Source: Paraphysomonas bandaiensis | Lineage: Eukaryota; Protista; Chrysophyceae | Length of the DNA: 64,000 nt | Assembly: GCA_965644295.1 (NCBI GenBank) | Contig: CBFFRP010000424.1 | Span: 1 to 64,000 of the forward strand | Reading direction: 5' to 3' | In this document: one piece after another, positions 1 to 64,000 of the stretch | Layout: every line of letters starts with the position of its first letter | Numbering within the stretch: the stretch's first letter is position 1 | Notes under the pieces: generated by a model | What the model was told of the DNA's origin: nothing | The model's database searches: none | Seen by the model: only the letters and a program-made list of their open reading frames with translations | Position numbers and translations under genes: made by a program

Positions 1-2068
1 GGTTCTCCTCGCTGGGCTCCATGAGAGCGACTGGTCTGGGTGCCGAAAGCACCGATGCCTTACGGTCCATGTCCCGTTCATCCACATCATACACACCAGA
101 GATAATACTATTAGATGTCACTTTGTCTCTATGAACCTCGGCCACCTCCTCTCCCTCCAAGGGATCAACTAAAGGCCAAGTCAACGTCTTAGCAAAGGCA
201 TGCTTGATGCAACCAGGTAGCGTGGGGGTCGAGGTAAACTCTTCCATGCCTGATTGATTATTTTGTTGAAGTGAAAAACAATCATAGGCTCTCCTGGGTT
301 TCTGTGCTTCCACCAGGAAAAGCACCTCCGATAGGCAGCTTTAAGCTTGGCATTGGGCCCGTTATCGATGGGGGCGTCATTAACAGAGTTGTTAGCACAG
401 AGGAAATTGATATACACTTTATGAGAAATAGCGTGCCGGATAGAGTTGGGGTCAAAGTGTGAGCTATGTCCATCAATGTAGACCCACTTAGCTCTGCCTG
501 ACGCTGACATCTCCGATACAGCTATTCGAAAGGTATTCCGGTCAGCATATCCTGACGGAGTAGAATCCACATGAAACGTGGGGTCGAGGTTGAGGTGCAA
601 ATGTCCCCTCATCGCCTCGCCATCACCACCCTGGTGAATGATGATGGGTCTTGTTGTCGACCCATCCGGGCGAATACCATACAGAAGCGCCCCAGAAGGA
701 TGTATGCTCACCGTGTCTTGCAGAGAATCGCCTTTCCCTCCGCTCCTGGAAGAGTTTGAAGGTAGGGAAGGCGTGCCCCCAAGGGTCGAAACCAATTTCG
801 TCCCAGTTCTCGATATCCTCCAGTGTTCGGCTCATAAGACGGGAAGATCCCTTTCTCTATACACTCCCTGAGATGTTGTATGAACTTACGGGCCATAGCG
901 TACTCGCCCGTGTCGGGCGGGCCGCTGCTGCCCGCTTGTAGGAAAGGTCAGATTTCTTCGTCAAAGCGGGCAAACAATTTTCACCAAGGTCAAAAGTGCA
1001 CGACTTGAGAAAGTTGTCTCGAATAAAGGTTTTACTGCATTTGCATGATCAAGGCGTACCGACTCCGGGGTGTCTCTCGCCTCCATTGGCAGTGCGTATA
1101 GCACTGGCATGGGCGCGGCAATATTCCCTGGCTAGGGCTTGCATCTGGGCATTGCTATATCTGCACCAACAATTACAAATTGTACATTGTATGCCATCAT
1201 ACACATCATACACTTTCATGTACATACCCATATCCAGCTTTATCTTGAAGGTCCATCTTCGTAGCCATTATATCCCGATCCGCAATGGAGTAGAGCAAAG
1301 CTTTAGGACCAGACAGGAGTAATCCAGCTCCATGATGGCCTCCCGCAACACAGAATGGTTTCGTTGAATCGTTCCGAAACACATTGAACTCCTTCGTGGT
1401 GAGTCCATACAACTCCCTGATGGCGTTCATGTCCCGCCCCTGGGTGCGGATAGAGACACCGTACTCCGTGAGAACATATTCAGCGCTCTTGCCATCTATT
1501 ACCCTGGCAATAAGTCCTGCCCTACGCTCCTCAACGGTATATACTTTGTAGCCCCGTTTGACGTCTACCTCAGGGATATTAGCGATTGTGTTGAGAATCG
1601 CCCTTTCAGTCTTCATACTGGGGAAGCTGCTCGTCTCTTCCGGCAGATCCGGCAAAGACTCTAACTACCAAATTAACCTCTCGCTTGTGAGGTACATTTC
1701 CTGGAAGCACACCATACTGCTTGGCATGCTTAACCTCAACCAAAACATTTCTTTTCCCAATGGGGGCAATGTGACTTCGTCCATACGACTGTCAGTATGA
1801 GTATGAGTGATTCGGGGTCGTTGTGGACGTCCTCGCATCATATTCGATCAATTCTGCATGAAAATCAGATCAGACAACGTCATCATGAGCAGTGATTTCT
1901 GTTTACTCTACCTGATATAACTATATATAACTTAGTTCTTGTGTAAGTATGTGAGGATGGTTTATAGTAAGATTTAAGGTTGTTCTGATGTGATTCAACA
2001 CATAAAAATCAGCCAATTCCGAAAAAAAAAAAAGTAAACCGGCCATTATAGGTACCTGCCTTCCTAGT
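1..2068 (-). mobile_element. Degenerate pogo/Tc1-mariner (DDE_1) DNA transposon, running off the window start
   Basis: Frameshifted minus-strand fragments: HTH-like YTVEERRAGLIARVIDGKS..EYGVSIRT (1206-1655) and DDE_1 motifs YIDGHSSHF and PIDNGPNAKLKAAY (181-795). Possible terminus at ~2035-2068; other end not in window. Confidence 0.7.
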
Positions 2069-2205
2069 ATGTTTGTGATGTGGATGATATGATATCATAT
2101 ACACAGCAGTGCAGCACATACATATATATGCTATAGAAGGAGTCCATGGTATATAGCATATAATCCTCTCGTGTTATGTTCTAGAAACTCTGCAAGAGAT
2201 AAAGC

Positions 2206-3226
2206 ATGAAAACAATGAACACTCCCAAATCTGGCGGCCTGCTGCACTCATTGTACTGGACGTGTGTCGAGTGTGCACTGGCTGTGTTCTGCATTGTCTC
2301 GTTTATTATATCATGGTTTTCTTATCGAAATCGTAAAAAGAAACAGAAATCTAATTCTAAAGTTGTGAAAGCAGTGCCTCCAACATATAAGGCTGATAAA
2401 GACAAAGTCAGCATTATAATCGCCATAAAAAATGAGGCAAGATATATCGGCAGAACATTACGAAACTTAGAGTCCACAACTATTGATAAGAGTAAAGTGG
2501 AAATAGTTTTAGTTGATTGCGGGAGCAAAGATAATACCCTAGACGTGGCTAAAGTAAGTATTCTTCTTTTCTGAGTCGAGTGACGCTATTAACATGTACT
2601 CTCTTTGGCAGGCGTCTGCAGGAGTCATCCCGATAGTATACGCTAAGTGTCGCGCACAATGCAGTAGAGGAACATCACTTAATCTTGGTGCCGAAGCAGC
2701 GACTGGAGAAATATTGCTTTTTCTGCGTGCTGACTCTATTGTACCCCCTGGCTATGACGAAACTATCCGCCGCGAGCTCTTCACTCCTACTGTTGCACTA
2801 ACAGCTTTCCGATTTTCTTATGATACCAATTCAAGCACATCTGTTGCCAACCGAGCACTGTATATAATTTCGCTTTATCACAACATGCTCGCTTCTATGT
2901 GTCGTTTGCCAAGAGGTTCGCAGGGTCTAGCGCTGCCAGCTGCACGCTTTAGAGACACTAAGTACAATGCAGATATATTGTTAGAAGATGTCTCGTTTGT
3001 TGATGCGATTCGTTCGGACTGTTTCAATGGTTCCGGCGAGATAAAAATTCTCGAGCAGAGTATACTTTCATCAGCAGATGATATTCTTGCGATTGGTGTG
3101 CTTAAGCACACTTTTCTGCACACTTTGGCGTTCATGTTGAGGTACCATATGAAGGCATCTGAAGATTTTGTGTACAGGTGGTGCTTTATACGCATACCGC
3201 GTATTCTACGGTTTGTAAAGTGCTAG
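2206..3226 (+). CDS. Glycosyltransferase family 2 with N-terminal TM anchor; intron 2554-2611
   Basis: SIIIAIKNEA, LVDCGSKDNT, RGTSLNLGA, LLFLRADS, LLEDV motifs; 58-nt GT-AG intron joins ORFs 2206 and 2594 in frame. Confidence 0.85.
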
Positions 3227-4740
3227 TTTTAATATTGTTCAACTGTTCGGCTGCAATTCTTGGCATATATGTTCTTGTATGCTGTTTTCTGCAATAATTG
3301 ATTGGCTTTAGCAGAAGTCCAGTCCCACATGCAGTTATGCCGCCAATTGAAAATAATATCATTCAATATAATACGTGTACCACGCTTTGTCACTGTGCTA
3401 TTAAAAATAGTTAATGGTTACGTAAGGTATTACTTTTAAGCATATTCTCCATAAATAGCTTTGTATGGCACATACAGCGCACAGTCAGTAAATACTACCA
3501 CTTATACCATTACAGATTCGAAGAATCCTCCCCTCCCGCTGCGTGTGTATGTATCTAGTATAATCCATTTGGTATAAGTACGTTGACATTTAGTTCCTGA
3601 CTAGTGAGCTTAAGGCGCTGTGTATAGCTTAACAAATAGTAAGTACTTTTAGTAGTAACCTTATTGCGTACTAGCTTTCTTGCGGGCTAGTTGGCTAGTG
3701 TGATTGGCGTTGTTCAGTTCTACTGTGTGATACAACATATATTGTTCAGTTGAGATCAGTTAGTAGTGTGCAATAAGGGATATTTTGGAACTCATAGGTG
3801 CAACGAATTTTTGAGTCCATAAGGTAAACAGCCCAGACGCTTGACTTCAGCAGGCGGCTTACGGCCTAATACCCCGGATGCCCTTCAGGTGAGCCCATTC
3901 CCGAATGCCTATTTAATTTTCAGGGCCCGAAGACATTTACAAAAATGACACATATTAGTGCCCCTTGTACCACATAAGCATATGGCTCTAAGTGGGTAGA
4001 ACGTAATCCGCTGACTATGTATGCGGAGAAATATCTCCGGTACTTATCCCCCAGAACACCACGAAAAGGTGCGAGTCCGACTTTGTTGAGGGGGGTAATT
4101 ATATTTAAAAAAGGATGTATGCCTATATAAGATATAGAATTGCCTGGTGATTATATAAGCGATAAGCACATGTAACTGATGTTTATCAGGTCTTACATTA
4201 ATAAGTTGTGAGTTATTGTTGTGTGCAGTGTGAAACAAAGCAAGACAAGGCTACGTGTATAGTGTATTATGTATAGCGAGGCTATCTCCAGCGTAATTTT
4301 GATGTGTAAATTGTAAATCACATACATGAAAAGCCAACGAATGAAAGAAATGTATTTCTTGTGTTTGAAATCTTTCTAAGACTCGCTGCCTCACGAAAAT
4401 TATTATCTTAAATTCTTTAAATGCATATATAATATATATACTGTATATCACATGACAGAGAAGAAGGATGCATATTTTAATGACCAAAGAAGTAGAATTA
4501 TTATGTTTTTCTCTATTATCCACTTCGATGTTGCCCAATCATTTTTATTTACTTATCGTAATTCGTGGTTCAGTAGTAATAAACATAAAACCTTACAGAA
4601 TGATGGCATATTTTACAAAATTATTCATTCTTCAATGAAAAAACTACTCAGTACCGAAACACCTAGAATATTTCAAATATAACATTACAAATTTAGCAGC
4701 GTTGGCGACTGCATCATGACCACAATACTCACAATTAGTT

Positions 4741-5893
4741 TCAGAAATCTTCGTCGAAAGATATGACCTGCTGAGATGCTTCAACACCAACTCCACTCTT
4801 CGCATATTCAGAGACCCGTTTCTCAAAAAAATTCGTCTTTCCTTGAAGCGATATCATATCCATCCAGTCAAACGGATTAGCAACCTTATATTTTTTTTCA
4901 CAGCCGAGATCCACTAAAAGACGGTCAGCGCAAAACTTTATGTACTGTGTCATTAGGCGACTGTTCATGCCAATAAGCTCCACAGAAAGAGCATCACTCA
5001 CAAACTCAGACTCAATTTCAACTGCTTCGCCAATAATCTCATAAATTCGTTCTTGTGGTAGCTTATTGACTAGTTTGGAATAGAGAAGCACAGCGAAATC
5101 ACAATGCATACCCTCGTCACGTGAAATCAGCTCATTAGAAAAGCAAAGTCCAGGCATCAAGCCCCGTTTTTTCAACCAGAATATAGCGCAAAATGATCCA
5201 CTGAAAAATATCCCTTCCACTGATGCAAACGCGATAACCCTCTCGGCAAAAGAAGCAGTGTCCCGATTGCACCACTTTAGGGCCCAGTTAGCCTTCTTTT
5301 GTACACAAGGGACAGTCTCAATGGCATTAAGAAGGTTCGCTTTTTCATTTATGTCACGCACGTATGTATCGATCAGTAGGGAGTAGACTTCAGAATGAAT
5401 ATTTTCGATAGCAATCTGAAATCCGTAGAAGCATCGTGCTTCAGACGACTGAACCTCACTGGAAAAGTTCATTGCCAAATTCTCATTAACAATACCGTCA
5501 GATGCAGCGAAAAATGCAAGTACATGAGTGATAAAATGTCTCTCATTTCTAGTAAGATTAGCCCAGTCTTTATGATCGCTGGCTAAGTCCAATTCCTCCG
5601 CAGTCCAGAAAGACGCTTCTGCCTTCTTATACATGTCCCATATCTACAGTACACTGTCAACGAGAGCTTCTTGTAATCAAAAGTTGGCTTACATCTGTAT
5701 GCTTGATTGGAAAGAGCACAAATCTACCCTTATCTTCCATTAGTAGTGGCTCTGGCTCCAACAGACCATTCATCTCAAGGGTCCTAAACTCTGACACTTT
5801 AGGGGATTCTCCTGGGAGCTGATCCTTAATCTCTAGGAAACTAACATCCCAAGAGTCATTTCGAGGCATATCACTTCTATCCATTGTAGTCAT
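4741..5893 (-). CDS. RNR2: Ribonucleotide reductase small subunit; intron 5644-5692
   Basis: [60 protein letters not shown] and C-terminal FDEDF; 49-nt GT-AG intron gives HTD|IWDMY. Confidence 0.97.
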
Positions 5894-6184
5894 ATTGAGA
5901 TTTATGATTGATTCAAAATTATTCTGAGCAGTTCAACAATGCGGAGACATGAACGAGTCTGTGTGCAGATTTATTTGAAAATTGAACTAACAGATTTGAA
6001 AAAATCCGCGTATCTTGCACAGCTTTCATGCTATAGAATTTAAAAAGGGTCATTTTTATGCATTTCTTACATGGAATTCTGGATTTTCCGTAGAACATAG
6101 GGTTTTCATGCTCACCACTGCAGCTGATATCTAAATATCCGGATATTGAGTCGTATCAAGATCTTGTACTCTGCCTGGAATACT

Positions 6185-6403
6185 GAAATCAGCAGATGTC
6201 AGGGATATCTACATTCTACTTGCTCACTGCGTTTGCTCTGAGTGATATAGAACGAACCTTGGTGCATGCGGTGACGCACAAGCAGCTTTTGTAGCGTTAA
6301 ATATAGTAGGATATCATAGTTAAGCACTCGTTAGCTAAATTGCAATAATGCTACATTAGTTCTGACGCTTAAACGCCCATTTCTAATAATCAGACGGTCA
6401 CTA
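6185..6403 (+). mobile_element. LINE 3'-end/SINE-like module, variant A
   Basis: Homologous to 23386-23560(-), 63050-63998(-) and 12711-12790; shares the CCTTGGTGC..GCGGYGACGCACAAGCAGCTT..GTAGCG core with the LINE 3' UTR at 29656-29958. Confidence 0.7.
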
Positions 6404-6460
6404 ATACACACTTTTACTGATATTGCAGCAAAATTTTCAAATAAAGTGCGTTAATTTATT

Positions 6461-6759
6461 TGTACCTCAGAGCCTGGTGGAACCTTATCCCAAGGGGAGA
6501 CGCCCGGACAACAAGCGCCAGTGAGTCCTAAGACACACGAGCAGGGCGAAGCTCACAAACAACATTAAGAACGGAAGTGGTTGCACCTTGGTGCTTGCGG
6601 CGACGCACAAGCAGCTTCTGTAGCGCTAAATAGTAGGATAATAGAATTTGTGGTGATTAGTTATGGGTAGTGGTCTAACTAGTAGGTCTAGCATTCAACT
6701 AGCCACTATATCGGAACGAGTTTTTAACGCCTATTGCTAAATAAAAAGAATTTCAATAC
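6461..6759 (+). mobile_element. LINE 3'-end module, variant B (5'-truncated copy)
   Basis: Highly similar along its length to 29656-29958, the 3' end of the RT-RNase H element. Confidence 0.85.
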
Positions 6760-7256
6760 CTATTTGATTTGTGTATGAATACTCTGTAGAACTGTTGAAA
6801 AACAATGGGAGGGGGCAGCATTGGGATATATAATAATTTTACAACCATGAAGTAGCTGTGCATCCCAGGGTCTGGTAACCGTTAATAGTAATGACATTAA
6901 TGGTAATGCCATTATAATTGCCGGGAATTGCACTACCATTAATGACCTGTACTGCTATATATAGAACTGAGTATTTTTAAGATAATATATAGTATCTTCT
7001 CTATCCTCTATACTCCGAAGAAACTCTAAACAATGTTAGACAACAATGTTCATGGTGCATCCTATATATATATAGTGTAGTCAACAAAATATCAATTAAA
7101 AGTGAAAACATGAGTGAGTTTTATTATAATACGAAGTAATGACCATGATTGCAAGTATTATCTACTAAAGACCAATGGATAAATATACTGTATTGAACAG
7201 ATAAATTCAATAATTCGCTTAAGTTGACCAATTTCAGCTGTGTGCTTTAAATTAAG

Positions 7257-7549
7257 TATTAGAATATGGACTGTATCCTAGTATATTCAATGTGGTACTT
7301 GAAGACAATGTACGAGAATACAGTGATGTATGGTGATGTGTAGATGCTGTTATGATATTGAGAAAACTGAAATAGTTTGCTCTTTCAAGATATGTTTAGT
7401 AGCGAAAGGTCTACAGAAGTAGTGATTTATGCATGGCACAAAACGAGCTTGTGTTGTTTAACACAATTTGTGTAAACGATATTAATAAATCTATCTAGTC
7501 TAACAACTTAATCTCTCTTTGATCTAAGTAAAATGAGCATTTCCCAACA
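7257..7549 (+). repeat. 5' LTR of copia element
   Basis: Direct repeat of 12418-12710; TATTAG...CCAACA. Confidence 0.95.
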
Positions 7550-10500
7550 TGGTAGCGAGCGAGGAGGAGAGAAGGAGGATAGAGGAGTAGTTCCTCAGTT
7601 CAACGAGACTAACGTTGAACAATGGATTGAGGACTTCGAGACATTCCTTATGAGGAAGGAACAAAGCGAGGTAGCGGTGGAACTGCCACCTAAGGAGAGC
7701 GACTTCGGGGAGCAGCCACTTACGTTGATGGAGGAGAAGGCGTACAGACAGGCTGTGAAGAGGTATTGGAAGGCGAACGCCATAGCTTATTCTTACTGCA
7801 GGGATGCGGTGCAGCATTCCCCGAAAGCGCTGCGTAAATTCCATCTTACCCACAAAGCGTTCAAGGCAGAAGGGAGTGGTGTAAACAGGTTCAAAACACA
7901 TGTAATGATTGATGAGTTGAAGAAGTGTTTTGCTGGAGGGAAGCAAAATAGGATCAGTGACCTCTTAACTCAATATGGTTCTTTCCGTATGCGTCCGGAG
8001 GAGACGGCGAAGGACTACGTACTACGGTTCGAACTACTGCTGAAGGAACTACAGGAGCAGCAGCAGGATATCTCGGAGGTATCAAAAACAAGTCGACTAC
8101 GAGAAGGCTTGCTCAATGAAGAGTATGCTCAACTGAGAGTTGGATTATACTTGATGGATGATGATGTTAATTATGTAACTGTATCACGTAAGATAGAAGG
8201 CTATGATGATACTATGGCTGGGAAGGAAGCGTTGGAGAAGAAGCGTAAAAGAGTGGAGGAGCTGAACCTGATAGACAGTAAGAAACGATATCGCAGAGAG
8301 AGGGATCATCGTAAGAAGAACAACGGTAAGAAGAAGCCGATGAAGAAGGATACAGAGATTACAGGGCAGCGACCTGGAAGTGCCGAATATACTGGGTGCA
8401 GAAATTGTAAGTCAAAGGAACATCTTGCCATCGATTGTCCAGCATCGAAAAAGAAGTACTCGCAAAGCAAGAGCAAGGCTGTGAGGTTTCAAGATGGAAG
8501 GAAACCAGACAAAAGACTACTTACAGTTGAAAACATCAGGCGTGGAGAGCCAGCGGATTTGTCTGACGAAGACGAAGCAAATATGATCGAGCAACAGGAA
8601 GAGTATCACTTGTCATGTAATGTGTATGAGACGAATATATGCAGTAGTGTGCATGAGGATATTCACTATACATACATTGATACCTGTTGTTCGTCATCAA
8701 TGTTTTTGATAAATGATGTGAATATACTTGATAGTCATATGCACACATCAAAGGTTATTAATGGTTCGAAAAAAGGGTCAGAGATATGCGTCACGAGTGT
8801 AGGTTCCCGTGGAGCATGGAAGAACATTGAGGTATCAAGTCAGATAAATCGGTGTCTTTGTTCTGGACGGAAGTTGAACGATATGGGATATCGATTTACT
8901 GTATGGTATGGTATACAGATATATGACAGAAATACGGATGAGCTGGTGTTGGAGGGACCTATGAAGAATGGAATGACTGCTGTGCCAACACAGCAGTTAT
9001 TGGAGCTTCCAGACGTATCGACATCCAGTGATTCAGAAGTAAATCTCAGTGACCGTACGGGTGAGGATGAACTGGAGCTGTTACATAGGAGAGCGGGTCA
9101 TTTTAACAAGCATGCGTTGGTAGAAGCCCACAAAAGAATGCTAATTATTGGGACTGGACTGAAACGAAAACATCTCTCGAAACGTGTTTCCAAAGAACAG
9201 TGTCTATGTGATGTATGCGCCAGGGCGAAGATCACCAGAGTAAGTTTTCGGACAAAGGATGAGGACTCCGTTCGTCCAAATTTCTCGGCCGATATAGCAG
9301 TATACTTAAATTGTCCAGCTCGAGGAGGGGAAATATATGTGCTCAAACTAACACACCATGCCAGTCGGATGTTCTGGTCGGAAGGGCTTGTTCATAGGAC
9401 TGGGTCATCGGTACTGCAGGTTTTCAAGAAGATTTTTGAAGGAGATGTGAAAAGGTACAAATTAGAAATGCATCATTACCATGCAGATGGAGCAGGGGAG
9501 CTAATATGTGATGAGCTGCGACAATATCTTAGGTCACAGGGTTGCTATCAACATACGTGGAGCTCTACGGACTCTCCTGAGATGAACGCGATTGAGGAGC
9601 GGAAATTCAGGACCTGTGGTGAGATGACATTAGCGATGCTGATTCAGTCAGGATTGCCTTCACAGTTTTGGCTAGATGCCTACATGGCAGCCAGGTACAT
9701 ATTAATTCGATTGCCTACAAAGACAGCGAAGGGGTATATGTCCCCTCTTGAATTTTTGACTGGTGAGGCTCCCAACCTGAAATATCTCAGAGTATGGGGG
9801 TGTCGTGCGTATGTCCTCACTACAAAGGCGGATCGACGGAAAGACTGGGACGACAAGGCCCTTATCGGATATCTGATAGGATATTCAGATGAAAAGGTAG
9901 GATATGATGTATATCTACCTGCGACTGATAGGGTCGTCACGTCGGTACATGTATTAACTGATGAGTCCATACCGTCACGCTCGGAGAGCTATTTCGCTGA
10001 GATAGATGCTCTTCGAGTGAAGGAGGCCGAGAGACCGAAAATTGTGTCTGACTATGCGGGCTTAGAAGGTACATATCATATTGATGATGAGGATGGTCTT
10101 CTCTACAAGACCACGAGAGTAGTAGAACGAAAGGGGGTAATAGTAGCCTATCGATCTCTGGTAACTGCAGGTCGGAAGCATATCGAGCACCGGGTGCCGA
10201 TTCACGTCGAGGACGTAGTGCGAATGACTGCAGAAACTCCCGGGAATACCGGATATATAGGAAAGGGGGACGCCCTGAGTACTATGCCAGCCAGGGTGCT
10301 GGACCAGGGAAGACCTGGAGGGTTACAGGAGAGTCCTGACCCAACCTGTCAGGAGACAGCTGTGAGGTTGCAGACCTCTGAAGACTATGAGTCTGGGGTT
10401 GTGAGCGGGGCTCCTCCCACAACGCACGATGTGCGTGCTCAGGATGAGCAAGGTACGGGTTCTTATATACCTCGTCGACCGATTGAACTAGATGGTGATG

Positions 10501-12244
10501 GTCGGGTCCGACGCAAACGGCTGCAGCGGAGACTGGCAAACGCGTCAGTTTTAGGAGAGATTAATATGGTTGAAGAACCGGATGCGCATAATATTGATCT
10601 TAACCATGCAGAGACAGAAGATATCAAGATACCAAATTCATATGCCGAGGCAGAGAGATCTCCACAGTATCAACAATAGAGAAAAGCTCGAATGGTGGAG
10701 AAGACATCATTGCTGAAAAGACGTGTCTTGAAGATCGTGAAAATTCCAAGCGGAGTGAAATTAGTTAGAGCGAAATATGTGCATACGGTGAAGCGAGACA
10801 TACTAGGGAATATAGTAAAGTACAAGGCTCGGCTAGTGGCATTAGGAAATCTCCAAGAGAAGAAGGAGGAGGAGCCGTCCACTTTCGCTCCAGTGGTTAA
10901 GGGTATAACCATTAGACTAGTGTTAGCGATTGCGTTTATGTTACAGATGCATGTGCATCAATTAGATGTATCATCCGCATTTTGCTATGCAGATCTGGAG
11001 GATGACGTGTATATGGCACCTCCACCAGATGAGGAATTACTAGCTGGATGGTGTTTTCAACTAATCAAGGCATTGTATGGACTGCGATCTTCACCGCGAC
11101 AGTGGAATAAACATATTGACAAGTTTATTAAATCATTGCATTTTACTCCGTGTATTTTGGATACGTGTTTGTATATGCGATGGAGTAACGGAAAACTGCA
11201 TTTATTATTGATATATGTTGATGATATCATAATTGCATCCGCTGATCTGACTTACTTGGAAAGCGTAAAGCGTAGGTTCTGTGAAACATTCGAGATGCAT
11301 GATCTGGGAGTGTGTAAGCGATTTCTGAACATCAGGATAACCAGAGGAGAAAATTGGTATATGTTAGATCAATCTGAGTATGCTAAGAATATTATCAAGA
11401 AATTCAGCTCAGTTATGGGAAAGAGTAGTAAGAATAAGGAGGCCCCACTACCTACTAATGTTCAGGATCTGTTGGCAGAGGAACGTGAACTTACGGAGGA
11501 GCAGAAGCAGTGGGTTGACTCATTTCCGTATCGGCAAATTATTGGAGCAGTGTTGTATCTAGCAATGCATACTAGACCTGATCTGGCTTATGCAGTGGGG
11601 TTATTGTCTCGATTTAGTAGTTGTCCGACATATGCATCGTGCAAACTGGCGATTCACTTATTGAAATATTTGCGTGGAACAATTGATGAGGGCATCAGAT
11701 TCAGTGGGAGTGAGTTCGACTTACATGTGTTCAGTGATTCAGATTGGGCTGGTGATAGACTGACTCGGCGATCGACAACAGGATACATTGTGTTCTTATG
11801 TGCAGGCGCATTGGCCTGGCAGTCTAAACTACAGACCACAGTTGCAACTTCGAGCATGGAATCTGAATATATGGCGGAGTATGCGGCTATGCAAGAACTG
11901 GTGTGGCTTCGGGGGTGTTCAAGGAGCTCGGGCTCTTAGTTGCGAAGCCGACTCCATTCTTTATGGATAGCAAGAGTGCGAAAGATCTCTCCGAGAATCC
12001 TGTGTATCATAAGAGGTCGAAGCATATAGACATCAAGTATCACTGGGTGAGAGAGCATGTAAATGGAAAATTTCCTACGGCAAAGTTGATTCATGTGTCG
12101 ACGGATGATATGGCGGCTGATATTTTCACGAAGGCATTGTCAACGAAACTTTTCAGTCGTCATGAGAAAACTATTACCGGGGTTAAGAGAAGTGTGTCAA
12201 CCAGAGTTGAGGAGCAGCAGAAGAAGCGACCCCGAAGAGGTTAA
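7533..12244 (+). pseudogene. Copia gag-pol with in-frame TAG (10677-10679) and a frameshift in the G run at 11911-11915
   Basis: Zn knuckle CRNCKSKEHLAIDC; protease YIDTCCS; integrase HRRAGH..CDVC, SAD/HADG/EER; RT YKARLVALG, LDVSSAF, YVDD; RNase H SDSDWAG, MDSKSA, ADIFTK. Confidence 0.93.
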
Positions 12245-12417
12245 AGGTGTGTTTTAGTGGGTGAGAATCCCACATAACTATATATCTAGTTGACTGCTAG
12301 TTATATATGTATCTTGATAAGATTTCACATCTATTTTACCTATGAGACTAGTTTATAGCATGAAGATCACTGTACTCATTGTTGTTTCGTATCACTGCAT
12401 TCTACATTGAGTGGGAG

Positions 12418-12710
12418 TATTAGAATATGGACTGTATCCTAGTATATTCAATGTGGTACTTGAAGACAATGTACGAGAATACAGTGAAGTATGGTGATGT
12501 GTAGATGCTGTTATGATATTGAGAAAACTGAAATAGTTTGCTCTTTCAAGATATGTTTAGTAGCGAAAGGTCTACAGAAGTAGTGATTTATGCATGGCAC
12601 AAAACGAGCTTGTGTTGTTTAACACAATTCGTGTAAACGATATTAATAAATCTATCTAGTCTAACAACTTAATCTCTCTTTGATCTAAGTAAAATGAGCA
12701 TTTCCCAACA
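12418..12710 (+). repeat. 3' LTR of copia element
   Basis: Direct repeat of 7257-7549, preceded by a polypurine tract. Confidence 0.95.
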
Positions 12711-12790
12711 TGAAGCACTAGTTGGTAAAATAGCAATGCTAAATTAGCTCTGACGCTTACACGCCTATTACTCATAATCAGACATTCACT
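12711..12790 (+). mobile_element. Tail fragment of LINE 3' module variant A (copia insertion site)
   Basis: Aligns to 6320-6403 (TTAAGCACT...CTGACGCTT.ACGCC.ATT..ATAATCAGAC..TCACT). Confidence 0.65.
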
Positions 12791-13147
12791 GTTGATATGT
12801 ATTGTTTAGCCTGAATTTAGCTATCATCAGTCATCAGTGGTATTTACAATTTACACAAATGGATTAGGGAGTACAATCATAAACAAACTGGGTTTCATCA
12901 TAGGAATAGAAGTAGTGTGTCACGCCAATAATCTTGATATATTAATGTATTTTCAAAGTTTGAATTGATTTATCTACGACGACATCGATATTGATGAGGT
13001 CGCCATCAACAGCAGAGCAAAAATTATGATAATATACTTCAAATTATAATCTCAGATACGTTTGCACAGTATTGCATCATCAAGGCTCATAAACATCAAA
13101 TATCACTAATACTTCTGCAAGTACAGCGGTATATTAATTCTTAAGGA

Positions 13148-13998
13148 TTATTTCTTTTTGTCGCCCAGCAATGATTCAACCCAACCTGTATGGAAATGTG
13201 AATACCTATTATGAAGTGGTTCAGCTTTGAAGTTGTCACTATTTAAATAAGCTGCAACTGAAGGCAGCGCTCGAAACCTCCTTACAAAATCCACAAGAAT
13301 GGGGTATGAATTCAAGCAATTTCTATCAAATGCCAAATGCTGGTCCAGATATTCGTATAAAATAAAGTCGACATAGCAAATGCGTGAACCCAAAACCCAC
13401 GGATTGTTTGCAGATAACACCGAGCTATACATGGAAAGAAAATACGGCAACCTGTCACGAAGGTAAGATAGGCTCAACTCTTTAAACTTGCGCGCTCTAC
13501 TATCGTTGACGCACTGAAATTCACCTAAAATATGAACGTCATCCGTTGGGTCCTGCCATGGTGCGCAGCAGTAAGTAACATCAAAGAACTCATTCATCCA
13601 ATCTCTCAGGCCTTCCATAAGCATATGTGCACGGGCACGATCCGCAGCAGTATCACCATCCAGGCCATGTTTCTCAGCTAAATATCGAAGGATGGCATTG
13701 GTTTGCGTCAGAACCACCACACCATCCTTATAATACGGCAAATTCGGAACCGACAGCCCAATATGCTCTTTCTCTGTATACCATTCGCTTTTATCGTAAT
13801 CTGGCGGCGGACCGACTTGATATCTCTTATCTGTGAAGCCTTCTCCCGCATAATGCAGCAATAAGCGGATAGGTTCACATAAGGCTCTTGTGTTCCTAAC
13901 ATAGATAGCATACACATATGAAATAGACCTCAGATAGATGCATGAACTATACGACTACAACAGGAGTATCTCACTTACCAATATCCAAGCTCTGACAT
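13148..13998 (-). CDS. Glutathione S-transferase, mu-like; intron 13896-13978
   Basis: Spliced N-terminus MSELGYW-NTRAL; mu-loop GPPPDYDKSEW; PNLPYY; LTQTNAILRYLA; YVDFILYEYLD. Confidence 0.92.
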
Positions 13999-14333
13999 GT
14001 TCCTCCAGCACAGAGTGAACTAACTTAGAAGACTTTTATATGATTGTGAGTATCATACTTACCAGAATCATGCATTGTATGTATACCTACATCCTTGTAT
14101 CTATCTATCTATAGTATGAGTACACCCGTACACGGGTACATGTCCAAGTAGCCAGTGATGGACATTGCAAGTATACAGTAGAATACGTCTGTATACCATG
14201 GTCTACATAGTATAATACGTATACCGTATACCGGCATACATGGACTTCTCTATGGATCGTTCTGTCAGTTAAAGCACGCATAGATGCAAAGTTATCATCC
14301 ATATCATTGCAACACTGACCACAGACGTATGCA

Positions 14334-15538
14334 ATGAAGAGTATACTAAGGAAGCAATGCTCCCAAACTATTGGAGGTATATCGTTCAATTTATTCACTG
14401 AAATATGCGAGCGTGGCTCCCCATACTGCTCTGATATCTTATCACCCACACTACTACGTGCTCGCAAGGGATCCATATCACTCTCCATCCCGTATAAACC
14501 CAACTTCTCAGGGAACCCTAATCCAGAGTCAGCACATGGTGGTGTTACTGCCTCTGTAGTTGACCATGCTGGAGGGTTCTGTGCGTGGAGTACTCTCTCC
14601 ACTCCAGGCCAGTTGATGAGAACAGTGGACCTTAGCGTTCAATACATCAAGCCATTGCAGGTTCTTGATGAAGGTAATTCATTTTCTTATAAAATAGAGT
14701 AACTAATTCACTGGCTGTCTATAAGGGCTTATTTGTGACGCTGAAGTCATAAATGTGGGATCCAGCGAAATACGTGTAGATATGATATGCTGGAATTTAA
14801 ACCGAACGAAGAAAATTGCAACGGGTGCGTTAGTGTGGACTTGTAAAAAGTCATGGCCAATGCTTAATGCAACGGTATGTTTTAGGGCGAGGTCTATATT
14901 CTGCCTACGAAAGAAAGAACCGCAGTAAAGTCTTCACTTCTGTTGTCAACCGTTTGTTTGAATGTAACTCTACCGTCTTCATTGGCCAAGGGCTGCTTCG
15001 ACTGTTCAAAGCACTACAACTTAGAAAAAGTGGGCAATACAACTATCGAGTTAATGCTAATGATTTTAAAATATCAAGAAGAAGTCTTGACGATGACCAG
15101 TATAATGGACTTTCGGCTCTAGAATATGCAAAAGAATGCGAAGAGGGCACAGCGTTTGGTCGTGAAGAGCTATTGCTTCGAGTAGCGAGTGTCTCTCGTG
15201 GGAAGTTGGTCGTTGTGCTTCCTTTTAACGAACGATTTGTTGGAAACTATGCAGTGCCGTGTCTCCATGGGGGCGTCGTGGCTGCCCTGATCGACCATTG
15301 TGGAGGATTCTGTGCGCGATCCGTACTGGACAATCCTTCCCAACGCGTGAGCACAGTAGACTTTAGACTGGACTACGTGGTACCAGTTCCTTGCTACGAG
15401 AACATTATTTGTGAAGCAAATGTAATAGCCGTTTCGAATAGTTTAATTAGAAGTGATGTGGTGTGCTGGAATGAGTCCAAAACAGCTAAACTTGTTTTGG
15501 GGCGGTTGCTTTTCAACATATACACCCCGAGGCTGTAG
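14334..15538 (+). CDS. Tandem two-domain PaaI-like hot-dog thioesterase; introns 14674-14725 and 14825-14885
   Basis: Two HGGV.A...DH.GGFCA motifs, each followed by TVD(L/F)...Y; two GT-AG introns keep the frame. Confidence 0.85.
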
Positions 15539-16949
15539 CGCCCATATACTTCTAATTGTACACATATACTAACTGGCACACATGATATGTGTGTTCTTGA
15601 TGTTATTCATATGTATAGCTGATGTGATGTAATTAGATGAGAAGTTTACAGCATTATCTTGCTGTAAATGACTTGTGCAAAAAATGAATAGTTTGAGTGA
15701 TTTGTAAAAACTTTTATTAACTATTTAATCTATTTAAAGTCTTACAATTAACGCAGTTCTTCATGGACATTTGTACTCCGCGCGAAGAACATAACCAAAT
15801 ATCACCGATCTCTTGTCGATTGTGAGAACCATCGCAACTATAATTATCAGTTAGTACGACACTAATCTAAAATACCAGAATGTAATACAAATCGTGAGAT
15901 GCTCAGATATTTAGGAAAGTGTTAAAGTCACAGACTGTTTTAATCTCAATATGAGCTGGGTTGTTTGTCCGCATTGCATCTCATAATATATATAGGCATT
16001 ATATATATATCACAGTTATACATTGGGTGGATCCCATATAGACTCACCTTTGAAAAGCTTTCCCTGTAATCACCCGAGAGTAACCCCATCTCATTAGTAC
16101 GTCAGATCAACCCATGTTCTGTTTTCAGTCATTCACTAGCATCGAATAGTGTGTTATCATCATACGAATACCTCCAGGAAGATTATTGACATATGATTCT
16201 GCGAAAATTTGTGTTACTACGTCATGTAAAAGGAATTATTGTGCAAAAATATAAAAACAAAGCATGGATCAGATAGGCTACAGTATCGACATAGCGATCG
16301 ACCCACGCATTTTGCAGTGAGACGAATGCATATCCGAAGACCGTCGTGAAATGGAGCAATCATCACTTCCATGTGCGCAATACATGTATATAATGCACTG
16401 AGGAGTCATACCTTGCATTAAAACTTCATGTTCCACGCATCCACATAACCAACCACCCCATCACTCGAAAGGCTTCCTCGAGTTGACCATATCTTGCATT
16501 TATAGTGCACGGTTCATCCAGGCACTGATGTTTGAATATGTAGCATTGTGATTGAATTGACTCAGTGCACCACAGCTGTGTGTCCTCTCAAGATATGAAT
16601 ATTTTCAGTTTCCGACAAATATAATCAGCCACATACAACAGTACATATCCAGCAGTACATATCACACACAAGTACATACATATCCACCAGCAAGTACATA
16701 TCCAGCATGTTGCTTCATTAACGGCACATGGAAATCGTTAGCTCCTCTCTGCATGTGTAGAGAAGGATGATAATGGACTGACCAACAATGGGCGTATGTG
16801 TATGATATGTAGAGGGATACTGTTACATACGTAGAGCTGTGTGTACGTGTATGTACCCCTCTGACACACGAGCCTGTACATCAGAGCAGAGTCCACGTAT
16901 CCGCAGGAATAGAAACCAGTGAGCTGTTAGCTCTTGATCTACGCGTGCC

Positions 16950-18000
16950 TTTGATCCACAGTGAATCCGATGTTCACCTTTATAGAAACATGTGGCCGAT
17001 AGGTGGCCCAGACTGAAGTGGTTGCATAGCAGAGATATCGTTCAATCTTATGCATACTCAGAAGCAGCAGCGGCGGTGGGTATATTCGAGGTGAATTGCA
17101 AGTCCATGTTATAGAATATTTAAATATTTTAAACGTCATCACTTACTTAACTAAAGCAGTTTGCTCTATTATCATCACAGAAATCTGATCGATTGATCGC
17201 AAACTGATTCTAGTAAAAACGCCTCTGGATCAGCATCAGACTACGAATTACCTTTTCGAAGATAACATGCATTTCGTTGAGTTGTTAATTGTAAATAATT
17301 GATACCAAATTACGTACTCTATTAGTTATACATTAGCTGTCAACATTGCGGGCTCATGTAATTTCATTCCAGCTTGGCATGCTCCATTTCACTTGGAATT
17401 TGACTTAATACATCAGAACCAAACCCGCAAATGCAAATAGCGGTCAATCATGGCAAATGTGGAGCCCCATCGAGTATCGTGTGTGATTACTTCGAATAAA
17501 AGATCTTACGGGGCTTAGTAGCTATTGGCGGCATACTCAGTCGAATTATCCACCCGACATGATACCCAGTAGAAGTTAACATAATAGCAGCATGATTTAA
17601 TTTTTGACGTGCACAGCCAATGGGTAAACCGAAACGCTTTTGCAACATCGTTTTTATATTGTTTTCGACCTCTAAGTCCAAGGCTCCCATATATTTCATC
17701 AGCGGTGATCTAGAAATAGTACTGAAGCTGGTGTTCTTTCGTGTCAATGGTTTCTCCACAAATAGAAAAGGAGATTTTCCATAATCACCCACTCCAGCCA
17801 GTGCTACGCAGTCCACGCATTAGGTGATACGCTCTACGTATTTATCCATCGACCACCACATTGCTGAGCAACCAAAACGTTATCTTTCCATACATCGCGT
17901 TTGATGGCATGCTGCGAGAGGTTGCTCCACCCATGACTGCTCTTTTGCCTCAGAACACCTTTTTGACAGGGCAATGTTTTGTGAGATTTCATTGCTTTCA
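16950..18000 (-). pseudogene. Degenerate hAT-like transposase
   Basis: BED-like KGVLRQKSSHGWSNL..H, FVEKPLTRKNTS..ISR..LMKYM..L..EVE, IGCA..KLN and HDTRWGSTFAMIDRY (~17430-17485), broken by stops and frameshifts; limits approximate. Confidence 0.75.
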
Positions 18001-18139
18001 ATGCTATATTATAACAACTTTCCAGTGCCAAGTTGGTGGTATTTTTCGATAAATTGATTGAATCTAGCTGGAGTAAATTATAATTGCAACTATGATTTGC
18101 TGTCCCAATTTCAATTATACCAATTCCTGTAGCAATATA

Positions 18140-18163
18140 CCTAACCCTAACCCTAACCCTAAC
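18140..18163. repeat. Interstitial (CCCTAA)4 telomere-like repeat
   Basis: cctaaccctaaccctaaccctaac read directly. Confidence 0.8.
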
Positions 18164-18766
18164 TGTGAGTTTGTATAGCAAGCTTCAATACTAACTGTAT
18201 ATGCGGGAGAGCTATTGTAAAGGTTTATGCCTCATTATCGACAAAATGAGCGTGACAAGTGGGTTCCCGTGACCTGTAGAAAAGCGGAGAGTGTATGTCT
18301 CGAGGTTATTGAAGATGACGCAAGCAAGCACTATGCCTATTAGTATTGGAGGGGAGAAAAGCATTTGAAATTGCGCAGTGAAAATTCAGTCCGAGTACGT
18401 CGTTGATTCATGTGCTGATTTACAGCATGAAACCGTGTTTGAAATGGAAAAAGAAGACCATGCAGGTGAGGTAGTGTTTGATATGCTCGACTTACTGAGC
18501 AATGCTCTCAGTCGTGGTAAAAAGAGAAATGCATCAAAAAAGCTCCAGAGACTCCCGGCTAGTGTCAGGTAATAAGTAGTGGTACTAGAGACTAGAGTAG
18601 TAGAGTGTGTAGCTTTTCTGTTACATGCGCAAGCAATAATAAGAACTAGATGGTACTGTAATGAACTATAAGATTAGGTGAAATTTATATATGGTAAAGA
18701 TTTGTCGTTAATTTGCAGTGCTAATACTATGAAATTGGGATAAAATACCATCATATATATCTGCTC

Positions 18767-21223
18767 TTAATACAGTGATATACCGGTATCACGGACAACG
18801 AAACTGCGAAAATTATCAAATTGGGATAAAATACCAGCATCTTGAAGATGAGAGACTACCAATTGGTCCGTATGGGAAGCATCAATTAAGTGGGAGTCGT
18901 CTCGCATATGTCGGGGCAATACCAATTTTGATACGGTAATATTTTCAACTTTTTGTAGGTAGCGATCACGTAATACATCAGTATTTAACTCTGCGGGCGA
19001 TCGGGCTTCATCAACAATCTGAATGTTATGCACAATATTTTTCTCGCTAATGCTGATACAGAGATCCAACACAAAGCCTGATACAATGGTGTTACGCGAT
19101 ACAACAGCGCTGTGGTATTCCTTGCAAATTTTCTCCTCTATGCTGCGTTCGAATACCTTCATTTGTTCACAGTTGTCTACAGTATCTGATGCTACCAGTT
19201 CTTCTAGTCTAAGAATTATCTCGGTGGCCCGATCAGATAAACTCAACGGCAAGAGTGTATTGTTTGTCTGCATATAGTGCTTAAGTAGCACTAAATTACT
19301 CAGCAAATTCAGTGTGCTATTAGAGTGGTTCCCGCTATTTCTGGCGTCAAGAGCAGTCTCTGCCCCTTCCAATAAACAGTTCAGTAACCCATTCAGGAGG
19401 TCCACAGCATCACTTGGTGTATCATCAGTGACACGCGATAACAGACAATTGATACCAAACAAACCATTACCAGCTCCACTGGTTGACATACCACTCGAGC
19501 ATTTTAATCGATTCAACAGCAAAGTAAGGGCCTGTTGCACTTCTTCCTGCGCTATATCCATGCTTTGAAGTCCATACACAGCATTCCCAATGGTATGACC
19601 ATTCACCGGCAAGTCACAAGAGGAGAGAAGATTTACCAAGTACTGGAGCATATCGCGTACTTCAACGTTTGAGCTGCACATTCCTTGCATCGCATACATA
19701 CCTGCATATATGTGCGCTGGTTCCATATCGGGTAACAACCCAGACTTTGCCCGCCTCAGTAATGATCGTAAAGCAGATCTGACTACTCGATGGTCCGAAG
19801 ACATACGTTGTAGTCCCAGCAAAGCATTTCCAAGACCAAGTGAACTCAGTGGTTCCGTCCGACTTCGTAAATGTGTATTCACGTTTCTACATAACGATGA
19901 GAGCACGGCTGCAACTTCCTCATGGTCAGCATACATGTGCTGCAGTGCGAAGAAACTGTTACCAATAGCCTGGGCACTCATTGGCTCGTCACATGTACGA
20001 ATCTTCTCCGCGAGTTTTGCGAGTACGTCGCGGACGTCGGCATAATGACTACTCATTCGCTTCATGCCATACAGCGCTATGCTGAACTCCTGCGGAGAGA
20101 GTGCATCGGTACACCCCGACAGCTTACTAGCAATTGCTCTCAGCATTTCCCGAACCTCCGGTACATCTGCCGTCATGTTTTGCATACCATACAGAGCATT
20201 ACCAACAGCTTGTGCATCTATCTCCGCACGAGACTGGGCAACCTTTACTGCCAGGACAGCAAGGAGACCCCGCACAGCTTCATTTGAGCTGCTCATGTTC
20301 CGCAACCCGTACAAAGCAATGCCAACTTCTTGAGCATTGAGTATCTTGCGGTAAAATTTCACTTTTCGGGTGATGGTGCGCAATACCTCACATACTTCCT
20401 CGTGATCAGAGCTCATGAGCTGAAGCCCATATAGTGTATTCCCAATTTCACGAGAAGAGAGGTCATATGGGCACGTAGCAGCTTTGCGGCTTAGAGCTCG
20501 CAAGAGCCTTTTGACTTCTTCATGGGAAGCTGTCATACGACGAAGACCAAAAAATGCACTTGCGACTCCCTGAGCATTCAATTCCTCCGAGCAGGTTTCG
20601 ATCTTCGATGCCAACGCGGCCACGACTGCTCGGACTTCGACATGCTCACTACTGCAGGATTTGAGGCCGTAACATGCATTGCTTACCTCTTGGGCCTTCA
20701 TCTCATCCTCGCATTGAACTATATGATCAGCTAGAACAGCCAAGAGTTGTCTCACTTCAACAAATTCACTACTCATATTCTGTAGTCCGTATAAACTGTT
20801 CCCAATACCGCGAGCATCCAACCTTGCCTTTGATGATTTAATTTTTTTAGTGATGGCATCCACTAAATTTAAGACCGCCGGGTCAGAACTCGTATATAAA
20901 CGAAGACCATAGAGTATCTTGGAGGTGTTAAGTACTCCGAATTTCTTATTCTGAGCTCCGAGCCGGTCAGATATAGCAGCCATATGACTCCCATCCAGCG
21001 GCCATCTTTTCTTACAGGAGTAAAACACAAGCTCAGCGATGTTGTGAGTGGTCATTGTAGAGATATGATTGGCAATGTAGAGGTCCATGTCCTTGCGTTC
21101 AGTGTCCTTGGAGTTAAACAGCTCTCGTACAGTCATAGAGGACAAACACCTCATAGAGATGGGCATGACGAGAGACAGGGGCCTCATGGATAACAGGGAG
21201 AGGGAGGAACATGACCGGATCAT
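18767..21223 (-). CDS. 818-aa helical tandem-repeat protein (~13 x 40 aa) with presequence-like N-terminus and RAP-like C-terminus; putative organellar RNA-binding protein
   Basis: Intronless ORF; repeat consensus xAQxVGNALYGLQxMSSxHxEVRxLLxxLAxKIxxCxxxL; first ~30 aa S/R/L-rich with no acidic residues; FERSIEE..GFVLDL..RDRYLQ tail. Confidence 0.85.
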   Translation of the reverse strand: MIRSCSSLSLLSMRPLSLVMPISMRCLSSMTVRELFNSKDTERKDMDLYIANHISTMTTHNIAELVFYSCKKRWPLDGSHMAAISDRLGAQNKKFGVLNTSKILYGLRLYTSSDPAVLNLVDAITKKIKSSKARLDARGIGNSLYGLQNMSSEFVEVRQLLAVLADHIVQCEDEMKAQEVSNACYGLKSCSSEHVEVRAVVAALASKIETCSEELNAQGVASAFFGLRRMTASHEEVKRLLRALSRKAATCPYDLSSREIGNTLYGLQLMSSDHEEVCEVLRTITRKVKFYRKILNAQEVGIALYGLRNMSSSNEAVRGLLAVLAVKVAQSRAEIDAQAVGNALYGMQNMTADVPEVREMLRAIASKLSGCTDALSPQEFSIALYGMKRMSSHYADVRDVLAKLAEKIRTCDEPMSAQAIGNSFFALQHMYADHEEVAAVLSSLCRNVNTHLRSRTEPLSSLGLGNALLGLQRMSSDHRVVRSALRSLLRRAKSGLLPDMEPAHIYAGMYAMQGMCSSNVEVRDMLQYLVNLLSSCDLPVNGHTIGNAVYGLQSMDIAQEEVQQALTLLLNRLKCSSGMSTSGAGNGLFGINCLLSRVTDDTPSDAVDLLNGLLNCLLEGAETALDARNSGNHSNSTLNLLSNLVLLKHYMQTNNTLLPLSLSDRATEIILRLEELVASDTVDNCEQMKVFERSIEEKICKEYHSAVVSRNTIVSGFVLDLCISISEKNIVHNIQIVDEARSPAELNTDVLRDRYLQKVENITVSKLVLPRHMRDDSHLIDASHTDQLVVSHLQDAGILSQFDNFRSFVVRDTGISLY

Positions 21224-21638
21224 GCTATGCTATGCTATGCTATCCTTCTATGGCTATATCACTATATGACTGCATGGTACTGGATGTACATGTCGCAGTG
21301 TAAGTATGGTATGGTACAGCCAAGTGGTACAGCATACAGCAGCGTGGTGGAGTGACACGTACTTCTCGAGCCTAGAATGTACACATATACTTTAGCGCAG
21401 TACAGCATATGTGTACTTGAATGGTGTACCATTCCAGAATCATCATACTGGACTACACTAATGTATACTATGTATTCTACCGCGAATAAGCCAGCTCCTG
21501 GAGAGAATACTTCCATGTGATTGGCTGTAGAGGGGCTGTGTGGTTTCTGGTGTTAAGCATCTCACAATTAAATCCTTTTAACACAACACACAGACGTAGA
21601 GAGCATATCTAACCCTTGTGAGCGTATCTCAACCGGTC

Positions 21639-23255
21639 ATGGAAGTATCTGGAGAAGATTTAAATCCTTACAAAGTGTTTGAGAAGCGTGTGAAGGCTCA
21701 TAAGCATGTGTGTGAGGCTGTGTGCGGGTCACAGACAGTCATCGACTTATCCTCACCGGAAGACTATTCATGTGTTACAGAGACAGCTCGCATTAATTTT
21801 ATGGGCTCTGAACGATCTGTGTATGGGTTCAAAGATCACGATGGACTGTATGTTATCACTGGCGCTCTTCCCGTATGGGCTCAACTTGAAGCCGCTCACT
21901 TTGCTCTCTCGCAGTGTCCTGAGTACCCAAATTCCACTAACCTTGGACCTAGTGAGGTATATGACTAGCTACATTCTATTCAATATCATCAGCGGGATAT
22001 ATTCAGGCGACAGGGATATGGGACAAAAACAAGTCTATCTTGGATTCAGGTAAAAAGTGGAAGGAGCAAATGGTGGACCTACGCACTTCTGAATTGGGGC
22101 ATCTACGGTGGTCAGCTCTAGGTACAACCTTTATAGATTTTGTTCGCATGAATAAAATGCTTTGTATAATTTTGTGTAGTTTTACTAAGTTTTGGATAGG
22201 CTATCAGTACGAGTGGACGTCGCGAACGTACCCCCAGACAAGTCCTGCGGAAGAAAGTAGTGATTCTCATGAAGTGCCCCAGAGATTTCCACCGGCTTTA
22301 TCACACTTGATTAAGGAGCTTGTTAATGCTCTGCCGATGTCTGGCATGCTTTTAGAGCCTGAGGCTGCTATTGTGAATTACTATGTGGTAGGTTTGATGT
22401 AAAATTTTCACCTCGCCACTCTTATATTCGCCTTGCCGCACTGTGCGTACAGCCGGGGAAGATTATGGGAGGACATGTAGATAATGCTGAGTTGACTCAT
22501 GAACACCCTGTAGTATCCCTGTCCATTGGGCGACCTTGTGCCTTCCTTGTTGGTAAGTATTAATACTTTATGCAGTAGTGATGCCGTAAATTGTGTTTCG
22601 ATATCTGTGGATCACTTGTACATGTGTGTAGTGGCTGTGTGTAGCAGCTCTTATGATTACTCATTATCAATAATGTCCATTTTGTAGCACAGTGCAGTGT
22701 TGTATTGTATGGTGTAAGGTGTTGTTGGTATGATTCTGTAAAAAGTGCTGCAATCGCACAGGTGGCACAACCAAGGACGAGACCCCTATTTCGATTCTTC
22801 TTAGATCTGGGGATTGTGTAATTCTGTCCGGTGGATCACGCTTGCGTTATCATGGCGTGGGTCGCGTTTTTGACTGTCCGTTCGCTCCTCGGGTAAGAAA
22901 AGATCCTGGATGCAATTCAGAGTGCATGGACATTTGCACTTCCATATGTGGTCCTGAGAGCTTTGAACATATGCGCACTGATAAAACCTACTCCAAAATT
23001 AATGTTCATAGATATCTCGCGGGCATGAGGTGTCGTGATCTGGTGCTTCAGGCAGAAAAATTCGAAGATAGTCACTTATACAATGAATGCAAGGAGCAGT
23101 CCGATCCTCATCATAATGTTAGCCGGTGCACAGATTGCGGAGTAGATTTAGTGGACAGCAGGGAGGTTGAAAGAGTTGTAAAATTTTTGGAGTTCTCAAG
23201 AATTAATATTAATGTTAGACAAGTATTTCCATCTGGACACGATACCAAGAAGTGA
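21639..23255 (+). CDS. ALKBH1: AlkB homolog 1-like Fe(II)/2OG dioxygenase, multi-exon
   Basis: LRWSALG|YQYEWTSR, PEAAIVNYY, MGGHVD (HxD), VVSLSIG, LRSGD, YHGV, RININVRQV across about four GT-AG introns; exon limits approximate. Confidence 0.88.
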
Positions 23256-23385
23256 TTATATGTTGAGATAATTGTTATGCTGAATGGAAAAAGAAATGTA
23301 ATAGCATGTTATCGTGATTATTAAAAGGTGGATGAAATTCCTCGTAGATAGCTTTCCTCCTTAATACATAGACAGACATTTTACT

Positions 23386-23560
23386 TAGTGAATGTCTTAT
23401 CATTTACAATAGGCGTGTAAGAGTCAGAACTAATGTAGCAAAACAACTTAACTAACTAATGCTTAACTCTGATATCGCTACCAAGGTGCAACCACTTTCG
23501 CTATCTCGCTCCAGGCAAGCTCAGCGAGCAGGCAGAATATAGCTGACATCTGCTGACTTC
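23386..23560 (-). mobile_element. LINE 3' module variant A with internal deletion
   Basis: Reverse complement aligns to 6185-6403 (GAAxTCAGCAGATGTCAG start; GCTACATTAGTTCTGAC..TTA.ACGCC tail). Confidence 0.75.
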
Positions 23561-26500
23561 CGAGACACTTACTACCCCCAGGCGGCGACATCCCAGGAGC
23601 CCCTCCATCCATGCTCACACATACCCCTTCCCCTACAACACGGACTACGACGTGCACTATGTACTAAAGTCAAACCAGAAACGGCGTACCTTCTTGAAAA
23701 GCACTAGAGAAGGACATCACACACGACGAATTCTTCTCCACCCTGCACTCCATCTCCTTCAACCGGGCCCCTGGGCCCTCCATGGTCTCATCCAACATGG
23801 TCAAATCCTGGCCTCCGACCATACAACAGGAAGCATTCATCCTCATCAAGTCGCTCTGGAAACACAAACACGTGCCTACTTGGTGGCGAGACAGAGTTAT
23901 GACCCCCATACTTAAGAAACCAGGAGAACCCTCCCTTTCCAACCTTCGACCAATCGGTCTGCTCGAAATATCACGGAAAATTTTGACAAGAATAATCTCT
24001 CACAGGATACTCACAGTCTGGGAGAAACAGAAGGAACTACATCCGTCCCAACATGGATATCGCTGGAGGAATGGCACTGACACGGCTATCATACGGGTAC
24101 TAGCTGCCTCAGAGGCAGCCAGACGTAACAATGCCCAACACATATGCACGCTCTGGGACTTCAAAAAGGGATTCGACTCCATAACGCCTAATCTAATGAG
24201 ACTAGCATGGGCACGGCTTGGAGTTCCCGATGCTGTGGTTGAATGGTTTGGCGACTTCGACGCTGGGGGGCCTCACATTCCCATGGAGGCCTTTCATGGC
24301 GAATAACATTGAGTCACGTTCGCTGGCAGACCTTTTAGCTACCGACGGACACTTCCTTGCACAGTTCGTACTAGGATTTGAGGCCGCGAGAGGTATCACA
24401 CAGGGGGGCACCGAATCCACGTGTGCCTGGGTTGCGCTACACGATATACTTCTTACATGGTTAGACCTAGATTTTAAAGCGATCTGCACCTTTTTCCCTC
24501 GACTACGGGAAAATCTCTCTCAGGTCAACCAAACCGGACACATCACCTTATACGACTGGAAATGGAGTCCCCAAACTGTACCAATATAAACGACTCATGA
24601 CACCTACAGACACAGACTCATACAATTGGTGTACACAATACCTAAAAGCAGCAGGCACACACCTGGAGATCAAGCACGCCTCAGCGGGTTGCAAAGTCAT
24701 GGTTATTGAGACCCAAATCATCCCCACTCTACTTTACAAGGCCACCAAGGCTTCATGGCCCCTATTATATCATAAGGAAATCGATTCCACCTGCGCAACT
24801 CTCTACAGGAAAGCACTGAGTCTAAGTCCTGGATACCCCACGGAATTGATTTACCTCTCCCTCAAGCATAATGGCCTTGGAATGAAACGCTTCTCAGATT
24901 CCGCTCAAGAACAAAAATGGGGCTCCCTACAGCGCGCCATATCCCTAGGTGGGGATGCAGGTGACGCAGCGCACCTTCTCCTATCACAGACAATTGCTCC
25001 GTACCCAAACTACCACCACTTTGCCTTAAGCCTACGGGAATGGGGTACTGAGGTCGGTCTCACGCTCCAACAACCCGACATTCCGGAACCTCAAGATACC
25101 CACACCCTGACCAACATTATCCGCACATTAGGGCTGGATGATGTAAACGCTGATACCAATCAGGCAATCTTCACAGACGGCTCATATACGCCTACAGCCC
25201 TCTCCCCGCGCCGCATTACGCATGTACACCCACGCACAAGATGGACACATCATGGAGGAGCGGCGGCCGTCTGGCTCCCCCCGGAGGATAAATGGAAGAA
25301 CGGTACCATAAAAATACTGCGATTAGAGACACCCTTCAGCGACGTACCTGGACTTGGCCCGTATGCATACGAACTCATGGGGGCTGCAATGGCGCTTATA
25401 CTATCTGCGAGGCTCCCTGCACACATACCGATAAACACGGACTGTAAGGCCGACGCACTCTCTCCCAGACGTCGGGCACTAGGACATCGAGCCAAAGGTG
25501 TACTGCTCGAAAGCATATTGCAGCAAATAACGAATGTACAAGGAACGTAGCCTGGGTACGATCACACCCCGAACGACGTACCTCGGATGAATCTGAATGG
25601 ACATACGAAGACAAAGGAATTTACATTGTGCAGCCGTGCTGCAAATTGTTCTTCAACAGTTACGTAAGAGAGGTGGGAAAAGGTAGTGTAACGCTGTGGC
25701 GTTCAACTATACTCCTGTGAGTGAGATTTTGGTGTCTATCTACTGGTGAGTGCTATGGCTATGGTTGGATACTTATATGGGCTACGCTAGGAAGAGTGAG
25801 ACCTCTTGCTGGTGATATATATTGTGTATATTATTATATGTATGCTTGCATGTACACTACACTATGCCTTACACTGCATGACATCATTGTATTGATACTG
25901 TATTGTATGCATTTACACTTATTACTACATCACCCACATAACTCACACCACACCACACATATATGACATAAATTATACATCTTATATATCATTGCATACA
26001 TACTACACTTCACACTTATAACACTGTATGCTGTGTTGGTACTGATTCTTCTCTAGCTGCAGATAGAAGGAATTAGATATCAATATAGTGTATTCACATT
26101 CATCTATACCTTCTTCTATCTCTATATGTATGTGTATTACCATCTATATCCATCATCACACTCTTGACACCTTGCATACTATATGGTATAGTGTACACGT
26201 GCTTGTATAAGATCTAAGTCTTGTCATAAGCGCGGTCTACATGTATACATGACATGAATATGACGTATGTATGATATATGTACACATTGTATCACCTGAG
26301 GGTCCATTTATCTTGTTATGAGGCCATACTCTCTGTGTGGTCTTCATATTCCTGTGGAGCGCAGTGGACTCTAACTTCTCGTTTTCATGATGTTTGGAGC
26401 CGTGGCTTGCGTCAGACGTCTGTCATTATGGACTTGACTAGTGTGCCAAGTGTCAACGTCTATCTCTTACTGGTTATGGAGCGTTGGCATGTATCTGCAA

Positions 26501-29500
26501 TGAGCGTTAAGAGCATCATCATCTTCAGTCTCTTCTCAACTGTTGTTTTTATCGTATGCTGTATTTACCGTATTTACTGTATTTGCTGTATACTCCTGGA
26601 TGCTACTCTGGTATGCGGGATGTATGAGACCTTGTACTCCTCTGTATATACGATTGTATGATGCTGTATATGATTCTGAGTATACAGTATTGTGCTGTTG
26701 TATATCTGTATATGGTCTATAGTACAGTGACGGTATATTGTCGAGTACAAGCATATGATTGGACAATATTCTCATTTTGGTGTGCTGGAGACTCTGTTGG
26801 TTGGAGTTGGTCTTCATAGCATTCTACGGGAGTGTTCCAGAAAACTGATATGTCCACATAATCAACCAAATCTTGTGAAATCTTTTGTAGAATATTGTTC
26901 TAGATGTTATTGTGTGCTTCTAGATAGCTTGTAGAACATGAGTGGTTCTTTGTGAGTTATTTTGTGTTATGCTTGCTGTTCAGAGTTTTGTTATTGTGCC
27001 TTACACCTTAACGCGTTTAGAGAGGTGTCTTTAAAACCGGGTGCAGCCACTATATATGAATAAATAATCAAAAATATAAGAATGAAGAAGGAAAAAGAAG
27101 AAGAATATGTTTGTTATTAAAGCCTCACAACAGCTCAGGCACCCCCAAGCTCTTATTTAAAGACACCTCTCTAAACGTGTTAAGGTGTAAGGCACTCTAA
27201 CAAAACTCTGAACAGCAAGCATAACACAAAATAACTCATGTATACATGTAGACCGCGCTTATGACAAGACTTATATCTTATACAAGCACGTGTACACTAT
27301 ACCATATAGTATGCAAGGTGTCAAGAGTGTAATGATGAATATAGATGGTGACACATATACATATAGAGATAGAGATAGAAGAAGGTATGAATGAATGTGA
27401 ATACACTATATTGATATCTAATTCCTTCTATCTGCAGCTAGAGAAGAATCAGTACCAACACAGCATAGAGATATAAGTGTGAAGTGTAGTATGTATGCAA
27501 TGATATATAAGATGTATAATTTATGTCATATATGTGTGGTGTGGTGTGAGTTATGTGGGTGATGTAGTAATAAGTGTAAATGCATACAATACAGTATCAA
27601 TACAATGATGTCATGCAGTGTAAGGCATAGTGTAGTGTACATGCAAGCATACATATAATAATATACACAATATATATCACCAGCAAGAGGTCTCACTCTT
27701 CCTACGGTAGCCCATATAAGTATCCAACCATAGCCATAGCACTCACCAGTAGATAGACATCCAAATCTCACTCACAGGAGTATAATTGAACGCCACAGCG
27801 TTACACTACCTTTTCCCACCTCTCTTACGTAACTGCTGAAGAAACGTTTGCAGCACGGCTGCACATTACCCTCTCTCATCTCTCTCTCTCATAGTTGTTA
27901 TCAATATGAACAGTCCATCGGACTCCTACACAATAATCCCAAATGCCAAGTCAAGCAAAATCCTGTCCTGATGAATCTTCTGGTAGAAAATGCTCCTTGA
28001 TACCACATGCTCCCGATCTCCTCTTCATAATATCTGATTGGACGATATTCTCATTTTGGTGTGCTGGAGACTCTGTTGGTTGGAGTTGGTCTACGGGAGT
28101 GTTCCAGAAAACTGATATGTCCACATAATCAACCAAATCTTGTGAAATCTTTTGTAGAATATTGTTCTAGATGTTATTGTGTGTTTCTAGATAGCTTGTA
28201 GAACATGAGTGGTTCTTTATGAGTTATTTTGTGTTATGCTTGCTGTTCAGAGTTTTGTTATTGTGCCTTACACCTTAACACGTTTAGAGAGGTGTCTTTA
28301 AATAAGAGCTTGGGGGTGCCTGAGCTGTTGTGAGGCTTTAATAACCAACATATTCTTCTTCTTTTTCCTTCTTCATTCTTATATTTTTGATTATTTATTC
28401 ATATATAGTGGCTGCACCCGGTGTTATACCTCGGGTTAGCTATAACATTGCTGACGCAGTAGCAGGAGAGGACTGGCTTGAGGTAGAAAGACTACTGGGA
28501 GGACAAAATTACACTGTCTGTAACATAGAAGTGGACCAAGCAATTGAGCGAATACTCACCGAGGGTTTATGGCACACTGGCGCCTAACCGGGGAACGACG
28601 GCCGCATCGCACGAGCCCCCTGCTTACGGACTTCCAATCCCTCCGCAGTCAACACGGATGCTGGAGGCATACACTGCCATCAGAGACTAACGCTACGGTC
28701 ACAATCCCGACCGGGCACCTGGATATTGGACCGACAGTGGGGCACTACTTCCGCGCAAACTGGCACAAGCAGATGGTGGTCCATCAAAGGACAAAGATAG
28801 TTCCCACCTGCGCCAGCGAGTACTCAATGAAGCATTGACATGGGACAAATCTTTCAGCATAGGAATAAACAGGGCAAAAACCAAACACGGACTCGACCTG
28901 GCTAAAGCCGCATGTTCTAACTGCGGATTTCGACTAGACTCACTCAAGCACATGTGTCTAGACTGTACAAATGACGCCATAACACAGATAAGGGAGTCTG
29001 CATTTCACAGTCACAAAAACGCGCTTCAAGACGAACTGAGAAATCCGGTACTACCCCAATGGACCACCACTGCACTATACAGCGGCTCTCCAGCAGGGCC
29101 TGGAATCCCTCCGTTCCGCAGGTGTGGAGAGATTCTGGACGGGTACTATCACAACTGCACAACTCGAAACGGTATTTGGAGATCACATCCATGAGACACT
29201 GTGACTCCCCAAGGACTGCGCAGCATCGAATCAGCGGTCATCAGATTACTTCTACCGCTTTTCGCTGCAGCAAAGCTAATGATCCAAGACCGAAGTAAAC
29301 GATACGTTACCCTGCTACCAAAAGGACCCCCGAGGCTACTACCGCAAAGGCGTCCAAAACATAGACAGAAAGGGAAACGTCCAAGGGTGCTACGATTACT
29401 AGGAATCATCCACAGACAAACAGAAACTGGAACACCGCCCACTGCACACACGCACCCCACCACTCATACACACAGGAAAACAGCACTGGACCGCATAAAA

Positions 29501-29958
29501 CCATATCAGGCCCTAGACAGCGGCGACGCCGTCTACGGCAACTCCACACATGTCTGACGCCCAGACGGTGCACGGAGACATCGCCACATTCCACCACACC
29601 ATCCACCTCTCAGCACACACAGCTAGTGCTAGTGCTGGACCTTAATGCAGAACCCTGTACCTCCGAGCCTGGTGGAATCTCATCCCAAGGGGAGACCCCC
29701 GGACAACGAGCGCCAGTGAGTCCTAAGACACACGAGCAGGGCGAAACTCACAAACAACACTAAAAGAACGGAAGTGGTCGCACCTTGGTGCTTGCGGCGA
29801 CGCACAAGCAGCTTCTGTAGCGTTAAATAGTAGGATAATAGAATTTGTGCTGAGTAGTTATGGGTAGCGGTCTAACTAGTATGTCTAGCATTCAACTAGC
29901 CACTATTTTGGTGCAGGTTTTTAACGCATATTGCTAAATAACAAGACTTTTATTATAC
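23561..29958 (+). mobile_element. 5'-truncated, degenerate non-LTR retrotransposon (RT + RNase H + CCHC), interrupted at ~25629-28450
   Basis: RT NLRPIGLLE, SQHGYR, WDFKKGFDSI, GITQGG (YADD segment missing); RNase H IFTDGS, YELMG, INTDCK, WVRSHPE, GIYI|ADAVA split by insertion; CSNCGFRLDSLKHMCLDC; 3' UTR 29656-29958 repeated elsewhere. Confidence 0.9.
25629..28450. mobile_element. Composite non-coding foldback insertion within the LINE RNase H
   Basis: ~625-bp inverted repeat 25627-26251/27236-27865; direct repeat 26758-27035/28037-28300; 27036-27240 inverse of ~28215-28421; GTGCAGCC termini; ACATTG at 25623-25628 and 28445-28450. Confidence 0.8.
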
Positions 29959-30060
29959 TACAAAAAGCTTCCAGAGTGTATAGTGTTTTTATGCACTTTT
30001 TCTCTGATATCGAAGTGAGAAGTACACCAGTTTGACGTATGAAGTATTGAAATTAATCTC

Positions 30061-31252
30061 TGTTATAGCAGGAAACATCATACATATGATAGTGATGTTT
30101 GATCGAAGAATATCGTCGCGTCGTGTTTGTTCTCAGTGCGTACCATGTGCTGAATGTTGTAGAGTGCAACACCATCGTTTCTAGATACTATGTTATGTTA
30201 TATATAATATGTAAGCAGCAATTTTGTTGAAGTATTGTTTCGAAGACCTAGTTACGACGGTAAATCGGTTGATTAATTCCGCAGGGAGGTTAAATAATAA
30301 TATTGTAATATAAATATTGCTATAATATATCTATTATTACAATATGTCTTGATATATATATTATCATTTATACTTGTGTGCCTTTTAATTACTTTTCATA
30401 TAACCCAACTATTATTACAATAATATCAAACAATTCTGATAATTACATATATGCAACTAAGAACGCTAATCATGTTCGATAATAGAATTCGAACTGTCTC
30501 TGTCTGTCAAGATATTCACCAAGTAGTAGTAAACTCTAAGCTTTTACGTGTGCTGTCCTCCGCGTAAAACTAATGACTGATCCAATATAGTTTTCTTATG
30601 ATCTGTAAGAGCATGTCAGTGTAAACAGTCAATAAGCTAGATGCAAGTAAAATGATCACCATATCCGCCCACTTTGGTCACAGCACAGCATTTACACACA
30701 GCATTCAGAAGTTAAAGACACCTCGAATGCAGCGTGAAGGAACAGGTTACTGCAATCTCCTTTCTCATGTCTCATAGCGGATGGGAAGTTATTGTTTGCG
30801 ATCATGATAGTGTGCGCTTCAAATACGATGGTCGACTTTTATGCACGTGATGTATATCAGCGAAGGCGAAAATATATATAAATAGTTGGAATGGGTCATC
30901 ATCATGGACGATCTTCCTTTCATATTTTCTGCGATAAACCTCTGACCAGATGAAAGCCAAGAGTATCATGATACACCCTTGCGAGAAGGAATGACCCCAC
31001 GATCTTCCTTTTCGCTGATCTTACTTTTCGCTTCAACAAGCACTTGCTGCATTGTTGTTGAGCTTATTCATCATCATGTTATAACCTCTACTATCTAGTT
31101 ACTATTTATCGAGCTAATGTTTTCTTCTTGTGCCCAAACTATATCAATATATTGCAACATATTTACTATTTATTATTGGTCTTTGTTGTCGGGCCCTGTA
31201 AACCCGGTGTTATATCAAAGAATACTTTTTGAGAAAATATGGGGCTATAACA
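30061..31252. mobile_element. Possible solo-LTR-like element (TGTTATAGC...GCTATAACA) interrupted by a hAT derivative
   Basis: 9-bp inverted termini with TG..CA; right part ACCCGGTGTTATA...GCTATAACA also seen at 28415-28447; no clean TSD. Confidence 0.4.
30282..31198 (+). mobile_element. Internally deleted hAT-like element
   Basis: CAGGG...GGCCCTG termini; degenerate 8-bp TSD TAATTCCG/TAAACCCG; internal TPRMQREGTGYCNLLSHV (BED-like); subterminal similarity to 63154-63916. Confidence 0.7.
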
Positions 31253-31619
31253 CATATCAATATCTGAATTGAAGCTCTATGGCAAGATGAAATGAATGGC
31301 GAGAAATGCATATCTCACTTTGAGGGTTGTGTGGAATTTATAATGAAATGATGTTAAGCATACTAGTGAAATGCATATTTTCAATTTAGTGTAGTAATCC
31401 TGACACGACTCGCAATACTACTGTATCAAGGCACTACCTGAAATAATTCACGGAACAATATTGTTATTTACTCGTCATCTACAGGACTAGCTACGATATT
31501 GGATATCGGTATAAATTCTTAGCTGTGATAACTCAATCCACTGCCGCACCATAACATCTTCTCTAACTACATCAATATATGAAACGGCGGATATCAAAAT
31601 AGCGGGATGAAAGCACATA

Positions 31620-34600
31620 TTAACTGTTCTCGGGTGGTTTTATTCCGCTCTTTTCGATGCAGTTGGCTGTAAACACTTTACTAAGAAGAGAAGTGTAGGA
31701 ATATAGAAGTGTTACCTTCAGCATGCCATCAGCAACAGCAACCATATGTGAAAACGGCGTCCCACCTGCTCCACCATCGGCATCGGTTGCAACACTCATT
31801 TGCTCCGACGCGCCTTCATCGTCCTCTTCATCATTATTAGGGTCACCGGCGTCCTCATCTTCCATGTCGTCGTCGCCCTCACCCTCAGCCTAAGCCATTA
31901 TTATTCTAGTAATCAATAGCGTAACACCGCACTCACCCCTCCCGCGTTGTCTCCCTCTTGGTCATCGTCGTCATCATCCTCCAACACGAGCTTTGGTGCC
32001 TTGTACTCGTCCACATCTCCAGTAGTATTCGCCGGGGTGTTGCTGTACAGCACACCTACACACACGAAATCAGGAAGACAGAATAATCTAATACATTCTA
32101 ATACCTAGATACTGACAGGCCAAAACAGTATCCTTCTCCGCATCGTGCAGACTGGGGGTCACAAACTGTATCCACGGTCAGACGCACCAAACCACAGAGA
32201 TCGTACATACCTGTAGGCGATATACTTCCTCGAGAGTGTGACTAAGGACAGTTGATACATGTGCCTGGTACAGTGCTGGAGACGTGCCACCAGGACGAGA
32301 GCGGTGGTACATGAATATACCAATCAGTCTAGCAATCGTATCGTCCGAAGAGAGGGCCTACACACAGTTGATTTAAAAGTAAAAATGAGAAAAATTAACT
32401 CACCTGCAGACACTTCAAGCTCTGCTGAACAATCTGTTGGCACAAAACGTTACAATAAGTAGAAAAAATATCATCGACAAACCTTGTCTAGTGTATACAA
32501 CGTATATGACTTATTCCCTAGAATATTTCGGCAGCTGTCTTCGTACCTGTGGAAATAGTCAAAAATATAACCTATAAGAAAGGGGTACGTACTTAGTAGC
32601 ATCAAGAGATCCATCGACCAGTGAGTATAGCTGGGACATGTACGTCGAGTACACCGATCTGATGCAGTTGTTAGCACAATAAAGAGTAAACAGTACCATT
32701 TGTAACCTTTTCGTACTGCTAACTTTCCTGCGCTTATTGGGTCTGATCGAGTCAGGTTCATCATGTGTTTCGACATCAGATTCGTCAAACACCTCCAACG
32801 CGTCGTCATTGCATGAAGTCATTTCGTATCTGCCCAGAAACTCTCCCTCCTGATACACGTCACTTAGATCGCAAAAGAGACTAATCTTTATACCTTAACA
32901 GTGGCCAGGCGTCGTGCATCCGCGAGTCTCATAGTCAGCGTATGATGTAAACGCAGGAACACATAACACATCTATCCATAATATCAAACGAACAAATCAA
33001 TAAATACACTACCAACCTGGGTGCCAAAAAATAGGAAACTAGGTTCTTGTACAAGTGCAGAATCCTTCAGGTCAGCTGGAGCACTCACATTCTGGATGAC
33101 ATCCTTGCCATTGTTATTTTTCGTTACCCCGATGGCCTACAATCACAGGAAAACAGCTAAATAAGGTGTCTTTCGTCTATGCATACGATACCTCCATGGC
33201 ACTCTCCGATAAAGATTCAGCCCCAATAATTCCTGTGATGGGCAAATAGCTTGTTCCGAAGCTTAATTTTACCTACAATGTGTATCAGTATCACCACACA
33301 AAGTTCTTTGAAAAATTCAAATACCTCATGAATCTTTGTTTCCGGGTTGTAACCAATCACGGTACCCACACCAAACGTTGTAATTACTCGTGCGCCAGGG
33401 GGCCATGACTCCACAGGGGCAGTCACACGAGACCCAGAACTTGGACTTTCGTCATACATAAAATGAACGGGCATATTCAATATAACCTATGGTAAGTAAA
33501 TGATTGATGCTATTTCACACTGTTGTACTGCACTTACTCTAAATAAATCACGCCATAGGGCTGCCATTTTCTCCTTTTCGTTAGCGGAAAAGGAAGAAGT
33601 CTGCATACGAAACCATTTACACGTATGCAAGATGGAATAAGTACATGTAAAGAACACTAACCTCAGTAGCGTAACTTAAAAGTTTGTAAACGTCCTTAAA
33701 TACCACGCGATCTGTATACAGCAACTCATCTCAAAACATGCACCAACGTTTTGTATGTACTATACCTTTGTTGTGGTATGTCAGATAAAGCTCCGCGTTC
33801 ATGCCAGCACACAAAGAAGAGATCTCCGGTGAACACGTGTAGGAAACACCAGGGATCATGCCCTCCTTGATATCTGTTGTCTGGTCTACAATATCGCAGT
33901 GAGCCCAATATACAAACACAATGAATAACACACCTTTGATATCGCCCACCAGAAAACGTGTTGTATAAGATCGCTTATCTTGTTGTCTGCAGAAAGCTGT
34001 CATTAGAAGTATAGGCGACCAACAGCTACAGACCTGAAATAGAACGAACGATGGTCCAGACTCTTGTCGTAATTCTTGACAAGGATTTCTTTCCACTGCA
34101 TCGATTACAATAGTTAAAGTATATATACGTATGATCTTCAGTACAAGGACCTGGTGATTTAGTTGTTGTCGTGCCTTACGCCACTCCAAATCCTTCTGCT
34201 TGAGTCGTTTAAGCACAACGGGAATAGCTCCTGCGGGATTCCTACGTAGCAGTTCTACAGAACACAGATCAGGTGATACTATATTCAACAAAAAGCCAAA
34301 TTACCTAATATTTCTGCCCCATGCTCCCCATACAAACGAGAAATAGCATTTAAATGCATGACACCCAAACTGCTTTTCTCCAACTACGATAGATTACACG
34401 CAAGACAAAATTACATTTATACAGCACCTGTAAAGAAAACTTCGGAGCACTACCCTGCTTATCCTCAAGAGATCTTACCGAAAAATGAGGCAATGAAAAA
34501 CAAGATATACATATACATACTTGAGGTTATTAATTTCTTCAGCAATTGGCTCCAATATACGAATGCAACTGGTGTTCGTATCAATAACCTATACAAGACA

Positions 34601-35232
34601 AGAAATGTTAGATCAAACAACATACCACAGCAAATTAACAGTGGTAAACGAAAAAGAGATACAAAGACCAGAAAAGGATATATATATATGTGTGTGTGTT
34701 CGCTCCCATCACTGCATATTAGAGTATCGTCAGCCAGTATGTCGGCACAGATCTTGGTATTGCTAATCATATGGGTCGTAAACACACAATCATCACTACA
34801 AAACATAGACCAAGGATATATATATATGTGTGTGTTCGCTCCCATCACTGCATATTAGAGTATCGTCAGCCAGTATGTCGGCACAGATCTTGGTATTGCT
34901 AATCATTTGGGATCGTAAATACACAATCATCACTACAAAACATAGACCAAGGATATATATATGTGTGTGTGTGTTCGCTCCCATCACTGCATATTAGAGT
35001 ATCGTCAGCCAGTATGTCGGCACAGATCTTGGTATTGCTAATCATATGGGTCGTAAACACACAATCATCACTACAAAACATAGACCAAGGATATATATAT
35101 ATATATGTGTGTGTGTTCGCTCCCATCACTGCATATTAGAGTATCGTCAGCCAGTATGTCGGCACAGATCTTGGTATTGCTAATCATATGGGTCGTAAAC
35201 ACACAATCATCACTACAAAACATAGACCAAGG

Positions 35233-35264
<32 letters not shown>

Positions 35265-35937
35265 TCGCTCCCATCACTGCATATTAGAGTATCGTCAGCC
35301 AGTATGTCGGCACAGATCTTGGTATTGCTAATCATATGGGTCGTAAACACACAATCATCACTACAAAACATAGACCAAGGATATATATATGTGTGTGTGT
35401 GTTCGCTCCCATCACTGCATATTAGAGTATCGTCAGCCAGTATGTCGGCACAGATCTTGGTATTGCTAATCATATGGGATCGTAAACACACAATCATCAC
35501 TACAAAACATAGACCAAGGATATATATATATATGTGTGTGTGTTCGCTCCCATCACTGCATATTAGAGTATCGTCAGCCAGTATGTCGGCACAGATCTTG
35601 GTATTGCTAATCATATGGGTCGTAAACACACAATCATCACTACAAAACATAGACCAAGGATATATATATGTGTGTGTGTGTTCGCTCCCATCACTGCATA
35701 TTAGAGTATCGTCAGCCAGTATGTCGGCACAGATCTTGGTATTGCTAATCATATGGGATCGTAAACACACAATCATCACTACAAAACATAGACCAAGGAT
35801 ATATATATATATGTGTGTGTTCGCTCCCATCACTGCATATTAGAGTATCGTCAGCCAGTATGTCGGCACAGATCTTGGTATTGCTAATCATATGGGATCG
35901 TAAACACACAATCATCACTACAAAACATAGACCAAGG

Positions 35938-35969
<32 letters not shown>

Positions 35970-38900
35970 TCGCTCCCATCACTGCATATTAGAGTATCGT
36001 CAGCCAGTATGTCGGCACAGATCTTGGTATTGCTAATCATATGGGTCGTAAACACACAATCATCACTACAAAACATAGACCAAGGATATATATATGTGTG
36101 TGTGTGTTCGCTCCCATCACTGCATATTAGAGTATCGTCAGCCAGTATGTCGGCACAGATCTTGGTATTGCTAATCATATGGGATCGTAAACACACAATC
36201 ATCACTACAAAACATAGACCAAGGATATATATATATATGTGTGTGTGTTCGCTCCCATCACTGCATATTAGAGTATCGTCAGCCAGTATGTCGGCACAGA
36301 TCTTGGTATTGCTAATCATATGGGTCGTAAACACACAATCATCACTACAAAACATAGACCAAGGATATATATATGTGTGTGTGTGTTCGCTCCCATCACT
36401 GCATATTAGAGTATCGTCAGCCAGTATGTCGGCACAGATCTTGGTATTGCTAATCATATGGGATCGTAAACACACAATCATCACTACAAAACATAGACCA
36501 AGGATATATATATATATGTGTGTGTTCGCTCCCATCACTGCATATTAGAGTATCGTCAGCCAGTATGTCGGCACAGATCTTGGTATTGCTAATCATATGG
36601 GATCGTAAACACACAATCATCACTACAAAACATAGACCAAGGATATATATATATTTATGTGTGTGTGTTCGCTCCCATCACTGCATATTAGAGTATCGTC
36701 AGCCAGTATGTCGGCACAGATCTTGGTATTGCTAATCATATGGGTCGTAAACACACAATCATCACTACAAAACATAGACCAAGGATATATATATATATGT
36801 GTGTGTTCGCTCCCATCACTGCATATTAGAGTATCGTCAGCCAGTATGTCGGCACAGATCTTGGTATTGCTAATCATATGGGATCGTAAACACACAATCA
36901 TCATTACAAAACATAGACCAAGGATATATATATGTCAATTCACAAGTTACCATATCGATTTCGAAGCGGTCATCTTCAGATCGGAACATAGCTTCCTCGT
37001 ACTACAGAATCGAAAATAGTCGTTATAAACAGAGGGAAGTATTAATTTTCAAAGGGACCTGGTTTCTTCGCATATGTTTGAATGAATAGCTTTCCTCTGA
37101 TCCTATCGGAATACTAACCCACTGCAACACATTGTTAGAATGTATATGAGGATTATGCCCAATTACACCATCCACAACTAACACAAAACGCAATGAAAAG
37201 TACCTCGTCATTAAGAACAACAGATTCCTTTTGCCCTTCTCTACCAGAGCATATTGGTTTCGCATAATCTGCAAATGCACACCAGAATCAGAATACAGCC
37301 ATACTTTGTACAGTATCTGACCAGATGGAAGAATTCTGTACGACGGCGTGCAACGGCGGCATTGACTGAAGTCAATCTCAGTAAGCGGAATAGAAAACCA
37401 CATGTCCTGCCAGCACAAACACTGCAGTCAAATATAGAAGGGCTAAAGCAGACTTCTGCAGGGGCGGCCATATACAACAAAAAGTAGCACAGCTAGATTA
37501 TGATATCGCTTCACCTGTTGAGATGAGTCGTATGCAGATCGCGCTGATATGAGGGCCCTGAAAGTATGACTTAGCACTTATTACAATGAAAGCTAAAATA
37601 TGTACTTAAACTCCTCAAGAAGTTCAGAATTTCCAGGGCCAAACAATTCCTGTCAAACATATTACATTCGATACAGAAATATCTATTTGTAGCGCGACAG
37701 TAAAGCAAAATACACCTATCCATGGAGATTATATGATGTCGTACCTGCACTAGAAGAAACATATCCCGCCGAGATATGGCATCGTGGCTATATAGGTCAA
37801 GGCATTTTACAAACTCTGACCATGCATCGCGGGACGAATTCGTCAGAAGATCTTTCACCTAGTACGCATAAGTTAGTATTGGCATCAATAATACACGATG
37901 GTGCCAGCCACACTATAGCCAAACAAATATCATACCTGATCAAAAAATTTACGCTCGGTGCTGATGCTGTGGTAAGTGGACCCAATACTTCCAGTCGGTA
38001 CGGGCACACTTGAGCTCTGTGCTGCGGTCGCTGCCTCTTGACTGTTAACCTGGGAGGCAGCAGCGTCGGCATTTGCTGCCGCGCGCTTGCGAGATTTACG
38101 ACTGGTCGTACCCGCTTGTCCCCCTGCACCCTGTAGTTCGTATTATACATAATCTACCACCTGTGGCGCCTAAAGCTGCTAATATAAACACCGTACCTGT
38201 TGAGCTGATGCTTTATTAACTTTTGACTCTTTGTCTGACCCAGCAGCAGAACTAATCGGGTAAACAATATCACGTAACAATACTTCGAAAGGAAGAATAG
38301 CTCACCGCGCAGTCTCCTTATCTGCCCCCTTCCGTTTTCCCTGGAAATATAATTACAACCATGCTCCAAATGAACTTGGATGTGCGAACTCACCGAAGCA
38401 GGAGCGGCAGCGGCCTTCGATCGTCTAGTTTCTGCTTCTCTGACTGCGCGGCTCAGTCGCTCTTTCGCCTGCACATCCAATGTCATATAATATCCACAGG
38501 ACAAGTGATAAACGAGTGGTACAATGCACAGTAATTTAAAATAAGTAGTAGGACATTGTAGAGTGGCATTGCCTGTTCTTGCACGGCATCGGGAAGGAAA
38601 AAGGTAAATTCCATCAAGAGGTCCGGGTGCTCCGCAAATAGCTGTGATACCTGTGCATATATACCGAACAATCTATGAGCAATGAAACCTGTAACGGTGC
38701 AGCGCATAATGCAGACATGAATACTGATGCATAGGCAAGCAAAATAAATAAATAATTGACACCTGCTCCAGTACATCCTTAATCCCCTTCTGTTCACGTT
38801 GATATGTGTGCAAGATTTTCAAAAATGATCTGAGTTGTAAATGTTAGTAACTTGGCTGGCCCCAGATCAAACTTCACATACTTATAAGTTTCAGGCTCAT

Positions 38901-39512
38901 CAGCAAAACGATTGCGAATGTTAGTAACATATGAAATAGCGTGCTGCTGCTGTAGATGTTGAGGGTACGCTTCCTCCTCAGGGCTCAATTCAATTTTATA
39001 TCCTGCGTATAGATGTAGTCGTGATGGCATATACATATAACGATAGAACTGCAACCTTCCCCTTCCGGTAAAAAAGTGTTGAAACCCAAAATCAATTTGT
39101 TGTGACCTCGAAATAGATTCTTAACTTGATCAATAACTCCAGGCGTAGTAATTCTACACTATCATTTAGACGAATATATCGATATGAGTGAGTGACACTC
39201 ACGATTGTGCCTTAAAGTTTTTCATGATCTCAAGGAAGTCGTTATATATCTTGGGGCGATCAGAGAACTCTGTTTTGACCTGTCAACACAACCGTTACGA
39301 TAAGAATCAGTTATAGAAATAATAATGATTCGACCTGATCAAGATACAGTAATGCATCTTCGACCTTTAGCTCTCTTGAGCCTCGAGGGGGCGCCGCTCT
39401 ACAGGCAACCATATGCACAGTTAGAGTCCATCAATCCGATACTTCACGGCACCAACCTGTTCATCATTGAGAATTCGCTCTCTGAAGGCACAGGCTGACT
39501 ATCACGATCCAT
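31620..39512 (-). CDS. SIN3: Paired amphipathic helix corepressor Sin3, many short introns
   Basis: Exons [43 protein letters not shown] (PAH1); [29 protein letters not shown] (PAH2); [33 protein letters not shown] (HID); [19 protein letters not shown]. 3' end approximate. Confidence 0.93.
34674..36934. repeat. Intronic tandem array, 16 units of ~136-149 bp each with a variable (TA)n(TG)n tract
   Basis: GTTCGCTCCCATCACTGCATATTAGAG occurs 16 times; lies within Sin3 intron 34589-36950. Confidence 0.97.
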
Positions 39513-40747
39513 GATTGGCAATATATGTCAACAGGAGGTTGGTTTGTGTATGTGTGTTATGGGTGTTATATACTCTACTAGAGGTGACGCGACCCTTCAG
39601 GATTGCATTTTCCACCGGTACGTGCCACGGATATATACCACCCAGGAAACTATCCAATCACAGCTCTTAAACATTATATAATAGGATTTGATTGGTTGTA
39701 TCGCTGGTTGTCATTTTTCTATGACAAAAATAATGAAGCACATGGGTCGAATTTTCTCTGCATACTGCTACATGGTACTGCTGTGTCCTGTCGACTACTA
39801 AACCCGTTTGTCCCAATCTATAGCAGAGCCCGTTTGTCCCAGTAATACTCTGTGTGGTATTGCCAACGACTGTAGCTATGCCAACCAAACTAACCAACTG
39901 CTTTCGGATAGCTAATTGTGATAGAACTGCCTGCCCTGTGGGCAATAGTATATGGACAGGAATCCAAGAAGCAAATATGATGGAAGCTATGTACATTAGG
40001 AAATAAAGACGACCTTATAGCTGGATACGTTAATTACATGTGGACCGTTATTTCTGTTAGATTGCAAGAATATATGTGCCACCATAAGAGTTACAAGAGG
40101 TTTTCCATATGAATCCCCGCTTGCTGCCACGAAACGATTAGACCATATCATGACTATTGATATAAAATTTTCTAACAATGGATGGTGAACGCACAGTGCT
40201 GTGTATTCACTTCCATGTATTAACAGAGAACAGTGTAGTGCAGTAGTATTGCTACGCTGGTCCTTGTCATGGCATATTAGTTCACAGGTATATATATCTT
40301 TTGAAAACGGCTAGCAGTAATGTTCAAAATAACCACAAGATGAAGATACAGAGCGATGACCATGAATGTGAGAATAGCTTTTAGTAAAGATTACACATGT
40401 GACTTATAATGAAGCTAATTAAATATATACTGTTCTGCAAAAAATCTCCGTTTATTTATCAGTATTGCATATAAATTATCTGAATACTTATATCTATACT
40501 GTATATTGTTGAAGGATTGACCATTATTTGTTTACATCATCGTACTCTATTGCATACGTTAAGCACGCCAGTGTCATAAAAATCAAAATACACAACGACA
40601 CAGTTGGTATGGTATGGAATTGATACTGATAAACACATAGAAAAATTACTACACACGATCGCTTGAAGTAAATTCAAACAAATATATATAACACAAAACA
40701 AAGCATCAAAGCAAGGACAAATTACTAGCGCCCATGAATACAGAACA

Positions 40748-41918
40748 TCACTCCTCGATGCTCCCTTTCCACCCATTTGCCGTAGATATAGTGAAGCGGT
40801 TCCTCCAATCACGACATCCATACTCATCCTGATAACAAGAAACATCAAAAACTGTACATGTACGTAATACACTCTGCATGCAAATAGTTGACAACGTAGG
40901 TAATGATATGCATTTATCAAAGTCGACATACCGTGCAAGGAGTGCCATATATACATGTACAGGTGTCGAATCCCCTTCCATCATCTCTCTCAAGGTTGTC
41001 ATTTTTCTCAGTATATTCATATTTATTTTGTCGTCCACGCTGTTCTTTTAGGATTTCCTGCTCATCCTGTTTCACATAACAATAGTACGACACTCCAGCT
41101 TCCAGTCCAGTGAACTTTCCCTCTTCTTTTTGGACATAGAAATCAGCAGCAGAAGCTCCGGCGACAATCTTATCTCGTATTTCTTGCGGACTGAGTATAG
41201 AGAGTTCAAGCGTGCAGTTCGGCATAACATCCGACAAACAGTAAGTGTCATCAATACAAAACTCAAGTAGCACCCCATTACTAATATCGAACTCCTCCCT
41301 ATACATTTCATAAACGATTTTGACTTTACCATCCCGACAAGGTTGGTCGACGCAAGGACTACACCTTGTCATATCTTGAGTATCAGCAGCCTGGGAGTTT
41401 TCCCTGTGGGCACTGTTTATGTCATCACCAGAGCAGCTAGCGGATAATGAATTTCCAAAAGTCTCAGCCGGCGACAACGTCATTCGGCCATTGCAATTAT
41501 CTTCTCCAGTCACTTTAGATTTGTTTCCGTTATAACTTCTATCGCCAAGACTTTCAACAGATTTCGGGTTCCCATTAAAACCATCAACAATCGCAGTTGA
41601 CGGCTTTAATATATTGCCCGTATAGTTGCATTGCTCAACTGCGGCTATATCGGAATTACTGGGCTTTTTAGCTAGAGGGGACACAATCACCTTATCTTGC
41701 TTGTGAACATTCTTGAGCACTATAGCGTGCTCTTCATTGTGCACTTTAGACGTGGAATTTTTTATATTTCCAGTTTGAATCTTCGGCAACTTAATAGCAG
41801 TCTTACTGCGACAATCCTCTATCGCCACCGGGTGAGGATGGTTCGGCTTGATTACTTTAACAGGAGCTTCAAGTGGGGATAGTTTTTTATTTGGGCTTGA
41901 TTTGCTACTCGACTTCAT
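40748..41918 (-). CDS. Hypothetical protein with C-terminal Cys motif; intron 40829-40931
   Basis: 335-aa ORF spliced (GT-AG) to give CTCIYGTPCT|DEYGCRDWRNRF..NGWKG. Confidence 0.7.
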
Positions 41919-42126
41919 GACCACAGCCTCTACCTGCTATACACTACGCATCCCCTCACTAACACAACTACTAAAACTAGTATATGATACAACAACACAA
42001 ACAACAAACAACAAACAACACTCTCTGCTTAATAGCCTGCACTAAAGATAAGTAACATCAGTCTTAAGGTGCCACTCCATACTCTGTACGACAACGATAT
42101 ACACCAGGGTACACTGATACATATGT

Positions 42127-42350
42127 AAATGTATGTATGTACGTATGTATGTATGTATGTATGTATGTATGTATGTAGGTAGGTAGGTAGGTAGGTAGGT
42201 AGGTATGTATGTATGTATGTACTATGTATGTATGTATGTATGTATGTATGTATGTATGTATGTATGTATGTATGTATGTATGTATGTATGTATGTATGTA
42301 TGTATGTATGTATGTATGTATGTATGTATGTATGTATGTATGTATGTATG

Positions 42351-42381
<31 letters not shown>

Positions 42382-42948
42382 GTATGTATGTATGTATGTA
42401 TGTATGTATGTATGTATGTATGTATGTATGTATGTATGTATGTATGTATGTATGTATGTATGTATGTATGTATGTATGTATGTAGGTAGGTAGGTAGGTA
42501 GGTAGGTAGGTAGGTAGGTAGGTAGGTAGGTAGGTAGGTAGGTAGGTATGTATGTACTATGTATGTATGTATGTATGTATGTATGTATGTATGTATGTAT
42601 GTATGTATGTATGTATGTATGTATGTATGTATGTATGTATGTATGTATGTATGTATGTATGTATGTATGTATGTATGTATGTATGTATGTATGTATGTAT
42701 GTATGTATGTATGTATGTATGTATGTATGTATGTATGTATGTTTGTATGTATGTATGTATGTATGTATGTATGTATGTATGTATGTATGTATGTATGTAT
42801 GTATGTGTGTAGGTAGGTAGGTAGGTAGGTAGGTAGGTAGGTAGGTAGGTAGGTAGGTAGGTATGTATGTATGTATGTATGTATGTATGTACTGTAGGTA
42901 TGTACTACGTGTCCAAGTGTTGTGTTATGGGGTATGTATGTATGTATG
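42127..42948. repeat. Compound (TATG)n/(TAGG)n microsatellite
   Basis: Read directly; block structure repeated at ~339-bp offset. Confidence 0.98.
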
Positions 42949-43008
42949 ATCTAGTATCCTGGTAAACTCTCCTCATGTGTTGGTCTTCTTCATATTCTCT
43001 GTGTTCTA

Positions 43009-44842
43009 ATGAATGAGTCCATCACTTTCAGCAAGTGGCAGTGCTTTGCTTCAGTGTTGCTGTGTGCATGTGTGTCGGGCACTCCTTACGGTACGCTTCT
43101 CTGTCTGTATATGTATATGTGTGTATATCCGCCCCTCTCACTATACACACAGCGTTCGGCATATTCTCTGAGGTTCTTAAGGAGGAGCTGTCGTTCAATC
43201 AAGTGAAGCTCTCAGTGATCGGCAGCTGCGGCAGTGCAGGTCTCTATACGGGTGTTTTGAACGGGTTGGGATTAGAGAGATTCGGACCCAGAACAGTTCT
43301 GTGTGTCGGATCATTTCTTGTGTTCGCGGGTAACTTTTATGTTTGGCTTGCGGTAAATCGTCTAGTTTGGCATTCTGTACCTGCTATATCGATTGCATAC
43401 TTTTTCGCGCAAGCTGGTATCGCGTGCGCAGCTAATACGGCGACTGTGGTTGCAATTCGTGTGTTCCCAACGAGCATAACTGGTCAGGCTGCTGGGTTGG
43501 CGAAAGGTATGTGTTGATCACTATTCTCCTCTATCTGAGGATAATGGCTAAGTTTAGGATATTTTGGTGTATCCTCAGCAGTATTGGCAACTGTATCTGC
43601 AGAATTTTTCGAGTCTACATCCTCGGATTTTATTATTTTTGTCGCGCTAATGTTACCAGTAGTGCATCTGTTCTCTGCTTGTAATGTAGGTTTAATGAAT
43701 GTGTAGTCTGCCACAATGATACGTGTCTCTAGGTAAACTTCATCCCTGCGCATATTGTTTCTTTTTCATACGAATTATCTCGTGGGTACTCGCCTTCTTT
43801 GCTGCCGTACAGCCTGCATCTTGTTGGCTTGTTTGGCGTCATACTTCTTGTTGGAGCGATACACCACTGGACAAGTATTCCGGCTCCGCTCTCTATCCTT
43901 CTTGGATGCGGTGTCTCTGTGTATATACTGTGTCTGCTACTCCTACCTCCGTTGCATGGACCGCGATGCGTCCCTGAGGCTGATTTGCACTGCCGGGAAA
44001 TAGACAGTAGCGAGAGTGCATACGGGGGCGATAGCAGCGATACAAGTCTACTAGAGATGCATGACATGAGTGACAGAGACAAGACGCATCCCTCCATACT
44101 TCATACAGAAAAAAGTGATGTGCATAAAGAATACTCGCACGTTGAAGTTGGATCTTGCATTGGTGACGGGTTTGTGTCATTTTATGGGAGACACCTTCCT
44201 CTGTCTGAGACGGTATGCACTTGGCGTTGCTATATGCTCATGACAATTTTCATGTGTATTGCTGGGTCGGGGCTTCTAGTGATTAATAACATTCAAGCTA
44301 TTGCAGAGGCTGTGGACGAGGAACCGTCTGCATTCTTTGTAACAATTTTGTCGCTTGCGAATGCAGGGGGGCGTCTATTGGTGGGAGTTATAGCTGATCA
44401 TTACATGCATGCTGTGAGTCGATTACAACTACTGGTGGTAATATCACTGATTATGGCATGCACACAATTGCTTTTATCAACTGGATCATCTGTTCTATTG
44501 TACCCTTGCCTATTAATGGTAGGGATAAATTTCGGTGCAACTTTCTCTAATATGGCAGCTATCGCATCGGATATATTCGGGGCGCAGTATGTAGGGTCTA
44601 ACTACGGCTTCATTGATATAGCGCCTGCAATAGGATCATATATATTTTCTTCTGGATTGGTGGCTCTGTTTTATCCTACCAGTCATGGTCGTAATGGAGG
44701 CGCAAGCGACATAGATAGTACCTGCAGAGGAGCCCACTGCTTCAGAACAGCATTTCATATTACTACATTGTGCTGCATTGGAACAGCAGTATTGTCATAT
44801 TTCATGCATGTGACGACTCCGTTGAATAAAAATAGAGGATAG
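43009..44842 (+). CDS. MFS transporter (nodulin-like/Mch1-like), multi-exon
   Basis: Many hydrophobic TM segments; GLERFGPR, GLAKG|YFGVS, LVINNI, NAGGRLLVGVIADH, SDIFG..YVGSNYG, CRGAHCFR. Confidence 0.87.
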
Positions 44843-45319
44843 ACTACGGTGCGTTGCACTAAATCTTATACATCACTCCTGTATGCAACAGCATATTCGA
44901 TATTTTATATATCTGCTAATCTGTGAAAAAGGTACTGTAAAACATTAATTCATATATTGCATTGACACTTTTCATTCGTAAGTGTTCAACAACTTCTAAT
45001 TAACATTTTTTCCGTTAATTATCAAATTCGTGGCAGTAAGATGGCTCATCGCTACACTAATTATGTCTATACTCCTACATTTACACATTTGGTAGAAACT
45101 AGGAGAAAGAAACATATTTTTCTCTCAAAACGTTTTAGTGTATGTAATATATCAACTACGAATGCAATATGTAACGTATAATATACTATAAATTAGAAAT
45201 TAGAAATATCCTCTTATTTATTGTAGCGAATCGTACTTGAAGTATCATAAGTAGTATAATGTTACGAAATGGAATGATTGTAAAACATTTTCAGTAAACG
45301 ATTGCCAAATTACAGAAAT

Positions 45320-46294
45320 TTACGAATTGAGGCATATATTTGTAACTGAGCTTCGGACTTCATCTTCATGCTTGTTTTCCATGAAATAAAAGTGCGAACC
45401 TTCAGGAAACATATAAATAGAAAAGCGTTCCGGAGAGGAGACGTATTTACTCCATCCCTTCAGGGACTCGGCGGATATATCTCCTTGGTCATTCCCTCCA
45501 CCGTATACTGTAACTGGTCCAGAGTACAACGCATGGCCCTCGACTGCCGGAATATGAGTGTACGTTTCAAGCACTCGATAATCCGCTCGAATAATTGGCA
45601 ATGACATGCGCAGGAGGTCAATGTGAACACCCTTAGGAAGTCCACCATGTATAAGGATTTCATTGAGTAGTTCGTCGTCACTTAGCTACACCACAGTAAA
45701 CCTTAAATATTATGAGCAAGTCAAGCTGATAAAAATCACCTTGTGGAACTTTTTCGCCTCAGAGTCTTCTGCAAGCGACTTATTTGTAAGGACTTGAGGG
45801 TTATTGGTTGATGATATAATAAGGTGGGACACTGTAAGAGCGCCCTTAGATTTAAGTAAGTTAGCTAATTCGTAGGCAATGATTCCTCCGAAAGAATGTC
45901 CGAAGAATATTGTTGGAGGTTGTGCATCTCCTAAGAGACCTAACTCTTTCATGCAGTCAGCCATGCGCTCTGAAAGAAATTTCATTAGAAAGTATAAAGT
46001 TCTTATAGAAATGTTTACCAACGATTTCCCCAACGGAAGTAGCAAATGATTCTTTACGACGTGAGAGGCGGCCTGGCAGCATCATCGCCCTTACATCGAT
46101 TCCATCAAACTTCATCAGTCTATCCAGCTCATAAAACCATAATATGACGTACAAAATTAACTATCTGACCTGCTCCAGGGTTTGAACGCATTGCCGTTTC
46201 CTCCTGCCCAGTGGAAACAGATTAGCCGAGCTCTGCACTCCTCCGGCACCGGATTAAAACTCACCAACCACTTTCCAATATTGCTTGTTTCCAT
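45320..46294 (-). CDS. Type II thioesterase (GrsT/OLAH-like alpha/beta hydrolase), multi-exon
   Basis: LICFHWAGG, LPGRLSR, FFGHSFGG nucleophile motif, IIRADY, GSHFY. Confidence 0.88.
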
Positions 46295-46891
46295 ATCACC
46301 TTTGAGTCTTAAAAATGAGTGATTTGTTGAGTGTAATCATTGATCGATCCGACGTTACAGGGTCGTTGGACTGATATGCATTGGAGCGAAGTGATTGGAC
46401 TAATACTAGTGGATTATAGCAGTTCATTGCATACGAAGGAAGGTGAGCACACTGTTAATGCCTAACGAGTTCAAGTTGAGAATCAAATTCATTATGAGCA
46501 CGGCTAGTGCATAGCTTAACTCTACTGCACTCCACCGCACTGTGCCTCATGGCTGCCACCATATACACACATACACGACGATGTTAACGGCACGGCATAC
46601 TGCAGTGCTGTAGAGTCTACTGTATTCCATATACCGGTATACGGTATACAGATAGGAATACGACACATACTGAACTGCATATGTCCTGCTGTATATAAAT
46701 AATACTGCTAATGTATTCTTCTCTTTCGATAACCAATCAAGTAGGTATACGTTACTCTTATTGGTTCCACTCAAGAAAGCCGTTGAAAACATCAGTGTGC
46801 AGCTATCACATACACATTGAGCTAAGCACTACACAATCACCCTCGTACATTACTGCATCTCCTTAAAGTGAAGTAGACATACTGCTCGATT

Positions 46892-47880
46892 ATGCTTTCT
46901 CGGTTGAAGTCAAGTGATAATACCAGACGTCCATTTGATGACCTGGCTAACATTGTAAGAGAGGAGAGTGACGACGAGGAAGTGCCTCTCAAGTGGAACA
47001 AAAAGAAGACGGCTCAATCCACTAATAAATCAGATACAGTTGCCCCGAAAAAGAACAATGAGATCGGTATAGACAAGGAAAATAAACCGTACATCAATGA
47101 AAAGGAAAATAAACAGTTTAATAAACCGAATATTGTGACATCTCCAAGTGTGACATCCTCAACGTTTCGCAGAATAGCCGAAGCAAAGAAAACACCAGCA
47201 CCATCATTCGCCGCCAAAAATCGACTTACTCCGATAAAATCAAGCAGCGAGAAAAGTAATTCTCCTGGTGAGAGTGGGTTTCTTTCTACTCCATGTGTCA
47301 CTAACCCAGAAGATATGGATGAGAAATGGTCCACGCCAATGACAAGTTCATCAAGAAAACACTCCCGTCCTTACTCCGATACAAAGCAGCAATATTACGA
47401 CCATCTTGTTTCATCTGTCCAGGAATGCAGCCTATCACCTCAAAAGGATGAAGTCACACAATCACCCGAGTCGAAAGGATTGCATGAACATCGTGATCTT
47501 GAAAGTGAGATGGAAATTGAGCGAGTTTTTAGTAAAGTCAGACACAATAGATTCAAGGTTGTAGAAGAGGCATTAAGAGAAGGATTTGATCCGCACTCAG
47601 TTGTAAGTAGTTATATATCGCCTTTACCAACCTCAGACTCACTGTTTACTTTCAGGATAACAATGGGAACAGTCTGTTGCATATTTGTGCCCAAAATAAT
47701 CTGTCCAAAATGGCCAATCTATGCTTGCAGTATGGTTCTGACGTTAATGCGTATAATAAAAAGGGGCTCACTCCTCTGGACTACTGCGATAACTACAATT
47801 TTGATAAGATGGCAGACTGGCTAGTGACAATGGGAGCAGAGAATGGATTCATTCATTTAGTGAAGCCAGAAAATAAGTAA
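46892..47880 (+). CDS. Ankyrin-repeat protein with low-complexity N-terminus; intron 47603-47655
   Basis: FSKVRHNR, DNNGNSLLHICAQNN, NKKGLTPLDYC; 53-nt GT-AG intron. Confidence 0.85.
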
Positions 47881-48135
47881 ATGAGGATATAGCCAGTTAA
47901 TGTGTCGTCAATTTATGATAAGCGTATGAACTTCTGTTTCGACGTGTGTTTAGTGGAAACAATATGATGTATATATATATTAGTCAATATGAAATTGATG
48001 GTAATGCATTGACATTGTAGCATTGCCAAATACTATCTAAAAACGGTTATAATTAATTCAATACACTGCGGCTACCGTGCTGGTGTAATGCATCCATACC
48101 TTTATGACAGCACAACCTTCAATATTCATGAAGTC

Positions 48136-48289
48136 AATTAATTCGGGATCTATTATTGGACCTAGTCAAATTGGTGTAGTTTTCTATCCATTTATAATTC
48201 ATATTTTCAGTTCACAATGACTACGTTATTCCACCAAAAATAGTGTGTCAACCAATTTGACTAGGCTGAATAATATTTCCCAATTAATT
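48136..48289. mobile_element. MITE-like element with ~38-bp imperfect TIRs
   Basis: CCTAGTCAAATTGGT / ACCAATTTGACTAGG perfect core extending imperfectly to AATTAATT at both ends. Confidence 0.6.
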
Positions 48290-48551
48290 CCAGTTTCTCT
48301 ATTGTAATAGCATAGGTAAATTTTACTCTATACTCTCAGACGATATATGTGTTATCATGAATCACAGAATGATTATTTCTTTTTGAGAGCAATTAAAAGC
48401 TGCAGTTCGAAGATATTTGAATTCTGACTGTTAATGGACGAATACAGACGTGGTTAACAGTATTATGAGAATTAATGTCACTATAGCAATCATACTAGTA
48501 AAACTTAAATATATTGACCGTATAAGATCTTGATATCTAAGATTGTATATA

Positions 48552-48796
48552 TATTGAAAGTCTTTTTATTTAGCAATAGGCGTTAAAAACCTGTGCCAAT
48601 ATAGTGGCTAGTTGAATGCTAGACATACTAGTTAGACATCTACCCATAACTAATCAGCACAAATTCCATTATCCTACTATTTAACGCTACAGAAGCTGCT
48701 TGTGCGTCGCCGCAAGCACCAAGGTGCGACCACTTCCGTTCTTGATATTGATTGCGAGTTTCGCCATTGTCGTGTGTCCTAGGACTCACCGGCGCT
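48552..48796 (-). mobile_element. LINE 3' module variant B, 5'-truncated
   Basis: Reverse complement aligns to 29709-29958 and 6514-6759. Confidence 0.85.
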
Positions 48797-49160
48797 ATAT
48801 GATAGATGTGTATGTAGGGGACACGTTGTGCAACGTGCAGCATGACAAGTGAAAGCAGTGATCTAAGTCTACTACTACAACACTGGAACGCTTAAGACTA
48901 CACATACATTGTGTGGAATTTGCATCGGGGACTGCCTTATATACCTCTAAGATTGTATGGAAATGATTGGTAGGTTGAGACATCATGAATTTGGCGATTG
49001 AAAGTGATTGACAAGTGATTTTGATCACAAGTTTTTATATTCTAAGCATAATAGAGTGAAAGTATTGTTCAGTTATGTCAATTCCTAACAATAACGATAT
49101 ATGTAGTTTAATGTTTGCTTAATAGCTACACTACGGTACGATTTCTTAACACAGTATCGC

Positions 49161-49670
49161 TCAAATAAAGCCATCTGCATCATCACCGTCTCCATGCCCT
49201 CCAGCAAGGATCGGATGAACGTCGTAGATATTCCTAAAATGTCTTCCATCGTTTTTAGATAGTTTTCTAAGTATGATACTGAATCTGGGGTCGATGTGAT
49301 TCAACTCAAGCTGACTGAAACCTACCATTTGCATGTAGGCGGTAGAAATGAACACTGGCAGGTGGGTTCCAACAGCAAGCATTCTTTTCAAATCATTGGC
49401 TGTTTTAGACTCTCCATCGTAACGCCTGTATGTTATGCGTCTTCGCTTGCAGAGCTCTTCAATGTTATCGCAGTTAATTAGATTCAATGCTGGAAGAAGG
49501 TCATCAACCGTTTGTACAGCATCATTATCTCGCTCCCGTGGCTCTAATTCTACAATAGAAGTTTTTTCTTTGTGGTATGCTGTCTTCACTGTTTCGCTGT
49601 TTAAGTAGGCATCCAGCATACCCTCATCGCTTGCATCGATGTCTAAAACAGTTTGATAGTATGAATCCAT
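49161..49670 (-). CDS. Orphan intronless ORF (~169 aa), possible SAP/HeH-like motif
   Basis: Open frame from ATG 49670 with protein-like composition; IEELCKRRRI..GESKTANDLKRML. Confidence 0.4.
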   Translation of the reverse strand: MDSYYQTVLDIDASDEGMLDAYLNSETVKTAYHKEKTSIVELEPRERDNDAVQTVDDLLPALNLINCDNIEELCKRRRITYRRYDGESKTANDLKRMLAVGTHLPVFISTAYMQMVGFSQLELNHIDPRFSIILRKLSKNDGRHFRNIYDVHPILAGGHGDGDDADGFI

Positions 49671-49940
49671 GATTGATAGCTTCAATTAGTGCAAATAATA
49701 AGAATTTCTTCTCCTTTGAATTAGTGATGCATGTGTGCAATGTGTGCAATGTGTGCATGCAGTGTGCGGTGTGTGTGTCTAAACAGGACCAAAGTGAAGA
49801 ATTTTCCTGAAGACGGTCTGAAGATGAGAGCACGCTAAAACCTGGGTTATGGTACAAAATATAGGTTTTATCCTAATATGAATTAGAAAACCTCTATTTC
49901 TATGAAAGTTTTGTATGAAAGTTGCAGCTGTATAGAGCAT

Positions 49941-50256
49941 ATATATGTACTGCTGTACTGTGGTATAGACCTTGTATATGTACTGCTGTACTGTGGTATA
50001 GACTCTGTATATGTACTGCTGTACTGTGGTATAGACTCTGTATATGTACTGCTGTACTGTGGTATAGACTCTGTATATGTACTGCTGTACTGTGGTATAG
50101 AGTATAGACCTTATACGTACTGCTGTACTGTGGTATAGACCTTGTATATGTACTGCTGTACTGTGGTATAGACCTTATATACAGCAGTATGTACTCCTTG
50201 TATATGCACTGCAGTACTGTGGTATAGACCTTGTATGTACTGCTGTACTGCTGTAC
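49941..50256. repeat. ~33-bp minisatellite, about 9 copies
   Basis: Unit TATATGTACTGCTGTACTGTGGTATAGACYYTG. Confidence 0.92.
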
Positions 50257-50419
50257 TAATGTATACCCCTCTATCTCATGCATACGTACGTACTCCTGCT
50301 GCATCTCGGCTCATATATAAGCAACTCTCTCCCTTCATATATATATAAACCACCAGCAGAGAACGGACCCCTCCATACACCCTCCTCCTCCTCATCTATT
50401 GCATCGCCTCTCTTGAGCT

Positions 50420-51294
50420 ATGAGTGTCCCCTCTGTATTGATCAGATAGTAAGTGACTGTCTCGCATGTTGTGTTCGACACTCACACATACACATATACA
50501 GCTGGGAGTTCCTCGACAGACCCGTACAAGGCCCTCTCTCCTCTAGTCTCATCGATGGATATCCGAGCGCCTACAGCCACACTCTATTCGCAGCTCTTAT
50601 ATTCATGGCCCTCCACATATCAGTCACGTACTCCACTGTGTGGGTGTGGCCCGTTTCTTCAAATAATATCAGTAAGAAGAAGAGAGAGGAGTTCCCCTCA
50701 TATGTAATGGCTCTCTGTCATCATTTCATTATTGTACCGATGTCACTGTATTTTATATACGTGGATTATGTTACTACCAATGTGGATTATTTTAAGTCAT
50801 ACGGCCCAATCGTTCCCGTCACATTTGGGTACTTCATTGCAGATACCATTATATATACAGTACCAGAGGTTCTGAAGGGTCGATACGCTTATTTTATTCA
50901 CCATGTTGTGGCATTGCTTTTGCTAGGCGGAATGTTGAGTGCAGATGGTCCTGTTGTTAGGTATATGCCACACTTTTTAATTATGGAAGCCTCCTCGATT
51001 TTTTTCAGCTCCGCATGGATATTGAGGCAGGTTGGGTACCGGGGATCCTTATTGGTCACTGTATTGGAATACTTATTTGTGGTCACCTACTTTTTATTGC
51101 GCGTTCTCTATCTGCCTTTTGTTTTGTACGCTATGGCTGACCATGCGCACACACTTGGAATTGTTCAATATGGCCTACCGGTGGTGATGATTCTCCAGTT
51201 ATACTGGTTCTATCAGATACTGAGAACACTAGGGGGTCGTTCAATGGGAGGAGGCGCCAAATCTGCGGATAAGACTAGTACTAAGCAAGAGTAG
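50420..51294 (+). CDS. TLC (TRAM/LAG1/CLN8) domain membrane protein; intron 50449-50501
   Basis: ALCHH, GYFIADT, YFIHH, MEASSIF, YFLLRV, LQLYWF; intron gives MSVPSVLIRY|WEFLD. Confidence 0.85.
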
Positions 51295-52138
51295 AATCGC
51301 TACAGCTTCGTAGAACCTCTGCTTGTAGGGCAAAGACGAGAAAGGGTATAGTTCGTTCTCTAGCGAACTCTTCGTGATTATATATTATAATGTTGTAACC
51401 GTGTTGCATATATATCTCTGTACGAAAAGGCTAGCTAGATTCTTTGATTGTCTTTTCTACATTGGTCTGAATATTACCTTGTTGGAACACTTGATTCATC
51501 TGGTACATAATTTATGGTTGAACTGTTGCAGTGGAATACCTAATTTGTGGAATAAATTATTAGCTACTACATCATATTCCTTGGGAAAGAGCAACGATAC
51601 GCACACCGTGGACATGTAAACAAGCCCACAAATAGGGCTTTTTTCATTGGCAGAAGAAAAGTGTATAGGTTTTCATGATATCATTGGGCCAGAATGAGAA
51701 GAAGGAATATATAGGAGGAATACGTATAGAGTATAGAGTATAGAGCAATGTGAAAACAAAACTGTTATACGCAGTCAAAACACAATGTAACTGTTTGGGT
51801 ATTTAACTGTAAAACAGAAATTTAGTAGAGGTTGTATAATAAGAAAGATAAAGTTATGTTGGCCGCGTACTACTTTATGCAATATGACACAACTGTTAAT
51901 GCAACAGTAATCTATCTACTCTAGCGACTTAACTTTGTTTCAACAATATAAGTGATAAAATAAGCTGAGGCAGGAACCAGGTTTCTACTTTTAATCTCAT
52001 CAACCGTAAAATAATGTTAAGTATTCTCTAAAAATTACAAATTATTTAAAGTATGAGTCTTCAGCCATCTGCACTGCTGATATCTATAAAATCTAGAAAC
52101 GCATCGATAAACATATGACCATATCACTAATTCACTAA

Positions 52139-55100
52139 TTAATGCTTGCTCTTTTTACTCTTCTTTTTTTGCTTTTGGTCATTAGAAACTGCTGCGCCAT
52201 TTTTCGTAATATTCTGCGCCATCATTTCTCTCACTAGCGCTTTCTCATAATCTACTCCATCATCGTCCTCCTCATATGCGCCCTTTTTACGCTTATTTTT
52301 CTTATGTTTCTTAGGTCCAGTTGCATCACTAAGTGGTTCCTTCACATTTACCTCCGCTTTTTTCGACGACTTTTTAGATTTTTTCCGCCCGCCATCAATA
52401 ACAACAAAATCCTTCGCTATATTGCAGACTTGCTCAAACAGACGCTTGACTGCAGCACTGAATGTGGAGATAATATCTGACGACTCTCCCAACCTACTCG
52501 CAGAGAAAACAACACGGAACTCTGACTCTAATTCTGGAGTGATTCTACTGTCGGATGACTTGTTGTTCTTAATAAACTGCGCCAAATCTTTCGCGAAAGA
52601 AAGAACACTCTTGATTCTCTTAGCCTTAACTTCACCTGCTTCGTCTGAGTTCAGTACACTGCTGATACTTGTCAACACAGTGGGTAGCACTGCACAGAAG
52701 AGTGTTTTGTTCTCGTCGCTCATCATTGCATATTTTTTAAGCACACAGCCCAAAAGGCGGTAAGCCTCACATCGCAGAAATACTGTTTTTCCTATTTCAC
52801 ATGCAGCTACTATAATTTCTAGAGAGACAGGGACAGAGAAGTCTGGATATCTGTTCAGAAGTTCTTCGACTAGCTTGGGAGCCATTCGGCTGTTCTTTTT
52901 GTTGAAGTACTCGTCTACACCCTCACGAAAGTGTTCAGCTAACAACCCCATCGCATCCTGGTTATGCCCTGTGAATAAACTTTAGCGCATACACTTTAAG
53001 AAATAATTCCGTTGGTCTAATAACTTACCAGATATTATGGCTCGAGAGAGACATATGAAACTAGGAAGTGCAACCTGTCTAATTCCTACATCTGGAGACC
53101 TCAAACAACTACAGATATACACTAGAGCTTCTCGTGCAGTGGATAAAGTAAACTCGACCTCGTCTTCGCCAGGAGTAGATCCGCCGGATACAGATAGCAC
53201 ACTGAATTTGGCCTTGCTCAACTGCATCATTATTGCGATTAGTACAAAATACAATCAACGAGTTAACAGCAAGCATGTTTCTATTAATGAAACAAATAGA
53301 CGCCAGGTATACCTTTGATTCAATCAGGCTTCTGAGTCGTTGCTGAAACGCCCTACCTTCCTGAAGGCTCTGGCATAGAGATGACGTCGATACTTTCTTG
53401 AGGCAGTACATCAGAGGTCTAAACATAGGCAACAAAAGAGTACAGTTCTCATTACGGTGAAGGAACACCTATACGGAGATCCTCAACATTAGCGATCAAC
53501 GACAAACGACAATGCAACACACCTCCAGGATATCTATGGCTCTGCTGCGAACAATGAGCTCCTGACGCTTTGCTTGCAGGAGTCCCTGCTTACGGTTTTG
53601 CTTACGCATTTGAATCATATGGGCGAGTGCCGCATCAGCTGACTCGTCATGTTTCAAACCAGATCCCTCGTCGTCACTATTACCCTCGCTATCACTTGCT
53701 TCCAACATTCTCATTGTGTCTTCTTCTCCCAATACCATGTCTTCCTCATCGGCACTCTCTTCAGCATCTTCGTCAACATCACTTTCTTCCTCGCTTCCTT
53801 CTTCATCGTCATTTTGCTCACCCTCCTCAGATTCGTCCTTGTCCTCGTCTACTTCAGGCATTATGTCATTGCCAATGACTGATAGGAGAATCGCGTCCAC
53901 TACTTCCTGTTCGACGTCACAGTACTGAACAATACTTCCCCACACCCTCTTTATGGCGTCTCTTATTCCCTTAACAGAATGTGACGCTGAAACAGCGAGT
54001 AGATCCATGCATGCACCAAACAGTTCCGTTTGTGGACTTTCCTCGTCATCACTATCCTCAGAATTATTCGTCGCGGATGCTTTGCCACCCAGAAGTGCAG
54101 GAATCACATCACATATAACGCCAAGGCACTGCGTATCACCACAACTATAAGACTCAATGCGAACAGTGCAAAGTATATGTCAACAAAAAGCAAGTCCATA
54201 TCACCACTAATCTATATAATACGAAAAATACTGGTGGCTTTACCTCGGCATCCACCTCACTGGAGCAGTATACATGAAAGGTAGCCTGAACAAGCAGGGT
54301 TGCAAACGAGCTTACGAGTCTCGATGTTGCCGCCGCTTCACCACTGTTCTTATTTCGAAGCATCTGGAGAGTTGTCCTCACAGTGGAAAGCTGCTCCTTG
54401 CCACTCTCATCAGCGGTCGTTGTAAGAGGATGATCTTGTTGAGACAAATAAAACAGAACACCGCTCGCCACGTTTAGTAGAGTTGGCTCAATCTTATTTT
54501 CCGACTTCTTGTCGTTAGCGATTTCTTTCTTCGCAGAACCATTCTCAGTAGTGACTGCCATCATGTCAATAGAGTGATTGAGATCCTCTACGCTGGCATG
54601 CCCAATATCTGCAAGAATAGCAAGCACTCGACTGCTAGCCACGGAAACAACCGAGGTATCAGGGCAGATCTCTCCAGATGATCCCTCCAACACACGGACC
54701 ATGTCGAGAACATCCTTCGCAAGCACTTCGTCCATACCTTGTTCCACAAATGCCGCAAAGGCATCCAAAGGTGCTTTTTTTTTCGACTTCTTCACTTTCT
54801 TAGCGCTACTTCCAATATCCAGCGCAGGGGTATTTACTGTGGTTATGCCTGACCCGAAGCATGAGAGGCGAACCAACACACCCACAATTACTGCGGATAT
54901 AGTTCCACGACAAGCGATACGAGGGTTGCGCACAATGGCATACAAAGCAGAGATAGCAGCAATCGCACTGGCATGGCGCGCTTCGTCATCTTCTTCAGTA
55001 GACTCTTCCGAAGATTCAGATGTAGCTGTATCGGATATAATCCGGCATAGGGATGTCACGTGCTGTAGGACCATGTTAACATCGAGGTTGCTGAGAAGTT

Positions 55101-57584
55101 CTTCAACAGTTGTCGTGTGAGACCGGATATCGAACATAGCTCCTCCGTGAAGAACAAGAGCATTAGCGATAGCCAATTTCGTTTGGGCCAAGTCTTGCTC
55201 TCGGGTACCTAAATGAAAACATCATTCAAGCATTGCAAGGGATTTACGACTTACCTGGACAGGATGAAATGTCCTTCAGAGCAGCTCCAGCCATATCAAA
55301 CAAACTATTCTTAGTATTCGATCGTATTGCCACAATTGCCCGCACAATTGTCTGGGAGAGAACAATGGGAAGGAGACTAATTGGTGTCAGGCGAGCGAGT
55401 TCTGTGACCAGTTTCAGAGCGACACCCTTCTTTTCATGAGAACCTCCAACAGGTAGCAAGTGTCCGTCCACAAAGTCCACAAAAGCAATCAGCAAACCCT
55501 CCTGGGCAACTGAAAGACTACTTAGCCTGCAGTACACATATTAGAACTTGAACAAATATTGCATATACAATGAATCTCGCCAAATGAACAAGTGGCTCAG
55601 AATTCAAGTTTCTTTTAAGACGCTCATTATAACTTAATGATAAATGTCACGGAAAATTTTATCATCATAGCCACCGTCAAACATATAAAAACACAACACA
55701 ATAGTAATTAAAATACGAGAACATATTTCTGATTGGCTCAGCATTCAAGTTTCTTTTAAGACGCTCATTATAACTTAATGATAAATGTCACGGAAAGTTA
55801 TAGCATCATAGCCAATTATAATACATGTGAGTAACATTATCACTGTAAGCTCACCTTTCACGTGGTAGCTGCCGCGTACTGTCCGAGCCGAAAATAGCTA
55901 TCAGAATGCAGTACCAAGCGCGATGAATCTGCAGAGAAAATGAGAAAGCGAATCTTTACAACATAGCTAGTCGTCAGTAGTTGGATTAATATTGTGACAT
56001 ATCATATAGCCTACGGCTAGTCATATGACGCGCATAATCTTGTCCTCATTCGACTGTACAAGGCACTCAACATAAATTATAATGCTATATAGACACACAA
56101 CATATACCCTAGTCAGTCGTCAGTAGTTGGATTAATATTGTGACATATCATATAGCCTACGGCTAGTCATATGACGCGCATAATCTTGTCCTCATTCGAC
56201 TGCACAAGGCACTCAACATACATTACAATGCTATATAGACACACAACATGAACCCTAGTCAGTCGTCAGTAGTTGGATTAATATTGTGACATATCATATA
56301 GCCTACGGCTAGTCATATGACGCGCATAATCTTGTCCTCATTCGACTGCACAAGGCACTCAACATACATTATAATGCTATATAGACACACAACATGTACC
56401 CTAATCAGTCGTCAGTAGTTGGATTAATATTGTGACATATCATATAGCCTACGGCTAGTCATATGACGCGCATAATCTTGTCCTCATTCGACTGCACAAG
56501 GTATTCAACATACATTATAATACTATACATACGCACAGCATGTACCCTAATCAGTCGTCAGTAGTTGGATTAATATTGTGACATATCATATAGCCTACGG
56601 CTAGTCATATGACGCGCATAATCTTGTCCTCATTCGACTGCACAAGGTACTCAAAATACAACAAGTACACTTCCATGTAAAAGAGTCGCACGAGTATTCG
56701 TGAAGTATACCTTAGGGAATCCACTACAGGCAGCCAACAGGGTGGGACCAAGCGCTGGTATATTAGACGAGGAGAGTATTTGCTCGTCAGGAGTGAGGGC
56801 GGCATAGACATCTGCCACTGCGTCATTCCCCTCGACCCTTAAATCATGGGCATGCTTCTGGAGTCCGGAGAGCAGAACCACTTCATGGGCTGTAAGATCA
56901 CCTGGCTCCACTGATCTCTCCACAATAAGGGATAGTTTACTGACAGCACTCTGGGCGATGGAGATATCTTCAGCTGGAAGGACAGGGAGAAGGAATAAAA
57001 TTGCCTCTGAAACCACCTCGCGAATCCAAGCCTTTCGCTTATGCAGCTCAATGAGGCGGTCGAGAGTGTGTAGTGCAATTGAAGGTGCCGCTTGCAGCCG
57101 ACCTGAGCGAATTAACGCCAGATAACCAAACAGGCGACCGAACATAACGTCCCTCTCCTCTGAACCTTTCATACCGCCAGTTGACTAAAGGTAATATTAG
57201 TATAGGCATGAGTTCCTTCCAGATACAAACCTTAGTGGTGTCATCCAGCATAGACACGACCTTATTTAGATCGATGACAGTGAAGGTACATAACAGCTGA
57301 CACAAACAAGCGGAGAATCCCTGTCTAGCGGAGTCTCTCGAGGAGGACAGGCCTCGAATCAACCGCTTCAGAGTGTACTCACAGTCAGTGGACAGCATGC
57401 CCTCATCTATTTTCTTCTGAGTTTCAGTGATGTACTTTATGATCATAGTAGCAGACATACAGCGACGTGTCATATCATCAGCTGTAAAGATATCACCTCA
57501 CATCATACACACATCACAACCATTACCTGCAAGGTCCCAAAACCAATTCATAAACTTACTGCTCTTTTCACCCGTGTCGGTCAT
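52139..57584 (-). CDS. POL5: Pol5 / MYBBP1A (DNA polymerase phi family) nucleolar protein, multi-exon
   Basis: FMNWFWDLA, YTLKRLIRGLSSSRDSARQGF, EERDVMFGRLFG, FPK|IHRAW, SHEKK, acidic tract with ADAALA..IQMRK, RAIDILE, K-rich tail. Confidence 0.9.
55593..55813. repeat. Intronic direct repeat, 2 copies at 141-bp offset
   Basis: TGGCTCAG.ATTCAAGTTTCTTTTAAGACGCTC...CGGAAA at 55593 and 55734. Confidence 0.9.
55969..56654. repeat. Intronic tandem array, ~4.7 units of 146 bp
   Basis: AGTCGTCAGTAGTTGG at 55969, 56115, 56261, 56407, 56553; within intron 55929-56710. Confidence 0.97.
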
Positions 57585-58040
57585 CTCTGTATCTCTATTA
57601 ATAAACAACACAAAGAGATCACACGCCGCTATATACGTGAAATATACGTATATATAATATAGTCCACACACTTCACTAATGAAGTGAAGTTTATAGTATG
57701 TCAATGCTGTTAAAAAACACTTCACTTCACTCTAGTCATCCATACAGAAAAGTCCATTCAATGCAGCACAAAAAGAGCCATCCATTTCCACATAATGTGT
57801 GGTGGTGTGGAAATAAACACAGCAACTAATTGCCCACCTACGGGAGATAGAAAAAACAGTCCTTACAACCAATGAAACACTTATCCTTGTATCTGATTGG
57901 TTTGAAGGGGCAATGGGTTCAACTGTGGATATAATTTGCCCAAGATGTCGTCAGAGAGACCCCTCGCATCTTTCATAGAGAGCATGAGCCTTCATAATTA
58001 ACAAGGGGTGAAGTGTTTATGATTCTCACTTTGTCCAACC

Positions 58041-58775
58041 ATGGGACGGCCGTCATTGTTGAAAACAAGTAGTTTTGGGGCCAGTGCATGCAGTGCCCCA
58101 ACTAGTCCTCTGAAGCCACCTGCTCGCTCCACACTCAAAAACTTTGAACGTTTGGATTCGATTGAAGTTACAGGAAGTTTTTCTTGTAGAGTTCCCTGGT
58201 TGAGTGGATTCCCTTCATTCGAATCTTCAGTGTACGAATTGTACGGCAACAAGTGGCAGCTCAGAGTATACCCTTATGGTGCGCTCACAGAAAGGTCAGA
58301 CTATGTCGAAATTCAACTTATGAATAAAACAAACAAAGATATCAATGCGTCTTATGTGATAACTTTGAAGAACCAAACGAGTGGGGATGATGTTGTGTGG
58401 GAGGATCCGGATGGGCAGGTGCTATTTCGTCCAGATGGCACAGGCGACCACTACTGGGGATGTGACGATTTTATGCTTCGAAGTGAATTAGCTGATCCCT
58501 CCACTGGTTTCTGTAGGGATGGCTGTATAGTACTGGTAGTTGAGGTGACTGCACGCATAGAAAATGCTCTAGGTGCAATCACCCCTACAACGGTGTCCTT
58601 CAACGAAAATGGAGAACAGATACCAGGAGCTTGTCTAGGCGCCGCCACAAATGAACTGAACCAATTATCAACCAAAGTAAAGCACACTACACGGCTTATA
58701 AGTGAAGATGAGGTTATCCAAGACCAGATTATTAAGGCGCGCCTCAAGTCGACGAGCTACTGCCAACATGGCTAA
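58041..58775 (+). CDS. MATH/TRAF domain protein
   Basis: ESSVYELYGNKWQLRVYPYG, YVEIQL, WGCDDFM, GFCRDGCIVLVVEV. Confidence 0.85.
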   Translation: MGRPSLLKTSSFGASACSAPTSPLKPPARSTLKNFERLDSIEVTGSFSCRVPWLSGFPSFESSVYELYGNKWQLRVYPYGALTERSDYVEIQLMNKTNKDINASYVITLKNQTSGDDVVWEDPDGQVLFRPDGTGDHYWGCDDFMLRSELADPSTGFCRDGCIVLVVEVTARIENALGAITPTTVSFNENGEQIPGACLGAATNELNQLSTKVKHTTRLISEDEVIQDQIIKARLKSTSYCQHG

Positions 58776-59765
58776 CTGGTAACATGTAAAATATTATTTT
58801 CAATTGGCTTTTTTCAGTGGATTATAGCCTTCAATGTTTTCGCCGTTAGAAATTGTACAGTGACATAGGACTTCGCCCTGTTGTGAAATATTTCCTGACC
58901 TCTTTATACCACAGATGTACTAAACTCTATATACGATATGATAACCTTCTAAATATTATATATCACAGCAGGGGGATAATTTATTTGCTCACCGAAGGTT
59001 ATGTATAGTTTTCTTTCTACGAGTTCTAAATATAATACAACAATATTATTCAATTAACCCCTTTGCATAAAGATATAAACTTTGAAGTTTCGTTTGTTTG
59101 TGCAGTGCACCCGACTCCCACAGTGAAGCTAAAATAATTGCGCTATGGGGACACACTATATCACTATATATACTGACCAAAGTGTACTATATAAATACTT
59201 GCCTGTATACAGTTAAATTAAGTTTGATTGAACGTGGTGATGACTAGGATGATGAGTGTGAGGAAAATTGCGATTAATAGCTAAGCAGAGTAACGCCCGT
59301 TTGGCAGCGTAGTGGGATGGTGATCATACGATCATGATAATTAATAATTAGAACTAAAAGCATAATATAATAGAACATACAAGAATATATACATGTATGT
59401 AGCTGCTGATTAGAAAAAGTATTTTAACAGTATTATTAGGAAACTGACATTCAATACTACTTCAATATATAATAGTGTGTTTCTTTCATTAAATTGAGTT
59501 ACGTTATGCAGTATAACAATACATAGTGCCTAACGATGAGTATAATGTGTCGCTTTTTTTATCAGCGGCATTCGGTTTTTAATTGTCAGGGAATATCAAT
59601 GCTGAAGTCGATAAAAATCTATGATAATTCAAATGAAAAAAGAAAATTTATTACAATGTGTCTATTAAGTTGCTAAATTGTGCAGTTGAATAATGAATCT
59701 GGCAGAATTATATGAGAAAAACTACTTCCAACGAACTATATTACATATCATACGTTTCGTACTGA

Positions 59766-60125
59766 TCATACGATATACCACTTGCGCTCTGTACCCGGCT
59801 CTGCAACAACGCAGAAACAACACCAAACAGACCAACATAATATCGAGGATAGAAAGATTGCGATACATACGAATCCAATGATCCATGCCTGTCGCAGTCG
59901 TACCTTGCAATTCCCGGAATCATTAGAATAGAAGCAGTTGTAGAATTCTTCGTCACGAGATAGGTCGCAATTATCTTCGCAAAAGCACATGTCACACTTT
60001 ACGTAATCGCCATTTTCTTCAATGGATTGTCGTATGCACTTATTGTCATTGCAAGCCTTTGTAAGATACAGTTGAGCAATAAACAGAGTGATCGCTATGA
60101 TCAAGGTTGTAGATGTGGCTTTCAT
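59766..60125 (-). CDS. Small Cys-rich single-pass membrane protein
   Basis: Signal peptide MKATSTTLIIAITLFIAQLYLTKA, 8-Cys ectodomain, TM AWIIGFVCIAIFLSSILCW. Confidence 0.65.
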   Translation of the reverse strand: MKATSTTLIIAITLFIAQLYLTKACNDNKCIRQSIEENGDYVKCDMCFCEDNCDLSRDEEFYNCFYSNDSGNCKVRLRQAWIIGFVCIAIFLSSILCWSVWCCFCVVAEPGTERKWYIV

Positions 60126-60624
60126 ATTCACTACAGAGCGAACACAAGTCAAAGACAATCTTCTCTACGAAGAGGACGATAATAATGATGGTCAGAGCGC
60201 CTCGTTTAGAGGTCAGAGATGTAAGAACAAAACTGACGTCAAAACATTCCAACTCGCTTGATTCTTCTGTGGACAAATAGATTGATTGTATCAGCTATTG
60301 AGAATTTATGATTGGCTATGACTATATGACTGCTCACAGTATGTGAAATTTATTTCAAAAAACGTACTATTGCACAGTTAGTGCAGTACATATTTTTCAA
60401 GTACAGTACTTGAGGTGTATAGATAGCAGTACATGTCGAGTAGTACAGGCCTACATATACAGCAGTACACATGCATATGTTACTAAACGGATAGAACTGA
60501 GCCGTGCAGCAGTACTGCACTTCCATTGCATATATATGCATCAGCTTTAGCCACCTAACAGTCATATATCTTCATTAATCAAGCTCTTCTATCACAACAC
60601 CACTCTGATCGACCCACAGCTGAT

Positions 60625-62803
60625 ATGTCTCATCGCTGGCGATCACCTGAAGAGGTGTTAAAACTAGACAGGCGGCCGCTGTCGTCCCCCAAGACTGTCG
60701 GTGTCGTGGATACAGTGGTATTCAATGAGATGAAATCTGCATATGATAAAGTACTAAGTGAGAATGTTGAACTTCGTGCACTTGTTGAAGTACTTGAAGC
60801 CCGCTCTATGAAACGAGAGTACGCTAAACGATCAGCCACAAGTGCTGAAGAGGAGCTCAAGCTGACTATTGAGGATAACAGACGCTTAATATCACGCTTG
60901 CAGAATGAGCTACGTGATTCGCAGCATGATATTTCTCTTTTGACATCGAAACTTGACCATAAACGAAAGTTATTTCTTAGTCTCCAAGAATCACTGCAAG
61001 CATCTGCTGACGAATGTCTTGAGCTACGTCGAAATTTGGAAAAAGAGCATCTGGAAGGTGTTAAATACAAAGAACAAACAGAAGAGGAAATGTTATCCCT
61101 TCGAGAGCGCTTGCGTGCGGCGACCAATCGTGGAGATGTTGCGGAGAGTAAGTGTACCAACTTGATGGTGGACCTTCGGGAGGCGCGATCAACGTTTGAC
61201 ATGCGAATGCAACGCGGGGCTGCAAACCAAATGTATATGGCATGTACGGCTGTATACAAACGAACTATGCATAGAGCAGTACGTCAGTGGAGAGCTTGTA
61301 CGGCAGCTTCGGTTGCGCACGAAGCACATGCGCAAAGAGAGGCTAGAGTACGAGATAGACTTCGAGCCGAGCACGAGGAGCATATTGAAACTATCCAGTC
61401 TAATACGAAGACTGCAATTCGCGAAATCGAGGTCAAATTACAGAAGTCTGAGTACATGAGAGAAAATTTAGCTCTCTATGCTTTCAAATCGAGCTGGCGT
61501 GTTAAGAACCGTGCCATGGGGCACTGGAAGGCGATGTTCTTGAAGCATATTCTCAAAGATAGGGAAGGTGCGCGAAGTGCCTTGTTGGCCGAGAGGAATG
61601 TCTCGAAGTCCGTTCGTACAGAGGTATCAGAGTTATCTCGGAAATGTACGTGGGAAAATCGTTTGAAGAATGTTGCCGTCGGGAGTGGACTGATGGTTAA
61701 GGCGATCGCCCACCATATACGGTCGCGTAGTACGCTGCGATACGCCTTCAATCACTGGACTAGCATGCTAATGCTTCCCGCACGGATGTTGGATGACGCC
61801 AAGGCAGAGTGGGAATCGTCTGGAGCAATGGTTCAGATGGAACACGATCGAGCGAGTTGGGCGGAGGCAGAGAGAAAGAAAAGTGAGCAACGTCTTGAGG
61901 TCTACAGAGATATTGCTGGGTCGATGGCCAGCGTAAGATTATATTACTTACAATTCGATGAATATATTAATACTGTGACATCATTATATTTAGGTTATTC
62001 GATATCAGGCTACTATATTTCGTTGTTTTTCTTCCTGGAAACACTATAATCACCGTCAGAAGCTCCGCAGACTTGGCAAATGGCCTGAATTGTGGCGCTT
62101 GTCGAAATTGTGTCCGGATGAATCAAAACGCGACTCATATACCACATCACGTGTGATGCATGCTTCTCAGGAAGCGTATGTCAGCCCAGGAAGGTCAACT
62201 TCTTCTCACACCTCTAGCAGGCCCGAGCGTGATTGGTTGAACGCTAAGACGGAAAGAGACCGGGAATATGATGATGAGGACTTAGTAGAACCGAGGGCAC
62301 ACGGTCCCCCTCCACCCCAACTTCATGACTCTACCCCGAATAAAATGAAGCCCCATTTACATCAATTCGAAGAGGATGAGAACCTAACTGAAGACGAATA
62401 TCCACGTGCAGCTCTAGACGCAGGCTCTACTCTAACCTCTACGTACTCGGCTGGATCTCTTCTGTTTACTAACACGCTTGGGAGTCTACGGAGCGGAGTC
62501 TTGTCATCTACTGGAGACTTTACCACGGCCAATCGGCTGTTTCAAAGGAACGACGTTGACGGAAGGAATCAACGACGTCACAATGGAGAGGAACTTGTAA
62601 TCGTATCTGGTAGTTCTGAAGGTGACTCCAGCATGGTCCAAACATATAGTCGACAGAGACGGCACGAGAGAGGAAGCTTTTCACCTGAACCAAGTCATGG
62701 TGGGACAGGAGAATACTCTTCTGCAGCATCATTGTTCTCATCTCGGACTGTAGAATCCGGCTCACCAAAGTTGTCGAAGGGGAATAATACGCAACGAAAA
62801 TAG
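60625..62803 (+). CDS. Coiled-coil protein with low-complexity C-terminus; intron 61933-61993
   Basis: 474-aa heptad-rich ORF joined in frame to ORF 62090-62803 by a 61-nt GT-AG intron; recurring R..(F/M/V)..W motifs. Confidence 0.75.
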
Positions 62804-63049
62804 CATGTTTATATGTGTACTACCTCATTGATATTTGATTCATAGTTGTGTATAATATGTTTGAGCTCGAATCGTATAATGTGTGTCTTCAACTCTTGTA
62901 CTATCCATACCAATGTTTGTTGGAATGTAGAAATTATACTCATAAATAAACATTTGAGCTTGCTTTAATGGTGATTTTTTCGTACTACCCGTTCACATTT
63001 GCGTAGTTAACTGTATTTCGTATATCCTTGTACCTATGGATGCATGCAG

Positions 63050-63998
63050 TAGTGAATGTCTTATTATTAGCAATAGGTGTTTAAGAATCAGAACTAATTT
63101 AACATTGCGATTTAAGTCTACCTCGTACTTAACTCTGATATTCTACTATTTAACAGAGCCGGACAATAATATATTATTGAATTGCAGTATATTGCAATTA
63201 TTTATTTTTGCTTGCTACAATATATTGATTATTATTTTAGCAAATTTGGCCTCGCAATATATACTATATTGCAGTATATTGCTTAATATACTTGTTAATC
63301 ATAAACTACTCTTCATAATCACATATAACTTATCTACTATTATAACATCGAACAATTATGATAACTACTACCTGCAACGAAGAACGGTATTCGTATTCAA
63401 TAGATTAGAATTCGTACTGTCTCTGTCACGCTATTCACCAAATAGTAAACTCCAAACTGTTTAAATTGATGCTGTCAACAATTTACATATACATATATGC
63501 TTTTATTATAATCTGAAACACAATGTCAGCCACTGAAATATTCTGCCCTCATCTGTTTCATATTTATACGTAAAATATAATGTATGTGAGCAGGCGAAGA
63601 AACCGTTTGTTATTACTATTTTGACTCTCCATGTCTGCTCATGATGTGTTTTGATCTCTTCATTCCTCTGATTTCATTGTTTCATTAATAAAACATTTGT
63701 AAAAGTGGGGAAAAACTAGGGTTGTAAAACTTTCATCATTATGTTGTAATCTCTACTAATAACTAGGTACTACCGATTGAGCTAATTTCTTATATATTAT
63801 AGCGCCAATATATACCAATATACTGCAACATATTTCATAATTATTATTGGTCTTGAAAATATTGTTATTATTAATTTTGCTGGCAATATATTGCAATATA
63901 TTGTTGACTGGCCCTGCCACTTAGCGCTACGAAAGCTGCTTGTGCATCACCGCAACTTAGTACCAACAAGGTGCAACCACTCTTGCTCTATCACTCAA
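63050..63998 (-). mobile_element. LINE 3' module variant A, split by a hAT-like element
   Basis: 63917-63998 and 63050-63153 are contiguous parts of the reverse complement of ~6235-6403. Confidence 0.75.
63154..63916. mobile_element. Non-autonomous hAT-like element
   Basis: TIRs CAGAGCCGGACAATAATAT / ATATTGTTGACTGGCCCTG; degenerate 8-bp TSD CTATTTAA/CCACTTAG; shares subterminal blocks with 30282-31198. Confidence 0.72.
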
Positions 63999-64000
63999 AG

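Follow-up and report, generated by a model that had tools for sequence, protein, structure and literature searches.

An array of 13 regular helical repeats with a C-terminal RAP-like domain in Paraphysomonas bandaiensis, a putative branch of the OPR/HPR/FASTK-RAP superfamily

RESULTS

A single-exon gene encoding a repeat protein

The window analysed here is a stretch of 64 000 nt from the chrysophyte Paraphysomonas bandaiensis, a golden alga without colour (contig CBFFRP010000424.1, positions 1–64 000, assembly GCA_965644295.1), to which all coordinates refer. On its minus strand lies a gene for a protein of 818 aa in which a tandem array of helix pairs precedes a domain of the RAP type:

18678–21264, minus strand: transcribed unit, single exon (2587-nt contig colinear at 99.9% identity)
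18767–21223, minus strand: coding sequence, 818 aa (ORF and MMETSP transcript ORF)
21137–21223, minus strand: presequence-like N-terminus, about aa 1–29 (composition; low pLDDT at aa 1–20)
20939–21097, minus strand: capping helices on the N-terminal side, aa 43–95, degenerate hairpins preceding the array (DSSP on the model)
19370–20938, minus strand: 13 helix-pair repeats, aa 96–618 (autocorrelation, helix-A scan, AlphaFold2/DSSP, NCBIfam XopAD/SKWP); units start at 20938, 20818, 20698, 20578, 20458, 20338, 20218, 20098, 19978, 19846, 19723, 19603 and 19486
19169–19369, minus strand: helical linker, aa 619–685, occupying the place of the FAST-like helices (AlphaFold2/DSSP; structural alignment)
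18899–19168, minus strand: RAP/Vsr-like domain (PD-(D/E)XK fold), aa 686–775 (profile, DSSP, structural matches)
19004–19066, minus strand: degenerate catalytic motif, with D720 kept and E-x-D-G-P-x-H of the family replaced by Q735-I-V-D-E-A-R

This is a genuine, complete gene of a single exon, and it is expressed. A 2587-nt JGI contig (L085), which was taken as a transcript assembly, follows the locus without gaps and with three mismatches, in agreement with the intronless structure given in a preliminary description of this DNA. The MMETSP transcript ORF differs from the genomic ORF in one residue, and an in-frame stop stands immediately 5′ of the ATG. The neighbouring genes had been called intron-rich: the upstream gene is indeed split, but a GST gene at 13148–13915 is single-exon and matches a complete transcript ORF. 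An origin of the array as an artefact or DNA tandem repeat was rejected, as TRF makes no call at the array and a transcript exists; bacterial contamination of the contig was rejected in view of the eukaryotic neighbours and a Copia-type element.

The split gene (21618–22402, plus strand) is arranged head-to-head about 400 bp upstream of the repeat gene; its product matches 2OG-Fe(II) oxygenases weakly (E 0.02) and presumably carries motifs similar to those of ALKBH1. The Copia-type retrotransposon ORFs (SH3_retrovirus, RVT_2) occupy two consecutive frames at 7533–11939 on the plus strand, and an RVT_1 fragment is found at 23782–24306. The window further holds tandem arrays at 34674–36933 (139-bp unit, 16 copies) and 55969–56660 (146-bp unit, 4.7 copies) and an ATGT microsatellite of 194 copies at 42129–42904.

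Thirteen helix pairs of nearly constant length

The 13 repeats start at aa 96, 136, 176, 216, 256, 296, 336, 376, 416, 460, 501, 541 and 580, exactly as had been read from the translation, with eight spacings of 40 aa followed by 44, 41, 40 and 39. BLOSUM autocorrelation of the protein was +0.83 at lag 40, with further peaks at 80 and 120, and negative at every other lag between 30 and 45; shuffled sequences (n = 200) reached −0.48 at best. Mean identity between units is 33%, and units 1 and 13 are weak. AlphaFold2 predicts an alpha-solenoid (mean pLDDT 92, pTM 0.88) with two helices per unit, as proposed from the repeat consensus, helix A at about positions 2–10 and helix B at about 20–35 of the unit. 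Along the model a low-confidence N-terminus is followed by the capping helices, the solenoid, the linker helices and the C-terminal domain. The protein has a net charge of −5.

The residues listed in the preliminary description for unit positions 3–4 and 6–7 are those of the translation. All four positions had been taken as variable, which is the case for position 4; positions 3, 6 and 7 are mostly conserved family-wide (Q in 62%, G in 55% and N in 63%, respectively), and strong variability in helix A across the family is confined to positions 1 and 4.

A degenerate RAP/Vsr-like domain at the C-terminus

The extent first assigned to the protein covered the repeats and omitted the C-terminal domain. 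Residues 686–775 match the C-terminal profile of the family (E 4.4e-11), and DSSP on the model gives the topology helix-3 strands-helix-strand. Linker and domain together align to the Toxoplasma mitoribosome chain 9g6k_Li (Z 9.8, 177 of 198 residues); further matches are 3hrl (Z 9.4) and 3r3p (Z 8.1), the latter being the template on which FASTK RAP domains were modelled, with a Neisseria endonuclease-like protein as an earlier model (PMC5449608). In Pfam searches PF08373 (RAP) did not match the query above its cut-off, and no RAP, FAST_1 or repeat model reached the cut-off in the query or the family domains; DUF559 matched 10 of 73 family C-terminal domains. A Pfam RAP search of the genome was silent, as were its positive controls.

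The published RAP core ends in acidic-x-acidic-G-P-x-H (PMC8190603). In the query D720 is the positional equivalent of the essential first Asp, and Q735, V737 and D738 replace the family's E (92%), D (64%) and G (82%); the His is absent. The motif is intact in 9 of 21 paralog ORFs examined. Judged by these residues, the domain is probably a catalytically inactive pseudo-nuclease. Because the catalytic motif is mostly lost, the protein most likely binds and stabilizes or assembles RNA instead of cutting it.

N-terminus and organellar setting

The N-terminus had been described as presequence-like, and it is rich in Arg, Ser and Leu, carries no acidic residue and lacks a hydrophobic core of the signal-peptide kind. 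In 18 of 22 family ORFs no more than one acidic residue occurs within the first 30 aa, compared with 14% of internal windows, and none of the 22 N-termini has a strong hydrophobic core; this composition fits mitochondrial presequences. In the 62.6-Mb assembly we found cox1 (contig C669) and no psbA or psbD. There are only three second subunits of RNA polymerase, all of them intron-split, so that a plastid-type rpoB is likewise absent from the assembly. The mitochondrion is thus the only DNA-bearing organelle detected, and loss of the plastid genome has been reported for Paraphysomonas (PMC7511666). Import of the protein into mitochondria is very likely on these grounds.

Relation to known repeat families

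The preliminary description suggested a new class of modular organellar RNA-binding protein. An alpha-solenoid related to OPR and HPR proteins is upheld by homology and, as regards organelle and RNA, by inference; novelty as a class is not, since the repeat is homologous to SKWP, OPR units of 38–40 aa have been described before (PMC8635915, PMC6212722), and repeats plus RAP is the standard layout. The query shares with the OPR/HPR/FASTK-RAP superfamily the tandem two-helix units of 37–40 aa, the repeat homology and the C-terminal RAP/Vsr-like fold, and we place it there as an unannotated branch, not as an OPR protein in the strict sense. Strict OPR motifs are PPPEW or LWALA (PMC8635915), neither of which occurs in the family consensus.

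NCBIfam XopAD/SKWP matches the query over aa 94–536 (E 7.8e-22; 76 bits against a family cut-off of 2000) and 54 of 69 family members, and PRK09169 matches 33 of 69; DUF1601 (three members) and HEAT (2 of 69) match weakly. With Pfam the query gives only spurious matches below cut-off, and none to PPR, TPR, ARM or HEAT models at E up to 10. In an intact XopAD, one of the XopAD/RipS effectors, helix A of the SKWP repeats lies in register with that of the family (shared Q3, N7, A8, L9 and L12), but the SKWP period is 42 aa instead of 40, S-K-W-P stands where the 40-aa branch has Q-x-M-S, and helix B gives no convincing alignment (hhalign probability 1%). Oberleitner et al. (PMC7729196) had already placed SKWP and Orientia repeats beside OPR-RAP proteins.

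OPR-RAP proteins (the Chlamydomonas NCL family, AtRAP and Paulinella OPR) resemble the branch in having two-helix units in tandem, a RAP-like domain at the C-terminus, expansion within particular lineages and, in helix A, a Gln and an Asn at a spacing of four residues; their targeting peptide has a putative counterpart in the presequence-like N-terminus of the branch. In contrast to them, the 40-aa branch lacks PPPEW/LWALA, has nearly invariant Gly11 and Met15, keeps its period much more strictly (74% of spacings are exactly 40) and carries a RAP-like domain that Pfam RAP and FAST_1 miss; published OPR sequences were compared with the family by eye.

Among solved structures, the family profile matches Tetrahymena mL104 (E 3e-4) and RESC4/8/6 (E 0.004–0.02), and phmmer of the query against PDB sequences gave no match. 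Designed 40-aa helical repeats are matched too (DHR14, E 5e-5), so weak profile matches partly reflect the period. The best seven VIA structural matches have Z 12.5–13.8, the next row 10.2, and comprise Toxoplasma, Chlamydomonas and Polytomella mitoribosome chains, RESC6 and a Polytomella ATP synthase chain. A Z of about 13 is borderline for helical repeats, yet the set of matches to the predicted model is coherent, and Atlas neighbours in features and shape are RAP/FAST_1/RESC6, XopAD and DUF1601 clusters. HPR, FASTK, trypanosome RESC6/8 and RAP-containing mitoribosomal proteins are the best structural neighbours, a solenoid followed by an often non-catalytic Vsr-like domain, but their units are of 37 aa or irregular, with identities of 9–13% in the structural alignments; the HPR-type period of 37 aa accounts for one of 1461 family spacings. 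PPR proteins offer a functional parallel only, as solenoids with a position that varies among repeats and is fixed among orthologs, and differ in their 35-aa unit and the lack of a PPR Pfam match to the query. PPR10 was found by Foldseek (E 1e-5) and is absent from the VIA top 50, and separate true PPR genes are present in the Paraphysomonas genome.

The family in Paraphysomonas and other eukaryotes

A scan of the genome found about 31 places with the repeat, which is a lower bound; 19 places match the C-terminal profile. Family ORFs examined carry about 7–28 units. One divergent paralog pair on contig C90 (70197–77524) shares 1.6 kb at 97.6% identity while having 13 and 28 repeats, so that repeat number changes quickly, and the pair appears to reflect a recent duplication or conversion with altered repeat number. 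Outside the genome, the profile search returned 1052 clusters at E 1e-30 or better. A helix-A scan gave 40 aa for 1077 of 1461 spacings; the period proposed in the preliminary description thus predominates without being exclusive (39 aa in 131, 41 in 70 and 38 in 25).

The named relatives include the chrysophyte Chromulina nebulosa. A conserved ortholog group of P0002, P0003, P0010 and about 28 others, among them Chromulina, has 13–15 repeats and a degenerate RAP domain, beyond which a long tail extends; the Paraphysomonas genome showed no clear ortholog of this group. A Karlodinium veneficum transcriptome protein (P0090) shows the same repeat at a 39-aa period, as do several metagenomic proteins. 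In a quick, unrooted tree the query forms a long branch without a close database ortholog. The viral collection contained no relatives, and the papers searched gave no account of the 40-aa branch. Heterokonts have been reported to have few RAP proteins (PMC8190603); the 40-aa branch occurs in chrysophytes.

Bacterial members

A search of GTDB yielded 25 bacterial loci with the repeat, in Legionella gresilensis and other Legionellales, Rickettsiales, Midichloriaceae, Marinamargulisbacteria, Caenarcanales, Cupriavidus and further taxa. Misbinning may affect some of the short MAG contigs; two loci lie amid clearly bacterial genes, and some come from isolates. The same helix A occurs in bacterial relatives at periods of 36, 38, 39 and 40 aa. 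Since it is common to periods 36–40, the 40-aa length alone does not define the group, and a new class defined by 40 aa was rejected for the same reason.

In eight bacterial members near-identical repeats precede a terminal Smr-like domain in which D-L-H, G and H are invariant (L066:183–1751 from L. gresilensis, L062, L063, L065, L074, L077, L078 and L082) and which Pfam Smr matches below cut-off in five (E 2e-4 to 0.08); they couple repeats to an Smr-like domain as PPR-SMR proteins do, and the papers searched gave no account of such proteins. Two Marinamargulisbacteria proteins (L060:5455–7365 and L061:5350–7629) combine 40-aa repeats with an intact RAP-like domain and, in the quick, unrooted tree, cluster with a small number of eukaryotic or metagenomic members, making them candidates for gene transfer. 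That the repeat is fused to nuclease-like folds of two unrelated kinds, RAP/Vsr and Smr, lends indirect support to nucleic-acid binding. A proteobacterial MAG protein (L051:8001–12263, equal to L064:5569–9831) has about 14 repeats followed by an OTU protease domain at its C-terminus, so the repeat also occurs apart from nucleases. The gene of this protein adjoins ligA/zipA/smc and an ARM-ankyrin gene, and the protein resembles an effector from a host-associated bacterium. Units within bacterial arrays are 46–89% identical, with variation peaking at positions 1 and 4.

A candidate specificity position in helix A

We compared 27 putative orthologs over 13 aligned units. Diversity between units was 3.0 bits at position 1 and 2.6 bits at position 4, compared with 0.6 and 0.5 bits for the same unit across the orthologs, and variable helix-B positions drift (2.0–2.5 bits within orthologous units). 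A second, independent set comprised 25 close pairs (147 unit pairs); here too, position 4 was the most conserved of the variable positions (kappa 0.68; others 0.33–0.51). Position 1 reached a kappa of 0.46, and as its strong signal in the 27 orthologs was not replicated here, it was rejected as an established code position. Both tests used relatives, not the query copy, because the query has no close ortholog and sits on a long branch.

The strongest covariation among 1001 non-redundant units involves the pairs 36–38, 3–7, 1–4 and 3–4; in bacterial arrays covariation is inflated by duplicated units. Ser/Thr-x-x-Glu is an ordinary helix capping box, and the covariation of positions 1 and 4 could alternatively reflect helix N-capping. 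Orthologs in general keep helix A well conserved as a whole, which tempers the signal at position 4. With this limit, the strongest candidate for a specificity residue is position 4, its pattern being as expected of one, and positions 3, 6 and 7 look more like scaffold. The decodable code envisaged in the preliminary description thus keeps a candidate at position 4, perhaps also 1, but not at positions 3–4 plus 6–7.

DISCUSSION

We consider it fairly probable that the protein is a mitochondrial solenoid for single-stranded RNA with a site of about 12 nt and no working nuclease, which protects or chaperones a transcript end or an rRNA segment. Binding of RNA as such is likely, judging by the relatives and the nuclease fusions; for recognition of one base per repeat we would put the chances slightly below even. 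The nucleus-encoded protein would be imported into the mitochondrion, where the 13 helix pairs would form the solenoid with helix A of the units lining the RNA-binding groove. Conserved Q3, N7 and Y10 would make general RNA contacts, and position 4, perhaps with position 1, would set the base preference of each unit, giving the site of about 12 nt. Mostly without its catalytic motif, the RAP domain would leave a mitochondrial mRNA end or rRNA segment bound and protected or chaperoned, not cut; the nine paralogs with an intact motif would be candidate cutters.

Mitoribosome chains and the Polytomella ATP synthase chain head the structural matches, several of which align over both the repeats and the RAP-like domain, and a lost catalytic motif would suit a role in the mitoribosome or some other mitochondrial complex, as a structural subunit or an assembly factor that binds folded rRNA or protein without a per-repeat code. 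This seems unlikely to us, as fast evolution on a long branch without a close ortholog, and about 31 paralogs with 8–28 repeats and a recent duplication, are unlike core subunits. The protein could instead act as a sequence-specific endoribonuclease with a rearranged active site, in the manner of FASTKD5 or the proposed NCL role: D720 is kept, D738 could replace a lost acid, and active sites are highly variable in the superfamily (PMC12687428). However, E735, D737 and G738 of the family and the His are all altered in the query, and FASTKD4 keeps the Asp, yet showed no ribonuclease activity in vitro, which makes this quite improbable.

Slightly more improbable still is a solenoid serving as a protein-binding scaffold, a role that could be expected for the repeats of the OTU-fused bacterial protein or of SKWP effectors. 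Nuclease-like folds form the C-terminus of ten bacterial and of most eukaryotic members, the closest solved folds are RNA-associated and the ARM, HEAT and TPR Pfam models miss the query; these points outweigh the OTU fusion in one bacterial member, the slightly negative net charge and the weak generic helical-repeat matches. DNA could also be the ligand, in a mitochondrial protein using its repeats like mTERF or TALE, given that Vsr and Smr folds also act on DNA and that near-identical bacterial arrays with two variable positions are organized like TALE arrays. We regard this as very unlikely: characterized OPR, HPR and FASTK relatives act on RNA, HPR proteins were reported to bind RNA and not DNA (PMC12691811), and neither TALE nor mTERF is among the structural matches listed.

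The favoured reading of a mitochondrial RNA-binding solenoid would imply a hidden expansion of about 31 organellar regulators, missed by Pfam, in a lineage considered to have few RAP proteins. Much more speculatively, and with the odds rather against it, the 40-aa branch as a whole might read RNA at one base per repeat through a code at positions 4 and 1, operating in protist mitochondria, with near-identical arrays of protist-associated bacteria fused to Smr or RAP domains acting as sequence-specific RNases. If true, this would offer a scaffold for design and direct access to the OPR code, as yet unsolved. The recognition code of OPR and HPR proteins is not established, partly because the known repeats are degenerate (PMC12691811). 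As the branch is regular and bacterial units are up to 89% identical with variation at two positions, a code would be directly testable with consensus repeats, and near-identical bacterial versions fused to nucleases would be a good system for how such repeats read RNA. Recurring residue pairs at positions 4/1 are D/A, N/E, E/H and R/E.
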